A stretch of 55,686 nt of DNA from Victivallales bacterium (GTDB taxonomy: Bacteria > Verrucomicrobiota > Lentisphaeria > Oligosphaerales > Lenti-02), in assembly GCA_003245525.1 (NCBI GenBank), contig QKCY01000500.1, forward strand, positions 1 through 55,686, written 5' to 3'. The position numbers and the translations under genes are program-made. The notes beneath the pieces are model-generated. The model ran no database searches. It was not told the DNA's origin and saw only the letters and a list, made by a program, of their open reading frames with translations. Position 1 is the first letter of the stretch, and every line of letters starts with the position of its first letter. Positions 1 through 55,686 of this stretch are shown here, piece after piece.

Positions 1-1115
1 TCGAGGACGACGGGGATGTTGGGGTCCTGGTGGGCCTCGTTGATGCGGGTGCCGACGAGGAACTGGATGACGTCGCTGTTGAGCAGGTATTCCAGGACCA
101 GGGTGGCACCGTTGCGGGGCTCATGGTCGGGGTTCACGTTCCGTTCGAGCATGTCCACCACGCGGGCAAGGGTGATGGTGCCTTCGGTGACCAGGTTGAC
201 CCCCGGCATGTGGGAGATGGGAGGGACATCGGAGTCGAGCATGTCGAGGTCCACGCTCACCGGCAGTTTCAGCTCGCGGGAGACGATGGCGGCGGTGGTG
301 CCGCCGCTGACGATGCGGGTGCCCTCGAACTCGGCCACGGTCTCGGCCATCTGGATGTCGCTCTTCTTGGAGAAGGGGGGGCCGGTAACGAGCAGCAGGT
401 GGCGGGGCTGGCGGAAGTAGACCACGGCGCAACTGATGTCGTCGCGGGGGGAGCCGCCGTCCTTGGCGGTGGCCAGATCGACGATGCGGCGGGCCAGTTC
501 GCGGGCGGAGAGGCAGGGATTCGACCGTACCAGATGGCGGGCGAACTCGATCACCGCCGGGATGCCGAGGCCGAGCGGGGTGCTGGGCTCGCCCATGCCG
601 GACTGGTTCACGCCGTCGGTGAAGCTGACCAGGCGGTCGCCGTCCTGGGCGGTGAAGCAGGCCACGTCGAGATGCCGCTCGCGCTGGACGTTGCCCGCGC
701 CCGGCGCCAGGGTGAGGCGGTTGCGGGCGGGCTCGTAGACCTGGTCGCCCCGCAGCACGAAGAAGGGCGGGTTCTCATGCTCGATGACCCGCACTTGATG
801 GCCGCCGACGATGTCCAGAATGGTGAAGGTCGAATAGGCGATCTGGCGCACGCTGCACACCGGCAGCACGTCCATGACCGTCTTGGCGGCGCGCTCGATA
901 TCGGTGCCTTCGGCCACGAACTCCAGGGCCATGGTGCTGGTGAGGGTGGCGAGCACGTTGGCCTTCACCCCGCTGCCGAGACCATCCGCCAGCACGGCGA
1001 CGATGCGGTCGTCCGCCGTCACCTTGCGGGAGAGGAAGACGTCGCCCGGCACGGGTTCGCCCCGCTTGCGAGTCTGGTAGTGCTCGACTTCCACAAAGAG
1101 GTCGCGATCAGCCAT
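1..1115 (-). CDS. SpoIIE/PP2C-family serine phosphatase (C-terminal end lies beyond the window edge)
   Basis: Absent from the ORF track because there is no stop codon inside the window. My translation of the minus strand from ATG 1115 gives MADRDLFVEVEHYQTRKRGEPVPGDVFLSRKV..DDRIVAVLADGLGSGVKANVLA..DGDRLVSFTDGVNQSG..PRDDISCAVVYF, which are the typical SpoIIE/PPM blocks. The frame stays open to position 1. The ATG overlaps the hydS stop (ATGGCTGA). Confidence 0.75.
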   Translation of the reverse strand, partial: MADRDLFVEVEHYQTRKRGEPVPGDVFLSRKVTADDRIVAVLADGLGSGVKANVLATLTSTMALEFVAEGTDIERAAKTVMDVLPVCSVRQIAYSTFTILDIVGGHQVRVIEHENPPFFVLRGDQVYEPARNRLTLAPGAGNVQRERHLDVACFTAQDGDRLVSFTDGVNQSGMGEPSTPLGLGIPAVIEFARHLVRSNPCLSARELARRIVDLATAKDGGSPRDDISCAVVYFRQPRHLLLVTGPPFSKKSDIQMAETVAEFEGTRIVSGGTTAAIVSRELKLPVSVDLDMLDSDVPPISHMPGVNLVTEGTITLARVVDMLERNVNPDHEPRNGATLVLEYLLNSDVIQFLVGTRINEAHQDPNIPVVL

Positions 1116-2847
1116 CCTCGCGATCCTCCCCGGTTCCGGTATCGGCGGAGAAGGACTCGATGATGGCATTCAGGCTGACCTGGGATTCGGCGGCGTTCTC
1201 GCCCAGCAGGTAGGCGATCTTCTGCACCGTCTCCATCTGGCGGTGGATCACTTCCTGGGCCTTCTTGATGACCCGCTGCTTGTGGACGGATGGTGCGGTC
1301 ACGTCCTGGAGAACGGCGCCGACGATCCGCCCCGGCTCGATGGCGAAGACACTCGCGTGGTAGACGGCGCCCTCGCGGCGCACATCGCGGCCCACGATAT
1401 CCTCGCCCGTGCTCAGTACCTTGCGGATGAGGGGAACCAGGAAACCCGCGACCCGGTCGGCGGCGGCGCCTTCGAGGCCGGGGCGGGCGTCGTAGATGTC
1501 GGGCAGTTCGCCGCCGACGATCTCCGCGAAGCGCCGGTTGCACTCCACCACGCTGAGGTCGGCATTGACGATGAGGACGCCGGAGGGCATGGCCTGGATC
1601 AGCGCGTTGGCCTTCTTCTGGGCGAGCTTGCGCATATAGGAGACGCACATGGTGGCCTCGGCCTTGCCCGCGAGCAGGGCGGCGGCGAACTCGCGGCAGG
1701 TGGCGTAGCCGCAACCGCTACAGTTCAGTTCGTCTTCGGGATGGTACTTGCCCACCCGGGCCAGGGCCTCGCGGATCTCGCGGTCGGTGTAGCCAAACTC
1801 CTCGACGGCGGGAGCGGAGCGGTCCATGGCCGCATCCACCTGCGGCTGCCGGGGCAGCTCGGCCGGATCGTAGTGGGCGTGGTCGAAGACCTGGTAGCGC
1901 TTGAGGATGGTGGCGCCCGCCTCGGCGGTCTGGGGGCCGTTGACGCAGCCGCCCTCGCAGGCGAGCAGTTCCAGGAAGAGGGGTTTCTTCAACTCGATCT
2001 GGTCCAGGTCGCGCAGGGCGTTCTGCACGTTCTCGACCCCCGAGAGGGCCATGAAGCCCACGTCGTCCACCGCGCAGTTGGCCTTGATGCTGGCGATCAT
2101 GCCGCCGTCAACGGGGTAGAGGGCGCCCTCGCGGGCGGCCTGGGGCTGGAACACGTCGTCCTCGCCCACCGTAAGGGTCACCGGATGCAGGTGCTCCTCC
2201 TCGAGCCAGCGGCGCAGATCCAGGAAGCTGATCGCGATGTCGAGCAGTTCGGGATGCTCGTCGGCCTCGATCTTCTTGGCGATGCAGGGGCCGATGAAGA
2301 CCACCTTGGCGCTCTCGCCGAACTGCTGTTTCAGCAGGCGGCAATGGGCGAGGAGCGGCGAGCAGAGGTTCGTAACCCGTCCGGCGTAGTGCGGCAGGTA
2401 CTTGTTGACCAGCTCGACCACCACCGGGCAGGCGCTGGACAGCAGGACGCGGGGCCGGGGATCGCGCAGCGCCTCGGCCACGGTGGCCGAGACCTCCTGC
2501 GCCCCCAAGGCGGTCTCGGAGACGGCATGGAAACCCAGGCGGCGGAGGGCCGCAATCAGCTTGCCGCTGGGCAGGTCGGGGAACTCGCTCACGTAGGACG
2601 GGGCCAGGGAGGCGATCACCTTCTCGCCGCTCTGCAGAAGGTGCCGGGTCCGCCCCAGGTCATCGCGCACCCGCTTGGCATGGACGGGGCAGACCTCGAC
2701 GCAGCGCCCGCAGGCCACGCAGCGTTCGGCCATGACCATGGCGCTGCCGTTCTCCACCCGGATCGCCTTGACCGGACAATTGCGCACGCACTTGTAGCAG
2801 TCCTGGCACTCCTTCTTCTCGGTGAAGATCGGATGCTGGCGATTCAT
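1108..2847 (-). CDS. hydS: Sensory-type [FeFe]-hydrogenase-like protein with C-terminal PAS domain (group C / HydS type)
   Basis: 579-aa ORF. The N-terminus has 2x CxxCxxCxxxCP. H-cluster motifs are L1 SSACPVV (the proton-relay Cys of TSCCP is replaced by Ala), L2 GPCIAKK and L3 LLACEGGCVNGP. There is an extra Cys cluster CSGCGYATC..C, followed by a PAS-like domain (SGVLIVNADLSVVECNRRFAEIVG). Confidence 0.85.
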   Translation of the reverse strand: MNRQHPIFTEKKECQDCYKCVRNCPVKAIRVENGSAMVMAERCVACGRCVEVCPVHAKRVRDDLGRTRHLLQSGEKVIASLAPSYVSEFPDLPSGKLIAALRRLGFHAVSETALGAQEVSATVAEALRDPRPRVLLSSACPVVVELVNKYLPHYAGRVTNLCSPLLAHCRLLKQQFGESAKVVFIGPCIAKKIEADEHPELLDIAISFLDLRRWLEEEHLHPVTLTVGEDDVFQPQAAREGALYPVDGGMIASIKANCAVDDVGFMALSGVENVQNALRDLDQIELKKPLFLELLACEGGCVNGPQTAEAGATILKRYQVFDHAHYDPAELPRQPQVDAAMDRSAPAVEEFGYTDREIREALARVGKYHPEDELNCSGCGYATCREFAAALLAGKAEATMCVSYMRKLAQKKANALIQAMPSGVLIVNADLSVVECNRRFAEIVGGELPDIYDARPGLEGAAADRVAGFLVPLIRKVLSTGEDIVGRDVRREGAVYHASVFAIEPGRIVGAVLQDVTAPSVHKQRVIKKAQEVIHRQMETVQKIAYLLGENAAESQVSLNAIIESFSADTGTGEDREDG

Positions 2848-2850
2848 GGG

Positions 2851-3096
2851 TTAGGACTCCTTGGCGAAGTGCTTGCGCAGGATATCCAGACACGAGTTAG
2901 GATCGACCTGATCGTAGCGTGTGTCCGCAATGGTAATGTGCGGCCCCTTCGAGCAGGCGTCCAGGCAAAGGCACCCCCGCATCTGCACATCCGCGTCCAA
3001 CCCGTGCTCGGCCAGGAACTCGCGGATCACCACAAGATTGCGGTTGTTGCCGCGCGAGAAGCAGGAACTGCCCATGCAGATTTCGATGTTCACCAT
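2851..3096 (-). CDS. Thioredoxin-like [2Fe-2S] ferredoxin (NuoE/HydC fold)
   Basis: Contains CMGSSC (Cx4C) and CLDACSKGP (CxxxC), the same spacing as in HydC. Start re-placed at ATG 3096 (MVNIEIC), which has AGAGGAG 5 nt upstream. The ORF-track start at 3147 adds an unsupported extension. Confidence 0.7.
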   Translation of the reverse strand: MVNIEICMGSSCFSRGNNRNLVVIREFLAEHGLDADVQMRGCLCLDACSKGPHITIADTRYDQVDPNSCLDILRKHFAKES

Positions 3097-3129
3097 CACC
3101 ACTCCTCTAGTCCGGTCGCCGATCCGCAA

Positions 3130-3161
3130 CCCCGGCTCCGGGGACAATCCCGGAACCGGGG
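3130..3161 (-). terminator. GC-rich intercistronic stem-loop between hydA and the ferredoxin/hydS genes (possible attenuator or mRNA-stability element; no U-tract)
   Basis: The sequence ccccggctccggggacaatcccggaaccgggg has nested complementary blocks: CCCCGG/CCGGGG (outer) and CCGGG/CCCGG (inner), giving about an 11-bp GC stem with a 5-nt loop. It sits in the 75-bp gap after the hydA stop. Confidence 0.3.
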
Positions 3162-3171
3162 CGGGGATAGG

Positions 3172-5226
3172 TTATGCCTTGCAGCCGCCGCAACCCGAGC
3201 AGCTATGCCCGTTGGTGTCGGCGATGGGGGCGCCCTTGAGGGCGGCATCCACGGCGGCCACGGCCTTTTCGAGGGTGCATTTCTCGATGAAGGCGCCGTT
3301 GATGCCCACCGTGGGGCCACGGTCGCAACGCTCGTGGCAGAAGGTGGCCTTCACGTTCACCTGGCCGCTCAACTGGCGGCGCTCGACGTAGGCGAGCAGG
3401 CTCTTCAGCAGTTCCTGGGAACCGCGCAGGAAGCAGCTCGTGCCGACGCAGACGGTGACATCCACCGGGCCCTTGCCGCCGCCCATGAGGCTCACTTCCT
3501 CGTCCACGATCCGTTTCCGGCTCTGGTACTCGGTGTGCAGCAGTTCGTGGGCGCGATGGCCGCCGACTTCGCCCAGGTGCTCCTGGTAGGTCCGGGCCAG
3601 GTAGGGGTTGTCGAGTGACTTGTGGACCTGGAGCTTGCGGTCCACCTCGTACAGACCCGCGGTGCGCTTGCGGCGCGCCTCGGGCGAGAAGGAGACGGGC
3701 TGGCCGGCGCCGCCGACGCAGCCGCCGGGGCAGGCCATGACCTCGATCAGGTCGTAGTCGCATTCGCCCGCCTCGATCTGGCGGCAGATGCGCTTGGCGT
3801 TGGCCAGGCTGTGGACCACGGCCAGCTTCAGCTTCAGGCCCGCGAGTTCGAGTTCGGCCACGCGGAGGCCTTCCTCGCCGCGCACTTCCTGGAACTCCAC
3901 GTTCTGGAGCGACGCGCCGGTGAGCACTTCGTAGGCGTGGCGGAGAACCGCCTCGCTGACGCCGCCCGAGTTGCCGAAGATGACGCCCGCGCCGGTCTTG
4001 AAACCGAAGGGCAGGTCGAAGGAAGCGGGTTCGAGATGGGCGAAATCAAGCCCGGCGGACTCGATCATGCGCACCAGCTCCTGGCTGGTCAGCACGAAGT
4101 CCACATCGGCCATATCGTCCTTGGCGAGCTCGGGGCGCTGGGCCTCGAACTTCTTGGCGGTGCAGGGCATGATGGAGACGATCGTGAGGTTGTCCTTGGC
4201 GACCCCGAGCTTGCCGGGGAGCAGGTCCTTCGCCAGCGAGCCGAACATGGCCTGGGGCGAGCGGCAGCTCGACAGGTTGGGCAGGAGGCTGGGATGGTAC
4301 TGCTCGGTGTACTTGACCCACGCCGGGCAGCAGCTCGTGAACTGGGGCAGGTTCTCGCCCGCCTGCTTGCGCTTGATGAACTCGGCGGCCTCTTCGATGA
4401 CCGTCAGGTCCGCCGCGAAGCAGGTGTCGTAGACCTGGTCGAAACCGAGCATCCGCAGGGCGGCGACGATGCGGCCGCTGACGTCGGTGCCGGGCTCCAG
4501 CCCGAAGGCCTCGCCGACCGCGACGCGGACGGCCGGGGCGATCTGCACGACCACCGTCTTCTCCGGCTTGGCCAGCTCGGCGAAGACCTCTTCGATCTGG
4601 CTCTTGGGCATGATGGCGCCGGTGGGGCAGACGCGGGCGCACTGGCCGCAGAAGACGCATTCCACCTGGCCGAGATCCTTGCCGAAGGCGGGGAGCACGG
4701 CGGAGTTCGAGCCGCGGTGGGCGAAGTCGATGGCGCCGATGCCCTGGATCTCGCTGCACATCCGCACGCAGTCGCCGCAGAGGATGCACTTGTTGGGATC
4801 GCGCACCAGCGAGGGGTTACTGGTGTCGAGGGCGATGGCCTCGCGGACCGGCTTGAAGCGGACCTTCTCGACGCCGAGGCGGCGGGCGAGGTCCAGCAGC
4901 TTGCAGTCGGCGCTCTTGCCGCAGGTGGTGCAGCCCTGGTGGTGGTCCGCCAGGAGCAGCTCGATGGTGATCTTGCGCATTTCGCGGATCTCGGCGGTGG
5001 CGGTGCGCACCACGAGACCGGGCTGGGGGGCGGTCGAACAGGAGGCGACGATGCCGCGCCCCTCGATGTCCACCAGGCAGAGGCGGCAGGCACCGTAGAC
5101 GCTCAGCTCCGAGTGGTAGCAGAAGCTGGGAATGTCGATGCCGACCTTGCGGGCGAGTTCGAGCAGGTTGCGCTCGCCGTTGATGGCGACTTTGCGCCCG
5201 TCGATGGTGAGGAATTCCTGGTTCAT
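3172..5226 (-). CDS. hydA: [FeFe]-hydrogenase catalytic subunit, multimeric NAD(P)-linked/bifurcating type (group A3-like) with C-terminal thioredoxin-like 2Fe-2S domain
   Basis: H-cluster motifs are FTSCCPAW, IMPCTAKKFE and EVMACPGGCVGGAGQP. The N-terminus carries 2Fe-2S and 4Fe-4S F-cluster domains (CRLCLV, CGDCVRMC, CGQCARVCP). The C-terminal domain has VCVGTSCFLRG..CHERCDRGP. Start set at ATG 5226 (MNQEFLTIDG). The ORF-track N-terminal extension overlaps hydB. Confidence 0.9.
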   Translation of the reverse strand: MNQEFLTIDGRKVAINGERNLLELARKVGIDIPSFCYHSELSVYGACRLCLVDIEGRGIVASCSTAPQPGLVVRTATAEIREMRKITIELLLADHHQGCTTCGKSADCKLLDLARRLGVEKVRFKPVREAIALDTSNPSLVRDPNKCILCGDCVRMCSEIQGIGAIDFAHRGSNSAVLPAFGKDLGQVECVFCGQCARVCPTGAIMPKSQIEEVFAELAKPEKTVVVQIAPAVRVAVGEAFGLEPGTDVSGRIVAALRMLGFDQVYDTCFAADLTVIEEAAEFIKRKQAGENLPQFTSCCPAWVKYTEQYHPSLLPNLSSCRSPQAMFGSLAKDLLPGKLGVAKDNLTIVSIMPCTAKKFEAQRPELAKDDMADVDFVLTSQELVRMIESAGLDFAHLEPASFDLPFGFKTGAGVIFGNSGGVSEAVLRHAYEVLTGASLQNVEFQEVRGEEGLRVAELELAGLKLKLAVVHSLANAKRICRQIEAGECDYDLIEVMACPGGCVGGAGQPVSFSPEARRKRTAGLYEVDRKLQVHKSLDNPYLARTYQEHLGEVGGHRAHELLHTEYQSRKRIVDEEVSLMGGGKGPVDVTVCVGTSCFLRGSQELLKSLLAYVERRQLSGQVNVKATFCHERCDRGPTVGINGAFIEKCTLEKAVAAVDAALKGAPIADTNGHSCSGCGGCKA

Positions 5227-5231
5227 GCTGG

Positions 5232-7100
5232 TCACACTCCGGTAATGGCGTCGAACTTGCACGCTTCGGCGCAGGCGCCGCACTTGATGCAGACAGTCGG
5301 ATCGATGCGATGGGCCTCGCGCTTCTCGCCGGTGATCGCGCCCACGGGGCACTTGCGGGCGCAGAGGGTGCAGCCCTTGCACTTCTCGGGGTCGATCTCG
5401 GGCATCAGCAGGGCCCGGCAGTTCTTGGTCGGGCAGCGCTTGTCGCGGACGTGGGCGAGGTACTCGTCGCGGAAGTAGCGCAGGGTCGAGAGCACGGGGT
5501 TCGGGGCGGTCTTGCCGAGGCCGCAGAGCGAGCCCTTGGCGACGGCCCTGCCCAGCTTCTCCAGCAGGTCGAGGGTGGATTCGTCCGCCTCGCCGTGGAT
5601 GATGCTGTCGAGCAGCGCCAGCATCTGCTTGGTGCCCTCGCGGCAGAGCACGCACTTGCCGCAGGACTCGTTCTGGGTGAACTGCATGAAGAACCGGGCG
5701 ATCTGCACCATGCAGGTATCCTGGTTCATCACCACCAGACCGCCCGAGCCGACCATGGCCCCGGCCGCCCGCAGCGAATCGTAGTCCATGGCCATGTCGA
5801 GGTGTTCGGCCACCAGGCAGCCGCCCGAGGGGCCGCCGATCTGGACGGCCTTGAACGGGCCGTGGGTCAGTTCGCCGGCGTCGTTGGTGACGCCGCCGCC
5901 GATCTCGTGGACGATCTCGCGCAGAGTGGTGCCGAGCGGCACTTCGATGAGGCCCGTGTTGGCCACGTGGCCGGTGAGGGCGAAGGTCTTGGTGCCGGGG
6001 GACTTCTCCGTGCCCGCCGAACGGAATTCGGCGGCGCCGTGGCGGAGAATCAGGGGCACCGTGGCCAGGGTTTCCACGTTGTTGATGACCGTGGGCTGGC
6101 CCCAGAGACCGGACTGGGCCGGGAACGGGGGCTTGGGCGACGGCATGCCGCGCTTGCCTTCGATCGAGGCGATCAGGGCGGTTTCCTCGCCGCAGACGAA
6201 GGCGCCCGCGCCTTCCATCACGTTGATCCGGAAGGCATGGCCGCTGCCGAACACGTCGGCACCGAGAATGCCCGCGGCCTCGGCGTCCGCCACGGCCTTC
6301 TTGATCCGCTTGACCGCCAGGGGGTATTCCAGGCGGACGTAGACGTAGCCCTCGTCGGCACCGACGCCGCGCGCGGCGATCATCATGCCTTCGAGCACGC
6401 GGTGGGGGTTGCCCTCCATCAGGCTGCGGTCCATGAACGCGCCGGGGTCGCCCTCGTCACCGTTGCAGATGACGTACTTCTTGTTGCTCTTCTCCTTGAG
6501 CGTGAGCTGCCACTTGAGGCCGGTGGGGAAACCACCGCCGCCGCGGCCGCGCAGGCCGGAGTCGACCATCTCCTTGCAGACCTCTTCCGGGGTGAGGCCG
6601 GTGAAGGCCTTCTGGGCCGCCTCGTAGCCGCCCCAGGCCTTGTACTCGTCCAGGTTCTCGGGATCGATGATGCCGCAGTTGCCGAGGACGGTACGCTGCT
6701 GCTTGGTGTAGAAGGGGATCTCATCCACGCCCTTGCAGACCTGGCCGCTGTTGGGCTCGCGGTAGAGCAGGCGCTCCACCAGCTTGCCGGCCACCAGCGT
6801 CTCGGTGACGATCTCGGCGGCGTCCTCGGGACGGACGCGGGTGTAGAGGATGTTCTCGGGATAGACGGTGACCAGCGGGCCCATCTGGCAGAAGCCCTGG
6901 CAGCCGCTCTTGCTGAGGTGGAGGCCGATGTTGCCATCCGGGATGGCGGCCGCCGCGTCGGCGGTGTCCACCACGGTGATGCCGTTGGCCTCGGCGGCTT
7001 CGACGAAGGCGTCGTGGACGTCCAACGAACCGTTGGCCACGCAACCGGTGCCGGCGCAGATCACGATGCGGCGGGCGTTCTTGGTGACTTCGATAGCCAT
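5232..7100 (-). CDS. hydB: NuoF-like flavoprotein subunit of the bifurcating hydrogenase (FMN/NADH site, Fe-S clusters)
   Basis: Contains GRGGGGFPTG and ESCGKCVLCREG. The N-terminus is thioredoxin-like 2Fe-2S (CAGTGC..CQGFCQMGP). The C-terminus has 2x CxxCxxCxxxCP. Start at ATG 7100 (MAIEVTK), with GAGGAGG upstream. Confidence 0.9.
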   Translation of the reverse strand: MAIEVTKNARRIVICAGTGCVANGSLDVHDAFVEAAEANGITVVDTADAAAAIPDGNIGLHLSKSGCQGFCQMGPLVTVYPENILYTRVRPEDAAEIVTETLVAGKLVERLLYREPNSGQVCKGVDEIPFYTKQQRTVLGNCGIIDPENLDEYKAWGGYEAAQKAFTGLTPEEVCKEMVDSGLRGRGGGGFPTGLKWQLTLKEKSNKKYVICNGDEGDPGAFMDRSLMEGNPHRVLEGMMIAARGVGADEGYVYVRLEYPLAVKRIKKAVADAEAAGILGADVFGSGHAFRINVMEGAGAFVCGEETALIASIEGKRGMPSPKPPFPAQSGLWGQPTVINNVETLATVPLILRHGAAEFRSAGTEKSPGTKTFALTGHVANTGLIEVPLGTTLREIVHEIGGGVTNDAGELTHGPFKAVQIGGPSGGCLVAEHLDMAMDYDSLRAAGAMVGSGGLVVMNQDTCMVQIARFFMQFTQNESCGKCVLCREGTKQMLALLDSIIHGEADESTLDLLEKLGRAVAKGSLCGLGKTAPNPVLSTLRYFRDEYLAHVRDKRCPTKNCRALLMPEIDPEKCKGCTLCARKCPVGAITGEKREAHRIDPTVCIKCGACAEACKFDAITGV

Positions 7101-7104
7101 GGGG

Positions 7105-7608
7105 TTAGGCCTCCTCGGCAAGGATTGCGTCGACGGCCGCTACCGCCTTGGTGGGCGTGACCTGGCCATGGACCTTTTCGTCGATGACCATGACCGGGGC
7201 CAGACCGCAGGCACCCAGGCAGCTTACCGTCTCGATGGTGAAGAGCAGGTCCGGCGTCGTCACGGTGTCGCCGGTCAACTGCAGACGCTCCCGCAGGGCG
7301 TCGTAGATGTGCATGGAACCCTTCACGTGGCAGGCGGTGCCGTCGCAGATGCGGATCACGTGCTTGCCCTTGGGCTCCAGCGTGAAGTGGGCGTAGAAGG
7401 TGGCCACCCCGTAGACGCGGGCCGGGGGCAGATCGAGGGACGTGGCCACGAAGGCCAGGATTTCGCGAGGCAGATAGCGGTACTCTTCCTGCACGGCCTG
7501 CAGGATGGGGATCAGCTTGGCCGGGTCGCGCCCGTACCGGTCCAGGATACCGCAGACCTTGCCGAACTGATCGGCTGCCAGGTTCGGGTTTTCCGTCTTG
7601 TCGCTCAT
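7105..7608 (-). CDS. hydC: NuoE-like [2Fe-2S] subunit of the bifurcating hydrogenase
   Basis: 167 aa. CDGTACHVKG and CLGACGLAP are the NuoE/HydC cluster motifs. Confidence 0.9.
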   Translation of the reverse strand: MSDKTENPNLAADQFGKVCGILDRYGRDPAKLIPILQAVQEEYRYLPREILAFVATSLDLPPARVYGVATFYAHFTLEPKGKHVIRICDGTACHVKGSMHIYDALRERLQLTGDTVTTPDLLFTIETVSCLGACGLAPVMVIDEKVHGQVTPTKAVAAVDAILAEEA

Positions 7609-7653
7609 AGTGACCCTCGTTCGTTAGGGGATGGGAACTACAAAGGAGAAATT

Positions 7654-8295
7654 CTAGATACCACTCGCCGCCAGGCGGCGGGAAATCACCGCCAGGGTCC
7701 CGGACAGATCCTCGTTCTCGAGGATGACATCCTCGGGCAGGTCGAGGGGGACCGGGGCGAAATTCCAGATGGCCGTAATGCCACCGGAGAGCATCAGATC
7801 GGCAACCGCTTGCGCGTTCCGCGCACCCACGGTGATGATGCCGATGCGGATGTGCATCCGCTGCGCCAGGTCGGGTAGTTTGGCCGCATCGAGGATGGGC
7901 TTGTCCGCCACCGTGGTGCCCACCTTGGTGGGGTCGTTGTCGAACCCGGCCACGATGTTCAGCCCGTGCCTGGCAAATCCCTCGAATCCCAGCAGCGCCG
8001 TGCCCAGGTGGCCGGCCCCCACCAGGAAGGCGTCCTCGGGATTGTCCCAGCCGATGAACCGCTCCACTGCCATAATCAGGTCGGGCAGATAGTAGCCCAC
8101 CTTTGGCTTGCCGGTGATCCCGGTCAGCGCCAGATCCTTGCGCACCAGCGTGGGGTCCACATTCAGCCGTTCGGCCAGAAAGGTGCAGGAGATCCACTCG
8201 ACCCGGTCCGAACGCAACGCATGCAGGCAACGCAGGTAACGGGGCATCCGGCGAACGGATGGAGTGGGGGCGCTCCGCAGTGGTTTGTCCTTCAT
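7654..8295 (-). CDS. rex: Redox-sensing transcriptional repressor Rex
   Basis: Winged-helix N-terminus (VRRMPRYLRCLHAL) plus a Rossmann domain (FLVGAGHLGTALL, IGIITV). Start re-placed at ATG 8295 (MKDKPL), with AGGAGA 6-7 nt upstream. Confidence 0.85.
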   Translation of the reverse strand: MKDKPLRSAPTPSVRRMPRYLRCLHALRSDRVEWISCTFLAERLNVDPTLVRKDLALTGITGKPKVGYYLPDLIMAVERFIGWDNPEDAFLVGAGHLGTALLGFEGFARHGLNIVAGFDNDPTKVGTTVADKPILDAAKLPDLAQRMHIRIGIITVGARNAQAVADLMLSGGITAIWNFAPVPLDLPEDVILENEDLSGTLAVISRRLAASGI

Positions 8296-8361
8296 GGCTG
8301 CATTCTCCTGGTCTGTCTTCGCCGACCAGGCCACGGTGGGCGAAGAATTCGTTCCATCTAT

Positions 8362-8412
8362 ATCGAGAATGTTTTCTTGATAATAAGATAGACGGGTCCT
8401 CGCAGGTCGCAA
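8362..8412 (-). promoter_or_regulatory. Candidate sigma70-like promoter plus dyad operator upstream of rex-hyd operon
   Basis: On the minus strand the site reads TTGCGA, a 16-nt spacer, TATCTT, then the imperfect dyad ATCAAGAA-aaca-TTCTCGAT (8362-8381; 8-4-8 with one mismatch). It lies in a locally AT-rich island within a GC-rich genome. Confidence 0.35.
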
Positions 8413-8597
8413 GCCCCATTGGAGATTTTTTTCTCGATTCCCTTCCGGGGCACAATGGGGCGCGCCTCGCGTGCCGACAACATGATGTCCGGCAGTGAGT
8501 TATACGGATGCTGCGAACTCGCCCCTCCCCGCAGGGCCGTGGCAGGCGCGACACCTGGACTATGGACGGGGGCGTTCCGCCGCTTGGCGCAAGGGAC

Positions 8598-9179
8598 CTA
8601 CCAGGTCACGCCAAGGCCCATGAAATAGGCCACCGCCCGGCTATCGACGATCATGCCTTCGGCCTCGCGGGCGCGAAGGAACTCGGGCAGATCGGCCGGG
8701 GCGACCACGAGCACCTCGATATCCTCGCTGGCTTCCAGCCGGGGGACGGGGTTCTGGTTCTCGGGCAGGGTCTCGTCGATGTCGAGGAAGGCCAGGGTGA
8801 CGGTCTCGCCGGTCATGCCCGCCGAGCTGCTGGCGGGCTGGCCGATCCAGCGGAGGGTGCCGCTGTAGCCGGTTTCCTCCAGCAGTTCGCGGACGGCGGT
8901 GGTGGCGGCGGGTTCGCCGGGATCGATCAGGCCTGCCGGGAACTCCAGCACATAGGCGTCGAGCGGCGGCCGGTACTGGCGCAGGATCACCAGCCGCCCG
9001 GAGGGACGCAGGACCGGGATCATCAGCACCGCGCCCTGGTTGTTGGCGCGCATGGCCGCCTCCCACTTGCGGGCGCGACCGTGCCGGTCCTGGTAGTCGA
9101 TGCAGTCGAGATGGAGGAAGCGGCCAGCGGCAAGAACGGTGCGGCCCGTGTGGCGGGGGCGGATTGGGGTGTCGGTCAT
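8598..9179 (-). CDS. NUDIX hydrolase (ADP-ribose pyrophosphatase-like)
   Basis: Nudix box GLIDPGEPAATTAVRELLEETG. Start re-placed at ATG 9179 (MTDTPIRP). Confidence 0.8.
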   Translation of the reverse strand: MTDTPIRPRHTGRTVLAAGRFLHLDCIDYQDRHGRARKWEAAMRANNQGAVLMIPVLRPSGRLVILRQYRPPLDAYVLEFPAGLIDPGEPAATTAVRELLEETGYSGTLRWIGQPASSSAGMTGETVTLAFLDIDETLPENQNPVPRLEASEDIEVLVVAPADLPEFLRAREAEGMIVDSRAVAYFMGLGVTW

Positions 9180-9195
9180 GAACTCGTCCCGAAGG

Positions 9196-10446
9196 CTATT
9201 TGGCGTAGGCGGCGGCGACCTTCTCGCAGGCGGCGACGATATCCGCCGCCTCCGGGTCGCCGTAGCTCTCGCTGATGGAGATGTTGAAATGGGTGTCCAC
9301 GGCGCGGATCGCCTGTTCGATCCGGGCCACGGGCTCCTTGGAACCACGATAGTCCGTGCAATCCCAGGGGAAACCCGAGTTGCCGAAGCAACGCTTCTCG
9401 CGGAACCAGGTGCATTCGGCGGGAATCGCCCGGTAGGAGACGGCCAGCGGAATGCCCTCGGCGGCAAGCGCCGCGCAGAAGGTGGCCTTGTCCACGCGCA
9501 GGGCGTCCAGGTCTACGTGCATGCGCAGGAACCAGTAGCTGGACTGGCTATCGGGAACCTGCCAACCCACCCGGATCGCGGGGTTGCCGGCGAGGGCATC
9601 GCGTACCGCGTTGCCGACCTTCACCCGGTTCGCGACGATGGCGGGCAGGCGCCTGAGTTGGGCGCTGCCGATGGCGGCGGAGAGGTCGTTCAGGTTGCAG
9701 TTGATGCCGGCGACCACGTTGCCGACGGTACCCGAACCGGCGGGCACCCCGAAGGGCTTGCCCCGGTCGGCGAACTGGCGGCCCTGCCAATGCAGCTTCT
9801 CGTCCCGCGTGTAGACCATGCCGCCCTGGCCACCGGTACACATGTGTTTGCCGAACATGGTGGAGAAGGCGGCGATATGCCCGATGGTGCCGAGGCGCTG
9901 TCCCTGGTAGAACGCCCCGAGTGCCTGGGCGCAATCCTCGATTACGTAGAGATTGTGCTTCTCCGCCAGGGCCATGACAGGGGCCAGATCCACCGCGTCG
10001 CCCGCGATATGGGCGGCAACGATGGCGCGGGTCCGCTCGGTGATCAGGGGCTCGATCTGCTCGGCGCAGGCGTTGTAGGAACGCACGTCGGCATCGGCCA
10101 CCACCGGCACGCAACCGGCCAGGACCACCGGCATGATGCCGCCGGGATCGGTGATGGGAGGGCAGATCACCTCGCTCAGCGCGTCGAGTCGCAGAGCTCC
10201 AAGCGCGCAGAACAGGGCGTTCGTGCCCGAGTTGACGGCATCGGCGAAACCGCCGCCCATCAGCTCCACGAAGTCCTTCTCGTACTGCTGCTCGCTCGGC
10301 CCGTTGTAGCCGAAGGCGTTGCCCGACGCGATGGCCGCGTCGAACAGGGCCACTGCCGCCGCCTTCTCCGTCTCCCCCAGCAGGCCGCGCGCGGGCATGG
10401 GTTGGTACCGAACCTTGGGACCGCCGTCAATGGCAAGCGTGCTCAT
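9196..10446 (-). CDS. DegT/DnrJ/EryC1/StrS-family PLP-dependent sugar aminotransferase/dehydratase
   Basis: 416 aa with the family pattern AVNSGTNAL, IAAHIAG, YVIEDCAQALGA and FSTMFGKHM (Lys in the expected position). Confidence 0.85.
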   Translation of the reverse strand: MSTLAIDGGPKVRYQPMPARGLLGETEKAAAVALFDAAIASGNAFGYNGPSEQQYEKDFVELMGGGFADAVNSGTNALFCALGALRLDALSEVICPPITDPGGIMPVVLAGCVPVVADADVRSYNACAEQIEPLITERTRAIVAAHIAGDAVDLAPVMALAEKHNLYVIEDCAQALGAFYQGQRLGTIGHIAAFSTMFGKHMCTGGQGGMVYTRDEKLHWQGRQFADRGKPFGVPAGSGTVGNVVAGINCNLNDLSAAIGSAQLRRLPAIVANRVKVGNAVRDALAGNPAIRVGWQVPDSQSSYWFLRMHVDLDALRVDKATFCAALAAEGIPLAVSYRAIPAECTWFREKRCFGNSGFPWDCTDYRGSKEPVARIEQAIRAVDTHFNISISESYGDPEAADIVAACEKVAAAYAK

Positions 10447-10527
10447 GATGCCTCGTCCTCAAGCCGTGACCAGTAAGGACGGCCAGTGGGCCGTCGCGGG
10501 CCTAAGATAGGGGTCTCCGGGGCGGGG

Positions 10528-13500
10528 TCAATCCTCGACGGCAATCCGGAACCCGACATCGTAGACCTTCTGCCAGGGCTCGTACGCATAGCGGACCGAC
10601 GATCCCGCATCGACAGGCCGGTCGGCCCAGGAACCGCCGCGAGCGACCCGGCGTTCGCTTCCCGCCGGATCGTCCCGGCCATCGTCGGCATAGGGATAGG
10701 CGCGGTAGCGGGTCCGCGTCCATTCGCTCACATTGCCGACCATGTCCCGGAGCCCCCAGGCGTTGGCCTCGGTCTGGCCGACATAGTCCACCACGAAATA
10801 CGGGTCCCGGAACCGCTCGTCATGGAGCGGGAAGTTCATCTCGGGCGGATAGGGCATGCGGGGTTGCAGGCAGCCCGGACCGGGGAAGCTCGTCCGGAAC
10901 CAGCGTAGGGACTGGTCGGCGAGGTTCGCGAACCGCCCGAAATCGGCATTCATGCCGCCGAAGAAGAACGGGGTGGCGGTCCCGGCCCGCGCCGCCCATT
11001 CCCACTGGGCCTCGGTCGGCAGCGCGACCTTGCGGCCGGTCTGCAGGCCGAGCCACGCGCAGAAGGCCGTGGCTTCCTGCCAGGAGACGCGGGCCACGGG
11101 CTGGTCGGGATGGTTGGCAATGTAGCCGGGGGTGACCCGGTCGATGCCGTGCATGTCGATGTAGCGCGTGTCGTGGTCGGGATCGAAGGCGGCGTACTGC
11201 CGGTTGGTCACCTCGGTCGTGCCCAGCCAGAAGGGCTTGGCGATGCCGACCTTGGCTCGGGGCCGTTCGTCGGCAGCGCCATCCAGGCTGCCCATGACGA
11301 ACTCGCCCGCGGGAATCCAGCGCAGGGTCAGTTGCACCCCCTCGGCGACCGTCAGCGTACCTTCCCGTCCATTTTGGAGGTGTTCGGCCCAACCGGCGGG
11401 CATGGGGAAGGCGGCGGCCTGTACCCCGTCCGGCGGCACGGGAGACTCGGCAGGCGGGGCCACATAGGCGACAGCGGGACGTTCCGCGGCCTGGGCCAGG
11501 GCCGCCTGGGCCTCGGCTTCCGGGTTGGTGTCGAGATTGGCGAAGGCCTTCGCCAACTCGCAACGGCGCTGCGCAGGATCGGTCCCCTGCCATTCGGGAG
11601 GCTTCCACTGGCCGTTCTTCGGGGCGTTCAGGTCGATCCAGCAGTAGAGCCGTTCCTTCGCCTCGGGGTCCATGGCCGCCAGTTTCACGCCGTGATGCCC
11701 CTTCTCCAGCATGCGGATTAGGGGGCTGGTGGAGGCGTGGTACTCCATGGGGTTGAGCAACGCCATATCGCTCTCCACACCGGGCCGGTGAATATAGGGA
11801 TGAAGCCCGGCGTAGGCTGCATCCGCCGTCTTGAAGCACGGCTTGCTGCGCGGTCCGACCAGGGCCGGTCCCGTGTGGCAGCCGACGCAGTACTTCTCCA
11901 GCACCGGCTGCACTTCGTTGGCGAACAGGAAGGGGCGGGGGGCTCCGAACCAGGGGCGCAGCTCCTCCGCTTCCCGCTCGTCGGCCACGGCCCGCCGCCG
12001 CGGCAGGGTGGTTCCCCGCATTTCGTGGCAGCCGACGCAGGAAACCCGCTCGCCCGGCATGCCTACCAGCCAACTCCGCATGAGCTGGAGGGCGCGCCCA
12101 TCCGCATCCAGGGGTTGCAGGGAGACAGGCGTGTTGGCGGGAATCCGGAAGCGGACCGAGCCATCGCTCTCCACTTTCGCCGTGCCCAGAACCCGCTTGG
12201 CGTCCCAACCCGAGTGGATACCTACCACCCCCGGCCCCGCCTTGCCGATGTAGCCGAAGTGGTAGGCGAAAACGCGGACCGCCGTGACCGTCCCCCGCGG
12301 CACCCCGGCCAGCCCTGGCCCCTGGTAGATATCGGCCACATGCACCTCGGCGGTCGTCTCGTCGAGCTTCACCCGGTCGGGAATCACGGGCGGCCGGGGC
12401 CGGGGCCGGAACGGGATCGGCTCGAACAGGGCGATGTCCTCGAACTCCGCGATCCGGGTGAGATTGTCGAAGACATCCACCAGATAGATGCCCCAGAGGC
12501 TCTTGGCCGTCGGCTTCATGGACACCAGGAAATACTTGCTGCTTAACGGATAGGGATGGGTCGTCAGCAAGGGAGATTCCTTGAGGAAGAGTCCCCGGAC
12601 CGTGTCGTCGCAGACCGTGCCCGCCACCGGCTTGCCCCAGCCGGGAATGGTCTGCACGAAGCCCGTCTTCTCTGCCGGGAGGATGTCGGGGGTGACCGCC
12701 ATATGCTCGCCCGGCTCACCCCATTCCTTGCTCGTCGGGCGAAAGCGGAAGGGGTAGGTGGCAGCCAGGGCCGGATCGAGCACCACCAGCCGCCCGCAAT
12801 CGCCGAAATCGTGGTGCCCGCTGATGATGCCCACTAGACGGGTCGCGCTGTCCGGTACGGGCCGGGCGAAACGGAAGGCGGTCGGGAACCAGGAGTTGCT
12901 GCCGTGCAGGGCAAGCTGGCCGGTGCCGTCGGGAAGCATGGTCATCCGCCGCCGCGAGAAGTAGTGGGGGATGTCGCTGTATTCCCAGCGCTGGAAGAGC
13001 ACGCGCCCGTCGTTCAGCACCACCGGATCGTTGTCGCTGTCCTGGTCGAAGGTCAACTGGCGGAGGCTCTTGGTTCTGGGGTCCAGCAGATAGAGGCTGG
13101 CAATCTGCCCGTCGCCGTTGAGGCAAGGCAACCCGTAATAGTTGGCCGTGGAACAGAGGATGATCCGCCCGTCGGGCAGGTAGCAGCCCTGGAAGAAGTC
13201 GAGATCGGGATAGTTGGTGGGGGTGAGACAGTGGGGGTCCTTGCCCTCGCTCGTCACCTCGTAGAGCGCCCAGCGTCCCTGGTCGTCCAGGCTCGAAAAG
13301 AGCAGACGGTTGCCGTCGTACTCCAGCCGCACATCGCGCAGCAGGCGTCCCGCCGGGGGCTGGTACAACGATGCAAGACCGGGTTGCCCGCGCAGGTCGG
13401 AGAGCACCGCGATCTCGTTGTCCCAATTGCCCTTGCGCAGGACGGCATGGTTCTGGAAGTTGGTGGGCACGAAGCCGGCATCGGCCCCGACCGCCGACCG

Positions 13501-14331
13501 CGCCCGGCCGCCGGGAAGATTGCGCTTCACGACCAGCACGCGGTCGAAATCGAGCAACGGGTTGGCCAGGAGGGCCGTGCGGACCTCCGTCGCCAAGGCG
13601 TCGATGGCGTCGATTGTTTCCGCCTTGCCGCCATCCTTCGCTTCCTGTAGGAGGCGGGCGCGCTCCGCATCGAGCCGGTCCAGCAGCGGCAGATGGCGGG
13701 CAGCGTCGAAGGTACCGGGAAAGGTCTCGGCCAAGTCTGTGACCGCGCGGCGGACCGCCGCTGGATCAAGGGCCGTCAGTTCCGCGATCTTCTCCTCCAG
13801 ACGCTCCTTCTCCTGGCGTAGCCGGACTCGTTCGGCCCGTTGTTCGGGCGTCAGCCGCACCAACTGCCAGTCATCCGGGAAGGCCTCGGCACAACGCAGG
13901 CGCAGGGCGCAAATGTGGGGGAAGATGCTGTCTGTGCGCAGCGTCACGACGTGGCTGCCCTTGGTGATCCGCGTCACGCATTGGTCCTCCCATTGGGCCG
14001 AGGAGGTCTGCCACTTGCCCGTCACCCCCTTCAGACCGGTGACGACGACGTTCCCGTCCACCAGAATCTGCACGGGCCGCGACTGGGCGGCGGCGTAGAG
14101 CACGGCCACGGTGTAGTCCGCCGTGACCGGGACATCGAGCACGTATTCGGCCCAGTTCGGAGTCTCGCCCTTGTTGAAGATGCACGCGGGGCCGTCGGCA
14201 TAGGACTCCCCGTGCAGCACCACGCGGGCATTGCTGGCGTCGAAATCGACGGCCTCGACCGTGATCACGCCATCCGCCGCGTGGATCGCCATACCCAAGA
14301 GACAGATCAGAGCGAACGACCCGCGTGCCAT
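10528..14331 (-). CDS. Secreted multidomain protein: CBM-like N-terminal module, coiled coil, beta-propeller/HzsA-related region, two CxxCH haem-c motifs, C-terminal FGE/SUMF1 domain
   Basis: Signal peptide MARGSFALICLLGMAIHA, with ATG 14331 preceded by AGGAGA. CxxCH motifs are SCVGCHEMRG and VQPVLEKYCVGCHTGP (planctomycete-cytochrome-like). FGE signatures are WIPAGEFVMGS, EAQWEWAARAG and RVARGGSW. Confidence 0.8.
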   Translation of the reverse strand: MARGSFALICLLGMAIHAADGVITVEAVDFDASNARVVLHGESYADGPACIFNKGETPNWAEYVLDVPVTADYTVAVLYAAAQSRPVQILVDGNVVVTGLKGVTGKWQTSSAQWEDQCVTRITKGSHVVTLRTDSIFPHICALRLRCAEAFPDDWQLVRLTPEQRAERVRLRQEKERLEEKIAELTALDPAAVRRAVTDLAETFPGTFDAARHLPLLDRLDAERARLLQEAKDGGKAETIDAIDALATEVRTALLANPLLDFDRVLVVKRNLPGGRARSAVGADAGFVPTNFQNHAVLRKGNWDNEIAVLSDLRGQPGLASLYQPPAGRLLRDVRLEYDGNRLLFSSLDDQGRWALYEVTSEGKDPHCLTPTNYPDLDFFQGCYLPDGRIILCSTANYYGLPCLNGDGQIASLYLLDPRTKSLRQLTFDQDSDNDPVVLNDGRVLFQRWEYSDIPHYFSRRRMTMLPDGTGQLALHGSNSWFPTAFRFARPVPDSATRLVGIISGHHDFGDCGRLVVLDPALAATYPFRFRPTSKEWGEPGEHMAVTPDILPAEKTGFVQTIPGWGKPVAGTVCDDTVRGLFLKESPLLTTHPYPLSSKYFLVSMKPTAKSLWGIYLVDVFDNLTRIAEFEDIALFEPIPFRPRPRPPVIPDRVKLDETTAEVHVADIYQGPGLAGVPRGTVTAVRVFAYHFGYIGKAGPGVVGIHSGWDAKRVLGTAKVESDGSVRFRIPANTPVSLQPLDADGRALQLMRSWLVGMPGERVSCVGCHEMRGTTLPRRRAVADEREAEELRPWFGAPRPFLFANEVQPVLEKYCVGCHTGPALVGPRSKPCFKTADAAYAGLHPYIHRPGVESDMALLNPMEYHASTSPLIRMLEKGHHGVKLAAMDPEAKERLYCWIDLNAPKNGQWKPPEWQGTDPAQRRCELAKAFANLDTNPEAEAQAALAQAAERPAVAYVAPPAESPVPPDGVQAAAFPMPAGWAEHLQNGREGTLTVAEGVQLTLRWIPAGEFVMGSLDGAADERPRAKVGIAKPFWLGTTEVTNRQYAAFDPDHDTRYIDMHGIDRVTPGYIANHPDQPVARVSWQEATAFCAWLGLQTGRKVALPTEAQWEWAARAGTATPFFFGGMNADFGRFANLADQSLRWFRTSFPGPGCLQPRMPYPPEMNFPLHDERFRDPYFVVDYVGQTEANAWGLRDMVGNVSEWTRTRYRAYPYADDGRDDPAGSERRVARGGSWADRPVDAGSSVRYAYEPWQKVYDVGFRIAVED

Positions 14332-14466
14332 GCGTTCTCTCCTGATGCTTTGGAGGGCATTCACCTGTTGCGAACGAAGGGGTCTTCCATGACTATAGAC
14401 CCTCGTTAGCAGGGCGCATCATAGTCCACCATGATCCCGCCGCCGACACCCCGCGCCGGACGGGAG

Positions 14467-17400
14467 CTACGGCAGGCGGAATTCGTGGGTTCCGCTGCCG
14501 ACTTCGACGACCTTCTCGGGCAGGTGGACTTCGGCGATGGCGTTCGGCGGGACGGTGACGGTCAGGCTACCTTGCGCGCGGGACCACTGGACGGCGATGG
14601 GACCGCGCACGGTATCGAGAGTGCAAGTGAACTGCTGCATCCCCGGCAGCGGCGCGGGCTGCACCGCGAACCGGCGGTAGGCGGGTTCGAGTACCCGGAT
14701 GCCCGCGATGTGGGTATACCACGTGGCGCTGGCCCCGCTGAACATGGCGTGGTTGTGGGAGTTCATGCCGCCCTTGTAGGTCCACTGTTCCCAGGTGGTG
14801 GTGGCATCGTTGGCGATCTGGAAGCCGAAGCCGGGGTAGTCGGGCTGGCGCAGCACGGTCTCGGCCACGTCGCCCCGACCGCCGTCGATCAGCACGTCGA
14901 AGAGGTGGCGGGTGCCGTAGATGCCGGTATCCAGATGCCCCTTGTCGCGGGTGAGGATGGAGGCGACGAGATGGGCAAATACCCGGTCGCGCTGTTCGCC
15001 GGCCAGCATCCCGGCGGCGAGCGGCATCACGTCGTTAGTCTGGCGGCCGTCGCCGAAGGAATCGCCGTCCGGGGTGGCCAGGTTGGCCAGCAAGGCCTCG
15101 CGAATCTCCTCGGCCAGGGCCGCGTAGCGCTGCTGGTCCTCGGGGTGCCCGAGCACCCCCGCCATGCGGGAGAGGTTCCGGGCGAGTTCGTGAAAGAGAA
15201 CCGTGTTCACCACCGGCACGGCGTTGTGGTAGCCCTGCCAGGTGCCATCGTTGGGCGGGCACCAATCGCCGAAACCGTCGCGCCAGACGTGGTCCGGCGC
15301 CGCCTTGTCCAGCCGGTTCACGTAGGCCTTGAGGCTATCGTACTGCTCGGCCAGCAGGCGTTCGTCGCCGTAGTTCCAGTAGAGCCGCCAGAGCAGATTG
15401 CCCCGGTCGCCGCTCCAGTCGGGATTGCCGCCGCCATGCTCGATGTTGCGGACCCACTGCGCGTAGTAGCCATGCATCCCGAAATTGGCGATGGCGGCAT
15501 CCTCCACACAGGCGGAATCCATCTCGCAGGGGGTGCGCTCGTCGCGGGCCGCGCAGTCGGTGGGAATGCTCACCAAGTTGCTGACAATGCTCCAGGTGAA
15601 GTTGCTTTGCAGGCGGTCCAGAAACTTGTCGCCGAAGGTGATGTGTCCCGTCTGTTCGACGGCGGCATGGACCGTGCAGGCAACCAGGTTCTCCGCCGTC
15701 GGCGTGCCGGGGAAACCGCGCACCTCCACGTAGCGGAAACCATGGTAGGTGAAACGGGGCTCGTAGACCTCGGTACCCGTGCCTGCGAGGGTGTAGCTGT
15801 CCAGCGCGTCGGCCCGCCGGTTGGTCCAGGGATCGATCATTCCATCCTTGCCGAGCAGTTCGCTGTGGTGCAGCCGGACGGTGGTTCCCGCCGGGCCGTT
15901 GACCCGGAGCCGGCACCACCCCGCCGCGTTCTGTCCGAAGTCGAAGACGAACACCCCCGGCTGGGGCTGGGTGACGGCGATGGCTTGGCGCTGGCCCATC
16001 ACTCGCACTGGCGGTGCCACGGCAGGCATCAGCTTGCCCTTTGGCCCCCCGCTGATCTGGACCGGCTGCCAATCGGCGGCGGCAAACCCCGGCCGATCCC
16101 AACCGGGTTGTTCGCGGCGGGCGTCGTAGGTCTCGCCCGCGTAGATGCCCGCCTTGAGGATCGGGCTATCCGCCCAGCGCCAGGACTCGTCGGTGAAGAA
16201 GTGCTGCCGGGTGCCGTCGGCCAGCCAGACGTCCAGGCGCAGCTTGACGCACTTCGGGGCCTGCCAGCGCCAGCCCCACTGGGAGTAGTCGGGGCCGTAC
16301 CCGAGCGCCAGCCAGAGCCCGAGGGCGTTGCGCCCCTGGCGGAGCTGGCTGGTCACATCGTAGGTGTCGTAGAAGCAGAGCTGGCCGTAGTGGGAGTTGC
16401 CGGGGCAGAGGACCGCATCCCCCACCTTGGCCCCGTTGAGACGGAACTCGTACCAGCCCAGGCCGTAGACATAGGCCCGGGCGCGGACCACGGCGGCAGG
16501 CAGGTCGATCTCGTGGCGCAGGCGGGGACAGGTGCTGGGGAGGGAAGCACCCGCCAGGAGGATGCCGTTGGGCTGGACCATCTGCTTGTCGCGGAACTGG
16601 GCGCGGGCGAAGGGATTGTCGGCGATGCTGCCGTCCAGCGGATCAGCCAGCAGAACCTTGCCTGCCGGATCGGTGACGCGCAGGTCGGAGAACCCGGCGG
16701 CCTCGCCCGCACTGCCCCGGAAGCCGACGGTTCCCGCTCCGAAGGCACGCTGTTCGCGCTGGTCCACCTGCTGGCCGTCGATCCAGGTGGTGATCGTCAT
16801 CCCGACGGCGGCGATCCGCAGCCGATGGGGTTTCGCCTTGTCGGCGGGAGGCACTACGGCATCCAGCGGTACTTCGCCCAGATTCTGCCAGGCTCCGTTC
16901 TGGCGCAGGTGGGGCCGGAGCAGAAGCCCTTCGCCCAGCTTGGTGTTGAGCTGCCACATGTAGAGGTTGTCGGTGTCCACCGCCCGGAAGACGACCCCGG
17001 CGGCATCGCTCTGCACGGTGACCGTCACCTCCAGGGCGAAATCGCCCCAGGTGTGGGCGGCGTCCGGCGTGGTGGGGCTGACCCATTGGCCGCCCCAGTC
17101 GACGCCTGGCTCCAGTGCCGTCTCGAAGCTGGCCAAGGTTGACCAATCCGACGCCTCGCCGGTCTGGTCCCAGACCCGCACTCGCCAGCGGTACGGCGTC
17201 TGCCAGGCCAGGACAGGACCGGTGTAGGCAACACAGACGTTTTCCGCCGATTCGCATCTCCCGCTGTCCCACAGCGGTGCGGTATTGGCATCCAGCACCT
17301 GGATCTGATAGGCCTGCTGCATGGTCCCTTGCCGGGAACAGCGCAACTGCCAACCGAACCGGGGCACCAGAGTCTCGATGGCCAGAGGGTTCTCGCGGTA

Positions 17401-17505
17401 CTCGCAGCGAAGTTCGGCGACGCTCAGCATGGCGGCATATCCTGTCTGACAGACCGCCGCCAGGAGGATCGCTCCCAGGCAACGGCGATGGGTAGTGTTC
17501 AGCAT
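14467..17505 (-). CDS. Glycoside hydrolase family 78 alpha-L-rhamnosidase, secreted
   Basis: Signal peptide followed by the characteristic GH78 N-terminus LRCEYRENPLAIETLVPRFGWQL. The size (1012 aa) is consistent with GH78. GGAGAGGA lies upstream of ATG 17505. Confidence 0.85.
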   Translation of the reverse strand: MLNTTHRRCLGAILLAAVCQTGYAAMLSVAELRCEYRENPLAIETLVPRFGWQLRCSRQGTMQQAYQIQVLDANTAPLWDSGRCESAENVCVAYTGPVLAWQTPYRWRVRVWDQTGEASDWSTLASFETALEPGVDWGGQWVSPTTPDAAHTWGDFALEVTVTVQSDAAGVVFRAVDTDNLYMWQLNTKLGEGLLLRPHLRQNGAWQNLGEVPLDAVVPPADKAKPHRLRIAAVGMTITTWIDGQQVDQREQRAFGAGTVGFRGSAGEAAGFSDLRVTDPAGKVLLADPLDGSIADNPFARAQFRDKQMVQPNGILLAGASLPSTCPRLRHEIDLPAAVVRARAYVYGLGWYEFRLNGAKVGDAVLCPGNSHYGQLCFYDTYDVTSQLRQGRNALGLWLALGYGPDYSQWGWRWQAPKCVKLRLDVWLADGTRQHFFTDESWRWADSPILKAGIYAGETYDARREQPGWDRPGFAAADWQPVQISGGPKGKLMPAVAPPVRVMGQRQAIAVTQPQPGVFVFDFGQNAAGWCRLRVNGPAGTTVRLHHSELLGKDGMIDPWTNRRADALDSYTLAGTGTEVYEPRFTYHGFRYVEVRGFPGTPTAENLVACTVHAAVEQTGHITFGDKFLDRLQSNFTWSIVSNLVSIPTDCAARDERTPCEMDSACVEDAAIANFGMHGYYAQWVRNIEHGGGNPDWSGDRGNLLWRLYWNYGDERLLAEQYDSLKAYVNRLDKAAPDHVWRDGFGDWCPPNDGTWQGYHNAVPVVNTVLFHELARNLSRMAGVLGHPEDQQRYAALAEEIREALLANLATPDGDSFGDGRQTNDVMPLAAGMLAGEQRDRVFAHLVASILTRDKGHLDTGIYGTRHLFDVLIDGGRGDVAETVLRQPDYPGFGFQIANDATTTWEQWTYKGGMNSHNHAMFSGASATWYTHIAGIRVLEPAYRRFAVQPAPLPGMQQFTCTLDTVRGPIAVQWSRAQGSLTVTVPPNAIAEVHLPEKVVEVGSGTHEFRLP

Positions 17506-17526
17506 GGTCCTCTCCCCATTCCGGAA

Positions 17527-18765
17527 CTAGGCCAGCATGGCGGCGAAGTCGGCGAAGAAGTCCGGGTAGGACTTGGTCACGCAGTCCGGGCCGTCGATGA
17601 TCACCGGGCCCTGGGCCGCGACGGCCACGGCAGCACCGGCCATGGCGATCCGATGGTCGTTGCAGCTATCGATCTCGCCCCCGGTCACGGGGCCGCCCTG
17701 CACGGTCATGCAGTCGCCATCGACCTCGATGCGGACCCCCAGACGGCCCAGTTCCCGCTGGAGGGCCAGAGCCCGGTTGCTCTCCTTGTGGGCGAGCCGG
17801 GAAGCCCCATGCAGGACGGTGCTCCCGGCGCAATGGGCTGCCAGAGCCGCCAGGGCCGGGAAGAGGTCGGGGCAGTTGGTGGCATCGAACTCGAAGGCGT
17901 GCAGGTCGCCCTTGCTGACGGTGATGGCTCCGCCCTGCCAGGCGATCCTGGCGCCGCTGCGCTCCAGGGCCACGAGCAGGTCCCGGTCGGCCTGGGCCGA
18001 ATCGGACTGCAGACCGGTGAGGGTGACGCTGCCGCCAATGGCCCCAGCGGCCAAGAGACAGGCGGCTCCGCTCCAATCGCCCTCCACGCGGTACTCGCAG
18101 GGCTGGTAGTGCTGTTGGCCGGGGACGTGGAACTCGCGGTAGTCGGTGTGCTCGGCCTCGACGCCGAAGGCGGCCATGACTTCGAGGGTCATGTCGATAT
18201 AGGGCGTGCTCTTCAGGTCGCGCACCAGCAGCCGGGTATCGCTCTTTGCCAAGGGCAGGGCGAGGAGGAGGCCGGTGAGCATCTGGGAACTGACGCTGCC
18301 GTCCACCTCGGCCGTTCCGCCCCGCAGCGGGCCGCAGACCCGGATCGGGGCGCAACCGTTGGTGGCGGTGAACTCCGCGCCGAGGGCGCGCAGGGGGACC
18401 GCCAGCATGTCCACCGGCCGGGTAAGGAGCGAACCCTCGCCAGTCAGGGTCAGGGGCTGGTCGTGGAGGGTGGCGATGGGGGTGAACATACGGATGCCGA
18501 GCCCGGCTTCCCCGCAATGCAGGGTGGCGGCGCGGGGTGCGAAACCCCCGTCCACCACGGCGGTCGCGCCCTCCGTATCGAGCACGGCACCGAGGGCGCG
18601 CACGACTCCGGCGGCGGCCAGGACATCGTCGCACCACGTCAGGCCATGCAACACGCTCCGACCGGGGGCGAGCAGGGCGGCGGCGAGGGCACGTTGGGCG
18701 TAGCTCTTGCTGCCCGGCGCGGCCAGGTGGCCGTTAACGATGGAAGGTTTGACGGATTTCTTCAT
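17527..18765 (-). CDS. aroA: 3-phosphoshikimate 1-carboxyvinyltransferase (EPSP synthase)
   Basis: 412 aa. Contains APGSKSYAQRAL (the PGSKS motif) and the C-terminal DHRIAMAGAVAA motif. Confidence 0.9.
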   Translation of the reverse strand: MKKSVKPSIVNGHLAAPGSKSYAQRALAAALLAPGRSVLHGLTWCDDVLAAAGVVRALGAVLDTEGATAVVDGGFAPRAATLHCGEAGLGIRMFTPIATLHDQPLTLTGEGSLLTRPVDMLAVPLRALGAEFTATNGCAPIRVCGPLRGGTAEVDGSVSSQMLTGLLLALPLAKSDTRLLVRDLKSTPYIDMTLEVMAAFGVEAEHTDYREFHVPGQQHYQPCEYRVEGDWSGAACLLAAGAIGGSVTLTGLQSDSAQADRDLLVALERSGARIAWQGGAITVSKGDLHAFEFDATNCPDLFPALAALAAHCAGSTVLHGASRLAHKESNRALALQRELGRLGVRIEVDGDCMTVQGGPVTGGEIDSCNDHRIAMAGAAVAVAAQGPVIIDGPDCVTKSYPDFFADFAAMLA

Positions 18766-20053
18766 GGATCTTCTCGGCGGCGCGGTGGGAGTCGGGATGT
18801 TCGGTGGAGACGATCAGGTGGGCCGCCTCGGCGTAGAGCGGTCGCCGCAGGGCGAAGAGCTCGCGGGCCCGCGCCGTGGGGTCGGCCACGGCCAGAAGGG
18901 GCCGGTCGGTGCCCGCGCAGCGTTTCACCACAGTCTCGATGGCGGCGTAGAGCCAGATGCAGAGGGTGCGCTGGGCCAGGGTCTGCCGGTTGGCCGCGCT
19001 GCCCACCACGCCACCACCGCAGGAGATCACCAGATCGGTGGAATCGGCCAGGTCTTCGAGCGCTTGGGTTTCGAGCGCCCGGAAGGTGGCTTCGCCGTCC
19101 TCGGCGAAGATCTTCGGGATCGGCTTTCCGGCCCGCTGCTCGATGAGATCGTCCATATCCACCAGATGGCGGTGCAGGGCGGCGGCGAGACGGCGCGCGA
19201 CGGTGCTTTTGCCCGCGCCCATGAAGCCGATCAGGGCGATGGGACGGCGGTCGTCCAGCCGGGGGCCGTCCAGGCCCGGCTCCATATCGGCGCGGACACA
19301 GGGCTGGCCGGTGAAGGCGGTGAAGGCAGGAATGGCCTGGTTCAGCAACCAGTCCAGCCCGCTCAGGCAGGTGCAGCCGCGCGCCTTGGCGAGGCGGTAG
19401 AGACTGGCCCCCTTGTAGTTGGCATCGAAGACGATCTGGCCGGGGCGGAGCCAGGATTCCTGGACCACGTCCAGATGGGGGGCCAGCGAGGATACGACCG
19501 CGTCGGCTCCGCGCACCTGTGCCTCCACCTCGTCGTAGGGCATCGCGGCGCACCCCATGGTGGCGGCCAGTTCCTGGGCCTTCTCGTAGGTGCGGTTGAC
19601 GATGGTCACCTTGGCCCCGGCCCGGACCAAGCCACGGGCAGCGCCCCGCGCCGCCCCGCCTGCGCCGAGCAGAACCACCCGACGCCCGGCCAGGGAGAGA
19701 CGGCGGTCGGCAAAGGAGCCCACGACCCCCGTGTGGTCGGTGTTGTAGCCGGTGAGGACGCCGCCATCGTTGACGATGGTGTTGGCTCCGCCGATCCGGG
19801 CCGCCTCGGGGTCCACGTGGTCGACCCCGGCCAGCATGTCCGGTTTGTAGGGCGCGGTGACGTTCAGTCCCCGGATGCCGAGGGAGCGGACCACGTCCAA
19901 CGCTTCCTGGGCGGTGTCGGCCGCCAGTCGCGTGTAGGTGCCGGGAACGCCCTTGGCCCGCATGGCCGCGTTCATGATGGCGGGGCTGAGACTATGCAGA
20001 ACCGGCCGGCCGGTCACGGCCAGGAGAAGGGGATGGGAATCAGTTGGGGGCAT
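18734..20053 (-). CDS. aroE-aroK: Fused shikimate dehydrogenase (N-terminal) and shikimate kinase (C-terminal)
   Basis: The AroE part has HSLSPAIMNAA, LNVTAPYK and VLLGAGGAARG. The AroK part has the Walker A motif IGFMGAGKSTV, FRALE and SCGGGVV. Start re-placed at ATG 20053 (MPPTDSHPLL). It overlaps the cdaR stop by 14 nt and the aroA start by 32 nt. Confidence 0.85.
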   Translation of the reverse strand: MPPTDSHPLLLAVTGRPVLHSLSPAIMNAAMRAKGVPGTYTRLAADTAQEALDVVRSLGIRGLNVTAPYKPDMLAGVDHVDPEAARIGGANTIVNDGGVLTGYNTDHTGVVGSFADRRLSLAGRRVVLLGAGGAARGAARGLVRAGAKVTIVNRTYEKAQELAATMGCAAMPYDEVEAQVRGADAVVSSLAPHLDVVQESWLRPGQIVFDANYKGASLYRLAKARGCTCLSGLDWLLNQAIPAFTAFTGQPCVRADMEPGLDGPRLDDRRPIALIGFMGAGKSTVARRLAAALHRHLVDMDDLIEQRAGKPIPKIFAEDGEATFRALETQALEDLADSTDLVISCGGGVVGSAANRQTLAQRTLCIWLYAAIETVVKRCAGTDRPLLAVADPTARARELFALRRPLYAEAAHLIVSTEHPDSHRAAEKIHEEIRQTFHR

Positions 20054-21047
20054 TGGGCGCTGGGGCCGGCGGAGCCGGTTCCTTCTGGTCTGGGCTGGCT
20101 GCTGCGGCGACGAGTTCCAGAGGGACAACGGCCGGATGCACATAGCTCGCCGTCAGTTCCGCATCGCCGTCGATCCACACCTGCACGGTGCCGGCCTGCT
20201 GGCCGGCAGTGGTGATGCCGGTCAGGTCGATGAAGGCGTGGATCTGGGCCGGGGTCAGTTTGTCGAGGGCCGCTTGCGGCCCGCGCACTGTGACGGACAC
20301 CAAGGGGAGCTCCCCCTTCACCTGGAGGGGCGAGTGGGCGGCAATCAGCACCACCATGGGCAGGTCGGCATAGTTGGTCTGGCCGCTGGTGCGGGCCACC
20401 TGGACGGAGACGTGGACCATCTTTCCCATCTCGACCCCGGGGATCGGCGTGAGCGGGATATCCTGCTCGAAATCGCGCACGATGGTGTCGTCGAGGACGA
20501 CTGGTTCGGTGGTGACTTCCTGGATGTCCTTGGCGACCCGGTAGGGGCCGCGGATGGTGGTGGTGGCGGGGACCACCGCCCGGCGGGTGCGGCGGTAGCC
20601 CTCCCGGATCTTCCCTTCGAAGCGGACATTGATCGGGATGTCGGTCCGGGTTACGATGCGGTCCAGCCGCACCTGAATCTTGTTCCGGTCGATATCCACC
20701 ACCCGGATGCCGGGAGGGGTATGGTCCACGTTGTGGCGGGAGATGATCACATCCGCGAAATAGGACCCGGGCAGGGGATTGGCCACCTGGGCCGAGAGGC
20801 GGATGTCGCTGCTCTTGAGCTGCTCCAGCGCCCGGGGCGAGCCGCGCACGGTCACGCCAACCGTGGGGACCTCGCTTTCCACGATGGTCTCGGCCGGGTC
20901 GTACAGCAGGTTGATCGGCACATTGTGCAGCACCATCGTCTCGCTGAGCTGGGCCGAGACGGTGAGCCAGATGACCAGGGCGAAGAACAGGGCCACCAGC
21001 TTGCGCAGAAGGTCATGACGGAGGAAATGGGGGAGGCGGAAGTTCAT
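20040..21047 (-). CDS. cdaR: YbbR-domain protein, CdaR-like regulator of diadenylate cyclase
   Basis: N-terminal TM helix followed by repeated YbbR-like modules (VPINLLYDP.., IPINVRFEG..). The ATGA overlap with the cdaA stop matches the typical cdaA-cdaR arrangement. Confidence 0.8.
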   Translation of the reverse strand: MNFRLPHFLRHDLLRKLVALFFALVIWLTVSAQLSETMVLHNVPINLLYDPAETIVESEVPTVGVTVRGSPRALEQLKSSDIRLSAQVANPLPGSYFADVIISRHNVDHTPPGIRVVDIDRNKIQVRLDRIVTRTDIPINVRFEGKIREGYRRTRRAVVPATTTIRGPYRVAKDIQEVTTEPVVLDDTIVRDFEQDIPLTPIPGVEMGKMVHVSVQVARTSGQTNYADLPMVVLIAAHSPLQVKGELPLVSVTVRGPQAALDKLTPAQIHAFIDLTGITTAGQQAGTVQVWIDGDAELTASYVHPAVVPLELVAAAASPDQKEPAPPAPAPNAPN

Positions 21048-21934
21048 TCCTCGCCCTCCTCGCCGCCGAAATCATCCTCCAGATCGATCGCGGTCTCATC
21101 CAGGCCCAGCAGAGGCAGCTTGCCGCGTTCCTGGCGCATTTCCCGTTTCACCAGCCAGTTGGTGAGGTGGCGGCGGAGCCGTTCGCGCTCCACGCCGCGG
21201 ATCAGGTGCCCCTTGTAGGCCACGCTGACCGCCCCCGACTCCTCGGAGGCGATGATGACCACGGCGTCGGTCTCCTCGCTGATGCCCAGGCCGGCCCGGT
21301 GCCGGGTGCCGAGGCTGCGGTTCTGCTCCGTGTTCTGGGTCAGCGGGAAGATGCAGCCCGCCGCCACCAGCGTGTCGCCGCGGATGATGACCCCGCCATC
21401 ATGCAGCGGGGTGTTGGGGAAGAAGATCGTGCTGAGCAGCTTGCTCGACACGGGCGCGTTGATGTAGGTCCCGGTCTCGGTGTAGGAGCGCATCCCGATG
21501 GTCCGCTCGATGGCGATCAGAGCCCCGATCCGATGGCTGGCCAGGTAGTAGGTGGCGTCCACCAGCGTATCCACCACATCCGTGTTGCGCTTGCCCCCGC
21601 GGCCCAGATGCAGACGGCTCTGCTGGCGGCCCAACTCGGCGAAGGCGCGCCGGATCTCCGGCTGGAAGATGATAAGCAGGGAAAGGGCGAGCAGAGCCCA
21701 GAGCCGGGTCAGAATCCAGTCGATGACTTCCAGACCGAGCATCTGGGCGAGGGTGCTCGTCACCACCAGGGTGATCACCAGCCCGGCCAACACCATGGCG
21801 GCACGGGTGCCGCGCACAAAGCGCAACGCCTGGTAGATGAGAAACGTGAGGATGCCGACCTCGACCACGGTCTTCGCGTACTCGCGCAACTCGGTGAAAT
21901 GGGGAGTGCTGAACGTCATGCCCTGGAAAACCAC
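21044..21934 (-). CDS. cdaA: Membrane-anchored diadenylate cyclase (c-di-AMP synthase)
   Basis: Three N-terminal TM helices. DAC-domain motifs are HDGGVIIRG and GTRHRAGLGISEETDAVVIIASEESG. The start is uncertain: GTG 21934 or ATG 21919, neither with a clear SD. Confidence 0.85.
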   Translation of the reverse strand: MVFQGMTFSTPHFTELREYAKTVVEVGILTFLIYQALRFVRGTRAAMVLAGLVITLVVTSTLAQMLGLEVIDWILTRLWALLALSLLIIFQPEIRRAFAELGRQQSRLHLGRGGKRNTDVVDTLVDATYYLASHRIGALIAIERTIGMRSYTETGTYINAPVSSKLLSTIFFPNTPLHDGGVIIRGDTLVAAGCIFPLTQNTEQNRSLGTRHRAGLGISEETDAVVIIASEESGAVSVAYKGHLIRGVERERLRRHLTNWLVKREMRQERGKLPLLGLDETAIDLEDDFGGEEGEE

Positions 21935-21987
21935 CCGTGTGACTACCGCAATATACGCGGACGGCGAGCGATGTCACTGGGAAGGGG

Positions 21988-22146
21988 GCAATGGAATGGT
22001 GGAATGGTGGAATGCCGGAATGGGAGAACGGAGGAGGGGATTGGCAGGGGCTGTGGGCTGGCGTGGCTGTTGGCACCCATTCCTCCCTGTCCGTTTTCGC
22101 CCTTTCCCCCTTCCGTCGTTCCACCATTCCATCATTCCATTATTCC
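21988..22146. repeat. GGAATG-type 8-bp tandem repeat / imperfect inverted-repeat element (short copy)
   Basis: The left arm at 21993-22024 is ggaatggt ggaatggt ggaatgcc ggaatggg. The right arm at 22119-22146 is ttccaccattccatcattccattattcc, the reverse complement of GGAATNNT units. The arms are separated by a GC-rich loop. The right arm contains the stop codon of the 22140-23906 gene. Confidence 0.8.
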
Positions 22147-23906
22147 GCGCCCTCTCCCTCCACCGCCTGCAGGCCGATATAGTCCAGCATGACCCCGTCT
22201 TCCAGATTCACCGCCTGGACCTGGACATCCCCGGCTGGCAGGTCGAGGGTCACGGCCCCCGTGACCTGGTGCCAGCGTTCGTAGACTTCGTCCGCCAACC
22301 GGACTTCCTGCCCGGCAAGCCGGAAGGCGATGCTGTTGCCGCAGCCATCGGACCACTGGACCCGGGCAAAGAGCAGAAAGCGTCCGGCGGCGGGTACCGA
22401 CAGGTGAAGCGTGGCCCGGCCGATGCCCTTGCCCCGTCCCTCGGGGATCGCCAGGGCCCTATTGCCGGAAGCACCGTCTGCCTTCACCACCTGGAATGGC
22501 GCCATGATCTCGAAGGCGTTCTCGGCCTCGACCGTGACCACGTTTGCCGGGCCGCCGCCGTAGGTGTCGGGAAGGACGACGATTCGGGGACCGTGCGTGG
22601 TCCGCCGGGGCTGGTGGAGGCCGGCCACGACCTGGTTGGCCAGACTCGGCCAATCCCGGTCGGTGCCATTCACGAGCAACGAGAGGGCCAGGAGGCAGAC
22701 CACCATGGTCCAGCAGCCCAGCACCCGCCACGGGCGGCGGTAGGAGAGCGGCTGCCCGTGGGGATCGAACGCCAGGCCGATCAGGACGCCGAGCCAGATG
22801 CCGATGCCCCGGGCCAGGGCGAGGGAGAAAAGGCCCGCTCCCATGGCCGCGATCAGAGCCACGGCCACGGCCCGGCGGTCCTGGGCTTCCTCGGGCAGCT
22901 CTCCCGGTCCCGCCCGCCAGGCGGCAAGGCAGGCCCCCAGCAACAGCCAGAACAGGCCGACCAGACCGATGGGTCCCGATTCGACCAGTGTCACCAGATA
23001 CTGGCAATTGCCGTCGCGCGGCACTTTCGAGTCGGCCGGATGGGGATCGGGCGCTCCGAAGTCGCGCAGGTGGTTGATGGCCGCTTTGTACTGGCCCAGT
23101 CCTGCCCCCAACGGCAGGCGGAGCGGGCTCCGCAACGCCAGTTCGGCCTCGATGACCGACCGTTTGAGATGGGTCTCGTCGTAGTGAGGACGTAGCCGGT
23201 CCCAGCTTCCCCGTTGGCCGGGCAGGAGCGAGGCCCCGAGCGCGAAGGGGATGGCCAGCAAGGCGAGCCGGTGGCGGCCGCCGAAGACCAAGCTGCCCAC
23301 GGCCACCACGATGCACCAGACCAGGAGCGGTCCGGCATGGGGGAAGCCCAGCCCGGCCAGTACGCCGGGAACGACCGCGAGCCAGGGACAGCCGAGGCGC
23401 CCCAAGACCAGTACGGCAAAGGGAGCCGCCAGCGTGGCATACGCCCCCCATTTCGCGGGACTAAGCCCCAGCCAGCCAAGCCCTCCCACGGCCGCCAGGA
23501 CCAGGAGGAGCAGCTCCAGTCCGGCCAGGACCCAGACCACGTTGGCCCGGACCCGCCGCCGGGTTCCGAACTGGACGAAGTAGACGGAGACCAGAGTGAT
23601 CTCGCCCAACTGGACAAGCTCCTTGGCCGTGGTCGGCAGCGTGTGCCAGTTGCCGCCAAGCAGGCCGCTGGCAAGGGCCACGGTACCGATCAGCACCGGG
23701 CGCGGCAGCCAGGGAAGGGGGCGGGCGGAGGAAACGGCGATGACCACGAACAGACCCGCGAGCAGGACCAGCGTGGGCAGCGGCAGGCCGGGGGTGAGCT
23801 GTTCCCCGCTTGCGCTGAACACCGCTCCCGGATTCCACGGCACCAGCGCCACGACCAGGACGATGGCGATGATGCCGTTGCGGACAGCTTCGTGGCGATA
23901 GGTCAC
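22140..23906 (-). CDS. Polytopic O-antigen ligase/polymerase-like (Wzy_C-type) membrane protein with C-terminal CBM-like jelly-roll domain
   Basis: At least 10 predicted hydrophobic helices. The Wzy_C-like segment is GNCQYLVTLVESGPIGLVGLFWLLLG. The C-terminal soluble domain is VVTVEAENAFEI..LHLSVPAAGRFLLFARVQW. Start re-placed at GTG 23906, with GGGAGGA 6 nt upstream and a GTGA overlap with the upstream stop. Confidence 0.7.
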   Translation of the reverse strand: MTYRHEAVRNGIIAIVLVVALVPWNPGAVFSASGEQLTPGLPLPTLVLLAGLFVVIAVSSARPLPWLPRPVLIGTVALASGLLGGNWHTLPTTAKELVQLGEITLVSVYFVQFGTRRRVRANVVWVLAGLELLLLVLAAVGGLGWLGLSPAKWGAYATLAAPFAVLVLGRLGCPWLAVVPGVLAGLGFPHAGPLLVWCIVVAVGSLVFGGRHRLALLAIPFALGASLLPGQRGSWDRLRPHYDETHLKRSVIEAELALRSPLRLPLGAGLGQYKAAINHLRDFGAPDPHPADSKVPRDGNCQYLVTLVESGPIGLVGLFWLLLGACLAAWRAGPGELPEEAQDRRAVAVALIAAMGAGLFSLALARGIGIWLGVLIGLAFDPHGQPLSYRRPWRVLGCWTMVVCLLALSLLVNGTDRDWPSLANQVVAGLHQPRRTTHGPRIVVLPDTYGGGPANVVTVEAENAFEIMAPFQVVKADGASGNRALAIPEGRGKGIGRATLHLSVPAAGRFLLFARVQWSDGCGNSIAFRLAGQEVRLADEVYERWHQVTGAVTLDLPAGDVQVQAVNLEDGVMLDYIGLQAVEGEGAE

Positions 23907-26900
23907 GGCTTTTCCTCCCGAGCCGCGACGAACCGGGGCTTGCCGACGGTGAACCGGCCGCCCGCCTGGTTCTTCGTGCTGCCCGCCAGCAGGTAGTCCT
24001 CGTTGCTGCTGTTCCCCAGGGTCAGGGACACCACCTGCACACCCTCCGCGGTGCCCCGCAGGCGGGCGATGCCCTGGCTCAGGTTGCAGCGCAGCAGGCC
24101 ATCGGCATAGGTGCTCCCCTCGATCAGGAAGAGCTGGCGGACCGCGTTCTCCTCCAGGGTTGGCAGGCGGAAGCACTCGCCCTTCTCGAAGTCCGGGGTG
24201 AGCAGGGCCTTCATCCCGGTGATGGGGGCCGTGACCGGGATCAGGAAAGAGCCGACGGAGGTCTGGACATGCAGGTTCAGCGCCACGTTGGGGGGGACCT
24301 CAAGGGGCAGTTCCAGCACCGGCTTCCCGGCGAGAATCCAAGGGGGCTGCGACTCGTAGCGCACCGCCCCGAAGCCGGTGCCGGTGGTCCGCTCGAAGGT
24401 GGTGGTGCGCTCGTTTTCCCCCGCCACGCGCAAGGCGTCGGTATGGAGCGGGTGCCAACCGTGGGTGGCGGGCGCCACCGGCGGGACCGAGAGCACCGCA
24501 GGTTCCCAGCCCGTCTCCTCGGCCATCGAGGAGGCCTTGGTGACCGCAAAGCCGTTGCGCACCGACCAGAACGCGAGGTGCCCGCCCGCCAGGGGGGCGG
24601 GATCGGTATAGTCGAAGACCGGCCGGTCGTCGATCCAGACGCGCACCCGGGGGCCAGCCTTCCACACGGCGATGCGCCGCCAGAAATAGTGGACCACGCC
24701 GAAGCCGGGCTGGGTGGGGAACAGGAAGGACGGATCGGTGGTTTGCGCTACCACCTGCCCCTGGCGCACGAGACAGGTTTCCCGGTTGTCGTTGGCCCCG
24801 AACAGCACCGCATAGCCGGACAGCGGATCGCGCCCGTTGCCGCAGAAGGAGACGTTCAGATCGCGCCGGACATACCAGCCCTCGTTTGCGATCAGGGTCT
24901 GGAACTTGTTCTCCCGGTCCGCAGCGGGGTCGTAGCGGAACGAGGCGTCGCCGGCGTCCCAGGGCATCACCGGCCGCTGGGAGATGAAGTACTCGTGGAA
25001 CTGGTCTCCGGCGAAGCGCCGCTTGCTCACGATCATGGGCACGGCGGTGGAGCCGCAGGCGAGGAAGTTCCACTGGTTCTGGCAGGCCCAGCGGGCATCC
25101 ATGCGGAACGCGCCATCCAGCCAGACCCAGTCGGCGGGGGCCTCCTCGAAGAACTCGTTGTGGAGATGCTGGCAGAAGATGCGGTGGTGCTCGGGACGGG
25201 GAACCACTAGCACGCCATCCTCCGAACGCAGCCGGAGGACGCCCAGCCGCACGTTCCCCGGGGCTGTGAGGCCCAGGGAAACCCAGGCTCCGCCCAGCCA
25301 CGCGTCGAGATCCCCGGCGGGGGTCCGGCGGACCCGCAGTTGCAGCCCCGGCCGCCGGTCATCGCCCCAGCCGGGCAGTTCCAACTGCCAGCCCTGGGCA
25401 TCGCGTCGGGCTGTGAACTGGGCCAGCGTCTTGCCGCCGCCGGTGCCCTGGTTGCCGATGTCGGCCTCGGTGACCAGGAAGCAATAGCGGCCAGCGGGAA
25501 TCTCGCCCAGGCGTTCGTCGTAGGTCTGCGAACGGTACTCCCAGGCACCGATCAGGGGTTGCCGGGTACGGATGCCAGCACCGAGCTGGCCGTCCACGCG
25601 GTCCATGAAGTGGACGAAGGTGTCGTTGCCCTCGGCCCATTGGCCGAACTGCTCGGGATCGGCCTTGTTCTTGTGCTCCTTGCCGGCGAAGGCCCGGCTG
25701 ACCGCCAGGAGTGGTTCGGGAGCGGGAGCGGGGACCGGCAGGGAACAGATTCGCACATCGTCGAACTCCGCCAAATCCTCCCCCACCAGGATCTGGCAGG
25801 GGCCGGAGACCCGTTCGGTCAGAGTGGTGGAGAGTACCCGTACCTGGTCGAGCCAGCCCTCCAGCCGGCAACCGTCGGCCACGGTCACGCCAATCCGGAC
25901 CCAGTTGGTGAGCGGGGGACGCGAGCCGCCATAGGTGGCCAGCACTTCCCAGGGGGCACCGCCGTGCCGCTGGACCAGGCAGAACCGACGTTCGCTGCCC
26001 AGCCAGCCAAATCCTACCTGGAGCCCGGCCTCGGGCCCTTGCACCACCAGTAGGTTGGTCCCGGTAGGGAGGGTGTTGCCGTCCACCACGAAATCGGTCT
26101 TGGGCAGGCCGAAGTAGAACCGGGCTTCGGCCGCGTACTCCGCCCAGTCGTCACCGCCATAGGTCAGGCTGGCCCCCCCGGAACCGCGGACGGTAAAGGG
26201 GTTCACGGCCCGCTGGAAGTCGTAGCTGTGGACTTCGCTTTCGCTGCGGGCCATGCCGCCGCCGTGCTGGGCCAGGGCGATCGAGCCGGTCGCTGCCGTG
26301 CACGGGCCGGAGACCAGATCGAACCGCATGAAGCCGTCCGCCACATCCACCTGCGGATACAGGGCGCTGGCGAGCTCGGGTGCGGTTTCCTCGGCGGCTT
26401 CCCAGAAGACATCCCAGTCGGAGCTTGGATTGGTGATCCGGCTGCCGTCCACATACAGCGTCACGCGCCCCTGGGCCAGGAACAGCTCGGCGTGGTCATG
26501 CATCCGGCCAACCACCTTGCCTGCCCGTTGCACATTGCCCACGGGGTCGATGTAGAGGTAGTCGTCCGGGTTGGTGTGGGAGCGGAGGTAGAGCCGGTGG
26601 GTGCGCAGCGTGTCCCGGTCGAAGCGGAGCGTGCGCGCGGCGGCCTTCCCGGGCACGGCAAAGGGGATCAGAACCAGACAGTGCTGCGCGTCCTCCCACT
26701 GGTTCTCAAGCTGGGCCCGGGGAGATGGCCGGTGTATCCAGTCGCAGCCTCCCAGCAGAGCGCCGAGGATAGCCAGGGCAAGGCCGCCACTCCAGCGGAA
26801 ACTGGGACGGTGCCGGGTTGGCGGGCGATGGACTGCGCTGTTTTTCACTCCGTCGGGCCAGGCTCCGTTCCGCTGGGAGCCCGGCACCGCTGGCGGTGCC

Positions 26901-26908
26901 GGGCGCAA
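23903..26908 (-). CDS. Large (about 1000 aa) putative lipoprotein of unknown function, LamG/concanavalin-like repeats suspected
   Basis: Single long ORF with GC3-rich codons. Lipobox-like LALAILGALLGGC. I recognise no catalytic motif. The start is uncertain: TTG 26908 has no SD, and GTG at about 26854 is an alternative. Confidence 0.6.
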   Translation of the reverse strand: MRPAPPAVPGSQRNGAWPDGVKNSAVHRPPTRHRPSFRWSGGLALAILGALLGGCDWIHRPSPRAQLENQWEDAQHCLVLIPFAVPGKAAARTLRFDRDTLRTHRLYLRSHTNPDDYLYIDPVGNVQRAGKVVGRMHDHAELFLAQGRVTLYVDGSRITNPSSDWDVFWEAAEETAPELASALYPQVDVADGFMRFDLVSGPCTAATGSIALAQHGGGMARSESEVHSYDFQRAVNPFTVRGSGGASLTYGGDDWAEYAAEARFYFGLPKTDFVVDGNTLPTGTNLLVVQGPEAGLQVGFGWLGSERRFCLVQRHGGAPWEVLATYGGSRPPLTNWVRIGVTVADGCRLEGWLDQVRVLSTTLTERVSGPCQILVGEDLAEFDDVRICSLPVPAPAPEPLLAVSRAFAGKEHKNKADPEQFGQWAEGNDTFVHFMDRVDGQLGAGIRTRQPLIGAWEYRSQTYDERLGEIPAGRYCFLVTEADIGNQGTGGGKTLAQFTARRDAQGWQLELPGWGDDRRPGLQLRVRRTPAGDLDAWLGGAWVSLGLTAPGNVRLGVLRLRSEDGVLVVPRPEHHRIFCQHLHNEFFEEAPADWVWLDGAFRMDARWACQNQWNFLACGSTAVPMIVSKRRFAGDQFHEYFISQRPVMPWDAGDASFRYDPAADRENKFQTLIANEGWYVRRDLNVSFCGNGRDPLSGYAVLFGANDNRETCLVRQGQVVAQTTDPSFLFPTQPGFGVVHYFWRRIAVWKAGPRVRVWIDDRPVFDYTDPAPLAGGHLAFWSVRNGFAVTKASSMAEETGWEPAVLSVPPVAPATHGWHPLHTDALRVAGENERTTTFERTTGTGFGAVRYESQPPWILAGKPVLELPLEVPPNVALNLHVQTSVGSFLIPVTAPITGMKALLTPDFEKGECFRLPTLEENAVRQLFLIEGSTYADGLLRCNLSQGIARLRGTAEGVQVVSLTLGNSSNEDYLLAGSTKNQAGGRFTVGKPRFVAAREEKP

Positions 26909-26941
26909 TGGACTAGGGAAACGACGATTCCCGGGAAGCTG

Positions 26942-28135
26942 CTACTCGGCGGGAGGAGGGGCAACCGGGGCTGCGGCCTGGGGAGCCGCCTCTTCCTTGG
27001 GTTTCGGCTTGTCCTTCAGCAGGTCGTCACGGGACTTGGTCACGTTCTCGACCGTCCAGGAGTCCACAAGATATACCCAGTTCCCGACGCGCGCATCGAG
27101 GTCGGCCACCTTCTTCTGCGTTTCGGCCAGCTTGTCGGCGAACTCCTTGTCCAGCTTCGTCTTGTCCTCGGGCTTCTCGTCCTGGCCGACGACGCGCTCG
27201 GTCGGCCCGTCGTAGCTGGCCTTGACCGCCAGGTAGTACTTGTTGTCGCTGCCCTTCTTGCCCACGGTGACGGTGTAGACGATGCCGTCGAACTGCTTGG
27301 CGACGAAGGTCTTGGCCTGGTCGAAGCCCGTCTCTTCGGGCTTGAGGGCGGGATCGGCCACATCGCTGAACCGCGCCCAGGAGAAGGCGCTCTTGATGCT
27401 GCCGAGCTTGGTGCTGTCCACTTCCTTGCCGTCCGGGATGTCGCCGGCCAGCTTGAGATCGGCGCTCGTGTCCGTGCGGCTGGCCGTCCAGACGGTCTTG
27501 CCAGCCTCGGCCAGGTTCGCCTCTTGGATGTCGCTGATCTTGAAGAACTGGTCGTCCAGCCAGGTGTTGGGCTCCTCGCCGATCTGGCTGAAGCTCTTCG
27601 CCACCAGCATGACGTCCTTGCCGCCCTTGGCCCGCAGGTAGCGGCCGTCGGGGTAGTCGCCGCCGCCCATGCCCATGGGGTTGCCGCCGCCGCCCTTGCG
27701 CATGTGTTCCTTGCCGAAGAGCACGGCGGCAAGCTCCTTGCCGTCCGCCCCGGACAGGGTCAGCAGCGCCCCGGCATCGTCCTTGCCCGGGTCGTTGAGC
27801 TTCAGGCGTCCGTACTGGCTCTCGCCCGCGGCCACCATTTCGGTGACCGTCAGCTCGCCGAGGTCCTCCAGGAAGGTCGCCAGCTTCTCGTACTTGGCCG
27901 GGTAGCCGTAGCGTTCGGCCACGCGCCAGAGACCGTCCTTGAACTCGACCGTCACCGTGCCCTTGCTGTTCTGCACGGTGAATTTCATGACCTTGGTCAC
28001 GTCGAGCCCGGGCACCACTTTCTTGCCGCTGCCCTGGCCTTGCCAGGACTGGTGCTTGGCGAGCTTCACTTTGATGCCGACCGCCAGCAGAACGACGGCG
28101 ACGAGGCACAGGATCAGGAATTGCTTGCTTTTCAT
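26942..28135 (-). CDS. DUF4340-family protein (partner of GldG-like ABC auxiliary proteins)
   Basis: N-terminal TM helix MKSKQFLILCLVAVVLLAV, then the typical DUF4340 pattern (KFTVQNSKGTVTVEFKDGLWRV, QYGRLKLNDP). ATGA overlap with the upstream GldG-like stop. Confidence 0.75.
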   Translation of the reverse strand: MKSKQFLILCLVAVVLLAVGIKVKLAKHQSWQGQGSGKKVVPGLDVTKVMKFTVQNSKGTVTVEFKDGLWRVAERYGYPAKYEKLATFLEDLGELTVTEMVAAGESQYGRLKLNDPGKDDAGALLTLSGADGKELAAVLFGKEHMRKGGGGNPMGMGGGDYPDGRYLRAKGGKDVMLVAKSFSQIGEEPNTWLDDQFFKISDIQEANLAEAGKTVWTASRTDTSADLKLAGDIPDGKEVDSTKLGSIKSAFSWARFSDVADPALKPEETGFDQAKTFVAKQFDGIVYTVTVGKKGSDNKYYLAVKASYDGPTERVVGQDEKPEDKTKLDKEFADKLAETQKKVADLDARVGNWVYLVDSWTVENVTKSRDDLLKDKPKPKEEAAPQAAAPVAPPPAE

Positions 28136-30105
28136 TTGTGTGCCATCCTCCGGCGTTTGGCGAAAGCGAGGGCGAGGCCTGCTGCGGCCACGAGGGCCGG
28201 CATTGCCCAGATGTTCAGGACCATGAGGCGCTTCTCCAGCGAATCGACATCGTGCCGGTACTCCTTGCTGAGTTCCTTCCGGCGCTTCTCGAAGGCCTCG
28301 ACCTTCTTCTTCAGGTTCGCGCGCTCCTCGCGCTGTTCGGGGGAGAGGTACCAGGACTGGTTCTGCCCGGGCTGCTTCTTCTCGTCGAGTTTCTGCAGCC
28401 GTTCGTTGGCCGCCTTCTGCTCTTCGACCACCTCGTCCAGGGCCGCCCGCAGCTTGCCGTTGGCATCGGCCAGCATCTTGTCGATGCGCTCGAAGGGCCG
28501 CTTCTTGATGCCCCGGCTACGCAGGGAGATCAGGTTGTTGTCGCCGGCCAGCCATTCCAGCAGGTTCATCAGGAGGTTGGCGTTGTCGTTGCGCGGCTGG
28601 TAGAAGAGGGGTTGCCGTCCCATGCCGCCCCCGACTCCCACGAAGGCGAAGTCGTTCGCGAGCATGTCCGCATCGCCGAAGAGGACCACGATGCCGTTCT
28701 GCTCGGACTTCTTGAGTCCCGTGTCCGCCGCCGGAGCATCCTTCTTCTCGTCGTCGGCCGGTTTGGCGGCCGCGTCCTCGCCGGGGGCACCGGCGGGGAA
28801 GGCGGTGGCGAAGGTGCCTTCGAGGCGGAGGCCAAGGACATGCTGGGTTTCGTCGGTCTTGAGGCTGTCGAGCAACCGCCGACCGCTTGCCGGATCCAGG
28901 TTCATGGCCTGGAACTTCTCCACGAAGCCTGCCTTGTCGGAGGAGAGGAGGAGCTTGGTCCGGGTCAGCCCGGTCTCGCCCTGGAAGGTGAAGGCGCCGC
29001 CGTTCACGTACCAGATGTCGTCGAGTTGGGAGACGGAGATGTCATCCTTGTCGACGGCGTCCCGGCCCAGGGAGAGGACGGTGGGGAAGACCTGTTCGGG
29101 CTGGCCGGGCTGGCCGGGCGACTGGAGCATGTACTGGGTGTCGGCGATCACGCCGGGCTCGTCGCCTTCCTTCTCGAAGGCCACGCCCCAGGCGGGCAGC
29201 AGGGGGCCGAGATCGGAGGGGCCGGTGGGGGGGCGCATGCCCATCATCTGGGGCGGTTGCGCCATCTGCTCGGCGAAGCTCATCGGATCGAGGAAGCCCA
29301 GAATCCGGCCGCCGCGCAGGAGATACTGGTCGATGGCGTAGAGGGTCTTCTCGGGGAGGTCCTTCGGGTGGATCAGGAGCAGGATGCTGATCTCGCTGCC
29401 GATCGTCTCGATGTCCTTGGGCAGTTCCTCGACCTCGTAGTCCTGCTCCATGATCTGGGCGACCAGCCACGGGGGCGTCTGCCCCTGGCCCTGCATGGCC
29501 ATCATCGGGTTCTGCTGGCCCGAGCCCATGACCGGGAGGGTGCTGATGATGCCGACCCGCGGCTTGTCGGTGTGGAACACCCGGTAGATGGCGCGGGTGA
29601 TGTCGTACTCCAGCATGTCCTCGCGCGAGGGCGAGAGGTTGTTGATGGTCTGGGTCTCGTCGAGGCACTTCACGGCGATGCCGAAATAGAAGGGCAGGCC
29701 GTTCGCGTTCATCGGCTCGATGTTGTCCACCCGGGCCGCGTCCTCCGCATCGGAGTCGGGCGTCGGATTGTACTTGCGGACCACCACCATGCCCTTGCCG
29801 TAGTGCTCGTACTCCTTCAGCAGGTCCTCGACCCGGCGGGCATAGTTCTTGATGTCCATGGACAGCTCGGCCAGGTCGCGCGAGTAGTAGAAGTTGACGG
29901 TAATCTGGCTGTCGACCTTGGCCAGGATATCGCGCGTCCCCTTGGACAGGGTGTGCAGATTCTCCTCGGTGCAGTCCACCCGCAGGCTGGTCATGCCGAC
30001 AATCAGGTTCAGCGCGACCAGGAGGGCGGCCATGACGACCAGGCCCATGGTCGAGAAGAGGTAGGTGCTCAGGGCGTTGTTTTTGTTTTTCATCGTATCT
30101 GGCAT
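28132..30105 (-). CDS. GldG-like ABC-transporter auxiliary component
   Basis: N-terminal TM helix, the pattern VDCTEENLHTLSKGTRDIL..ITVNFYYSRD, a C-terminal coiled coil and a terminal TM helix. ATG 30093 (MKNKNN), with AGAGGA 11 nt upstream, is the more likely true start. Confidence 0.8.
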   Translation of the reverse strand: MPDTMKNKNNALSTYLFSTMGLVVMAALLVALNLIVGMTSLRVDCTEENLHTLSKGTRDILAKVDSQITVNFYYSRDLAELSMDIKNYARRVEDLLKEYEHYGKGMVVVRKYNPTPDSDAEDAARVDNIEPMNANGLPFYFGIAVKCLDETQTINNLSPSREDMLEYDITRAIYRVFHTDKPRVGIISTLPVMGSGQQNPMMAMQGQGQTPPWLVAQIMEQDYEVEELPKDIETIGSEISILLLIHPKDLPEKTLYAIDQYLLRGGRILGFLDPMSFAEQMAQPPQMMGMRPPTGPSDLGPLLPAWGVAFEKEGDEPGVIADTQYMLQSPGQPGQPEQVFPTVLSLGRDAVDKDDISVSQLDDIWYVNGGAFTFQGETGLTRTKLLLSSDKAGFVEKFQAMNLDPASGRRLLDSLKTDETQHVLGLRLEGTFATAFPAGAPGEDAAAKPADDEKKDAPAADTGLKKSEQNGIVVLFGDADMLANDFAFVGVGGGMGRQPLFYQPRNDNANLLMNLLEWLAGDNNLISLRSRGIKKRPFERIDKMLADANGKLRAALDEVVEEQKAANERLQKLDEKKQPGQNQSWYLSPEQREERANLKKKVEAFEKRRKELSKEYRHDVDSLEKRLMVLNIWAMPALVAAAGLALAFAKRRRMAHK

Positions 30106-30121
30106 CCTCTGCTATGCAGCC

Positions 30122-30868
30122 CTAGGCACTGCGACGGCTCTTGAGAATGACGCCGGTGCCGAACAGTGCAAACACCATGACACTGGCGAAATAGAGCAGG
30201 TCGCGGACATCGATCAGGCCGCGCTGCAGATTGTCGAAGTGGGTCATCACGCTGAACCCGGAGGCGGCTTCCACCAGCCAGTTCCAGGGGGCCCATTCGA
30301 GGATGAGATTGGTGATCGGCGGCCAGCCCGCGAGGATGAGGAGCAGGCAGATCACCACCGAGACGATGAAGCTGATGACCTGGTTCCGGGTCATGGCCGA
30401 GGTCATGCTCGTGATGGCCAGGAAGGTGCCCGCCGTGAGGAAGCTGCCCAGGTAGCCGCAGCGCATCACGCCCCAGTCCGGCGCGCCCAGGTACTCGACC
30501 GTCCCCACGATCGGCGTGGTGAGGAGCAGGGCGATGCCGAGGAACAGCCAGCCCGCGAGGAACTTGCCCAGAATCGCCTGGGTGGGGGAGATCGGCATGG
30601 TGAAGAGCAGCTCGAAGGTGCCCGAACGCCGTTCCTCGGCCCACAGCCGCATGCCCGCCGCCGGGACCAGGAACAGGTAGAGCCACGGATGCCACATCAG
30701 GAACGGAGCCAGGCTCGACTCGCCGCGCGGGAAGAACTGCCCCAGCATGAAGGTGAAAGAGCCGCTGAGCAGCAGGAAGATGATGATGAAGACGTAGGCC
30801 ACCGGCGACGCGAAGTAGCTGGCCAGCTCCCGTTTGGTGAGGGTCCAGGTGTTTCTGCAGGATCTCAT
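30122..30868 (-). CDS. ABC-2 type permease (GldF-like)
   Basis: 248 aa and 6 TM helices. Contains KRELASYFASPVAYVFI and EERRSGTFELLFTMPIS, typical of ABC-2/GldF permeases. ATGA overlap with the ATPase stop. Confidence 0.8.
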   Translation of the reverse strand: MRSCRNTWTLTKRELASYFASPVAYVFIIIFLLLSGSFTFMLGQFFPRGESSLAPFLMWHPWLYLFLVPAAGMRLWAEERRSGTFELLFTMPISPTQAILGKFLAGWLFLGIALLLTTPIVGTVEYLGAPDWGVMRCGYLGSFLTAGTFLAITSMTSAMTRNQVISFIVSVVICLLLILAGWPPITNLILEWAPWNWLVEAASGFSVMTHFDNLQRGLIDVRDLLYFASVMVFALFGTGVILKSRRSA

Positions 30869-31809
30869 TGCGCGACCTCCGCGACCGTGTCCGAAATGGT
30901 GATCTCACGGAAGACATCGTCCAGCCGGCCGGTTTCGACCGCCAGTTCACCGAGCTTCCAGCCCGCCCCTACGACCACCTGGGCAATCAGGGACGGATCG
31001 GGCTTGCCGGCCAGCCGGCAGAGCACGCCTGCCGTCTCGTCCAGCACGTCCACTCCCTTCACCCCGTCCGCCTGTCTGAGCCTGGCCACCACGTCCTGGG
31101 TGGGCACGCCCAGCACCCGCACCCGCAGATTGCCGGCCGTGCGGGACTTGGATTTGAGCTCGCCGGGGGTGCCGTTGAACACCAGCTTGCCCCGGTCGAC
31201 GATGATCACCCGGGTGCAGATGGCCTCCACCTCTTCCAGGATGTGGGTGGAGACGATGATCGCCTTCTCCTTGCCCATCTCCTTGATCAGTTCGCGCATC
31301 TCGTACTTCTGGTTCGGGTCCAGGCCGTCGGTGGGCTCGTCGAGGATGAGGACCGGCGGATCGTGCAGGATGGCTTGGGCGAAGCAGGTCCGGTGCAGGT
31401 AGCCCTTGGAGAGGGTGTCCACCATCTGGTGGCGGACCCGTTCGAGGAAGCAGGTGCGGATCGCCCGTTCGACGGCCTCGGCCCGGGCCACGCCACGGAG
31501 CCCGCGGAGCTCGGCCGCGAACTTCAGGAAGCCTTCCACCGTCATTTCCGGATAGGCGGGCGCGTTCTCGGGCAGATACCCGATCAGGGCCTTGGCCTCA
31601 AGCGGGTCGTCGTCGATATCGAAGCCTCCCACCTTGACGGTCCCCCCGGAGGCGGGGATGAATCCGGTGATGACTCGCATGGTCGTCGACTTGCCTGCAC
31701 CGTTCGGCCCGAGGAAGCCCAGCACTTCCCCGCGCTCGACCTGGAACGATACGTCGTCGACGGCAAGCAACGGGCCAAACCACTTGGTGACGTTTTCAGC
31801 CGTTATCAT
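30865..31809 (-). CDS. ABC transporter ATP-binding protein (GldA-like)
   Basis: Walker A GPNGAGKSTT, signature-like LSKGYLHR and Walker B LILDEPTDGLD. Start re-placed at ATG 31809 (MITAENV), with AGAGGAG upstream. Confidence 0.85.
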   Translation of the reverse strand: MITAENVTKWFGPLLAVDDVSFQVERGEVLGFLGPNGAGKSTTMRVITGFIPASGGTVKVGGFDIDDDPLEAKALIGYLPENAPAYPEMTVEGFLKFAAELRGLRGVARAEAVERAIRTCFLERVRHQMVDTLSKGYLHRTCFAQAILHDPPVLILDEPTDGLDPNQKYEMRELIKEMGKEKAIIVSTHILEEVEAICTRVIIVDRGKLVFNGTPGELKSKSRTAGNLRVRVLGVPTQDVVARLRQADGVKGVDVLDETAGVLCRLAGKPDPSLIAQVVVGAGWKLGELAVETGRLDDVFREITISDTVAEVAQ

Positions 31810-32153
31810 GCCTTCTGCTGCTCCTCTGTTGTTCGCCTTGGCCGCCAGGCTGGTCCTGGACAACCCGTGAGCACCGGGGAGGACAGGTCGCGTGCCAGGG
31901 CTGGAGAACAAGCCACCGGCTGCCCGGACTCCGGCGATCCAGGCCTGCGAACTCTGTTCCTCGAAATCGGGACAAGAAACCAAAGGGACACCCGCTCAAC
32001 GACCGGGTTCCTTGCTGACACCGAAAAAACCCATCAACCTACAAGCCCTGCGCCAGCCACGGGGCGCATACTCTGTCGTGGCCCGGCCCGCAACGCAAGC
32101 CGCCGTCGCCAGTTTTGGCCGCAGTGATCCCCCCAACCACCTGTCTGCCTTGC

Positions 32154-33161
<1,008 letters not shown>

Positions 33162-33227
33162 GGGGCGGTTCTCCGGAGATCGCGTGAAGAGCGGAAGTTT
33201 AGGCCGGGGAGGCCCCGAAAGCAAGTG

Positions 33228-35396
33228 CTAGCCCCCGCCGGGAGCGACCCGCAGCAGGAAAGGGGCGCTCTGGCGGGGGAGCCGCAGCGTGCCTTCCGGT
33301 TGGCGGATATCCATCTCGCCGGTTCCCCGTAGGGAGAAACCGGCAATCGGCGATGGTCCCTTGGCGATGGTGACCTGTTGTTCGTCCACGCGCCCGACCG
33401 CCTCCACCTGGAGGGCCCCCAGGCGGACAGTGGGCAGTTTGCGGACCCGGCCACCCCGGGCTTCCTGGCAGGCCACGGCCTCGCGCAGGCTGGCCGAACG
33501 CCCGTAGGTGGCGGGCACCACCAACGTGCCCACCGGCCAGCGGGCCAGGATCTCGTCGGCGCCGCCTGCGGTGTCCCAGCCGCCGCTGGTCAGCACCAGC
33601 CCTTCCAGGCAAGGGGTTCCGATCTGCTCCAACTCGGCGGCCAAACGCCGCGCGCCCGTCGGTCCGCCGGTATTCACCGCCACCGGCGGCAGGCCGGGTT
33701 GGTGGACCAGGACTGCCGGTGCCGCCGCTTCTGTTCCGGCCAGGATCACGTCTCTGCTGCCCCGGCATTGGGCCAGGAAGGTGGGCAGGAAGAGCACCCC
33801 CAGCGCTCCCGCCAGCACGAGCCCCCGGCGCGCCTGTCGCCGCCGCAGCGCCACGAACACCAATCCGTAGTAGGCCAGGACCAACAGGGGTGGCACCGGG
33901 CAGATCCGCCAACTGCCCGCGCCCCCGCCGAGTCCGGCCAGGGAGCGGAGACTCCGGGCCAGCCAACCAAGCAGGAACCCCAGGACTTGCTCGCCGATGC
34001 CGCCGCCAAGCAGGGAGACCAGCGTCTTCACCGCCGCCCCGCCGATGATCAGCGTGGCCAGGCCCATCACTCCGATGTTCAGGAGAATGCCGGCCGGCAC
34101 GAAGAGTCCGTTGGCGGTCGCCATCATGCCAGCGCTGCCGAACCAGGCCAAGCCAGATCCCGCCAGCCACCGGGCGGGGCGTAGCCGCCAGCGTTCGAGG
34201 CGGTGCAGGCGCTGGCTCGGGGGCGACCACCAGACCCGTTCGCCAAGGGTGGCCACCAGCCGGGAAACCAGCGGCCAGCCCATGATCAGCGCGAGCACCA
34301 CGACAAAGGAGAAGAGGAATCCCGTCTCCAGCAAGGCCAGCGGGTGCCAGAGCAAGGCCAGAACCCCCGCCGCCGCCACCGCGTTGGTCGGGATCGGCGG
34401 CCGCTGCGCCATCCGCGCCACCCACCAGCACGAGAGCATCAGCCACGACCGCACGGCGGAAGGCGCGGCCCCGCACATGAAGACGTAGCCCCCCACCACC
34501 GGGACCAGCACCAGGCAGCGTCCGCGCAGAGGAACCCCGAACACCATGAGGAGCGAGTTCCCCAACAGCGCCACAATCCCCACGTGCAGGCCGGAGATGG
34601 CGAACACATGGATCGTGCCGCTGGCCAGGAAATCGGTCCGGGTATCGTCCGGCAGCCGTTGCCGGTAGCCGAGGGCCATCGCCTGGACGACGGCTTGGTC
34701 GACGGCATCCGGGATGCCCTGGCCCAAGGCCCGGGCCAGGCGGGCCCGTAACCGGTAGCCAAGACCGATTGCCGCCCGCCAGCCCGCAGGCGGAGAAACG
34801 GTGATGGCGTCCGCTTCGACGAGGTCCACGATGCCCCGTTTCCAGAGGAACCGCGAGTAGTCGAAGAGGCATCCTGGCGCCGCCGTCCCCGGTGGATGCA
34901 GGGTTCCCGACACCTCCATGCCCGCCCCGTACGGAGGCATGTCTGTCCCGGTCGGTAGCCGCACCACCACAACTCCATGACAGGGCCGCCAGGTCGCGTC
35001 CGCCCATGTCCGCAACGCCGTGAGCCGGTACTCCACCTGAGTGCCGGTATCCCCTTCCGCCGCCGGGGTGACCACGTGGCCGTGGAGCCACACATGGCAG
35101 ACGGTGCGGGGCAGGTGCCGGGAATAGGTGCGCCATGGCGCGGCCAGATGCAGCGCGGCCAAGCCTGCTCCCAGTGGGAGAAAGAGCAGGAACCAACGGT
35201 AGCGGACCGGGCGCAGGACGGCCAGCAGGGCCAGCCCGCCAAGCACCGCCAGGAGACGGACTCCCGGCAGGCCGCTCCGGGGCCCGAGCGCCAGCAGGAT
35301 GCCGAGGATCAGCCAACCAGCCGCAACCGCTGCCGGATAGACCGCGAGGTCCAGGGTCGGCAGTCGCCGGCGCCACTCGTCCAGCCGGGTCCGCAC
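33228..35396 (-). CDS. comEC: ComEC/Rec2-family DNA internalisation channel protein
   Basis: Polytopic. Competence-domain signature SGTIHVFAISGLHVGIV. The C-terminal beta-lactamase-like region has a degenerate metal motif (LVLTSGGWDTAGG). GTG start at 35396. Confidence 0.8.
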   Translation of the reverse strand: MRTRLDEWRRRLPTLDLAVYPAAVAAGWLILGILLALGPRSGLPGVRLLAVLGGLALLAVLRPVRYRWFLLFLPLGAGLAALHLAAPWRTYSRHLPRTVCHVWLHGHVVTPAAEGDTGTQVEYRLTALRTWADATWRPCHGVVVVRLPTGTDMPPYGAGMEVSGTLHPPGTAAPGCLFDYSRFLWKRGIVDLVEADAITVSPPAGWRAAIGLGYRLRARLARALGQGIPDAVDQAVVQAMALGYRQRLPDDTRTDFLASGTIHVFAISGLHVGIVALLGNSLLMVFGVPLRGRCLVLVPVVGGYVFMCGAAPSAVRSWLMLSCWWVARMAQRPPIPTNAVAAAGVLALLWHPLALLETGFLFSFVVVLALIMGWPLVSRLVATLGERVWWSPPSQRLHRLERWRLRPARWLAGSGLAWFGSAGMMATANGLFVPAGILLNIGVMGLATLIIGGAAVKTLVSLLGGGIGEQVLGFLLGWLARSLRSLAGLGGGAGSWRICPVPPLLVLAYYGLVFVALRRRQARRGLVLAGALGVLFLPTFLAQCRGSRDVILAGTEAAAPAVLVHQPGLPPVAVNTGGPTGARRLAAELEQIGTPCLEGLVLTSGGWDTAGGADEILARWPVGTLVVPATYGRSASLREAVACQEARGGRVRKLPTVRLGALQVEAVGRVDEQQVTIAKGPSPIAGFSLRGTGEMDIRQPEGTLRLPRQSAPFLLRVAPGGG

Positions 35397-35423
35397 GGTC
35401 CTCTCCTCGTTCCTTCCCCCCTG

Positions 35424-37547
35424 TTACTGGTTGGCCGGAGCCGCTGGCGCGCCGAAGACCGGGCGGCATTCGCGCAGCACCAACCGGTCGCCCACGAACC
35501 CCTGGACCTTGCCCTTGATGGTCAGCGGGGTTTTCCCCGTCTCGACCAGAGCGTTCAGCTTGTCCCGTTCCACGCCGAACACCTCCCGGTCGAACTCGCA
35601 GCGGATGCGCCGCCCGAACATCACCACCCCGTCCAGGCCGTCGCGCCGCAGCGAGGACGGCTGGCCGGTGATCTGGAGGGTGGCACCGTTGTAGTGTTGC
35701 AGGAAGGTGGTCTTCGAGACGGACTCGATCCGCCGGGTCAACTCGTCGGCCGGAATCTCGACAAGCCGGTCCTTGGGGGCCGGCTTCTCTTCCCCGGCCT
35801 CGGCGGCGGGCTTGGTGCCCGGCTCGGCCTCGTCGCCCCAACCGGCGGCCGGGGCTTCCCCTTCCTTGGCGGTCTCGGCACCCTCCTTGACAGCGGCAGG
35901 TTCGGGGGCGACGACCCGCTGGAAGGCCTCGTGGGCCTCGTCCTCGTTCAACGGGCGCTCCGCCCGTATCCGGGGCTTCAGATAGCGGATCATGTCCTTG
36001 GCCAGCGGCGACTGCGCCAGCACGACATCGCCTTGCTCGTTGCGCTCCATGAGCATCCCGGACTTGGTCTCGCCATCCACCAGAGTCAACTGGGTGTCGG
36101 GCACCCAGAGCCGAAGATTCTGCTTGAGCGTTTCGCCGGTGGCGACCGTCAGCTTGCGGGCGAGGTTGGCGCCGCAGGAATGTTCGACCCGGAGGGCGCG
36201 TTCGCCGACCAGCAGGTTGGGGATGCTCAGCCGTCCCACGCTACCCGGTCCCGCCTGCTCGCTCACCGTGATGCCCATGAGCTGGCCATCGACCAGCACC
36301 TGGCAGCCAGGCGGCACGGTCTCGACCTCCAGACTGCCCAGCTCGGGCTTCATGTTCACGTTCAGTTGCTCGCCGCGGACACTGCTGACGGTCACCTTCT
36401 CGCGGCGGGGAGCGCAACCCACCATGGCCAGCGTGAGCGTCATCTCCCCGGCGGGAAGATCCTGGAGCAGAATGGGTGCCGTTCCCAGCCACTGGCTGCC
36501 GTGCCAGACCGAGACGCCAGGGGGATCCGAGGTGACGTACAGGGTGTTGGGCCGCTGGCGCAGCACGTAGGGGGTGGAGGCGATCACGTCGGGCACGTGG
36601 ATCAACCGCTGCTGCTCCTGATAGCCCGCCAGTTGGAGGGAGATCCGGTGGCGTCCCATGCTCAACCCCGAGACGAGCAGGGGAGTGACCCCCTTCTCCT
36701 CGTCGTCGATCAGCACGGTGGCTCCTTCGGGAGTGCTGCGGACCAGCACCATCTCCGAGGTGCCCGCGCCTCCGGGAGCCGGAACGGCGGGAGGCGCCGC
36801 CACCGTGTCGGCGGGCGCGTCGGGTGCCGCCGCCGCGGGTTCCGCCATTTCCTCTACCGGTGCCGCCACCGGGGCATCGGGAACTGCCGCAGGATTGGTC
36901 GCGGCCAACGCGGCCTCCTTCTTCAGGAGATCGTCGAGCTCGCTATCGCTCAATGCCGGTCCGGCGGCTTCCGGCTGTTCGGTCGTCGCTTCGGCCACCG
37001 GCGTTGCGTCGGCGTCCGCCGGGGGCTTGCTTCCAGGCCCGGAGAACAGGAGGAAGACCAAGACCGCGATCAGGAGGCACATGGCCGCGAGGAGCGCGAT
37101 ACGCCCCCAGGGCAGAGCGCGCCAGCCGCCGCCGGTGCCCTCTTCCTGGTCCGTGTCCGCGTCCGGCAGCACATAGGCCAGGGGAGGGACAGCGGGTTCG
37201 TCCGGGTCGGGAGGATGCGGCGCGTCCGGCCTGGGCAGGACGGAGACGACCGGTGGTTGGCCATCGAGCTCGACCCGCAGTTCCTGCTCGCACATGGCGA
37301 TGATGTCGCCCGCTCCGAGAATCTCGCTGCCCTCGACCCGCCGACCATTCAGGCGGATGCCGTTCACACTGCCCAGATCCTCGACGGTCCAGCCCGCCGC
37401 CGTCTTCACGATCCGGCAATGGTGGCGGGAAATGCCCTCGTCCTGCAACACCAGATCGTTGTCCTTGCCGCGACCGATAGAGTAGCCCATCGGCTCCGGC
37501 TCGACGACCCGGTTCGCTTCCGACCCCTTGAGTATCCGCAGTTTCAT
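35424..37547 (-). CDS. FHA-domain / single TM / multi-PEGA-domain protein
   Basis: FHA domain: YSIGRGKDNDLVLQDEGISRHHCRIV..VEDLGSVNGIRLNG. TM helix: IALLAAMCLLIAVLVFLLF. There are at least three PEGA-like modules (VRSTPEGATVLIDDEEKGVTP, VTSDPPGVSVWHGSQWLGTAP, VETVPPGCQVLVDGQLMG). Start re-placed at ATG 37547, with GGAG upstream. Confidence 0.8.
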   Translation of the reverse strand: MKLRILKGSEANRVVEPEPMGYSIGRGKDNDLVLQDEGISRHHCRIVKTAAGWTVEDLGSVNGIRLNGRRVEGSEILGAGDIIAMCEQELRVELDGQPPVVSVLPRPDAPHPPDPDEPAVPPLAYVLPDADTDQEEGTGGGWRALPWGRIALLAAMCLLIAVLVFLLFSGPGSKPPADADATPVAEATTEQPEAAGPALSDSELDDLLKKEAALAATNPAAVPDAPVAAPVEEMAEPAAAAPDAPADTVAAPPAVPAPGGAGTSEMVLVRSTPEGATVLIDDEEKGVTPLLVSGLSMGRHRISLQLAGYQEQQRLIHVPDVIASTPYVLRQRPNTLYVTSDPPGVSVWHGSQWLGTAPILLQDLPAGEMTLTLAMVGCAPRREKVTVSSVRGEQLNVNMKPELGSLEVETVPPGCQVLVDGQLMGITVSEQAGPGSVGRLSIPNLLVGERALRVEHSCGANLARKLTVATGETLKQNLRLWVPDTQLTLVDGETKSGMLMERNEQGDVVLAQSPLAKDMIRYLKPRIRAERPLNEDEAHEAFQRVVAPEPAAVKEGAETAKEGEAPAAGWGDEAEPGTKPAAEAGEEKPAPKDRLVEIPADELTRRIESVSKTTFLQHYNGATLQITGQPSSLRRDGLDGVVMFGRRIRCEFDREVFGVERDKLNALVETGKTPLTIKGKVQGFVGDRLVLRECRPVFGAPAAPANQ

Positions 37548-37623
37548 CCGCTCCGCTCCCGCATCTGGATCGGTGGTATCGACAGGGTATGTTGTTCGCT
37601 TTGCCGAACAACCAGACGAAACC

Positions 37624-38541
37624 ATGGCACGCAAGCACGACTACTTCAAGCCGACGGCCCCGCCACCGCAGGTGGATCTGCACTGTCACAGCACCGCTTC
37701 CGACGGCACCCTGACCCCGACCGAGCTGGTCCGGGTGGCGGTGGGATTGCGACTCCGGCTCCTGGGCCTGACCGACCACGACAGCGTGGGCGGCCTGGCC
37801 GAGTTCCTGGCGGCCCCCGCTCCCCCTTCCCTGCTGCGGCTGGGCGGAGTCGAGATATCCTGCGAGGATGGCAGCCGGCGGCTGCATCTGGTCGGGCTGG
37901 GGGTCCGGGCCGACGATCCGGCCCTGCTGGCCACGCTGGCCGAAGTGCGCTCCTGGCGCGAGCAGCGCAACCGGGAGATGGCAACCCGGCTGATCGATCT
38001 GGGGTTGCCCGTGGGCACGGAGGACTTCTCCCGGCTGCTGGCCGAGGTGGACGTGCTCGGGCGGCCCCATCTGGCGGCCCTGCTCGTCGAACGGAAGGTC
38101 TGCCGGACCATGCGGGACGCCTTCAGCCGGTTCCTGGGCCACGGGCGGCCGGGTTACGTGCCCCGCCGGGTCTCGCCGCTCGACGAGGCGATCCGGGTGA
38201 TCCACGGCGCGGGAGGGGTGGCCGTCTGGGGCCACCCGCTGACGGCGGGCAGCGTGACCGTGGCCAAGTTCCAGCGGCTTGCCTGCGACTACGCGGAGCG
38301 GGGGTTGGACGGGGTGGAGGCCTACTACCCCGAGTTCACGCCGCACCAAGTCCGCACCGTCGTCCAAGTGGCCGGGAAGGCAGGCCTGCTGCTGAGCGGC
38401 GGCAGCGACTTCCACGGCGAGCATATCCCGGACATCGCCTTGGGGACCGGCTACGGCGATCTCCATGTGCCCACTACGGTGGTGGCACCGTTGCTGGAAC
38501 GCATTGCGTCCCACGGTGGCGTGGTTCCGACCGAGCTCTAG
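37624..38541 (+). CDS. PHP-domain metal-dependent phosphoesterase (TrpH/YciV-like)
   Basis: Contains VDLHCHSTASDG, LTDHDSV, WGHP and GGSDFHG. Start re-placed at ATG 37624 (MARKHDYF). Confidence 0.8.
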   Translation: MARKHDYFKPTAPPPQVDLHCHSTASDGTLTPTELVRVAVGLRLRLLGLTDHDSVGGLAEFLAAPAPPSLLRLGGVEISCEDGSRRLHLVGLGVRADDPALLATLAEVRSWREQRNREMATRLIDLGLPVGTEDFSRLLAEVDVLGRPHLAALLVERKVCRTMRDAFSRFLGHGRPGYVPRRVSPLDEAIRVIHGAGGVAVWGHPLTAGSVTVAKFQRLACDYAERGLDGVEAYYPEFTPHQVRTVVQVAGKAGLLLSGGSDFHGEHIPDIALGTGYGDLHVPTTVVAPLLERIASHGGVVPTEL

Positions 38542-38567
38542 CCTACTACGACGCCGGGAATCCCCGG

Positions 38568-39284
38568 TTAGTCCTCGCTGTAGAGCATGGCGCCGCAGTT
38601 CTGGCAGGTGACCGGCATGCCCTTGAGCGCGTTCATGCGCAACTGGGCCGTGACGTTCATGCGGCACCGGCCGCAGACTTCGTCCCGGATCGGTACCAGC
38701 ACCGCCTGGCCATTGCCGCGCGCCCGCCCGCTGGTGCGGAGGCGCTCGTAGCGCTGGGCCGCCTGCTTCTCGACGGTGGCCAGGGCCGGTTGGCGGACCT
38801 TGTTCATCTCGGTCAAGGCGGCTTCGCTGTTCGCCCGCCGCTTCTCCAGGTCGCCCTGGACCTCGGCCACGCGGCGTTTGGTCACGTCCAGAATCCGGAC
38901 GCATTCCCGCTGGGCCGCCCGCGCTTCCTCGATCGCGGCCATCAGTTCCAATTCGCGGTCCTCGCACTGGCCGATCAGATGGTCGTACTGCTCGATCTGA
39001 TGCATGGCCGCGCGGTATTCCTCGTTGTTCTTGATCATGGCCGACTTGGACTGGATACCAGCCTTCTTCGCCTTCAGCGATTCGACCTCGATCTCGACGC
39101 CCTTGAGCTCCTTCTCCAGGGTCTGGACTGCTACCCGCGATTGGGCCAGCCGGTCCTCGTCACCCCGTTGGAGCCCTTCCGCCGCCGCCTTGTCCCCGGG
39201 AACGGAGTCCAACTGAGCTTGCAGTTTGGCCATGCGGACATCGATACGCTGTACCTCGAGCAGGCTTTCCACCCAGTTGTGCAT
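38568..39284 (-). CDS. Coiled-coil protein with C-terminal C4 zinc ribbon (COG1579/DUF164-like)
   Basis: Long heptad-rich region followed by CGRC..(16)..CQNCG. Start chosen at ATG 39284 (MHNWVESLLEVQ). The ORF-track start at 39344 is possible. Confidence 0.75.
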   Translation of the reverse strand: MHNWVESLLEVQRIDVRMAKLQAQLDSVPGDKAAAEGLQRGDEDRLAQSRVAVQTLEKELKGVEIEVESLKAKKAGIQSKSAMIKNNEEYRAAMHQIEQYDHLIGQCEDRELELMAAIEEARAAQRECVRILDVTKRRVAEVQGDLEKRRANSEAALTEMNKVRQPALATVEKQAAQRYERLRTSGRARGNGQAVLVPIRDEVCGRCRMNVTAQLRMNALKGMPVTCQNCGAMLYSED

Positions 39285-39670
39285 CCAACCAATATCCTTT
39301 GCTGGCCAAAGATCGAAGGGAGGCGTCCGACGCCTGCAGGGCATGGCGCGGGAAAAGAAAATAGTGCCGGATTGGCTGCTTTTCCAGTGCTGCTCCCCGA
39401 TGCCTCCTTGCCGGAGGTCTGGCCTTTTCCGGGGAGCTGCCTATAGTAACCTAATGTTAGCTTGGTTACGATAGGTGGACGTCTGCCGGGGCGGTGCGGA
39501 AACAGCGTGTTCGGTGCAAAATGGCTGGAATGGTACTAGGTTTCCAGGTGTCGCCAGTCGACCCAGTCCCCACAGGTAGCCATCGCGTCGATCATCGCTA
39601 GAGGATCACTGGCTTGCCCTCCTACCCCACTCCCGCAGGAATCCCAAGTTATTCCGGCAGACTCGTCACC

Positions 39671-42178
39671 ATGGCGGTGGCGGGTGCCGTCCTGCTGGCG
39701 CTGCTTGGCCTGGTCCATTCCTCCCTGCTGCGGCATGGCCTGGTCCAGCGGGAGGAGACGATGAGCCGGTTCCGGGCCGGCGTCGAAGGCCAAGCCCAGT
39801 ACGTGGGGTCCAGAGTGCAGGAGGCGTTGGAGCGCGCCCAGGCCGTCGCGGGGTCGGCTGCGCTGCGCCAGTGCATCGCGGACCCGTCCCCTGCCCGGAG
39901 AGCCGAAGCCCAGGCGGTGCTGGAGGCCCTGCTCGGTCCGGATGCCGCCAGGAGGCCGTCGCCCTTCGTGCAGGCAGTCCTGCGCGACGGGCACAAGACC
40001 CCCCTGCTCTCCCTCGGTCCCGATCCCACCCTGACGGAGCCCAACAGCCCCATCGAACGCCTGCCGGCACCCTCCTTCGTCCCGCTGCCCGCCGGAGGCC
40101 GGCCCTGCCACCTCGGCTTCGCCCGCCTGGCGGAGGGCGCGGCGCGCCTCGGCATCGGTGCCCCGGTTGCCGCCGAGGGCGCGGAGCCGGGGTCTCTCCT
40201 GCTGGTGTTCGGTCCCAACCTCGGCAGCCTAGTGGGTTTCCTGCGCCCGATGTGCGAAGGTCCGAGCACGTTGGCCCTGGCCTTGCCCGAGGTGGGCGTG
40301 GTGTCCTGCACGAACGACGTGATCGCCCCCCGCTACTTCCAGAAGGTGCTGCGAGTCGGCCCCGGTCAGAACACGGAAGTGGACGCCCGCCTGGCCGACG
40401 ACCATACCATCAGCTTGGTCGGGCAGTGGGAGCCGGTCGGCGATACCGCGCTGGTGCTGGCCTATCTGGCCCCCAAGGAGGAGACCCTCGGCTCCTTCTC
40501 GCCTGGCCTGGTGATGGCCAGCGCGGTGGTCTCCGGCGGCCTGGTCTGCGCCTTGTTGGCCGCCCTGTTCCAGGCCATCCGCCAGCATGAACGGACCGCG
40601 TTCCGGAACCTTGAGATGGCCGAGATGGAGCTCGAACTGCAGGACCAGTTGCGCGAGTACAACCGGACCGAAGCCGAGCACCGCTGCCTGATCGAGGGCA
40701 TGGACAGCGCCGGGGAAGTGGTGGCGATGGTGGACCTCCAGGGCCGTCTCACCTACGTGAACCATGCCTTCGAGGAACTGATCGGATTCTCCGCCCAGGA
40801 GGCGCTCGGCCGACAGATCGGCGAGTTCGCCCCGCCGGACGAGATCCAGCGCCTGGCCCCGGTGTTCGAGCGCAACCGCACCGTGGCCTGGACCAAGCGG
40901 GTCCGTTGCCGGCACCGCGATGGCGAGCGCCTCCGGTTGGACATCACCGTCTCGCCCGTCCGGGACGACGAGACCGGCGAAGTGTCGCACTACCTGGTGC
41001 TGGCCCGCGACGTGCGGGGCGATCTGGAAGTGGAGGAACGGGTGCTGCTGGCCCGCAAGCTCGAAGCCGTGGCGCGGCTGGCGGGCGGCATGGCGCACGA
41101 CTTCAACAATGTCCTCCAGGTCATCCTCGGCTATGCCGGGGAGATGATGGAGTCGGTGGACAATCCCGACCAGCAGGAGAGCCTCGGCCAGATTCTCGCC
41201 GCCGGTCGCCGCGGCTCGGAGATGACCGCCCGGCTGGTGGCCTTCAGCCGCCAGCAGGTGTCCCACCGGGAACTGGGCTCCGTCAACGACATGGTGCGGT
41301 CCTGCGCCCAGGGCATCCAGAAGCGGCTCGGTCCCAATGTGGACCTGCAACTCACGCTGGCCGAACCGCTCTGGGAGGTCGCCTTCGACGCCGGGAGGAT
41401 CGGCAAGGCACTGACCCATCTGGCCGAGAACGCGCGCGACGCGATGAGCAACGGCGGCGTGCTTACGGTCGCCACCGCGAACGTGAGCTTCACCGATACC
41501 TACGAGACCCTGATCGGGTCCCTGCCCGCCGGGGACTACGTGCGCATCAGCGTCACGGACACGGGCCAAGGCATCTCGTCCGAGAACCTGTCCCGGTTGT
41601 TCGAGCCACTCTTCAGCACCCGCCAGCAGGGCACCTTCAAGGGGCTCGGACTCAGCGTGGTGCATGGCACCGTCGCCCAGCACGACGGGGGAATCATCGT
41701 CGAATCGGTGCCTGGGCAGGGCACGACCTTCCACATCTATCTGCCCCGGGCCCAGGGCGAGGAACGGGATGCGCAGGAGGATACCTCCGAACTGATCCTG
41801 ATCCACGCCGGGGAGGGACGGACGATCCTGCTGGCCGAGGACGAGGAACCGGTGCGCCACGTGGCCGCGCGCCTGCTCGCCAAGGCGGGCTACGATGTGA
41901 TCGAGGCGGTGGACGGCCGGAACGCCATCGACCTGTTCGAGGAGCGCCGGGGCGAGATCGATCTGGCCTTGCTGGACATTGTCATGCCCGAGCTGAGCGG
42001 AGCCGCCGTGGCCGAGCATATCCGCCGGTCTTCGCCGGGCACCCCGATCCTGTTCTGCAGCGGCTACGCCAAACGCCAGATGCCCGAAGGCATCGCCCTG
42101 CCCGAGGACATCCCCCTGATCGGGAAACCCTACGAGCCGCGCCGCCTGCTCGATGCCATCGCCCAGCTACTGGGCTGA
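39671..42178 (+). CDS. Hybrid sensor histidine kinase (periplasmic sensor, PAS, HisKA, HATPase, receiver)
   Basis: Two TM helices flank a sensor domain of about 270 aa. PAS segment: VAMVDLQGRLTYVNHAFEELIG. H-box MAHDFNNVL, and DTGQGIS/GLGLSVV. Receiver: ILLAEDEEPVR..DLALLDIVMPELSG. The start is either ATG 39671 or TTG 39614. Confidence 0.85.
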   Translation: MAVAGAVLLALLGLVHSSLLRHGLVQREETMSRFRAGVEGQAQYVGSRVQEALERAQAVAGSAALRQCIADPSPARRAEAQAVLEALLGPDAARRPSPFVQAVLRDGHKTPLLSLGPDPTLTEPNSPIERLPAPSFVPLPAGGRPCHLGFARLAEGAARLGIGAPVAAEGAEPGSLLLVFGPNLGSLVGFLRPMCEGPSTLALALPEVGVVSCTNDVIAPRYFQKVLRVGPGQNTEVDARLADDHTISLVGQWEPVGDTALVLAYLAPKEETLGSFSPGLVMASAVVSGGLVCALLAALFQAIRQHERTAFRNLEMAEMELELQDQLREYNRTEAEHRCLIEGMDSAGEVVAMVDLQGRLTYVNHAFEELIGFSAQEALGRQIGEFAPPDEIQRLAPVFERNRTVAWTKRVRCRHRDGERLRLDITVSPVRDDETGEVSHYLVLARDVRGDLEVEERVLLARKLEAVARLAGGMAHDFNNVLQVILGYAGEMMESVDNPDQQESLGQILAAGRRGSEMTARLVAFSRQQVSHRELGSVNDMVRSCAQGIQKRLGPNVDLQLTLAEPLWEVAFDAGRIGKALTHLAENARDAMSNGGVLTVATANVSFTDTYETLIGSLPAGDYVRISVTDTGQGISSENLSRLFEPLFSTRQQGTFKGLGLSVVHGTVAQHDGGIIVESVPGQGTTFHIYLPRAQGEERDAQEDTSELILIHAGEGRTILLAEDEEPVRHVAARLLAKAGYDVIEAVDGRNAIDLFEERRGEIDLALLDIVMPELSGAAVAEHIRRSSPGTPILFCSGYAKRQMPEGIALPEDIPLIGKPYEPRRLLDAIAQLLG

Positions 42179-43672
42179 GCGGAGCTGGCGCAGGGCCGGG
42201 TAGAGCGAGCGGTAGAAGGCGAACTGTTCCGCATAGCGGGTCGCCCGTTCCGGGTCTGGCTCGATCACCTGTACCGGTTGGACCCACCGGGCGCTGATGT
42301 CGGGCAGGGCCGCCCCGGTGGCCGCCGCGCAGGCCAGCATGGCCACGCCCAGGCAGCCCGCCTCGGTCACGGCCACGCTGGTGATGGGCCGGTTCAGCAC
42401 GTCCGCCCGGATCTGGACCAGTTCGGCCCGCCGGGCGCTGCCGCCGGTGGCCACGAACTCGTCGATTCGCACGCCGGATTCGGCCAGCATCTCCACATTC
42501 AGCTTCATCTCGAAGGAGACGCCTTCGAGCAGCCCCTTGAGGAACTGGCCCCGGCTGGTCTCCAGGGTCATGCCGAGCACCGCGCTCAGGGGGGAGGGGT
42601 CGAAATGGGGCGTGCCGGTCGGGGTGAAATGGGGCAGGACTGTCAGGCCGCTGGGTCCCTCGGGCATGCTGCCCACAATCCGGTCGTAGGGGTTTCCGCC
42701 CCCCTCTTCGGCGGCCCGGCGTTCGTCGCCTGCCCAGGTGTCGTGGTACCAACGCAAGAGGTTGCCACCGGTCAGCGAGAAGGCCACCGTGGTGTACATG
42801 CCCGCGATGGTGAAGTCGTAGGTGCAGAGATTGCCTGCGAACAGCTCGTCGCTGAAGGCCGGAGCGGCGAAGGCCGGGCAGATGCACTCCACTGTGCCCA
42901 TGCCGTACATGGCGCGCCCCGGCGCGGTCACTCCGGCACCGAGCGCGCCGCAGGGCTGGTCGTGGCCCCCGGCGACCACGATTGCACCGGGCGCGAAGCC
43001 CAGTTCCGCGGTCACGCTGGCGGCCAGCTCACCGACGATGCCCCCGGCCGGAAGAGGTCGCGCCAAGCGGTCGGGCGACAGGCCCAGCGCCCCCAGGATC
43101 TCGGGGCTCCACTCGTGCTTCCGTACGTCGAACAGCATGGTCCGCCCGGCCAATGGATGGCTGATCGCGGGTTCCAGCCCCAGCCGTCGGTGCAGGAGCT
43201 CTTCAAAGCAATTGAATGCCGCCGCCCGCTCCCAGACCTCGGGCAGGTTGTCCCGCGTCCAGAGCAGCTTGGGCAGGGTGAACATGGGATGGCAGGTGTG
43301 CCCGGTGATCTCGTAGAGGCGCCGGGAGCCGAACTCCGCGCTCCAGCGCGCCCCGACCGCCGTGGCGCGGGTGTCGAAGGAGACCATGGCATTGGTCAGG
43401 AACTCGCCCTTCGGCCCGACTGCCGTGAAGGCCTCGCCCTGGCTGGAGACTCCCAGCCCACGCACCGGATCGTGTTGCCGGCAGGCCTGGCCCGCCTCGG
43501 CCAACACCGCATAGCAGGCCTCGATCACGGCTGCCGAATCCAACTCCGCCCAGCCTTCTCGCGGCACCAGGGTGGCATAGGACCGATGGGCCTCGGCCAA
43601 CACCTGTCCCTGGTCGCCGAAAACCACGGCCTTGCAGCCGCTGGTGCCAATATCGATGCCCATCCAACTCAT
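42167..43672 (-). CDS. FGGY-family carbohydrate kinase (xylulokinase/ribulokinase-like)
   Basis: MSWMGIDIGTSGCKAVVF is the FGGY N-terminal motif, and GGSARR is the C-terminal motif. Start re-placed at ATG 43672. The 3' end overlaps the histidine kinase 3' end by 12 nt (convergent genes). Confidence 0.85.
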   Translation of the reverse strand: MSWMGIDIGTSGCKAVVFGDQGQVLAEAHRSYATLVPREGWAELDSAAVIEACYAVLAEAGQACRQHDPVRGLGVSSQGEAFTAVGPKGEFLTNAMVSFDTRATAVGARWSAEFGSRRLYEITGHTCHPMFTLPKLLWTRDNLPEVWERAAAFNCFEELLHRRLGLEPAISHPLAGRTMLFDVRKHEWSPEILGALGLSPDRLARPLPAGGIVGELAASVTAELGFAPGAIVVAGGHDQPCGALGAGVTAPGRAMYGMGTVECICPAFAAPAFSDELFAGNLCTYDFTIAGMYTTVAFSLTGGNLLRWYHDTWAGDERRAAEEGGGNPYDRIVGSMPEGPSGLTVLPHFTPTGTPHFDPSPLSAVLGMTLETSRGQFLKGLLEGVSFEMKLNVEMLAESGVRIDEFVATGGSARRAELVQIRADVLNRPITSVAVTEAGCLGVAMLACAAATGAALPDISARWVQPVQVIEPDPERATRYAEQFAFYRSLYPALRQLRSAQ

Positions 43673-43701
43673 GGCCGAACTCCTCTCCGGTCGGAACTGC
43701 C

Positions 43702-44487
43702 CTACGGCAGGGCGATGGGGCCGATTTCCTTCGGCTGGGTGCCGACGCGGATGCCGCTCAGTTCGGGGACATAGGCATGGGTGAAGAAGGTCCGCGCCGG
43801 AATCTCGTCGCGGTAGAGCTGCTGGCGCGACACCACCTGCCAGCCAACGCCCTCCACCTTGGCCCGCTCGACCCACACCACGTCGATGCTGTGGATGCAG
43901 CCCTTGAGCACGGCCCCGCTTTCGGCCAGGGCGGTACCGAGGCGCATCTGCTGGACAACGACGCCCGCCCGCACCCCGTTGCTCTCCAGGCGGTCAAACT
44001 CCTTGTTGTCGAAGAAGCCTTCCCAGCCACCGATGATGTCGGTGCGGGGGCCCAGACTCTTGCGGACCTCTTCCAGGAACTGCTCGTTGGGCTGTTGCGG
44101 GTCGCCATCGCGCATGAGCATGATGCCCTCGTGGATCTTCATCGTCTTGGCATCGATCACCACGATGTCGTAGCGGTCCACCGGCAGGTTCCAGAAGATC
44201 ACGCCGGCCCCGTCGTCGATGGGTTTGCCCAGGTAGGGCTTGAAGACCTGGCGGTCCTCCTCGCTGGTGTCCTCGCGGCTCTTCCGGTCCTTGCGCCACT
44301 TGCGGCCCCAGGCGACGACCAAGCGGTCGCCGGGAGTCGCGAAACGCACCGTCAGCCGCCCCGTGTATTGTTCCGGGTTCTCGGGCTTGGCGTAGAGGTA
44401 GCTGCCGACGGGGACCACACTGCCGCCGCCCTGGATGCCGGGATCCAGCAGAACCAGGAACAGGGATACCAACAGGATCTGTCTCAT
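43702..44487 (-). CDS. Secreted hypothetical protein
   Basis: Signal-like N-terminus MRQILLVSLFLVLLDPGIQG. ATGA overlap with the upstream gene stop. I recognise no domain. Confidence 0.55.
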   Translation of the reverse strand: MRQILLVSLFLVLLDPGIQGGGSVVPVGSYLYAKPENPEQYTGRLTVRFATPGDRLVVAWGRKWRKDRKSREDTSEEDRQVFKPYLGKPIDDGAGVIFWNLPVDRYDIVVIDAKTMKIHEGIMLMRDGDPQQPNEQFLEEVRKSLGPRTDIIGGWEGFFDNKEFDRLESNGVRAGVVVQQMRLGTALAESGAVLKGCIHSIDVVWVERAKVEGVGWQVVSRQQLYRDEIPARTFFTHAYVPELSGIRVGTQPKEIGPIALP

Positions 44488-46514
44488 TTCATCGCTCCCT
44501 TCGCCTCTTGCGCCGCCGGGTGGTTCGGGTACTCCTTGGCGATCTTCTGGAAGACCTCGTTCGCCTGCTTGGTCTGCCCCGCTTCGCGGAGGATCATCCC
44601 GCGCTGCAACTCCACCTCGGGGAGGTTGGGCAGCAGGGGATCCATGAGCATGGCTCCGTCCAGCTCGGCCAGCGCCCCGTCGAGCCAGCCCAGCCGCTGC
44701 CAGTAGCGGGCCCGGGCGAGGGGCAGCGTGCCGTGCAACCGGTCCACCGGGGCGATATCCATCCACTGGTAGAGGACCTCGCGGGCGTCGATCAGGAAAT
44801 CGTCCTTCATCAGGTCGTAGAACCGCTGGCGCAGGGCGTTGCTCTGGACGGCGGCGAAGCGCTGCTGGGCACCCAGTTCGCGCGCGCCGAGTAACTCGTC
44901 CAGGACGGGCTTGGCCTCGTCGGCCTTGCCTTGCAGGATCAGCAGGTCCAACTGCAGGCCGCGCAGCATGGTCTGCTTGTCCTTGGGGGCGCCGCGCTGC
45001 ATCCGCGCGAGCAACTTCTCCGCCTCGGCGAAATCCTTGGTGCGGTAGAGCAGGAACTCCACATACTCGCGGGCCACATCGCCCCAGGCGGCCGATCCCC
45101 GCGCCAACTCCTCGGCCTTGTCGTAGGCGGGACCGCTCTTGTCCGGGACACTCCGGGCGGCGGCGCGGGCGAGCCCGAGCAAGGCGTCCAGACGCTCGGG
45201 GCCTGGCAGGTCCCGGTGGGCGACCAGAGCTTCGTACAGCGGCACCGCATCCTCGTTCAGTTCACGGTAGTTGAGGAAGTTGATGTAGCCCTTGAGCGTG
45301 CTGGGGTCGAGATCGCCCAGATTCCCCGAGAGCATCAGGGCCGCATACTGCTTGAACTGGTTGCCGTTCTTGAGCGAGAAGGCCTCCGGAGGCACCTCGC
45401 TGATGGGGACGACTCCCTGGGCGGTCGTCCGCTTGCGGGTGACGCGCACCGGCATGCTGCGGGTTCCGCACAGGATGCGCCGGACGGTCTTGCCCTCGGC
45501 CTGGAGACCGTCGCGGAAGGCGTATTCGGCTTCCTTGCCGTCATAGGTGCCCAGCTCGACCTCGGTGTACTGGGCCCCCTCGTAGTTGATGTAGGAGGTG
45601 TTCTTGGTCCAGAAGAGGGGATTTGCCTCGTCCCGGTGCCGGGTCTCCACCTGTTTGAACTCGGCATGGCCGGGTTGGCCGAAGTCCTGGGGCTTGAGCA
45701 CGTACTTGTTCTTGCCGTCGATCCAGCGCGCCAGCACGGCGGTCAGACCGCCGCCGAAATCCGCCAGGACCAGGCGGATCTGGTGAAGCCCCGCGGTCAG
45801 GTTCACCTCCACCTGGCACTCGCCCCGGGCGGCGTCGTTCGCCCAATGCCGCCCGTTGCGTTCGAGGACCAGCTTGTCGTCGATGAACAGATAGCCCGCA
45901 TCGTCCGTGGCCATCATGTACGTGTAGGGACCGGCCTTGGGGATCCGCAGGTAGCCATCGAAGACGAGGAAGGCCGGATCGGTGGAATCCACCGGATTGT
46001 AGGCCTGGTCGATGGTGTCCACGAAGACCGTGCCGACGAGTTTGGAATCGTCCAGGCGCTCCTTGACCTGCTTCCAGTTGTTGACGTCGCCCTCGGGCAG
46101 AGTGCGCACCGTGCAGAGCAGGCTCGGCAGGAAGGCGGTCTTGTGGACCGGCGACTTGATGCCCGACCCGAAGTAGATATACAGCGTCTTGGACCGGGGC
46201 AGGGCGCGGACCAGGGCGATGGCCTCGTTGGCCGCGCCTTTGCCCAAGGGGAGGATCGCCAGTTGCTGGCCATCCTGGTCGAAGGCCATGAGGTCGCTAC
46301 CGTCCTCGGCACCCAGACCGCAGACCGGGACCGAGACGGCGGTGCCCGCCTTGTCGTGGTTGGGCTGCGAGGTAATCTCGAACGTCGCCCGGAACGGCGA
46401 GTCCCCATGGTGCCACGGGGCGCTGGGAGCGGCCCGGAGACCCAGGCCGGCAACGACCGCAACCAACCATCCGCAACGGAGCCAGAGGCCAGGACCGGAG
46501 GAGAGGCGTGTCAT
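44484..46514 (-). CDS. Secreted PA14-domain / TPR-repeat protein
   Basis: PA14-like segment FDGYLRIPKAGPYTYMMATDDAGYLFIDDKLV..LTAGLHQIRL. The C-terminal third is helical and TPR-like (ending KIAKEYPNHPAAQEA). Start chosen at ATG 46514 (MTRLSSGPGLWL). Confidence 0.7.
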   Translation of the reverse strand: MTRLSSGPGLWLRCGWLVAVVAGLGLRAAPSAPWHHGDSPFRATFEITSQPNHDKAGTAVSVPVCGLGAEDGSDLMAFDQDGQQLAILPLGKGAANEAIALVRALPRSKTLYIYFGSGIKSPVHKTAFLPSLLCTVRTLPEGDVNNWKQVKERLDDSKLVGTVFVDTIDQAYNPVDSTDPAFLVFDGYLRIPKAGPYTYMMATDDAGYLFIDDKLVLERNGRHWANDAARGECQVEVNLTAGLHQIRLVLADFGGGLTAVLARWIDGKNKYVLKPQDFGQPGHAEFKQVETRHRDEANPLFWTKNTSYINYEGAQYTEVELGTYDGKEAEYAFRDGLQAEGKTVRRILCGTRSMPVRVTRKRTTAQGVVPISEVPPEAFSLKNGNQFKQYAALMLSGNLGDLDPSTLKGYINFLNYRELNEDAVPLYEALVAHRDLPGPERLDALLGLARAAARSVPDKSGPAYDKAEELARGSAAWGDVAREYVEFLLYRTKDFAEAEKLLARMQRGAPKDKQTMLRGLQLDLLILQGKADEAKPVLDELLGARELGAQQRFAAVQSNALRQRFYDLMKDDFLIDAREVLYQWMDIAPVDRLHGTLPLARARYWQRLGWLDGALAELDGAMLMDPLLPNLPEVELQRGMILREAGQTKQANEVFQKIAKEYPNHPAAQEAKGAMK

Positions 46515-46667
46515 GCTGGATTCAGTCTCCATGTTGCGGGCAAGGGATTCCCGGACCGACACACACAGTACCACCATCCCGTCCGCCTGCCCAGCATGGC
46601 ACGCGAGGGAAGGGAAGGCACTGCATCTATAGAGACGTTGCGCCCGCCCCCGCGATTCACGCTGGCG

Positions 46668-47159
46668 CTACTCGATCTCGCGGACCTTGGCACGGCGGCC
46701 GCTGCCCGCCTGGCGGATCTGGTATTCCTCCGGCGGGGAGTCGTCCTCCGGCGGCCGGATTCGGAACTGGCTGCCGTTGGCGGCTCCGAGCAACTCGTTG
46801 GGGGGACGCAGCACGGGTGCGGCGGGCTCCAGGGCATCGGGCACCACGCTGACCTCCACCTCGGGAGTGTAGACGACCTCGGCGATGCCGATCCGGACCC
46901 GCGCCCCGCCCATGAGCACCTGCTCGGTGATCCGTTCGTCGTTGACGAAGGTCCCCGTCTCGGTCTCCAGATCGCGGACGTGCCAGGCGTTGTCGCGGTG
47001 GAAGAACTCGCAGTGATGCCCGGACAGGCTCACGTCGCCCGGCAGGCTCACGTCGTTGCCATCGCGGTTGCGGCCCACCCGCAGCGTCTCATGCATTGCC
47101 CGGCGCATCATCTCCTGCGCGCCCTGTGCAGCCACACAAACGAGGAATTTTGCGTTCAC
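46668..47159 (-). CDS. Small stand-alone FHA-domain protein
   Basis: Contains LRVGRNRDGNDVSLPGDVSLSGHHCEFF..VRDLETETGTFVNDERI. The start is uncertain: GTG 47159 or internal ATGs. Confidence 0.65.
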   Translation of the reverse strand: MNAKFLVCVAAQGAQEMMRRAMHETLRVGRNRDGNDVSLPGDVSLSGHHCEFFHRDNAWHVRDLETETGTFVNDERITEQVLMGGARVRIGIAEVVYTPEVEVSVVPDALEPAAPVLRPPNELLGAANGSQFRIRPPEDDSPPEEYQIRQAGSGRRAKVREIE

Positions 47160-47225
47160 GGCCCGGCTCCTTGGTGGATTCGGCTAGCGTCTGAAAAGGG
47201 AGCATACCGTTCCCTGCCGTCCGCG

Positions 47226-48500
47226 TCAATCCAATTCCTTGAAGAACACACGCTTGGCCTTGCCTGGCTGGCGGGGCAGGGCCCCCGGCGGCAGCACGTC
47301 GCCCTTGGGCGAGAACTGGAGGCGCTCCTTGAGGTGCTTCTCCACCATGTAGCCCGTCACTCCCGCTTCGGCCTCCACGAGAATGCGGACATCGCGCACG
47401 CCGTCGTGGTCTTCGAGGATGATCTGGTACTCGGGCAGCACGCCGGGGATTTCCAGCAGGGCCTGCTCGACCTGCTTCGGGAAGAAGTTCACGCCCTTGA
47501 CGATGAGCATGTCGTCCACCCGGCCGGTGATGCGGTTGAGCCGCAGGGAGGTACGCCCGCAGGCGCAGCGCTCGCGGCTGCACAGGCTGGTCAGGTCGCC
47601 GGTGCGGAAGCGGATCACGGGGATGCCCCGGCGGCAGAGCGCGGTGAAAACCACCTCGCCGGGCTGGCCGTCGGGTACCGGTTCGCCGGTGGCGGGGTCC
47701 ACGATCTCGGTGATGTACTGGTCTTCCCAGACGTGGATGCCCGCATGGGCCGGGCAGTCCATGCCGGTGGTGCCGACGCCGCCGGTCTCGGTCATGCCGT
47801 AGATGTCGAAGGCCTCGATGCCGAGGGCGGACTCGATCTTCTTGCGCATGTTGTCGGAGAAGGTCTCCGCGCCGAAGATGCCCACCTTCAGGTTGGGCAG
47901 GTCGGTTGCCGTCTCGTCCAGCACCTCCTTGATGCGCACGGCGTAGGAGACCACGCCCATCAGGGCCTTCACCTTGAAGTCCTGCATGAGCTGGATCTGG
48001 CGGGGGGTGTTGCCCGAGCCGGTGGGAATGATGAACAGGCCCGCCTTGCGGCCGCCGTGGTAGAAGCCGAAACCGCCGTTGAAGAGCCCGAAGGAGGGGG
48101 TGATCTGAATCGCTTCGCCCTGGTCGATGCCCGCCATCCGGTAGCAGCGAGCCATGCATTCCGCCCACTGGTCCAGATCGGCGTCGGTATAGGCCATCAC
48201 CACGGGGGTGCCGGTGGACCCGGAGCTCATGTGCATTTCCCGCAACTCGTCCCGGTCCACGCAGAGCATGCCCAGCGGGTAGGTCTCCCGGAAGCTCTCC
48301 TTGCTCATGAAAGGCAGGCCGCGCAGATCGGCCAGCGAACGGATGTCGCCCGGCGCGACTCCGGCCGCCTGCATCCGCTCCCGGTAGTAGGCGTTGCGCT
48401 CGTACACCCACGCCACCGTCTCCTGCAACCGGGCCAACTGTAGGGCGGCCAGCTCGTCGCGGGACATGGTTTCGGCGCGTTCGTTCCAGTAGAGGCTCAT
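47226..48500 (-). CDS. paaK: Phenylacetate-CoA ligase family adenylate-forming enzyme
   Basis: 424 aa. Contains SSGSTGTPV, YGMTE, and a PaaK-like N-terminus (RDELAALQLARLQETV). AAGGAG lies 7 nt upstream of the ATG. Confidence 0.85.
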   Translation of the reverse strand: MSLYWNERAETMSRDELAALQLARLQETVAWVYERNAYYRERMQAAGVAPGDIRSLADLRGLPFMSKESFRETYPLGMLCVDRDELREMHMSSGSTGTPVVMAYTDADLDQWAECMARCYRMAGIDQGEAIQITPSFGLFNGGFGFYHGGRKAGLFIIPTGSGNTPRQIQLMQDFKVKALMGVVSYAVRIKEVLDETATDLPNLKVGIFGAETFSDNMRKKIESALGIEAFDIYGMTETGGVGTTGMDCPAHAGIHVWEDQYITEIVDPATGEPVPDGQPGEVVFTALCRRGIPVIRFRTGDLTSLCSRERCACGRTSLRLNRITGRVDDMLIVKGVNFFPKQVEQALLEIPGVLPEYQIILEDHDGVRDVRILVEAEAGVTGYMVEKHLKERLQFSPKGDVLPPGALPRQPGKAKRVFFKELD

Positions 48501-48645
48501 CGACCGGCTCCTTGGGCTTGCGGCACCGGGCTCCTACGCCCGGCGCATCACTCGCGATGCGAAACCGAGCAGTATAGACCTGCCCCCCACCATGTCAACG
48601 CCCCGCCATGTGGCTTGTTCCCGCCCGTTCCGGCGGACCCCCGCC

Positions 48646-48807
48646 TCACCCAAACAGCATCAGGCTTCCGCCCAGAGCCATCACCGGGCCCGCCACCTTG
48701 AAGAAGGTGCCGTATTTGGCCAGCCACTGCGTGTTCTTTTCGGCGTCCTTCGAGACGGCGACTTTGCCAAAGCCCACCAGCGTGAAGTAGATCCCGAAGA
48801 CAAGCAT
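48646..48807 (-). CDS. Possible small two-helix membrane protein (53 aa)
   Basis: MLVFGIYFTLVGFGKVAVSKDAEKNTQWLAKYGTFFKVAGPVMALGGSLMLFG. GC3-rich codons and two hydrophobic segments. I recognise no homology. Confidence 0.4.
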   Translation of the reverse strand: MLVFGIYFTLVGFGKVAVSKDAEKNTQWLAKYGTFFKVAGPVMALGGSLMLFG

Positions 48808-48814
48808 GCCTACC

Positions 48815-48848
48815 GCAGTTGTGCCCACCGTGCAGTTGTGCCCACCGT
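48815..48848. repeat. Perfect 17-bp tandem duplication (gcagttgtgcccaccgt x2)
   Basis: Read directly at 48815-48831 and 48832-48848. It lies in the intergenic region between the SDR stop and the small ORF start. Confidence 0.9.
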
Positions 48849-48895
48849 GGTTTCTCCCGTCGTGCCCCGAACTGGTCGGGGGCGCTCCCCTGGTG

Positions 48896-49672
48896 TCAAC
48901 TGTCGCTGACGGTGTAGTGGGCCTCGTCGGGTTCCTGGAGGTCGGGGCCGACGAGGTGGAGGCCACCGTCGACGTAGATGATCTGGCCGGTGATGGTCTG
49001 GGCCTGGGCCAGGAAGAGGCAGGCCTCGGCGATCTCCTCGGGGGTGGAGCGCTGGCCCATGGGCACGTAGCGGACGAGGCGCTCGATCTTCTCCGGGGCG
49101 ATGCCGGGCGGGGCGAGGACGATGCCGGGGGCCACGGCGTTCACCCGGATGCGGGGCGCCCACTGCACGGCGGCGGCCTCGGTGGCGTCGCGCAGGCTCT
49201 TCTTGGCGAAGCCGTAGGTGCCCGCCGAGGGATCGACCGTGGCCACGCGCTGGTCGAGGATGTTGATGATGTTGCCTTCCTCGCAGTACCGGGCGAAGTC
49301 CCGCATGAGCAGGAAGGGGGCCTCGAAGTTGATGAGGAAATCCTCGCGGAGGCTCTCGCTGATGACATTGGTGAGCTGGCAACGCCGGTAGACCGAGGCG
49401 TTGTTGACCAAGCAGTTCAGGCCGCGTCCGCTACCCATCAGATCAGGGATTAGCCGTTCCCGCTCGGCATCCACGAGCAAGTCGGCCTGCACCAGTTCGT
49501 GCCCCGGCGAGATCTCGTTGAGCTGGGCAAGCAGCTCGCGGGCGGGTTCCTCGCTCTGGTTGTAGTGGACCACCACCGTGGCCCCGGCCCGGGCGAACCG
49601 CAACGCGATCTGGCGGCCGATGCGGACACCGGCGCCCGTGACCAAGACACGCGTGTTGGAGAGTGGCTTCAT
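48896..49672 (-). CDS. Short-chain dehydrogenase/reductase (pteridine-reductase-like SDR)
   Basis: VLVTGAGVRIGRQIA is the cofactor motif and YGFAKKSL is the YxxxK active site. Start re-placed at ATG 49672 (MKPLSNTR). Confidence 0.85.
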   Translation of the reverse strand: MKPLSNTRVLVTGAGVRIGRQIALRFARAGATVVVHYNQSEEPARELLAQLNEISPGHELVQADLLVDAERERLIPDLMGSGRGLNCLVNNASVYRRCQLTNVISESLREDFLINFEAPFLLMRDFARYCEEGNIINILDQRVATVDPSAGTYGFAKKSLRDATEAAAVQWAPRIRVNAVAPGIVLAPPGIAPEKIERLVRYVPMGQRSTPEEIAEACLFLAQAQTITGQIIYVDGGLHLVGPDLQEPDEAHYTVSDS

Positions 49673-49770
49673 CTGGATTCTCCGCAACGGCGGAAGCGCC
49701 GTCATCATCTACCAGAAACTAGCCTTTCCCGGTGCTCTTGCCAAGAGGGTAGGCAGAATGGGGGAGGGAT

Positions 49771-49918
49771 GGAACAATGGAATAATGGAATGGTGGAATG
49801 GTGGAATGGTGGAATGGTGGAATGCGGGAATGCGGGAATGCGGGAATGCGGGAATGCGGGAATGCGGGAATGCGGGAATGCGGGAATGGTGGAATGCGGG
49901 AATGCGGGAATGCGGGAA
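49771..49918 (+). repeat. 19-unit head-to-tail 8-bp tandem array (GGAATGNN)n
   Basis: The units read ggaacaat, ggaataat, 4x ggaatggt, 8x ggaatgcg, ggaatggt, 3x ggaatgcg, then ggaagc. The junctions gcg|gg create 8 consecutive GGG tracts plus 3 more, spaced by AATGC. Confidence 0.95.
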
Positions 49919-49939
49919 GCAGCTACAGAACCCGAGGTT

Positions 49940-49966
49940 TCGTCCACGACGTCCACTTCGTCCACT
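49940..49966 (+). repeat. 3 x 9-bp tandem repeat (tcgtccacg / acgtccact / tcgtccact)
   Basis: Read directly. It sits at the centre of the repeat island, between the G-rich and C-rich halves. Confidence 0.7.
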
Positions 49967-49975
49967 TTCCCGTTT

Positions 49976-50015
49976 CCATCATTCCATCATTCCATCATTC
50001 CATCATTCCCCCATT
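49976..50015 (+). repeat. 4 perfect plus 1 variant 8-bp units ccatcatt (reverse complement of GGAATGAT-phase units): right arm of the inverted repeat
   Basis: Perfect units at 49976-83, 49984-91, 49992-99 and 50000-07, followed by cccccatt. Confidence 0.9.
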
Positions 50016-50108
50016 CCGCCCCGGAGCAGGCGGGACGCCTGCGCCACGGCATTCCATCATTCCCCCATTCCGCCCCGGAGCAGGCGGGACGCCTGCGCTA
50101 CGGCATTC
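50001..50108 (+). repeat. 54-bp direct repeat x2 (53/54 identical), each with a GCAGGCG-GGA-CGCCTGC hairpin and C5/C4 tracts
   Basis: Copy 1 is at 50001-50054 and copy 2 at 50055-50108. The only difference is gcgccacgg versus gcgctacgg. Additional cattccccc units follow, up to about 50135. Confidence 0.9.
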
Positions 50109-50203
50109 CCCCATTCCCCCATTCCGCTTCCCCCTCTTGACTTTCCCGCGTGCGGGGGGAAGGTGTGGCTTCTGTGAGGTCCGTCCAGCCCAGGAGATAT
50201 CCC

Positions 50204-52858
50204 ATGCGTTGCCTGTTTGCCGTTCTTGCCGTGGCCGCCGCCAGCCTGTGGGCGGCACCCCTGCATCTGTACGTGTCGCCGGACGGCAACGATGCCTGGT
50301 CCGGGACCGCGCCGCGCCGGGGCTGGATGCAGCGGCAGCAGGGGCCATTCCGGACGTTGGAGCGGGCGCGGGACGAGATCCAGGCCCAAAAGCCTGCCGA
50401 AGGAGCGGTGGTTGAGGTCCGGGGCGGCGTCTACGAATTGGCCCAGCCCTTTGCCTTGACCGAAGCCGATGCGGCACCAGCAGGAGCCCGTATCGTCTAT
50501 CGCAACTACCGGGACGAGTCGGTCCGGCTGCTGGCGGGCAAGCGTGTCCACGAATTCCTGCCGGTACCTGCCGAGCAACTGGCGCGGATACCCGAGGAGG
50601 CCCGTCCGCACGTGGTGCAGGTCGATCTGAAGGCCCTCGGGCTGACCGAGATTGGTGAGCCCACCACCGGCGGCATCGAGGTCTTCTGCGACGGGGTGCC
50701 CTTGTCCCGGTCGCGCTACCCCAACGAGGGCTTCATGACCGTCTCCAAGGTCAGTGATCGCGATCCCAAGGAGAGCCACGGCCGCAAGGGTAGCATGTAC
50801 GGGGAGATCTGGTTCGATGATCCGCGCGGCCAGCGTTGGGCCGGGGAAAGCGATCTGTGGACCCACGGCTACTGGTTCTGGGACTGGGCCGACCAGCGTC
50901 ACAAGGTGGTGGAGTTCGATCCCGCCGCCGGCCGGATGCTCTTCCCCCAGCCGTTCCATGGCTACGGCTACCGCAAGGGGGCCTGGTTCTACGTCTACAA
51001 CTGTCTGAGCGAGATCGACCAGCCCGGCGAGTGGCAGCTCGACACCGCGACCGGCATCCTCACTCTGTGGCCGCCCCAGGACCCGGCCCGGGCCGAGATC
51101 TTCGTCTCGGTCCTGCCCACCGTGGTTACGCTGGCGAAGGCCAACAACGTCACCTTGCACGGCTTCGTCCTCGAAGGCGCGCGCGGCACTGCCCTCCAGG
51201 CCAGCAATGTGAGCAACGTCCGCATCGAGACCTGCGTGGTCCGCAACTGCGGCGGCAGCGGCATCTCCCTCTCCGGGCGCGACAGCCAGGTGGTGGGCTG
51301 CGACCTCTACAACCTCGGTGATGGCGGCATCAACCTCACCGGCGGCGACCGGACCACCCTGACCAAGGCCAATCTGCTGGCCGAGAACAACCACATCCAC
51401 CACTACGCCCGCATCAACCGGGTCTACCGGCCCGGCATCAACCTGCAAGGCGTCGGCAACGTGGCCCGTCACAACCTGATCCACGACGCCCCCCACATGG
51501 CCATGGGCTTCGGCGGCAACGACCACCTGATCGAGCTGAACGAGGTCCATTCGGTCTGCTACGAGTCCAACGACGCCGGGGCCATCTACACGGGGCGGGA
51601 CTGGACCCAGCGCGGCACCGTTCTTCGCTACAACTACCTGCACGACATCAGCGGCTTCCAGGGCAAGGGCTGCATGGGCATCTATCTCGACGACATGTTC
51701 TCCGGCACCACCATCGAGCGGAACCTGTTCGTGAACGTCACCTCCGCCGCCTTCGTCGGCGGTGGCCGGGACAACGTGATCGACAACAACATCTTCATCG
51801 ACTGCCGTCCTGCCGTCCATGTGGACGCCCGTGGGGTTGGCTGGGCCAAGGGCGCCGTTCCCGGCGTCATGACCGAACGCCTGGAGAAGAGCCCCTACAA
51901 CACGGAGCTGTGGAAACAGCGCTGGCCCCAACTGCAGACCATTCTGCGCAACGATCCCGGCCTGCCCATGGGCACCCGGGTCACCCACAACATCTGCGTC
52001 GGCGGGCGTTGGAGCAGTATCGAGGGCAAGGCCCGGCCCTGCGTCACGCTGGCGGACAACCTGGTGGACGTCGATCCCGGCTTCCGCGATGCGGCCAAGG
52101 GCGACTACCGGCTGCGCGTGGATTCGCCAGCCCGGGACTTCAACTTCCAGCCCATTCCCTGTCCCGCCATCGGCCTCTACAAGGACAGCCTGCGGGCCAG
52201 TTGGCCGGTGACGTCCACGGTCCGCCCCACCGAGACCCCGCCGCCTGCGGCCGTCCGCCAGAGGAACCAGGGCCCCACCTACTCCGTGGTCCACGTCGAG
52301 CCGGGCACCATCCAGATCGACGGCAAGGCCACCGACTGGCAGGCCGACCCCAAGCAGGCCATGGTCTGCGCCGTCCCGCCCTGCGGCGAAGCCTCCAAGT
52401 ACCAGTCCCTGGCTTGGCTCGCCTGCGATGGGGAGGCCCTGTATCTCCTGGTCAAGACTCCGGTCGATCCCGCCAAGCCGCTCAAAACCGGCGACACCTG
52501 GGGCCAGGAGGACGCCTTCGAGATCGCTTTCCGCGACCTCTCGGCCCCCAAGAGCCCCATCTTCAACCTGCGCGGTTTCGCCGGCGGCCAGTCCAGCAGC
52601 GTCAGCGATGCCGGGGCCAGCCCGGCGCAGGCCGCCGCCGTCGGCAAGGCCATGACCTATGCCGCCACCCGCGAAGCCGACTACTGGCTGGGCGAGTTCC
52701 GCATCCCCCTCGCCGCCTGCGGCATCAAGCCCGATGTGGCCAAGCTCGCCTTCAACGTGAACGTCCGCCGCCTGGCCGACAATACCTGGATGGTCTGGGC
52801 CACCACCGGCGGCCCCGTCTGGGACGTGGACTACGCGGGTGTGCTGTTGCTGAAATGA
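50204..52858 (+). CDS. Secreted right-handed parallel beta-helix protein with C-terminal CBM9/DOMON-like domain
   Basis: Signal peptide MRCLFAVLAVAAASLWA. N-cap YVSPDGNDAWSG. Successive coils include NVTLHGFVLEGARGTAL, NVRIETCVVRNCGGSGI and QVVGCDLYNLGDGGINL. The C-terminus has IQIDGKATDWQ..EDAFEIAF. AGGAGA lies 6 nt upstream of ATG 50204. Confidence 0.8.
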   Translation: MRCLFAVLAVAAASLWAAPLHLYVSPDGNDAWSGTAPRRGWMQRQQGPFRTLERARDEIQAQKPAEGAVVEVRGGVYELAQPFALTEADAAPAGARIVYRNYRDESVRLLAGKRVHEFLPVPAEQLARIPEEARPHVVQVDLKALGLTEIGEPTTGGIEVFCDGVPLSRSRYPNEGFMTVSKVSDRDPKESHGRKGSMYGEIWFDDPRGQRWAGESDLWTHGYWFWDWADQRHKVVEFDPAAGRMLFPQPFHGYGYRKGAWFYVYNCLSEIDQPGEWQLDTATGILTLWPPQDPARAEIFVSVLPTVVTLAKANNVTLHGFVLEGARGTALQASNVSNVRIETCVVRNCGGSGISLSGRDSQVVGCDLYNLGDGGINLTGGDRTTLTKANLLAENNHIHHYARINRVYRPGINLQGVGNVARHNLIHDAPHMAMGFGGNDHLIELNEVHSVCYESNDAGAIYTGRDWTQRGTVLRYNYLHDISGFQGKGCMGIYLDDMFSGTTIERNLFVNVTSAAFVGGGRDNVIDNNIFIDCRPAVHVDARGVGWAKGAVPGVMTERLEKSPYNTELWKQRWPQLQTILRNDPGLPMGTRVTHNICVGGRWSSIEGKARPCVTLADNLVDVDPGFRDAAKGDYRLRVDSPARDFNFQPIPCPAIGLYKDSLRASWPVTSTVRPTETPPPAAVRQRNQGPTYSVVHVEPGTIQIDGKATDWQADPKQAMVCAVPPCGEASKYQSLAWLACDGEALYLLVKTPVDPAKPLKTGDTWGQEDAFEIAFRDLSAPKSPIFNLRGFAGGQSSSVSDAGASPAQAAAVGKAMTYAATREADYWLGEFRIPLAACGIKPDVAKLAFNVNVRRLADNTWMVWATTGGPVWDVDYAGVLLLK

Positions 52859-52861
52859 AAC

Positions 52862-52897
52862 CAGTCGGACTGGTCCGACTCGTCCGACCAGTCTGAC
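52862..52897. repeat. 4 x 9-bp tandem array of GTCNGAC mini-palindromes (cagtcggac tggtccgac tcgtccgac cagtctgac)
   Basis: Read directly. It starts 4 nt after the beta-helix gene stop and ends 30 nt before the next start codon. It also forms the hairpins CCAGTC-g-GACTGG and GTCGGAC-tg-GTCCGAC. Confidence 0.8.
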
Positions 52898-52927
52898 AAA
52901 CCCAGTCGTAGTCAGGCTTTCAGGAGG

Positions 52928-54532
52928 ATGGCGATGAGCGAAGGGCGGCAGGGATGGTCTTGGCAGGCCAAACTGGCTCTTGCCGTGGCCGTTGTCCTTG
53001 TCATCCTCCTGTTCGGCCAACGGAGCTTGCGCAGACCTTGGATTCGCCCCCTGCCCGGTGTCCGGGTCGAGATGACCCGCCCCATCGTCACGGAAGAGGA
53101 ACTGGGGCCCGATTCCGCCTACCGCCTCTTGCTCAAGGCCGCCGAGCAGGCCCAGATCTCCTCGGGAGTGTCGGTGCCTCAGTCGGACGATCCGGCTGTA
53201 GGGCCGTTCGAGCAACCGGATGCCCTTGAGGCGGCTAATGAGAAACTCCACGCCCTGCCGTGGCCAGATGCACCTCCACTTACCTTTGCCGAGCGTTTGG
53301 CAGCCCGTCAGAAGGCGGAGCTTCTGGAGCCGCCTTCCGACCAGCAAGACGAACAGGAACTGCGCAAGCGAATCCTGTACGCTTCCGCGCCGTGGACATA
53401 CGAACAGTACCAGATTGCCTGTCGCTTGACCAACCTGGGGGAAGAGACAAATGAATCGGTGGACGCAGCTCTCGCTGCTTCCATCTGCCAGATGCCCACA
53501 CAGTTCCGCGAGAACGGTTCGAACGTCTATCGCGAGACAATCCACCCTCTAGTCCGGCGGCTGAATCTGCGTGCCCACCGTCTCTCGGGCGAAGGAGATC
53601 AGGCAGCGGCGTTCCAAGACATCGCGCGAATGCTCGGTATTGCCAATCTCGTTGGTCGTGGCAGTGGGCTAGACGGCTTCTGGCAGGCAGGGGCATGGGA
53701 TCGGGAGACTGCCACCACGGCTCGCATCCTAGCGACTACTGCCGACATTCCGCCTTCTGTCCTGACGAAGAGTGCGCGGGAGTTCCTGGCGGCTGCCGAG
53801 GCAACCGAGCCCTTTGCCGAGACGGTGCGGGCCGATGCTCTCCTCAACCTGCATGCGTTCCCTCACTGCTATGCGGTTACGGAGGCCGACGTACGTTCCC
53901 TTGCCAGCAGTTCAAGCCTGCCGGTATGGAAACGAAAGGCTATCCCGCTCCTACTGGCTCTGGCTCCTCTAGCGGGAAGCAGTCTCCGGTCGAGTTCCAG
54001 GAACCTGCATACCCTGTCCCAGCATCTGGTGTACTTGGCAGAGCGGCCCTATTCGCGCGAAGCCCGCGATAGCTATGACCGACTTTCACCACCGCTCTTC
54101 TCCCGGCCTGCCCCGGCGGAGCTAATCCTGCGCATGCGCGATCCATTGGGGTATCTGACTCTTTATCAATACAATCTGGATTTCAACAGCGAGCATATAT
54201 CCGCAACCCTCCGCGACACAGAGCGGTATGCCATGGCCATCTTTCTGGCCGTGGAAGCCTACCGCAAGGAGCACGGAAGGCTGCCCGAGAACCTCGACCT
54301 CTTGGTTCCCGAGTACCTTCCCCGGTTGCCTTCCGATCCCTTTGGCGGCGGCCCATTTCACTACGTCCGCCAAGGTGTCCCCAAACTGCCATCGGACGCA
54401 TGGGCGATCTACAGCGTGGGCGAGGATCTTGAGGACAGTGGTTGCAGTGCTGTTGGGTCGGGCAGCGAAAGCCATTTCATCTCCAATGACCTTGTCTGGG
54501 CATCATCGCCTTTTCCGTTTTGTAATAGGTGA
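52928..54532 (+). CDS. Membrane-anchored hypothetical protein, paralog 1, with pseudopilin(GspG)-like C-terminal motif
   Basis: TM helix KLALAVAVVLVILLF. The C-terminus AYRKEHGRLPENLDLLVPEYLPRLPSDPFGGGPFHYV..WAIYSVGEDLEDSG resembles the T2SS GspG-type C-terminal pattern. The second ATG at 52934, 6 nt after AGGAGG, is the likely true start. Confidence 0.65.
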   Translation: MAMSEGRQGWSWQAKLALAVAVVLVILLFGQRSLRRPWIRPLPGVRVEMTRPIVTEEELGPDSAYRLLLKAAEQAQISSGVSVPQSDDPAVGPFEQPDALEAANEKLHALPWPDAPPLTFAERLAARQKAELLEPPSDQQDEQELRKRILYASAPWTYEQYQIACRLTNLGEETNESVDAALAASICQMPTQFRENGSNVYRETIHPLVRRLNLRAHRLSGEGDQAAAFQDIARMLGIANLVGRGSGLDGFWQAGAWDRETATTARILATTADIPPSVLTKSAREFLAAAEATEPFAETVRADALLNLHAFPHCYAVTEADVRSLASSSSLPVWKRKAIPLLLALAPLAGSSLRSSSRNLHTLSQHLVYLAERPYSREARDSYDRLSPPLFSRPAPAELILRMRDPLGYLTLYQYNLDFNSEHISATLRDTERYAMAIFLAVEAYRKEHGRLPENLDLLVPEYLPRLPSDPFGGGPFHYVRQGVPKLPSDAWAIYSVGEDLEDSGCSAVGSGSESHFISNDLVWASSPFPFCNR

Positions 54533-54656
54533 TTCCCTCATCAGATAGTGGGCACGCTACGTTTCCGTTGCTTCTGGTCACGCGAATGCGGGCACTCTGG
54601 CGCGGAGTCCAGGGTGCAAGGTGAGTTCCGACTGAAGTGACATCGGAGAAAGGAGG

Positions 54657-55686
54657 ATGGCGATGAGCGAAGGGCGGCAGGGATGGCCTTGGCAGGTCAA
54701 ACTGACCCTGGCCGTGACCATTGGCCTTGCCGTCCTCCTGTTCGGCCAGCGGAGCTTGCGCAGGCCCTGGGTTCGTCCCCTGCCCGACATCCGGGTCGAG
54801 ATGACCCGGCCCATTGTCACCGAAGACGAACTAGGCCCCGATTCGGCCTACCGCCTACTGCTCAAGGCCGCCGAGCAGGCCCAAGTGCTCCCTGGCGATC
54901 CGGTACTGGACCAGGCCGAGCAACTCGGGCCAAGGCCGATCAATGGCATTTGCCTTCTTTGGCAGACATGCCACAAACTGCACTGCCAACCATGGCCGGC
55001 TTCACAGCCCTCCGCCCTGGCTGAACGCTTGGCGGCAATCCGGGCAACCAACCAGCGGAAAGCGCCGGAGGAGCGGCAAGAGGACAGCGACCTGCTGGAA
55101 GAAGCCTTGGCCCCCAATGCGCTCTGGACGCTGGAGGAACTCCGGATTGCCCAGTACCTGGCTGATCTGTCGCAGGGGACACTCGGGCTGGTCGATGAAG
55201 CCCTTGCCGCCCCGGTCTGCCAGATGCCTACCCGGTTCTCCATCCTTGATCCAGGTGTCTACAACCCGGAAATCCTCTATCCGTTGGTTTTGCGCCTGAA
55301 TCTGCATGCCCACCGGGAAGCAGCAGTCGGCAACTACGCAGGTGCCTTCCAGGATATCTCGCGGGTGCTTGGCCTCATGAACCTTGTCGGCCGCGGCGGT
55401 GGCCGGGACAGCTATTTCCCCGGATGGGAGTGGGATCCTGATACCACGACAGCCTACCTTCTGGCCCAGTCAGGTAGCGTGCCGGTGCCTGTCCTGAAGC
55501 AGGCCGCGGCGGACCTTCTGGCCCTGGTGGCGGCGGCCGAGCCCTTTGTCGAGACTGTCCGGGCGGATGCTACCTACAATTTGTATCAGGCGGAGCAGGC
55601 CTACGGAATGGCAGCAAGCAACCTGCCTGCTCGGGTCATGTCTCCGGAGGCCCCAGTCTGGCGGCAGCGAGTTGTTGTCGCAGTGC
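54657..55686 (+). CDS. Membrane-anchored hypothetical protein, paralog 2 (3' end beyond window)
   Basis: Absent from the ORF track because it has no stop in the window. My translation gives MAMSEGRQGWPWQVKLTLAVTIGLAVLLFGQRSLRRPWVRPLPDIRVEMTRPIVTEDELGPDSAYRLLLKAAEQAQ..., open to the window end. It has the same AGGAGGATGGCGATG start context as paralog 1. Confidence 0.65.
   Translation, partial: MAMSEGRQGWPWQVKLTLAVTIGLAVLLFGQRSLRRPWVRPLPDIRVEMTRPIVTEDELGPDSAYRLLLKAAEQAQVLPGDPVLDQAEQLGPRPINGICLLWQTCHKLHCQPWPASQPSALAERLAAIRATNQRKAPEERQEDSDLLEEALAPNALWTLEELRIAQYLADLSQGTLGLVDEALAAPVCQMPTRFSILDPGVYNPEILYPLVLRLNLHAHREAAVGNYAGAFQDISRVLGLMNLVGRGGGRDSYFPGWEWDPDTTTAYLLAQSGSVPVPVLKQAAADLLALVAAAEPFVETVRADATYNLYQAEQAYGMAASNLPARVMSPEAPVWRQRVVVAV

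Follow-up and report, generated by a model that had tools for sequence, protein, structure and literature searches.

The repeat block and its flanking promoters

The window that we analysed, a 55,686-nt stretch of a Victivallales contig, contains a divergent pair of genes, one encoding an SDR-family oxidoreductase and the other a secreted right-handed beta-helix protein (Table 1). The exact 258-aa SDR product was present in the protein collection, in a cluster whose members bear the name 'SDR family oxidoreductase [Victivallales bacterium]'; the beta-helix gene has an AGGAGA motif 6 nt 5' of its ATG, and its orthologues (77-78% identity) likewise lie divergent to the SDR gene. The gap between the two genes measures 531 bp, as had been stated earlier, given an SDR start at ATG 49672 and a beta-helix start at 50204. 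It holds a 379-bp repeat block, found in one lineage of uncultured Victivallales bacterium, in which 8-base units form a large imperfect palindrome between two back-to-back promoters.

Table 1. Features at the SDR/beta-helix locus and at the second locus (window coordinates)
Feature	Position	Strand	Remarks
SDR-family oxidoreductase gene, 258 aa, left flank	48896-49672	-	Pfam adh_short_C2, 1.2e-37
Putative SDR promoter: -10 TAGTTT (rc 49716-49721), 17-nt spacer, -35 TTGGCA (rc 49739-49744)	49716-49744	-	By conservation only
Lineage-specific repeat block, whole palindromic satellite	49747-50125		Excision restores collinearity with relatives; inverted repeats I1-I4; either strand folds as a long hairpin
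Left arm, 19 GGAATGNN units head to tail, with a run of eight GGAATGCG	49771-49918	+	Degenerate G-rich units outward to 49747
Canonical G3-N(1-7) quadruplex motif, (GGGAATGC)n	49826-49884	+	Regex; G4Hunter about 1.2-1.3; predicted only
Central palindrome spacer, with 3 x 9-bp repeats (TTCGTCCAC-type, 49939-49967)	49919-49973
Right arm, 11 CATTCC units grouped 5 + 3 + 3	49974-50125	+	Includes CCATCATT x4 and the 54-bp unit (49996-50127) x2.4
REP-type stem-loop copy 1: GTGG-C-GCAGGCG-TCC-CGCCTGC	50026-50047	-
REP-type stem-loop copy 2: GTAG-C-GCAGGCG-TCC-CGCCTGC	50080-50101	-	Also in the ~90% relative L276
Putative -35 box TTGACT, beta-helix gene promoter	50137-50142	+	CTTGAC[AT] invariant in the window, L276, L120, L124 and L278
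Secreted right-handed beta-helix protein gene, 884 aa, right flank	50204-52858	+	Pfam Beta_helix, 4.8e-13
Second locus, cdaA promoter GTGACA-16 nt-TATATT	21950-21977	-	Scan, 10/12 matches; invariant in four lineages; 15 nt from array end
Second locus, arm A: GGAATGGT, GGAATGGT, GGAATGCC, GGAATG(GG)	21993-22022	+	Identical in independent assembly L292
Second locus, arm B: CATTCC-type units x4.5	22111-22146	+	TAA stop of upstream gene (22140-22142, minus strand) inside first unit

Tandem Repeats Finder reported repeats at 49787-49918 (period 8, 16.5 copies, 95% matches), 49939-49967 (period 9, 3.2 copies), 49974-50017 (period 8, 5.5 copies) and 49996-50127 (period 54, 2.4 copies, 96% matches). 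In register from 49771 the left arm consists of GGAACAAT, GGAATAAT, four GGAATGGT, eight GGAATGCG, GGAATGGT, three GGAATGCG and GGAAGCAG (19 units in total), and the right arm includes four CCATCATT units at 49976-50007. When at most one mismatch is allowed, GGAATGNNGGAATG has 30 matches in the window versus 0.33 expected, and all 30 fall within two loci, this one and a second at 22 kb. Identical unit variants are grouped in blocks within the arms and the two arms have different NN dinucleotides (GT/CG in the left arm and, read as the reverse complement, GG/AT/CC in the right arm), which suggests that each arm was amplified independently.

Much of an earlier note on this DNA, made from the sequence alone, is borne out. 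The four repeat sets that it described are all present, far above chance, and both the 19 left-arm units with 8 consecutive GGAATGCG and the GCAGGCG-GGA-CGCCTGC hairpin of the repeated 54-bp unit (found twice) were reproduced. The note rightly took the region to be non-coding (the unit length is no multiple of 3, the block lies between two genes and it is missing in relatives with the same genes) and to be a long imperfect palindrome, as the arms are inverted and either strand folds as one long hairpin. Its claim that the arms are complementary apart from a single G-U position is valid for the 5 GGAATGGT units only and fails for the 11 GGAATGCG units. It had not noticed that a second copy lies at 22 kb, that relatives lack the array and that the hairpin is a widespread REP-type element.

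The description of the gap as a divergent promoter region also holds, with a conserved putative promoter on either side of the block. The -10 and -35 hexamers of the SDR promoter are conserved in position in L120, L124 and L278, and a consensus promoter scan of 49500-50400 did not call this promoter; for the beta-helix promoter no -10 box was identified. The whole block is situated upstream of both putative -35 boxes, outside the -35/-10 intervals, the 5' UTRs and the ORFs, and a change in unit number therefore cannot act as it does in known promoter contingency loci. Of the phase variation by slippage that had been proposed for the flanking genes, the slippage stands but the classical promoter switching does not, and classical phase variation of these genes is not supported.

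Occurrence in relatives, at a second locus and in other genomes

The block is absent from the orthologous, syntenic intergenic region of four relative lineages with 77-84% nt identity (L120/L122, L124/L125, L277-L284 from several samples, and L293). In these array-free relatives the intergenic regions measure 94-186 bp and the distance from -35 to -35 is 12-17 bp, and the window without the block is collinear with them. Neither a 7-8-nt array nor a REP-like hairpin was found in approximately 152 kb (redundant) of the relatives' DNA. A closer relative, L276 (~90% nt identity, found through the 90% cluster of the beta-helix protein), carries the right arm and the REP hairpin, with 2 terminal units where the window has 3; this difference, like the grouping of identical units in blocks, favours slippage as the origin of the changes. 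Survival to this level of divergence indicates that the array is not ephemeral. An array kept to ~90% nt identity is also somewhat at odds with a satellite that arises by slippage.

Independent Logan assemblies of this strain agree exactly with the two loci until the repeats break the contig (L275 with 99.6% and L292 with 100% identity). Repeats do break short-read assemblies, and the independent support concerns the array edges, not the interior run of 8 units, but since the independent contigs, which come from another run, reproduce the edges at both loci the arrays are not the artefact of one assembly, a concern that had been raised before, and the diverged L276 has the right arm as well. 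We regard an assembly artefact as hardly credible.

A smaller copy of the same layout was found at 21993-22146, the one further copy of the element within the 55 kb window, where 4 GGAATGNN units face 4 CATTCC units across an 88-nt spacer. This second locus lies between a stop codon and the conserved cdaA promoter, a context unrelated to that of the first locus, and its array is absent from the orthologues in L285 and L289-L291. The two copies have only the 8-nt unit in common, their spacers being unrelated. The sense RNA of the second locus is predicted to fold into a hairpin of -93.6 kcal/mol (z = -4.5). Both 7-8-nt arrays in the window (2/2) are GGAATG-core arrays and both are inverted pairs. 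Slippage alone does not explain why, in 55 kb with no other 7-8-nt arrays, two unrelated loci were seeded with one and the same hexamer core, nor why inverted pairing occurs at both. At all three promoters that adjoin an array the CATTCC units have one orientation and lie 11-26 nt upstream of the -35 box, which is how an upstream binding array would be expected to look. Two further resemblances were discarded: an apparent 'conserved terminal sequence' at the array ends, as the G-rich stop-codon side of the second locus is ancestral coding sequence, and a match in length between the 678-aa ORF adjoining the second locus and a 678-aa protein beside the SDR gene in L124, which proved unrelated on comparison.

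In other genomes GGAATGNN arrays occur at no fewer than 119 loci, in many phyla. We dropped this cross-phylum recurrence as a sign of conserved function: in a comparison restricted to viral contigs, four-unit GGAATGNN arrays were present in 12, and arrays of composition-matched control hexamers, reversed or shuffled, in 9 and 9. The GGAATG core is thus not special, the control hexamers making 8-nt arrays about equally often. Genomes with GGAATGNN arrays are rich in other arrays (38 of period 7 and 24 of period 8), and among copies within single genomes the flanks and spacers are not conserved, with the unit alone in common. For most arrays of the wider sample an inverted partner could not be detected, and most carry NN dinucleotides such as AT, AA or TA and lack G3 tracts. 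As to placement in the cross-phylum sample, GGAATG was on the sense strand of co-directional gaps in 28 versus 12 cases (p = 0.017), arrays started at most 15 nt from an upstream sense-strand stop codon in 22/46, convergent gaps were over-represented (18/67) and, among GGAATG-type pairs, the order GGAATG...CATTCC outnumbered the reverse 9 to 1. Such non-random placement with respect to strand, stop codon and pair order is not what a slippage satellite would lead one to expect.

Judged by its sequence, the hairpin of the 54-bp unit is a REP-type element that is dispersed across many environmental genomes. It is 22 nt long and comprises a GT(A/G)G head, a C, a 7-bp stem and a 3-nt loop; the 55 kb window has only 2 copies, which are adjacent and both inside the satellite. 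In metagenomes it was matched exactly at least 120 times, in 106 unique contexts and often as inverted pairs, with GGAG, GTAG or GTGG as head tetranucleotide (GGAG being the commonest). Neither RAYT (Y1 transposase) nor other transposase genes were seen among 10 small ORFs of the window and 3 hairpin-flanked ORFs from metagenomes, a small sample. The 7-8-nt arrays and the REP hairpins showed no clear clustering in metagenome loci, and literature searches on GGAATG repeats and on the hairpin sequence gave nothing specific.

Folding of the block and its possible origins

Single-strand folding of both strands gave one long hairpin (z = -7.6 and -9.1 as RNA, -6.0 as DNA). Folding predicts 6-bp helices between the GGAAUG cores and CAUUCC, with GGA not exposed in loops; in the 11 GGAATGCG units pairing is confined to the hexamer core, and a 2x2 internal loop recurs at 8-nt intervals. 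The palindrome arms are at least 55 nt apart and mismatched every 8 bp, properties that strongly disfavour cruciform extrusion, which is therefore not supported. The plus-strand quadruplex motif in Table 1 is the longest canonical one of the window, such motifs being not rare in this DNA of 67% GC (6 on the plus strand and 4 on the minus strand). By regex no G3-N(1-7) motif was found on the minus strand of 49673-50203, where G4Hunter reached a minimum of -2.24 at 50108 (a minus-strand G signal). The region had been called quadruplex-competent on both strands, which by this rule applies to the plus strand and not to the minus strand; and of the proposed G4 or cruciform switch there is left a plus-strand G4 that is possible by regex and borderline by G4Hunter, the cruciform being disfavoured.

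Consensus scans of 49500-50400 for a discrete RNA gave 0 promoter-like and 0 terminator-like sites, and Rfam gave no match for the whole window at gathering thresholds or for the region at E-value thresholds. Sub-threshold Rfam matches were to miRNA-precursor models only, an effect of any long hairpin. With neither promoter nor terminator nor Rfam match, with the cores predicted to be paired and with control hexamers equally frequent, the proposal that the array is transcribed as a GGA decoy RNA fares poorly; a CsrA-type decoy is not supported.

The block is real, but it is of a known and widespread class, that of the fast-changing intergenic simple repeats. We hold it to be slightly more probable than improbable that it represents a lineage-specific simple-sequence satellite plus a REP element, growing by slippage in unconstrained DNA. 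The locus would then be made up of two ancestral back-to-back promoters and a 379-bp satellite in which about 19 GGAATGNN units face 11 NNCATTCC units, the second arm being interrupted by two tandemly duplicated, GT(A/G)G-tagged REP-type stem-loops. It would belong with the long simple-sequence repeats of 7-8-nt units which many bacteria accumulate in intergenic DNA that is free of constraint, the choice of unit presumably reflecting a preference of this genome for GGAATG. Arrays may have been seeded in spacer DNA and would lengthen and shorten through replication slippage and through tandem duplication on a local scale, probably independently in each arm. The effect is most likely passive, as the block occupies the one stretch of free DNA between the -35 boxes and disrupts neither core promoter: promoters that were once 12-17 bp apart would now be 392 bp apart, with a length-unstable tract between them. 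Where the palindrome is transcribed, for instance after the stop codon at the second locus, it may form a long 3' stem-loop resembling a REP/BIME. A dedicated regulatory role for the SDR or the beta-helix gene is not indicated.

Several other explanations were weighed. The identical unit at two loci, the arrays that stop 2-15 nt from three -35 boxes with CATTCC in constant orientation, the persistence in the ~90% relative L276 and the precedent of paired octamer sites in Geobacter (PMC2700814) would all suit a protein-binding array or insulator, in which a DNA-binding protein of the lineage (nucleoid-associated or IHF/HU-like) coats the 8-bp units, the outward CATTCC arms act as upstream elements and the inward palindrome blocks incoming transcription. 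We consider this unlikely, for no candidate protein is known, an 8-bp spacing would put successive sites on different faces of the helix, NN positions and unit counts vary freely, relatives with the same promoters lack the array, control hexamers form arrays equally often, and a constant orientation is automatic in any GGAATG...CATTCC palindrome. It has a low probability, too, that a MITE-like non-autonomous element, with tandem 8-mers as terminal inverted repeats and transposase sites, was inserted at the two loci and expanded afterwards. The inverted arms that both loci have, the clean presence/absence polymorphism with respect to relatives and, in Geobacter, the fixed distance between IS elements and paired octamer sites point that way, but the two copies are alike in the unit only, with unrelated spacers, the window has no transposase among its 10 small ORFs, and elsewhere multi-copy genomes show unrelated flanks and spacers and many arrays without a partner. 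Nor is a target-site duplication visible at either junction in comparison with the empty sites, the junctions lying in poorly conserved DNA.

An RNA 3' hairpin of REP/BIME type, acting as a terminator-like barrier, a stabiliser of mRNA 3' ends or a brake on translation near the stop codon, would agree with the second locus, where the hairpin begins at the stop codon and stops before cdaA's own promoter, and with the arrays of the wider sample near stop codons (22/46) and in convergent gaps (18/67). Liang, Rudd and Deutscher reportedly found in 2015 that a gene is translated less when a REP follows its stop codon at a distance of no more than ~15 nt. The first locus lies upstream of both promoters, however, so that neither flanking mRNA should contain the block, neither locus has a U-tract or a terminator call and most arrays in the wider sample are without a detectable inverted partner, all of which makes this reading quite improbable. 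A switch based on non-B DNA, in which G-quadruplex, i-motif, slipped or cruciform structures absorb negative supercoils and couple or uncouple the divergent promoters, is very unlikely: the block holds the longest canonical G4 motif of the window, shows a G4Hunter value as low as -2.24 for the opposite strand, is placed exactly between divergent promoters and folds strongly as single strands, but the array itself scores only about 1.2-1.3, the minus strand is without G3-N(1-7), most GGAATGNN arrays elsewhere have no G3 tracts, the arms are distant and mismatched, and the repeat type is found at a non-divergent locus as well. Slippage that turns the flanking genes on and off, as in a contingency locus, or a GGA-rich RNA that titrates a CsrA-like protein, has next to no probability in our view; the 3 versus 2 terminal units of the window and L276 and a GGA every 8 nt speak for it, whereas the array lies outside both core promoters and both UTRs, a small-RNA promoter or terminator and an Rfam match are lacking, the GGA is predicted to be paired in 6-bp helices and the hexamer is not special.

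The striking structure invites a regulatory explanation, and the relatives show a recent addition between two promoters that were already complete. The two loci show where satellites of this kind are tolerated, that is from a stop codon or a -35 box to the next -35 box, and that short octamer arrays can form long palindromes in PVC bacteria as well as in Geobacter. They also bring to light a GT(A/G)G-tagged hairpin that is dispersed as an exactly conserved 22-mer over many environmental genomes. Of wider weight is the question of how one genome comes to reuse one unit at many sites. An unlikely but broader reading is that inverted pairs of genome-specific 7-8-nt arrays are a distinct, under-described class of intergenic element, seeded and maintained by a sequence-specific binding protein or mobilising enzyme and serving as two-way insulators. 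If so, such pairs would span from the stop codon to just upstream of the next -35 box, with a hairpin or R-loop barrier against transcription that enters from either side and an upstream array of identical orientation for the promoters that face outward. If a sequence-specific partner exists, the arrays would be the sign of a novel kind of genome-wide cis element in phyla that have received little study.

Comparison with known repeat classes

Mrazek et al. (2007), as summarised in PMC4679880, described long simple sequence repeats (LSSRs) with units of 5-11 nt, heptamers being the commonest, and proposed slippage as their origin. The first locus fits this class and the STRR class, with head-to-tail 8-nt units in non-coding DNA whose length and presence vary at orthologous sites. 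Like the LSSRs and the cyanobacterial STRR heptamers, the arrays are intergenic, have a patchy, lineage-specific distribution and a unit length not divisible by 3, and 7-8-nt units dominate, as they do in the genomes that carry GGAATGNN arrays. They differ in the GGAATG-core octamer and in the facing inverted pairs with a palindrome of up to 379 bp, which do not form part of the description as summarised there.

The TAACTGA heptamers of marine Beggiatoaceae, cyanobacteria and Bacteroidetes, which recur at many intergenic sites of a genome, are similar in that a genome-preferred unit occurs in distant phyla and relatives are repeat-free; close relatives have shorter intergenic regions at the orthologous sites, without the repeats, and no spreading mechanism is known (PMC4679880). 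Those heptamers, however, are mostly present in 2-6 copies just 5' of start codons, suggesting translational control (PMC4679880), whereas the window arrays, longer and in inverted pairs, are situated at stop codons or upstream of promoters. With the promoter simple-sequence contingency loci, e.g. the poly-G tract of uspA1 and the AGAT repeats of uspA2 in Moraxella (summarised in PMC4679880), the block shares a slippage-prone tract beside the promoter of a gene for a secreted protein, but the known cases lie in the -35/-10 interval, the 5' UTR or the ORF and the block lies upstream of both -35 boxes. The REP-type hairpin has the head tetranucleotide, size, dispersal and inverted pairing in common with the GTAG-tagged REP/BIME/REPIN elements (PMC3733652, PMC2817692, PMC3116915), which have already been reported in the PVC superphylum (PMC3733652). 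It is different in that the two copies in the window are adjacent, that GGAG is the commonest head in metagenomes and that no RAYT was seen among the ORFs examined.

The arrangement is also known from Geobacter metallireducens, which has 24 pairs of inverted sites, each made up of 4 tandem octamers (GTTGCTYN), that are specific to that genome (PMC2700814, supplementary figure S3). These have been interpreted as sites for a global regulator, with IHF/HU-like binding proposed, and IS elements lie at a fixed distance from them (PMC2700814). In both systems tandem octamers on opposite strands are paired at a variable distance and are multicopy, and as the Geobacter sites are absent from the sister species, the window arrays are missing in relatives. 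The unit is GGAATGNN instead of GTTGCTYN, and no IS at a fixed distance and no transposase among the 10 small window ORFs was seen; the second locus, with about 4 units, matches the Geobacter sites in array length, whereas the first locus has 19 and 11.

The repeat block between the SDR and beta-helix genes

The repeat sets that an earlier note had placed between the SDR gene (minus strand) and the beta-helix gene (plus strand) were confirmed, both by the arrays returned by Tandem Repeats Finder (see the table) and by a unit-by-unit reading of the register. Counted in register from 49771, the left arm consists of GGAACAAT, GGAATAAT, four units of GGAATGGT, eight of GGAATGCG, one GGAATGGT, three GGAATGCG and GGAAGCAG, and the right arm has 11 CATTCC units, grouped 5, 3 and 3. 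With at most one mismatch, the pattern GGAATGNNGGAATG has 30 matches in the window versus 0.33 expected, all of them confined to this block (locus 1) and to a second array next to cdaA (locus 2). Downstream of the SDR stop codon, the gap contains a perfect direct repeat of 17 nt (GCAGTTGTGCCCACCGT, 2.1 copies).

Coordinates of the repeats, hairpins and neighbouring features (window positions unless a contig is named)
Feature	Position	Strand	Details
Period-8 array	49787-49918		16.5 copies, 95% matches
Period-9 array	49939-49967
Period-8 array	49974-50017
Period-54 array	49996-50127		2.4 copies, 96% matches
Stem-loop copies	50026-50047 and 50080-50101	minus
Locus 2	21993-22146
17-nt direct repeat	48815-48849
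Stretch without counterpart in relatives	47173-48913		~1.7 kb
AMP-binding gene	47226-48500
Probable small membrane-protein ORF	~48646-48808
Beta-helix gene	50204-52858	plus
~200-nt hairpin-bearing element	L157, L162, L167, L174, L177, L180, L194, L197, L233, L249, L258, L271
Hairpin in 80-nt unit	L245 1128-1370		at least 3 tandem copies
Pair AACGCTC/GAGCGTT	L230 5827-5930
Pair AGTTCTT/AAGAACT	L242 5141-5245
Pair GGTTTCA/TGAAACC	L088 2304-2599

The left edge of locus 1 is reproduced by a Logan contig from another run (L275, 99.6% identical, which stops within the array) and the CATTCC arm of locus 2 by a further Logan contig (L292, 100% identical, with the same four units). In the related contig L276 (~90% nucleotide identity), whose sequence begins within the second hairpin, the same TTGACT box follows after two CATTCC units, versus three in the window. 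The locus 1 block is therefore real, predates the split from L276 and is variable in its number of units.

Annotations as Victivallales or Lentisphaeria are carried by the proteins that cluster with the SDR protein and by the best named matches to CdaA, which places the contig in an uncultured member of the PVC superphylum. The divergent SDR/beta-helix gene order is kept in four relative lineages (77-84% nucleotide identity), where the intergenic region measures 94-186 bp and is repeat-free; in one lineage it is identical or almost identical in eight contigs from different samples. Without 49747-50125, the window aligns collinearly with the intergenic regions of all four, with which it has in common a CTAG-containing box, a minus-strand -35 box (TTGGCA in the window versus TTGAAA or TTGACA in the relatives), a spacer (12-17 bp in the relatives) and CTTGAC[AT]. 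The repeat block exactly occupies the spacer between the -35 hexamers, which are 392 bp apart in the window. This conservation points to putative SDR and beta-helix promoters, neither of which was called by a consensus promoter scan. No 7-8-nt arrays or REP-like hairpins were found in ~152 kb (redundant) of the relatives' DNA. Locus 1 is an insertion or expansion specific to this lineage, non-coding and of variable length. It consists of simple-sequence units and a dispersed hairpin element and occupies the sole constraint-free stretch between the two intact putative promoters.

The window also has, between the FHA and SDR genes, ~1.7 kb that the relatives lack there; this stretch encodes an AMP-binding (acyl-CoA ligase-like) protein and, probably, a small membrane protein. 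The family of the beta-helix protein is very large, with 3009 homologues at E <= 1e-20, among them ~1500-aa versions with TPR domains in MAGs annotated as Hydrogenedentes.

A second array at cdaA and the REP-type hairpin

At locus 2, a spacer of 88 nt separates four GGAATGNN units from four CATTCC-type units that face them. Its sense strand is the minus strand, and the array ends 15 nt upstream of the -35 box of the cdaA promoter (GTGACA-16-TATATT), which was called by the promoter scan (10/12 matches) and is invariant in four lineages. The sense RNA is predicted to form a hairpin (-93.6 kcal/mol, z = -4.5). Locus 2 is missing from the orthologous contigs L285 (82% nucleotide identity) and L289-L291. 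Comparison with L285 (3380-3395; window 22140-22170, minus strand) revealed that the ancestral TAG stop is gone from the gene that precedes cdaA, which has three added codons (GGC GCG GAA) followed by a TAA inside the first unit, GGAATAAT, so that the ORF now ends within the array. Since locus 2 stands in another context, the palindromic architecture is a dispersed feature of this genome and was not made for the SDR/beta-helix promoters.

The 54-bp unit carries on the minus strand a stem-loop, GTGG- or GTAG-C-GCAGGCG-TCC-CGCCTGC, which in the window is confined to locus 1, within the tandem duplication. Exact matches to the 22-mer in metagenome contigs number at least 120, in at least 106 unique contexts (contig GC 49-75%), and the core conserved among the matches listed is ccGGAGCAGGCGGGACGCCTGCGCTcCcag. 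In the family as a whole, the head tetranucleotide is GGAG (111), GTAG (46), GTAA (7) or GTGG (5), with a TCC or TCT loop; in the metagenome loci L155-L274 the hairpin G(G/T)AG-C-GCAGGCG-TC(C/T)-CGCCTGC is often paired with its own reverse complement. Judged by sequence, head and loop are the signature of GTAG-tagged REP elements, known from the PVC superphylum (PMC3733652). The family is absent from Rfam, no paper was found that quotes the sequence, and no RAYT gene was found in the small amount of sequence searched. In many contigs from a few metagenomes the hairpin is part of a conserved, repeated element of ~200 nt with differing flanks, which looks like a MITE or an IS-element end; in contig L245 it lies inside a tandemly repeated unit.

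Folding of the block and arrays in other genomes

Locus 1 is predicted to fold into a single long hairpin on each strand (z = -7.6 and -9.1 as RNA, -6.0 as DNA). The complementarity of the arms noted earlier holds for the hexamer cores, but over most of the structure the cores alone pair, with a 2x2 internal loop every 8 nt, because the two variable bases following the core (NN) differ between the arms. Likewise, of the quadruplexes proposed for both strands, the canonical G3-N(1-7) motif is present on the plus strand (49826-49884, G4Hunter ~1.2-1.3) but absent from the minus strand, whose C5 tracts nevertheless take G4Hunter to -2.24. G4 formation at locus 1 thus appears borderline, though possible, and is no general property of such arrays, as most use NN without G3 tracts.

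When each species was represented by one genome, a scan found runs of four GGAATGNN units at no fewer than 119 loci, in Bacteroidota, Acidobacteriota, Verrucomicrobiota, Planctomycetota, Gemmatimonadota, Calditrichia, Lentisphaerae, cyanobacteria and others. Viral contigs, however, have 12 loci for GGAATG versus 9 each for the reversed (GTAAGG) and a shuffled hexamer (GAGTAG). Genomes with GGAATGNN arrays also contain 38 period-7 and 24 non-GGAATG period-8 arrays, but just 3-8 arrays at period 6 and at every period from 9 to 12. Copies in one genome have the unit alone in common, their flanks and spacers being different. Among the co-directional gaps, 28 have GGAATG on the sense strand and 12 on the opposite one (p = 0.017). 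In 22 of 46 cases, no more than 15 nt separate the start of the array from the upstream stop codon. Inverted pairs were found at 10 genome loci and 2 metagenome loci; GGAATG-type pairs have the order GGAATG...CATTCC rather than the reverse by 9 to 1. Other environmental genomes contain inverted pairs of unrelated heptamer arrays (see the table), and therefore the palindromic layout is not bound to the GGAATG unit.

Probable slippage, a possible sequence-specific partner and known systems

Slippage and local duplication probably gave rise to the block and keep altering it, and it would affect the SDR and beta-helix genes only passively. The functional roles put forward in the earlier note found little support: classical phase variation is unsupported because the array lies outside both core promoters, the long spacer and the mismatches at regular intervals make cruciform extrusion unlikely, and a GGA decoy RNA would have neither a promoter nor a terminator, nor any exposed GGA motifs. 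Slippage does not account for the fact that two loci use the same unit, for the layout as inverted pairs or for the biases in position. A sequence-specific partner behind the arrays, either a binding protein or a mobilising enzyme, therefore stays alive as an alternative to slippage.

GGAATG arrays are an instance of a known phenomenon, the long simple-sequence repeats, whose units measure 5-11 nt, most commonly 7 nt, and for which slippage is given as the cause (Mrazek 2007, as summarised in PMC4679880). Counterpart intergenic regions in close relatives are described as shorter and without repeats (PMC4679880). The closest published parallel is Geobacter metallireducens, which, like the window, has inverted pairs of tandem octamers: 24 genome-specific pairs of inverted sites, each of four tandem octamers and at variable distance, interpreted as sites for a regulator or for IHF/HU (PMC2700814).
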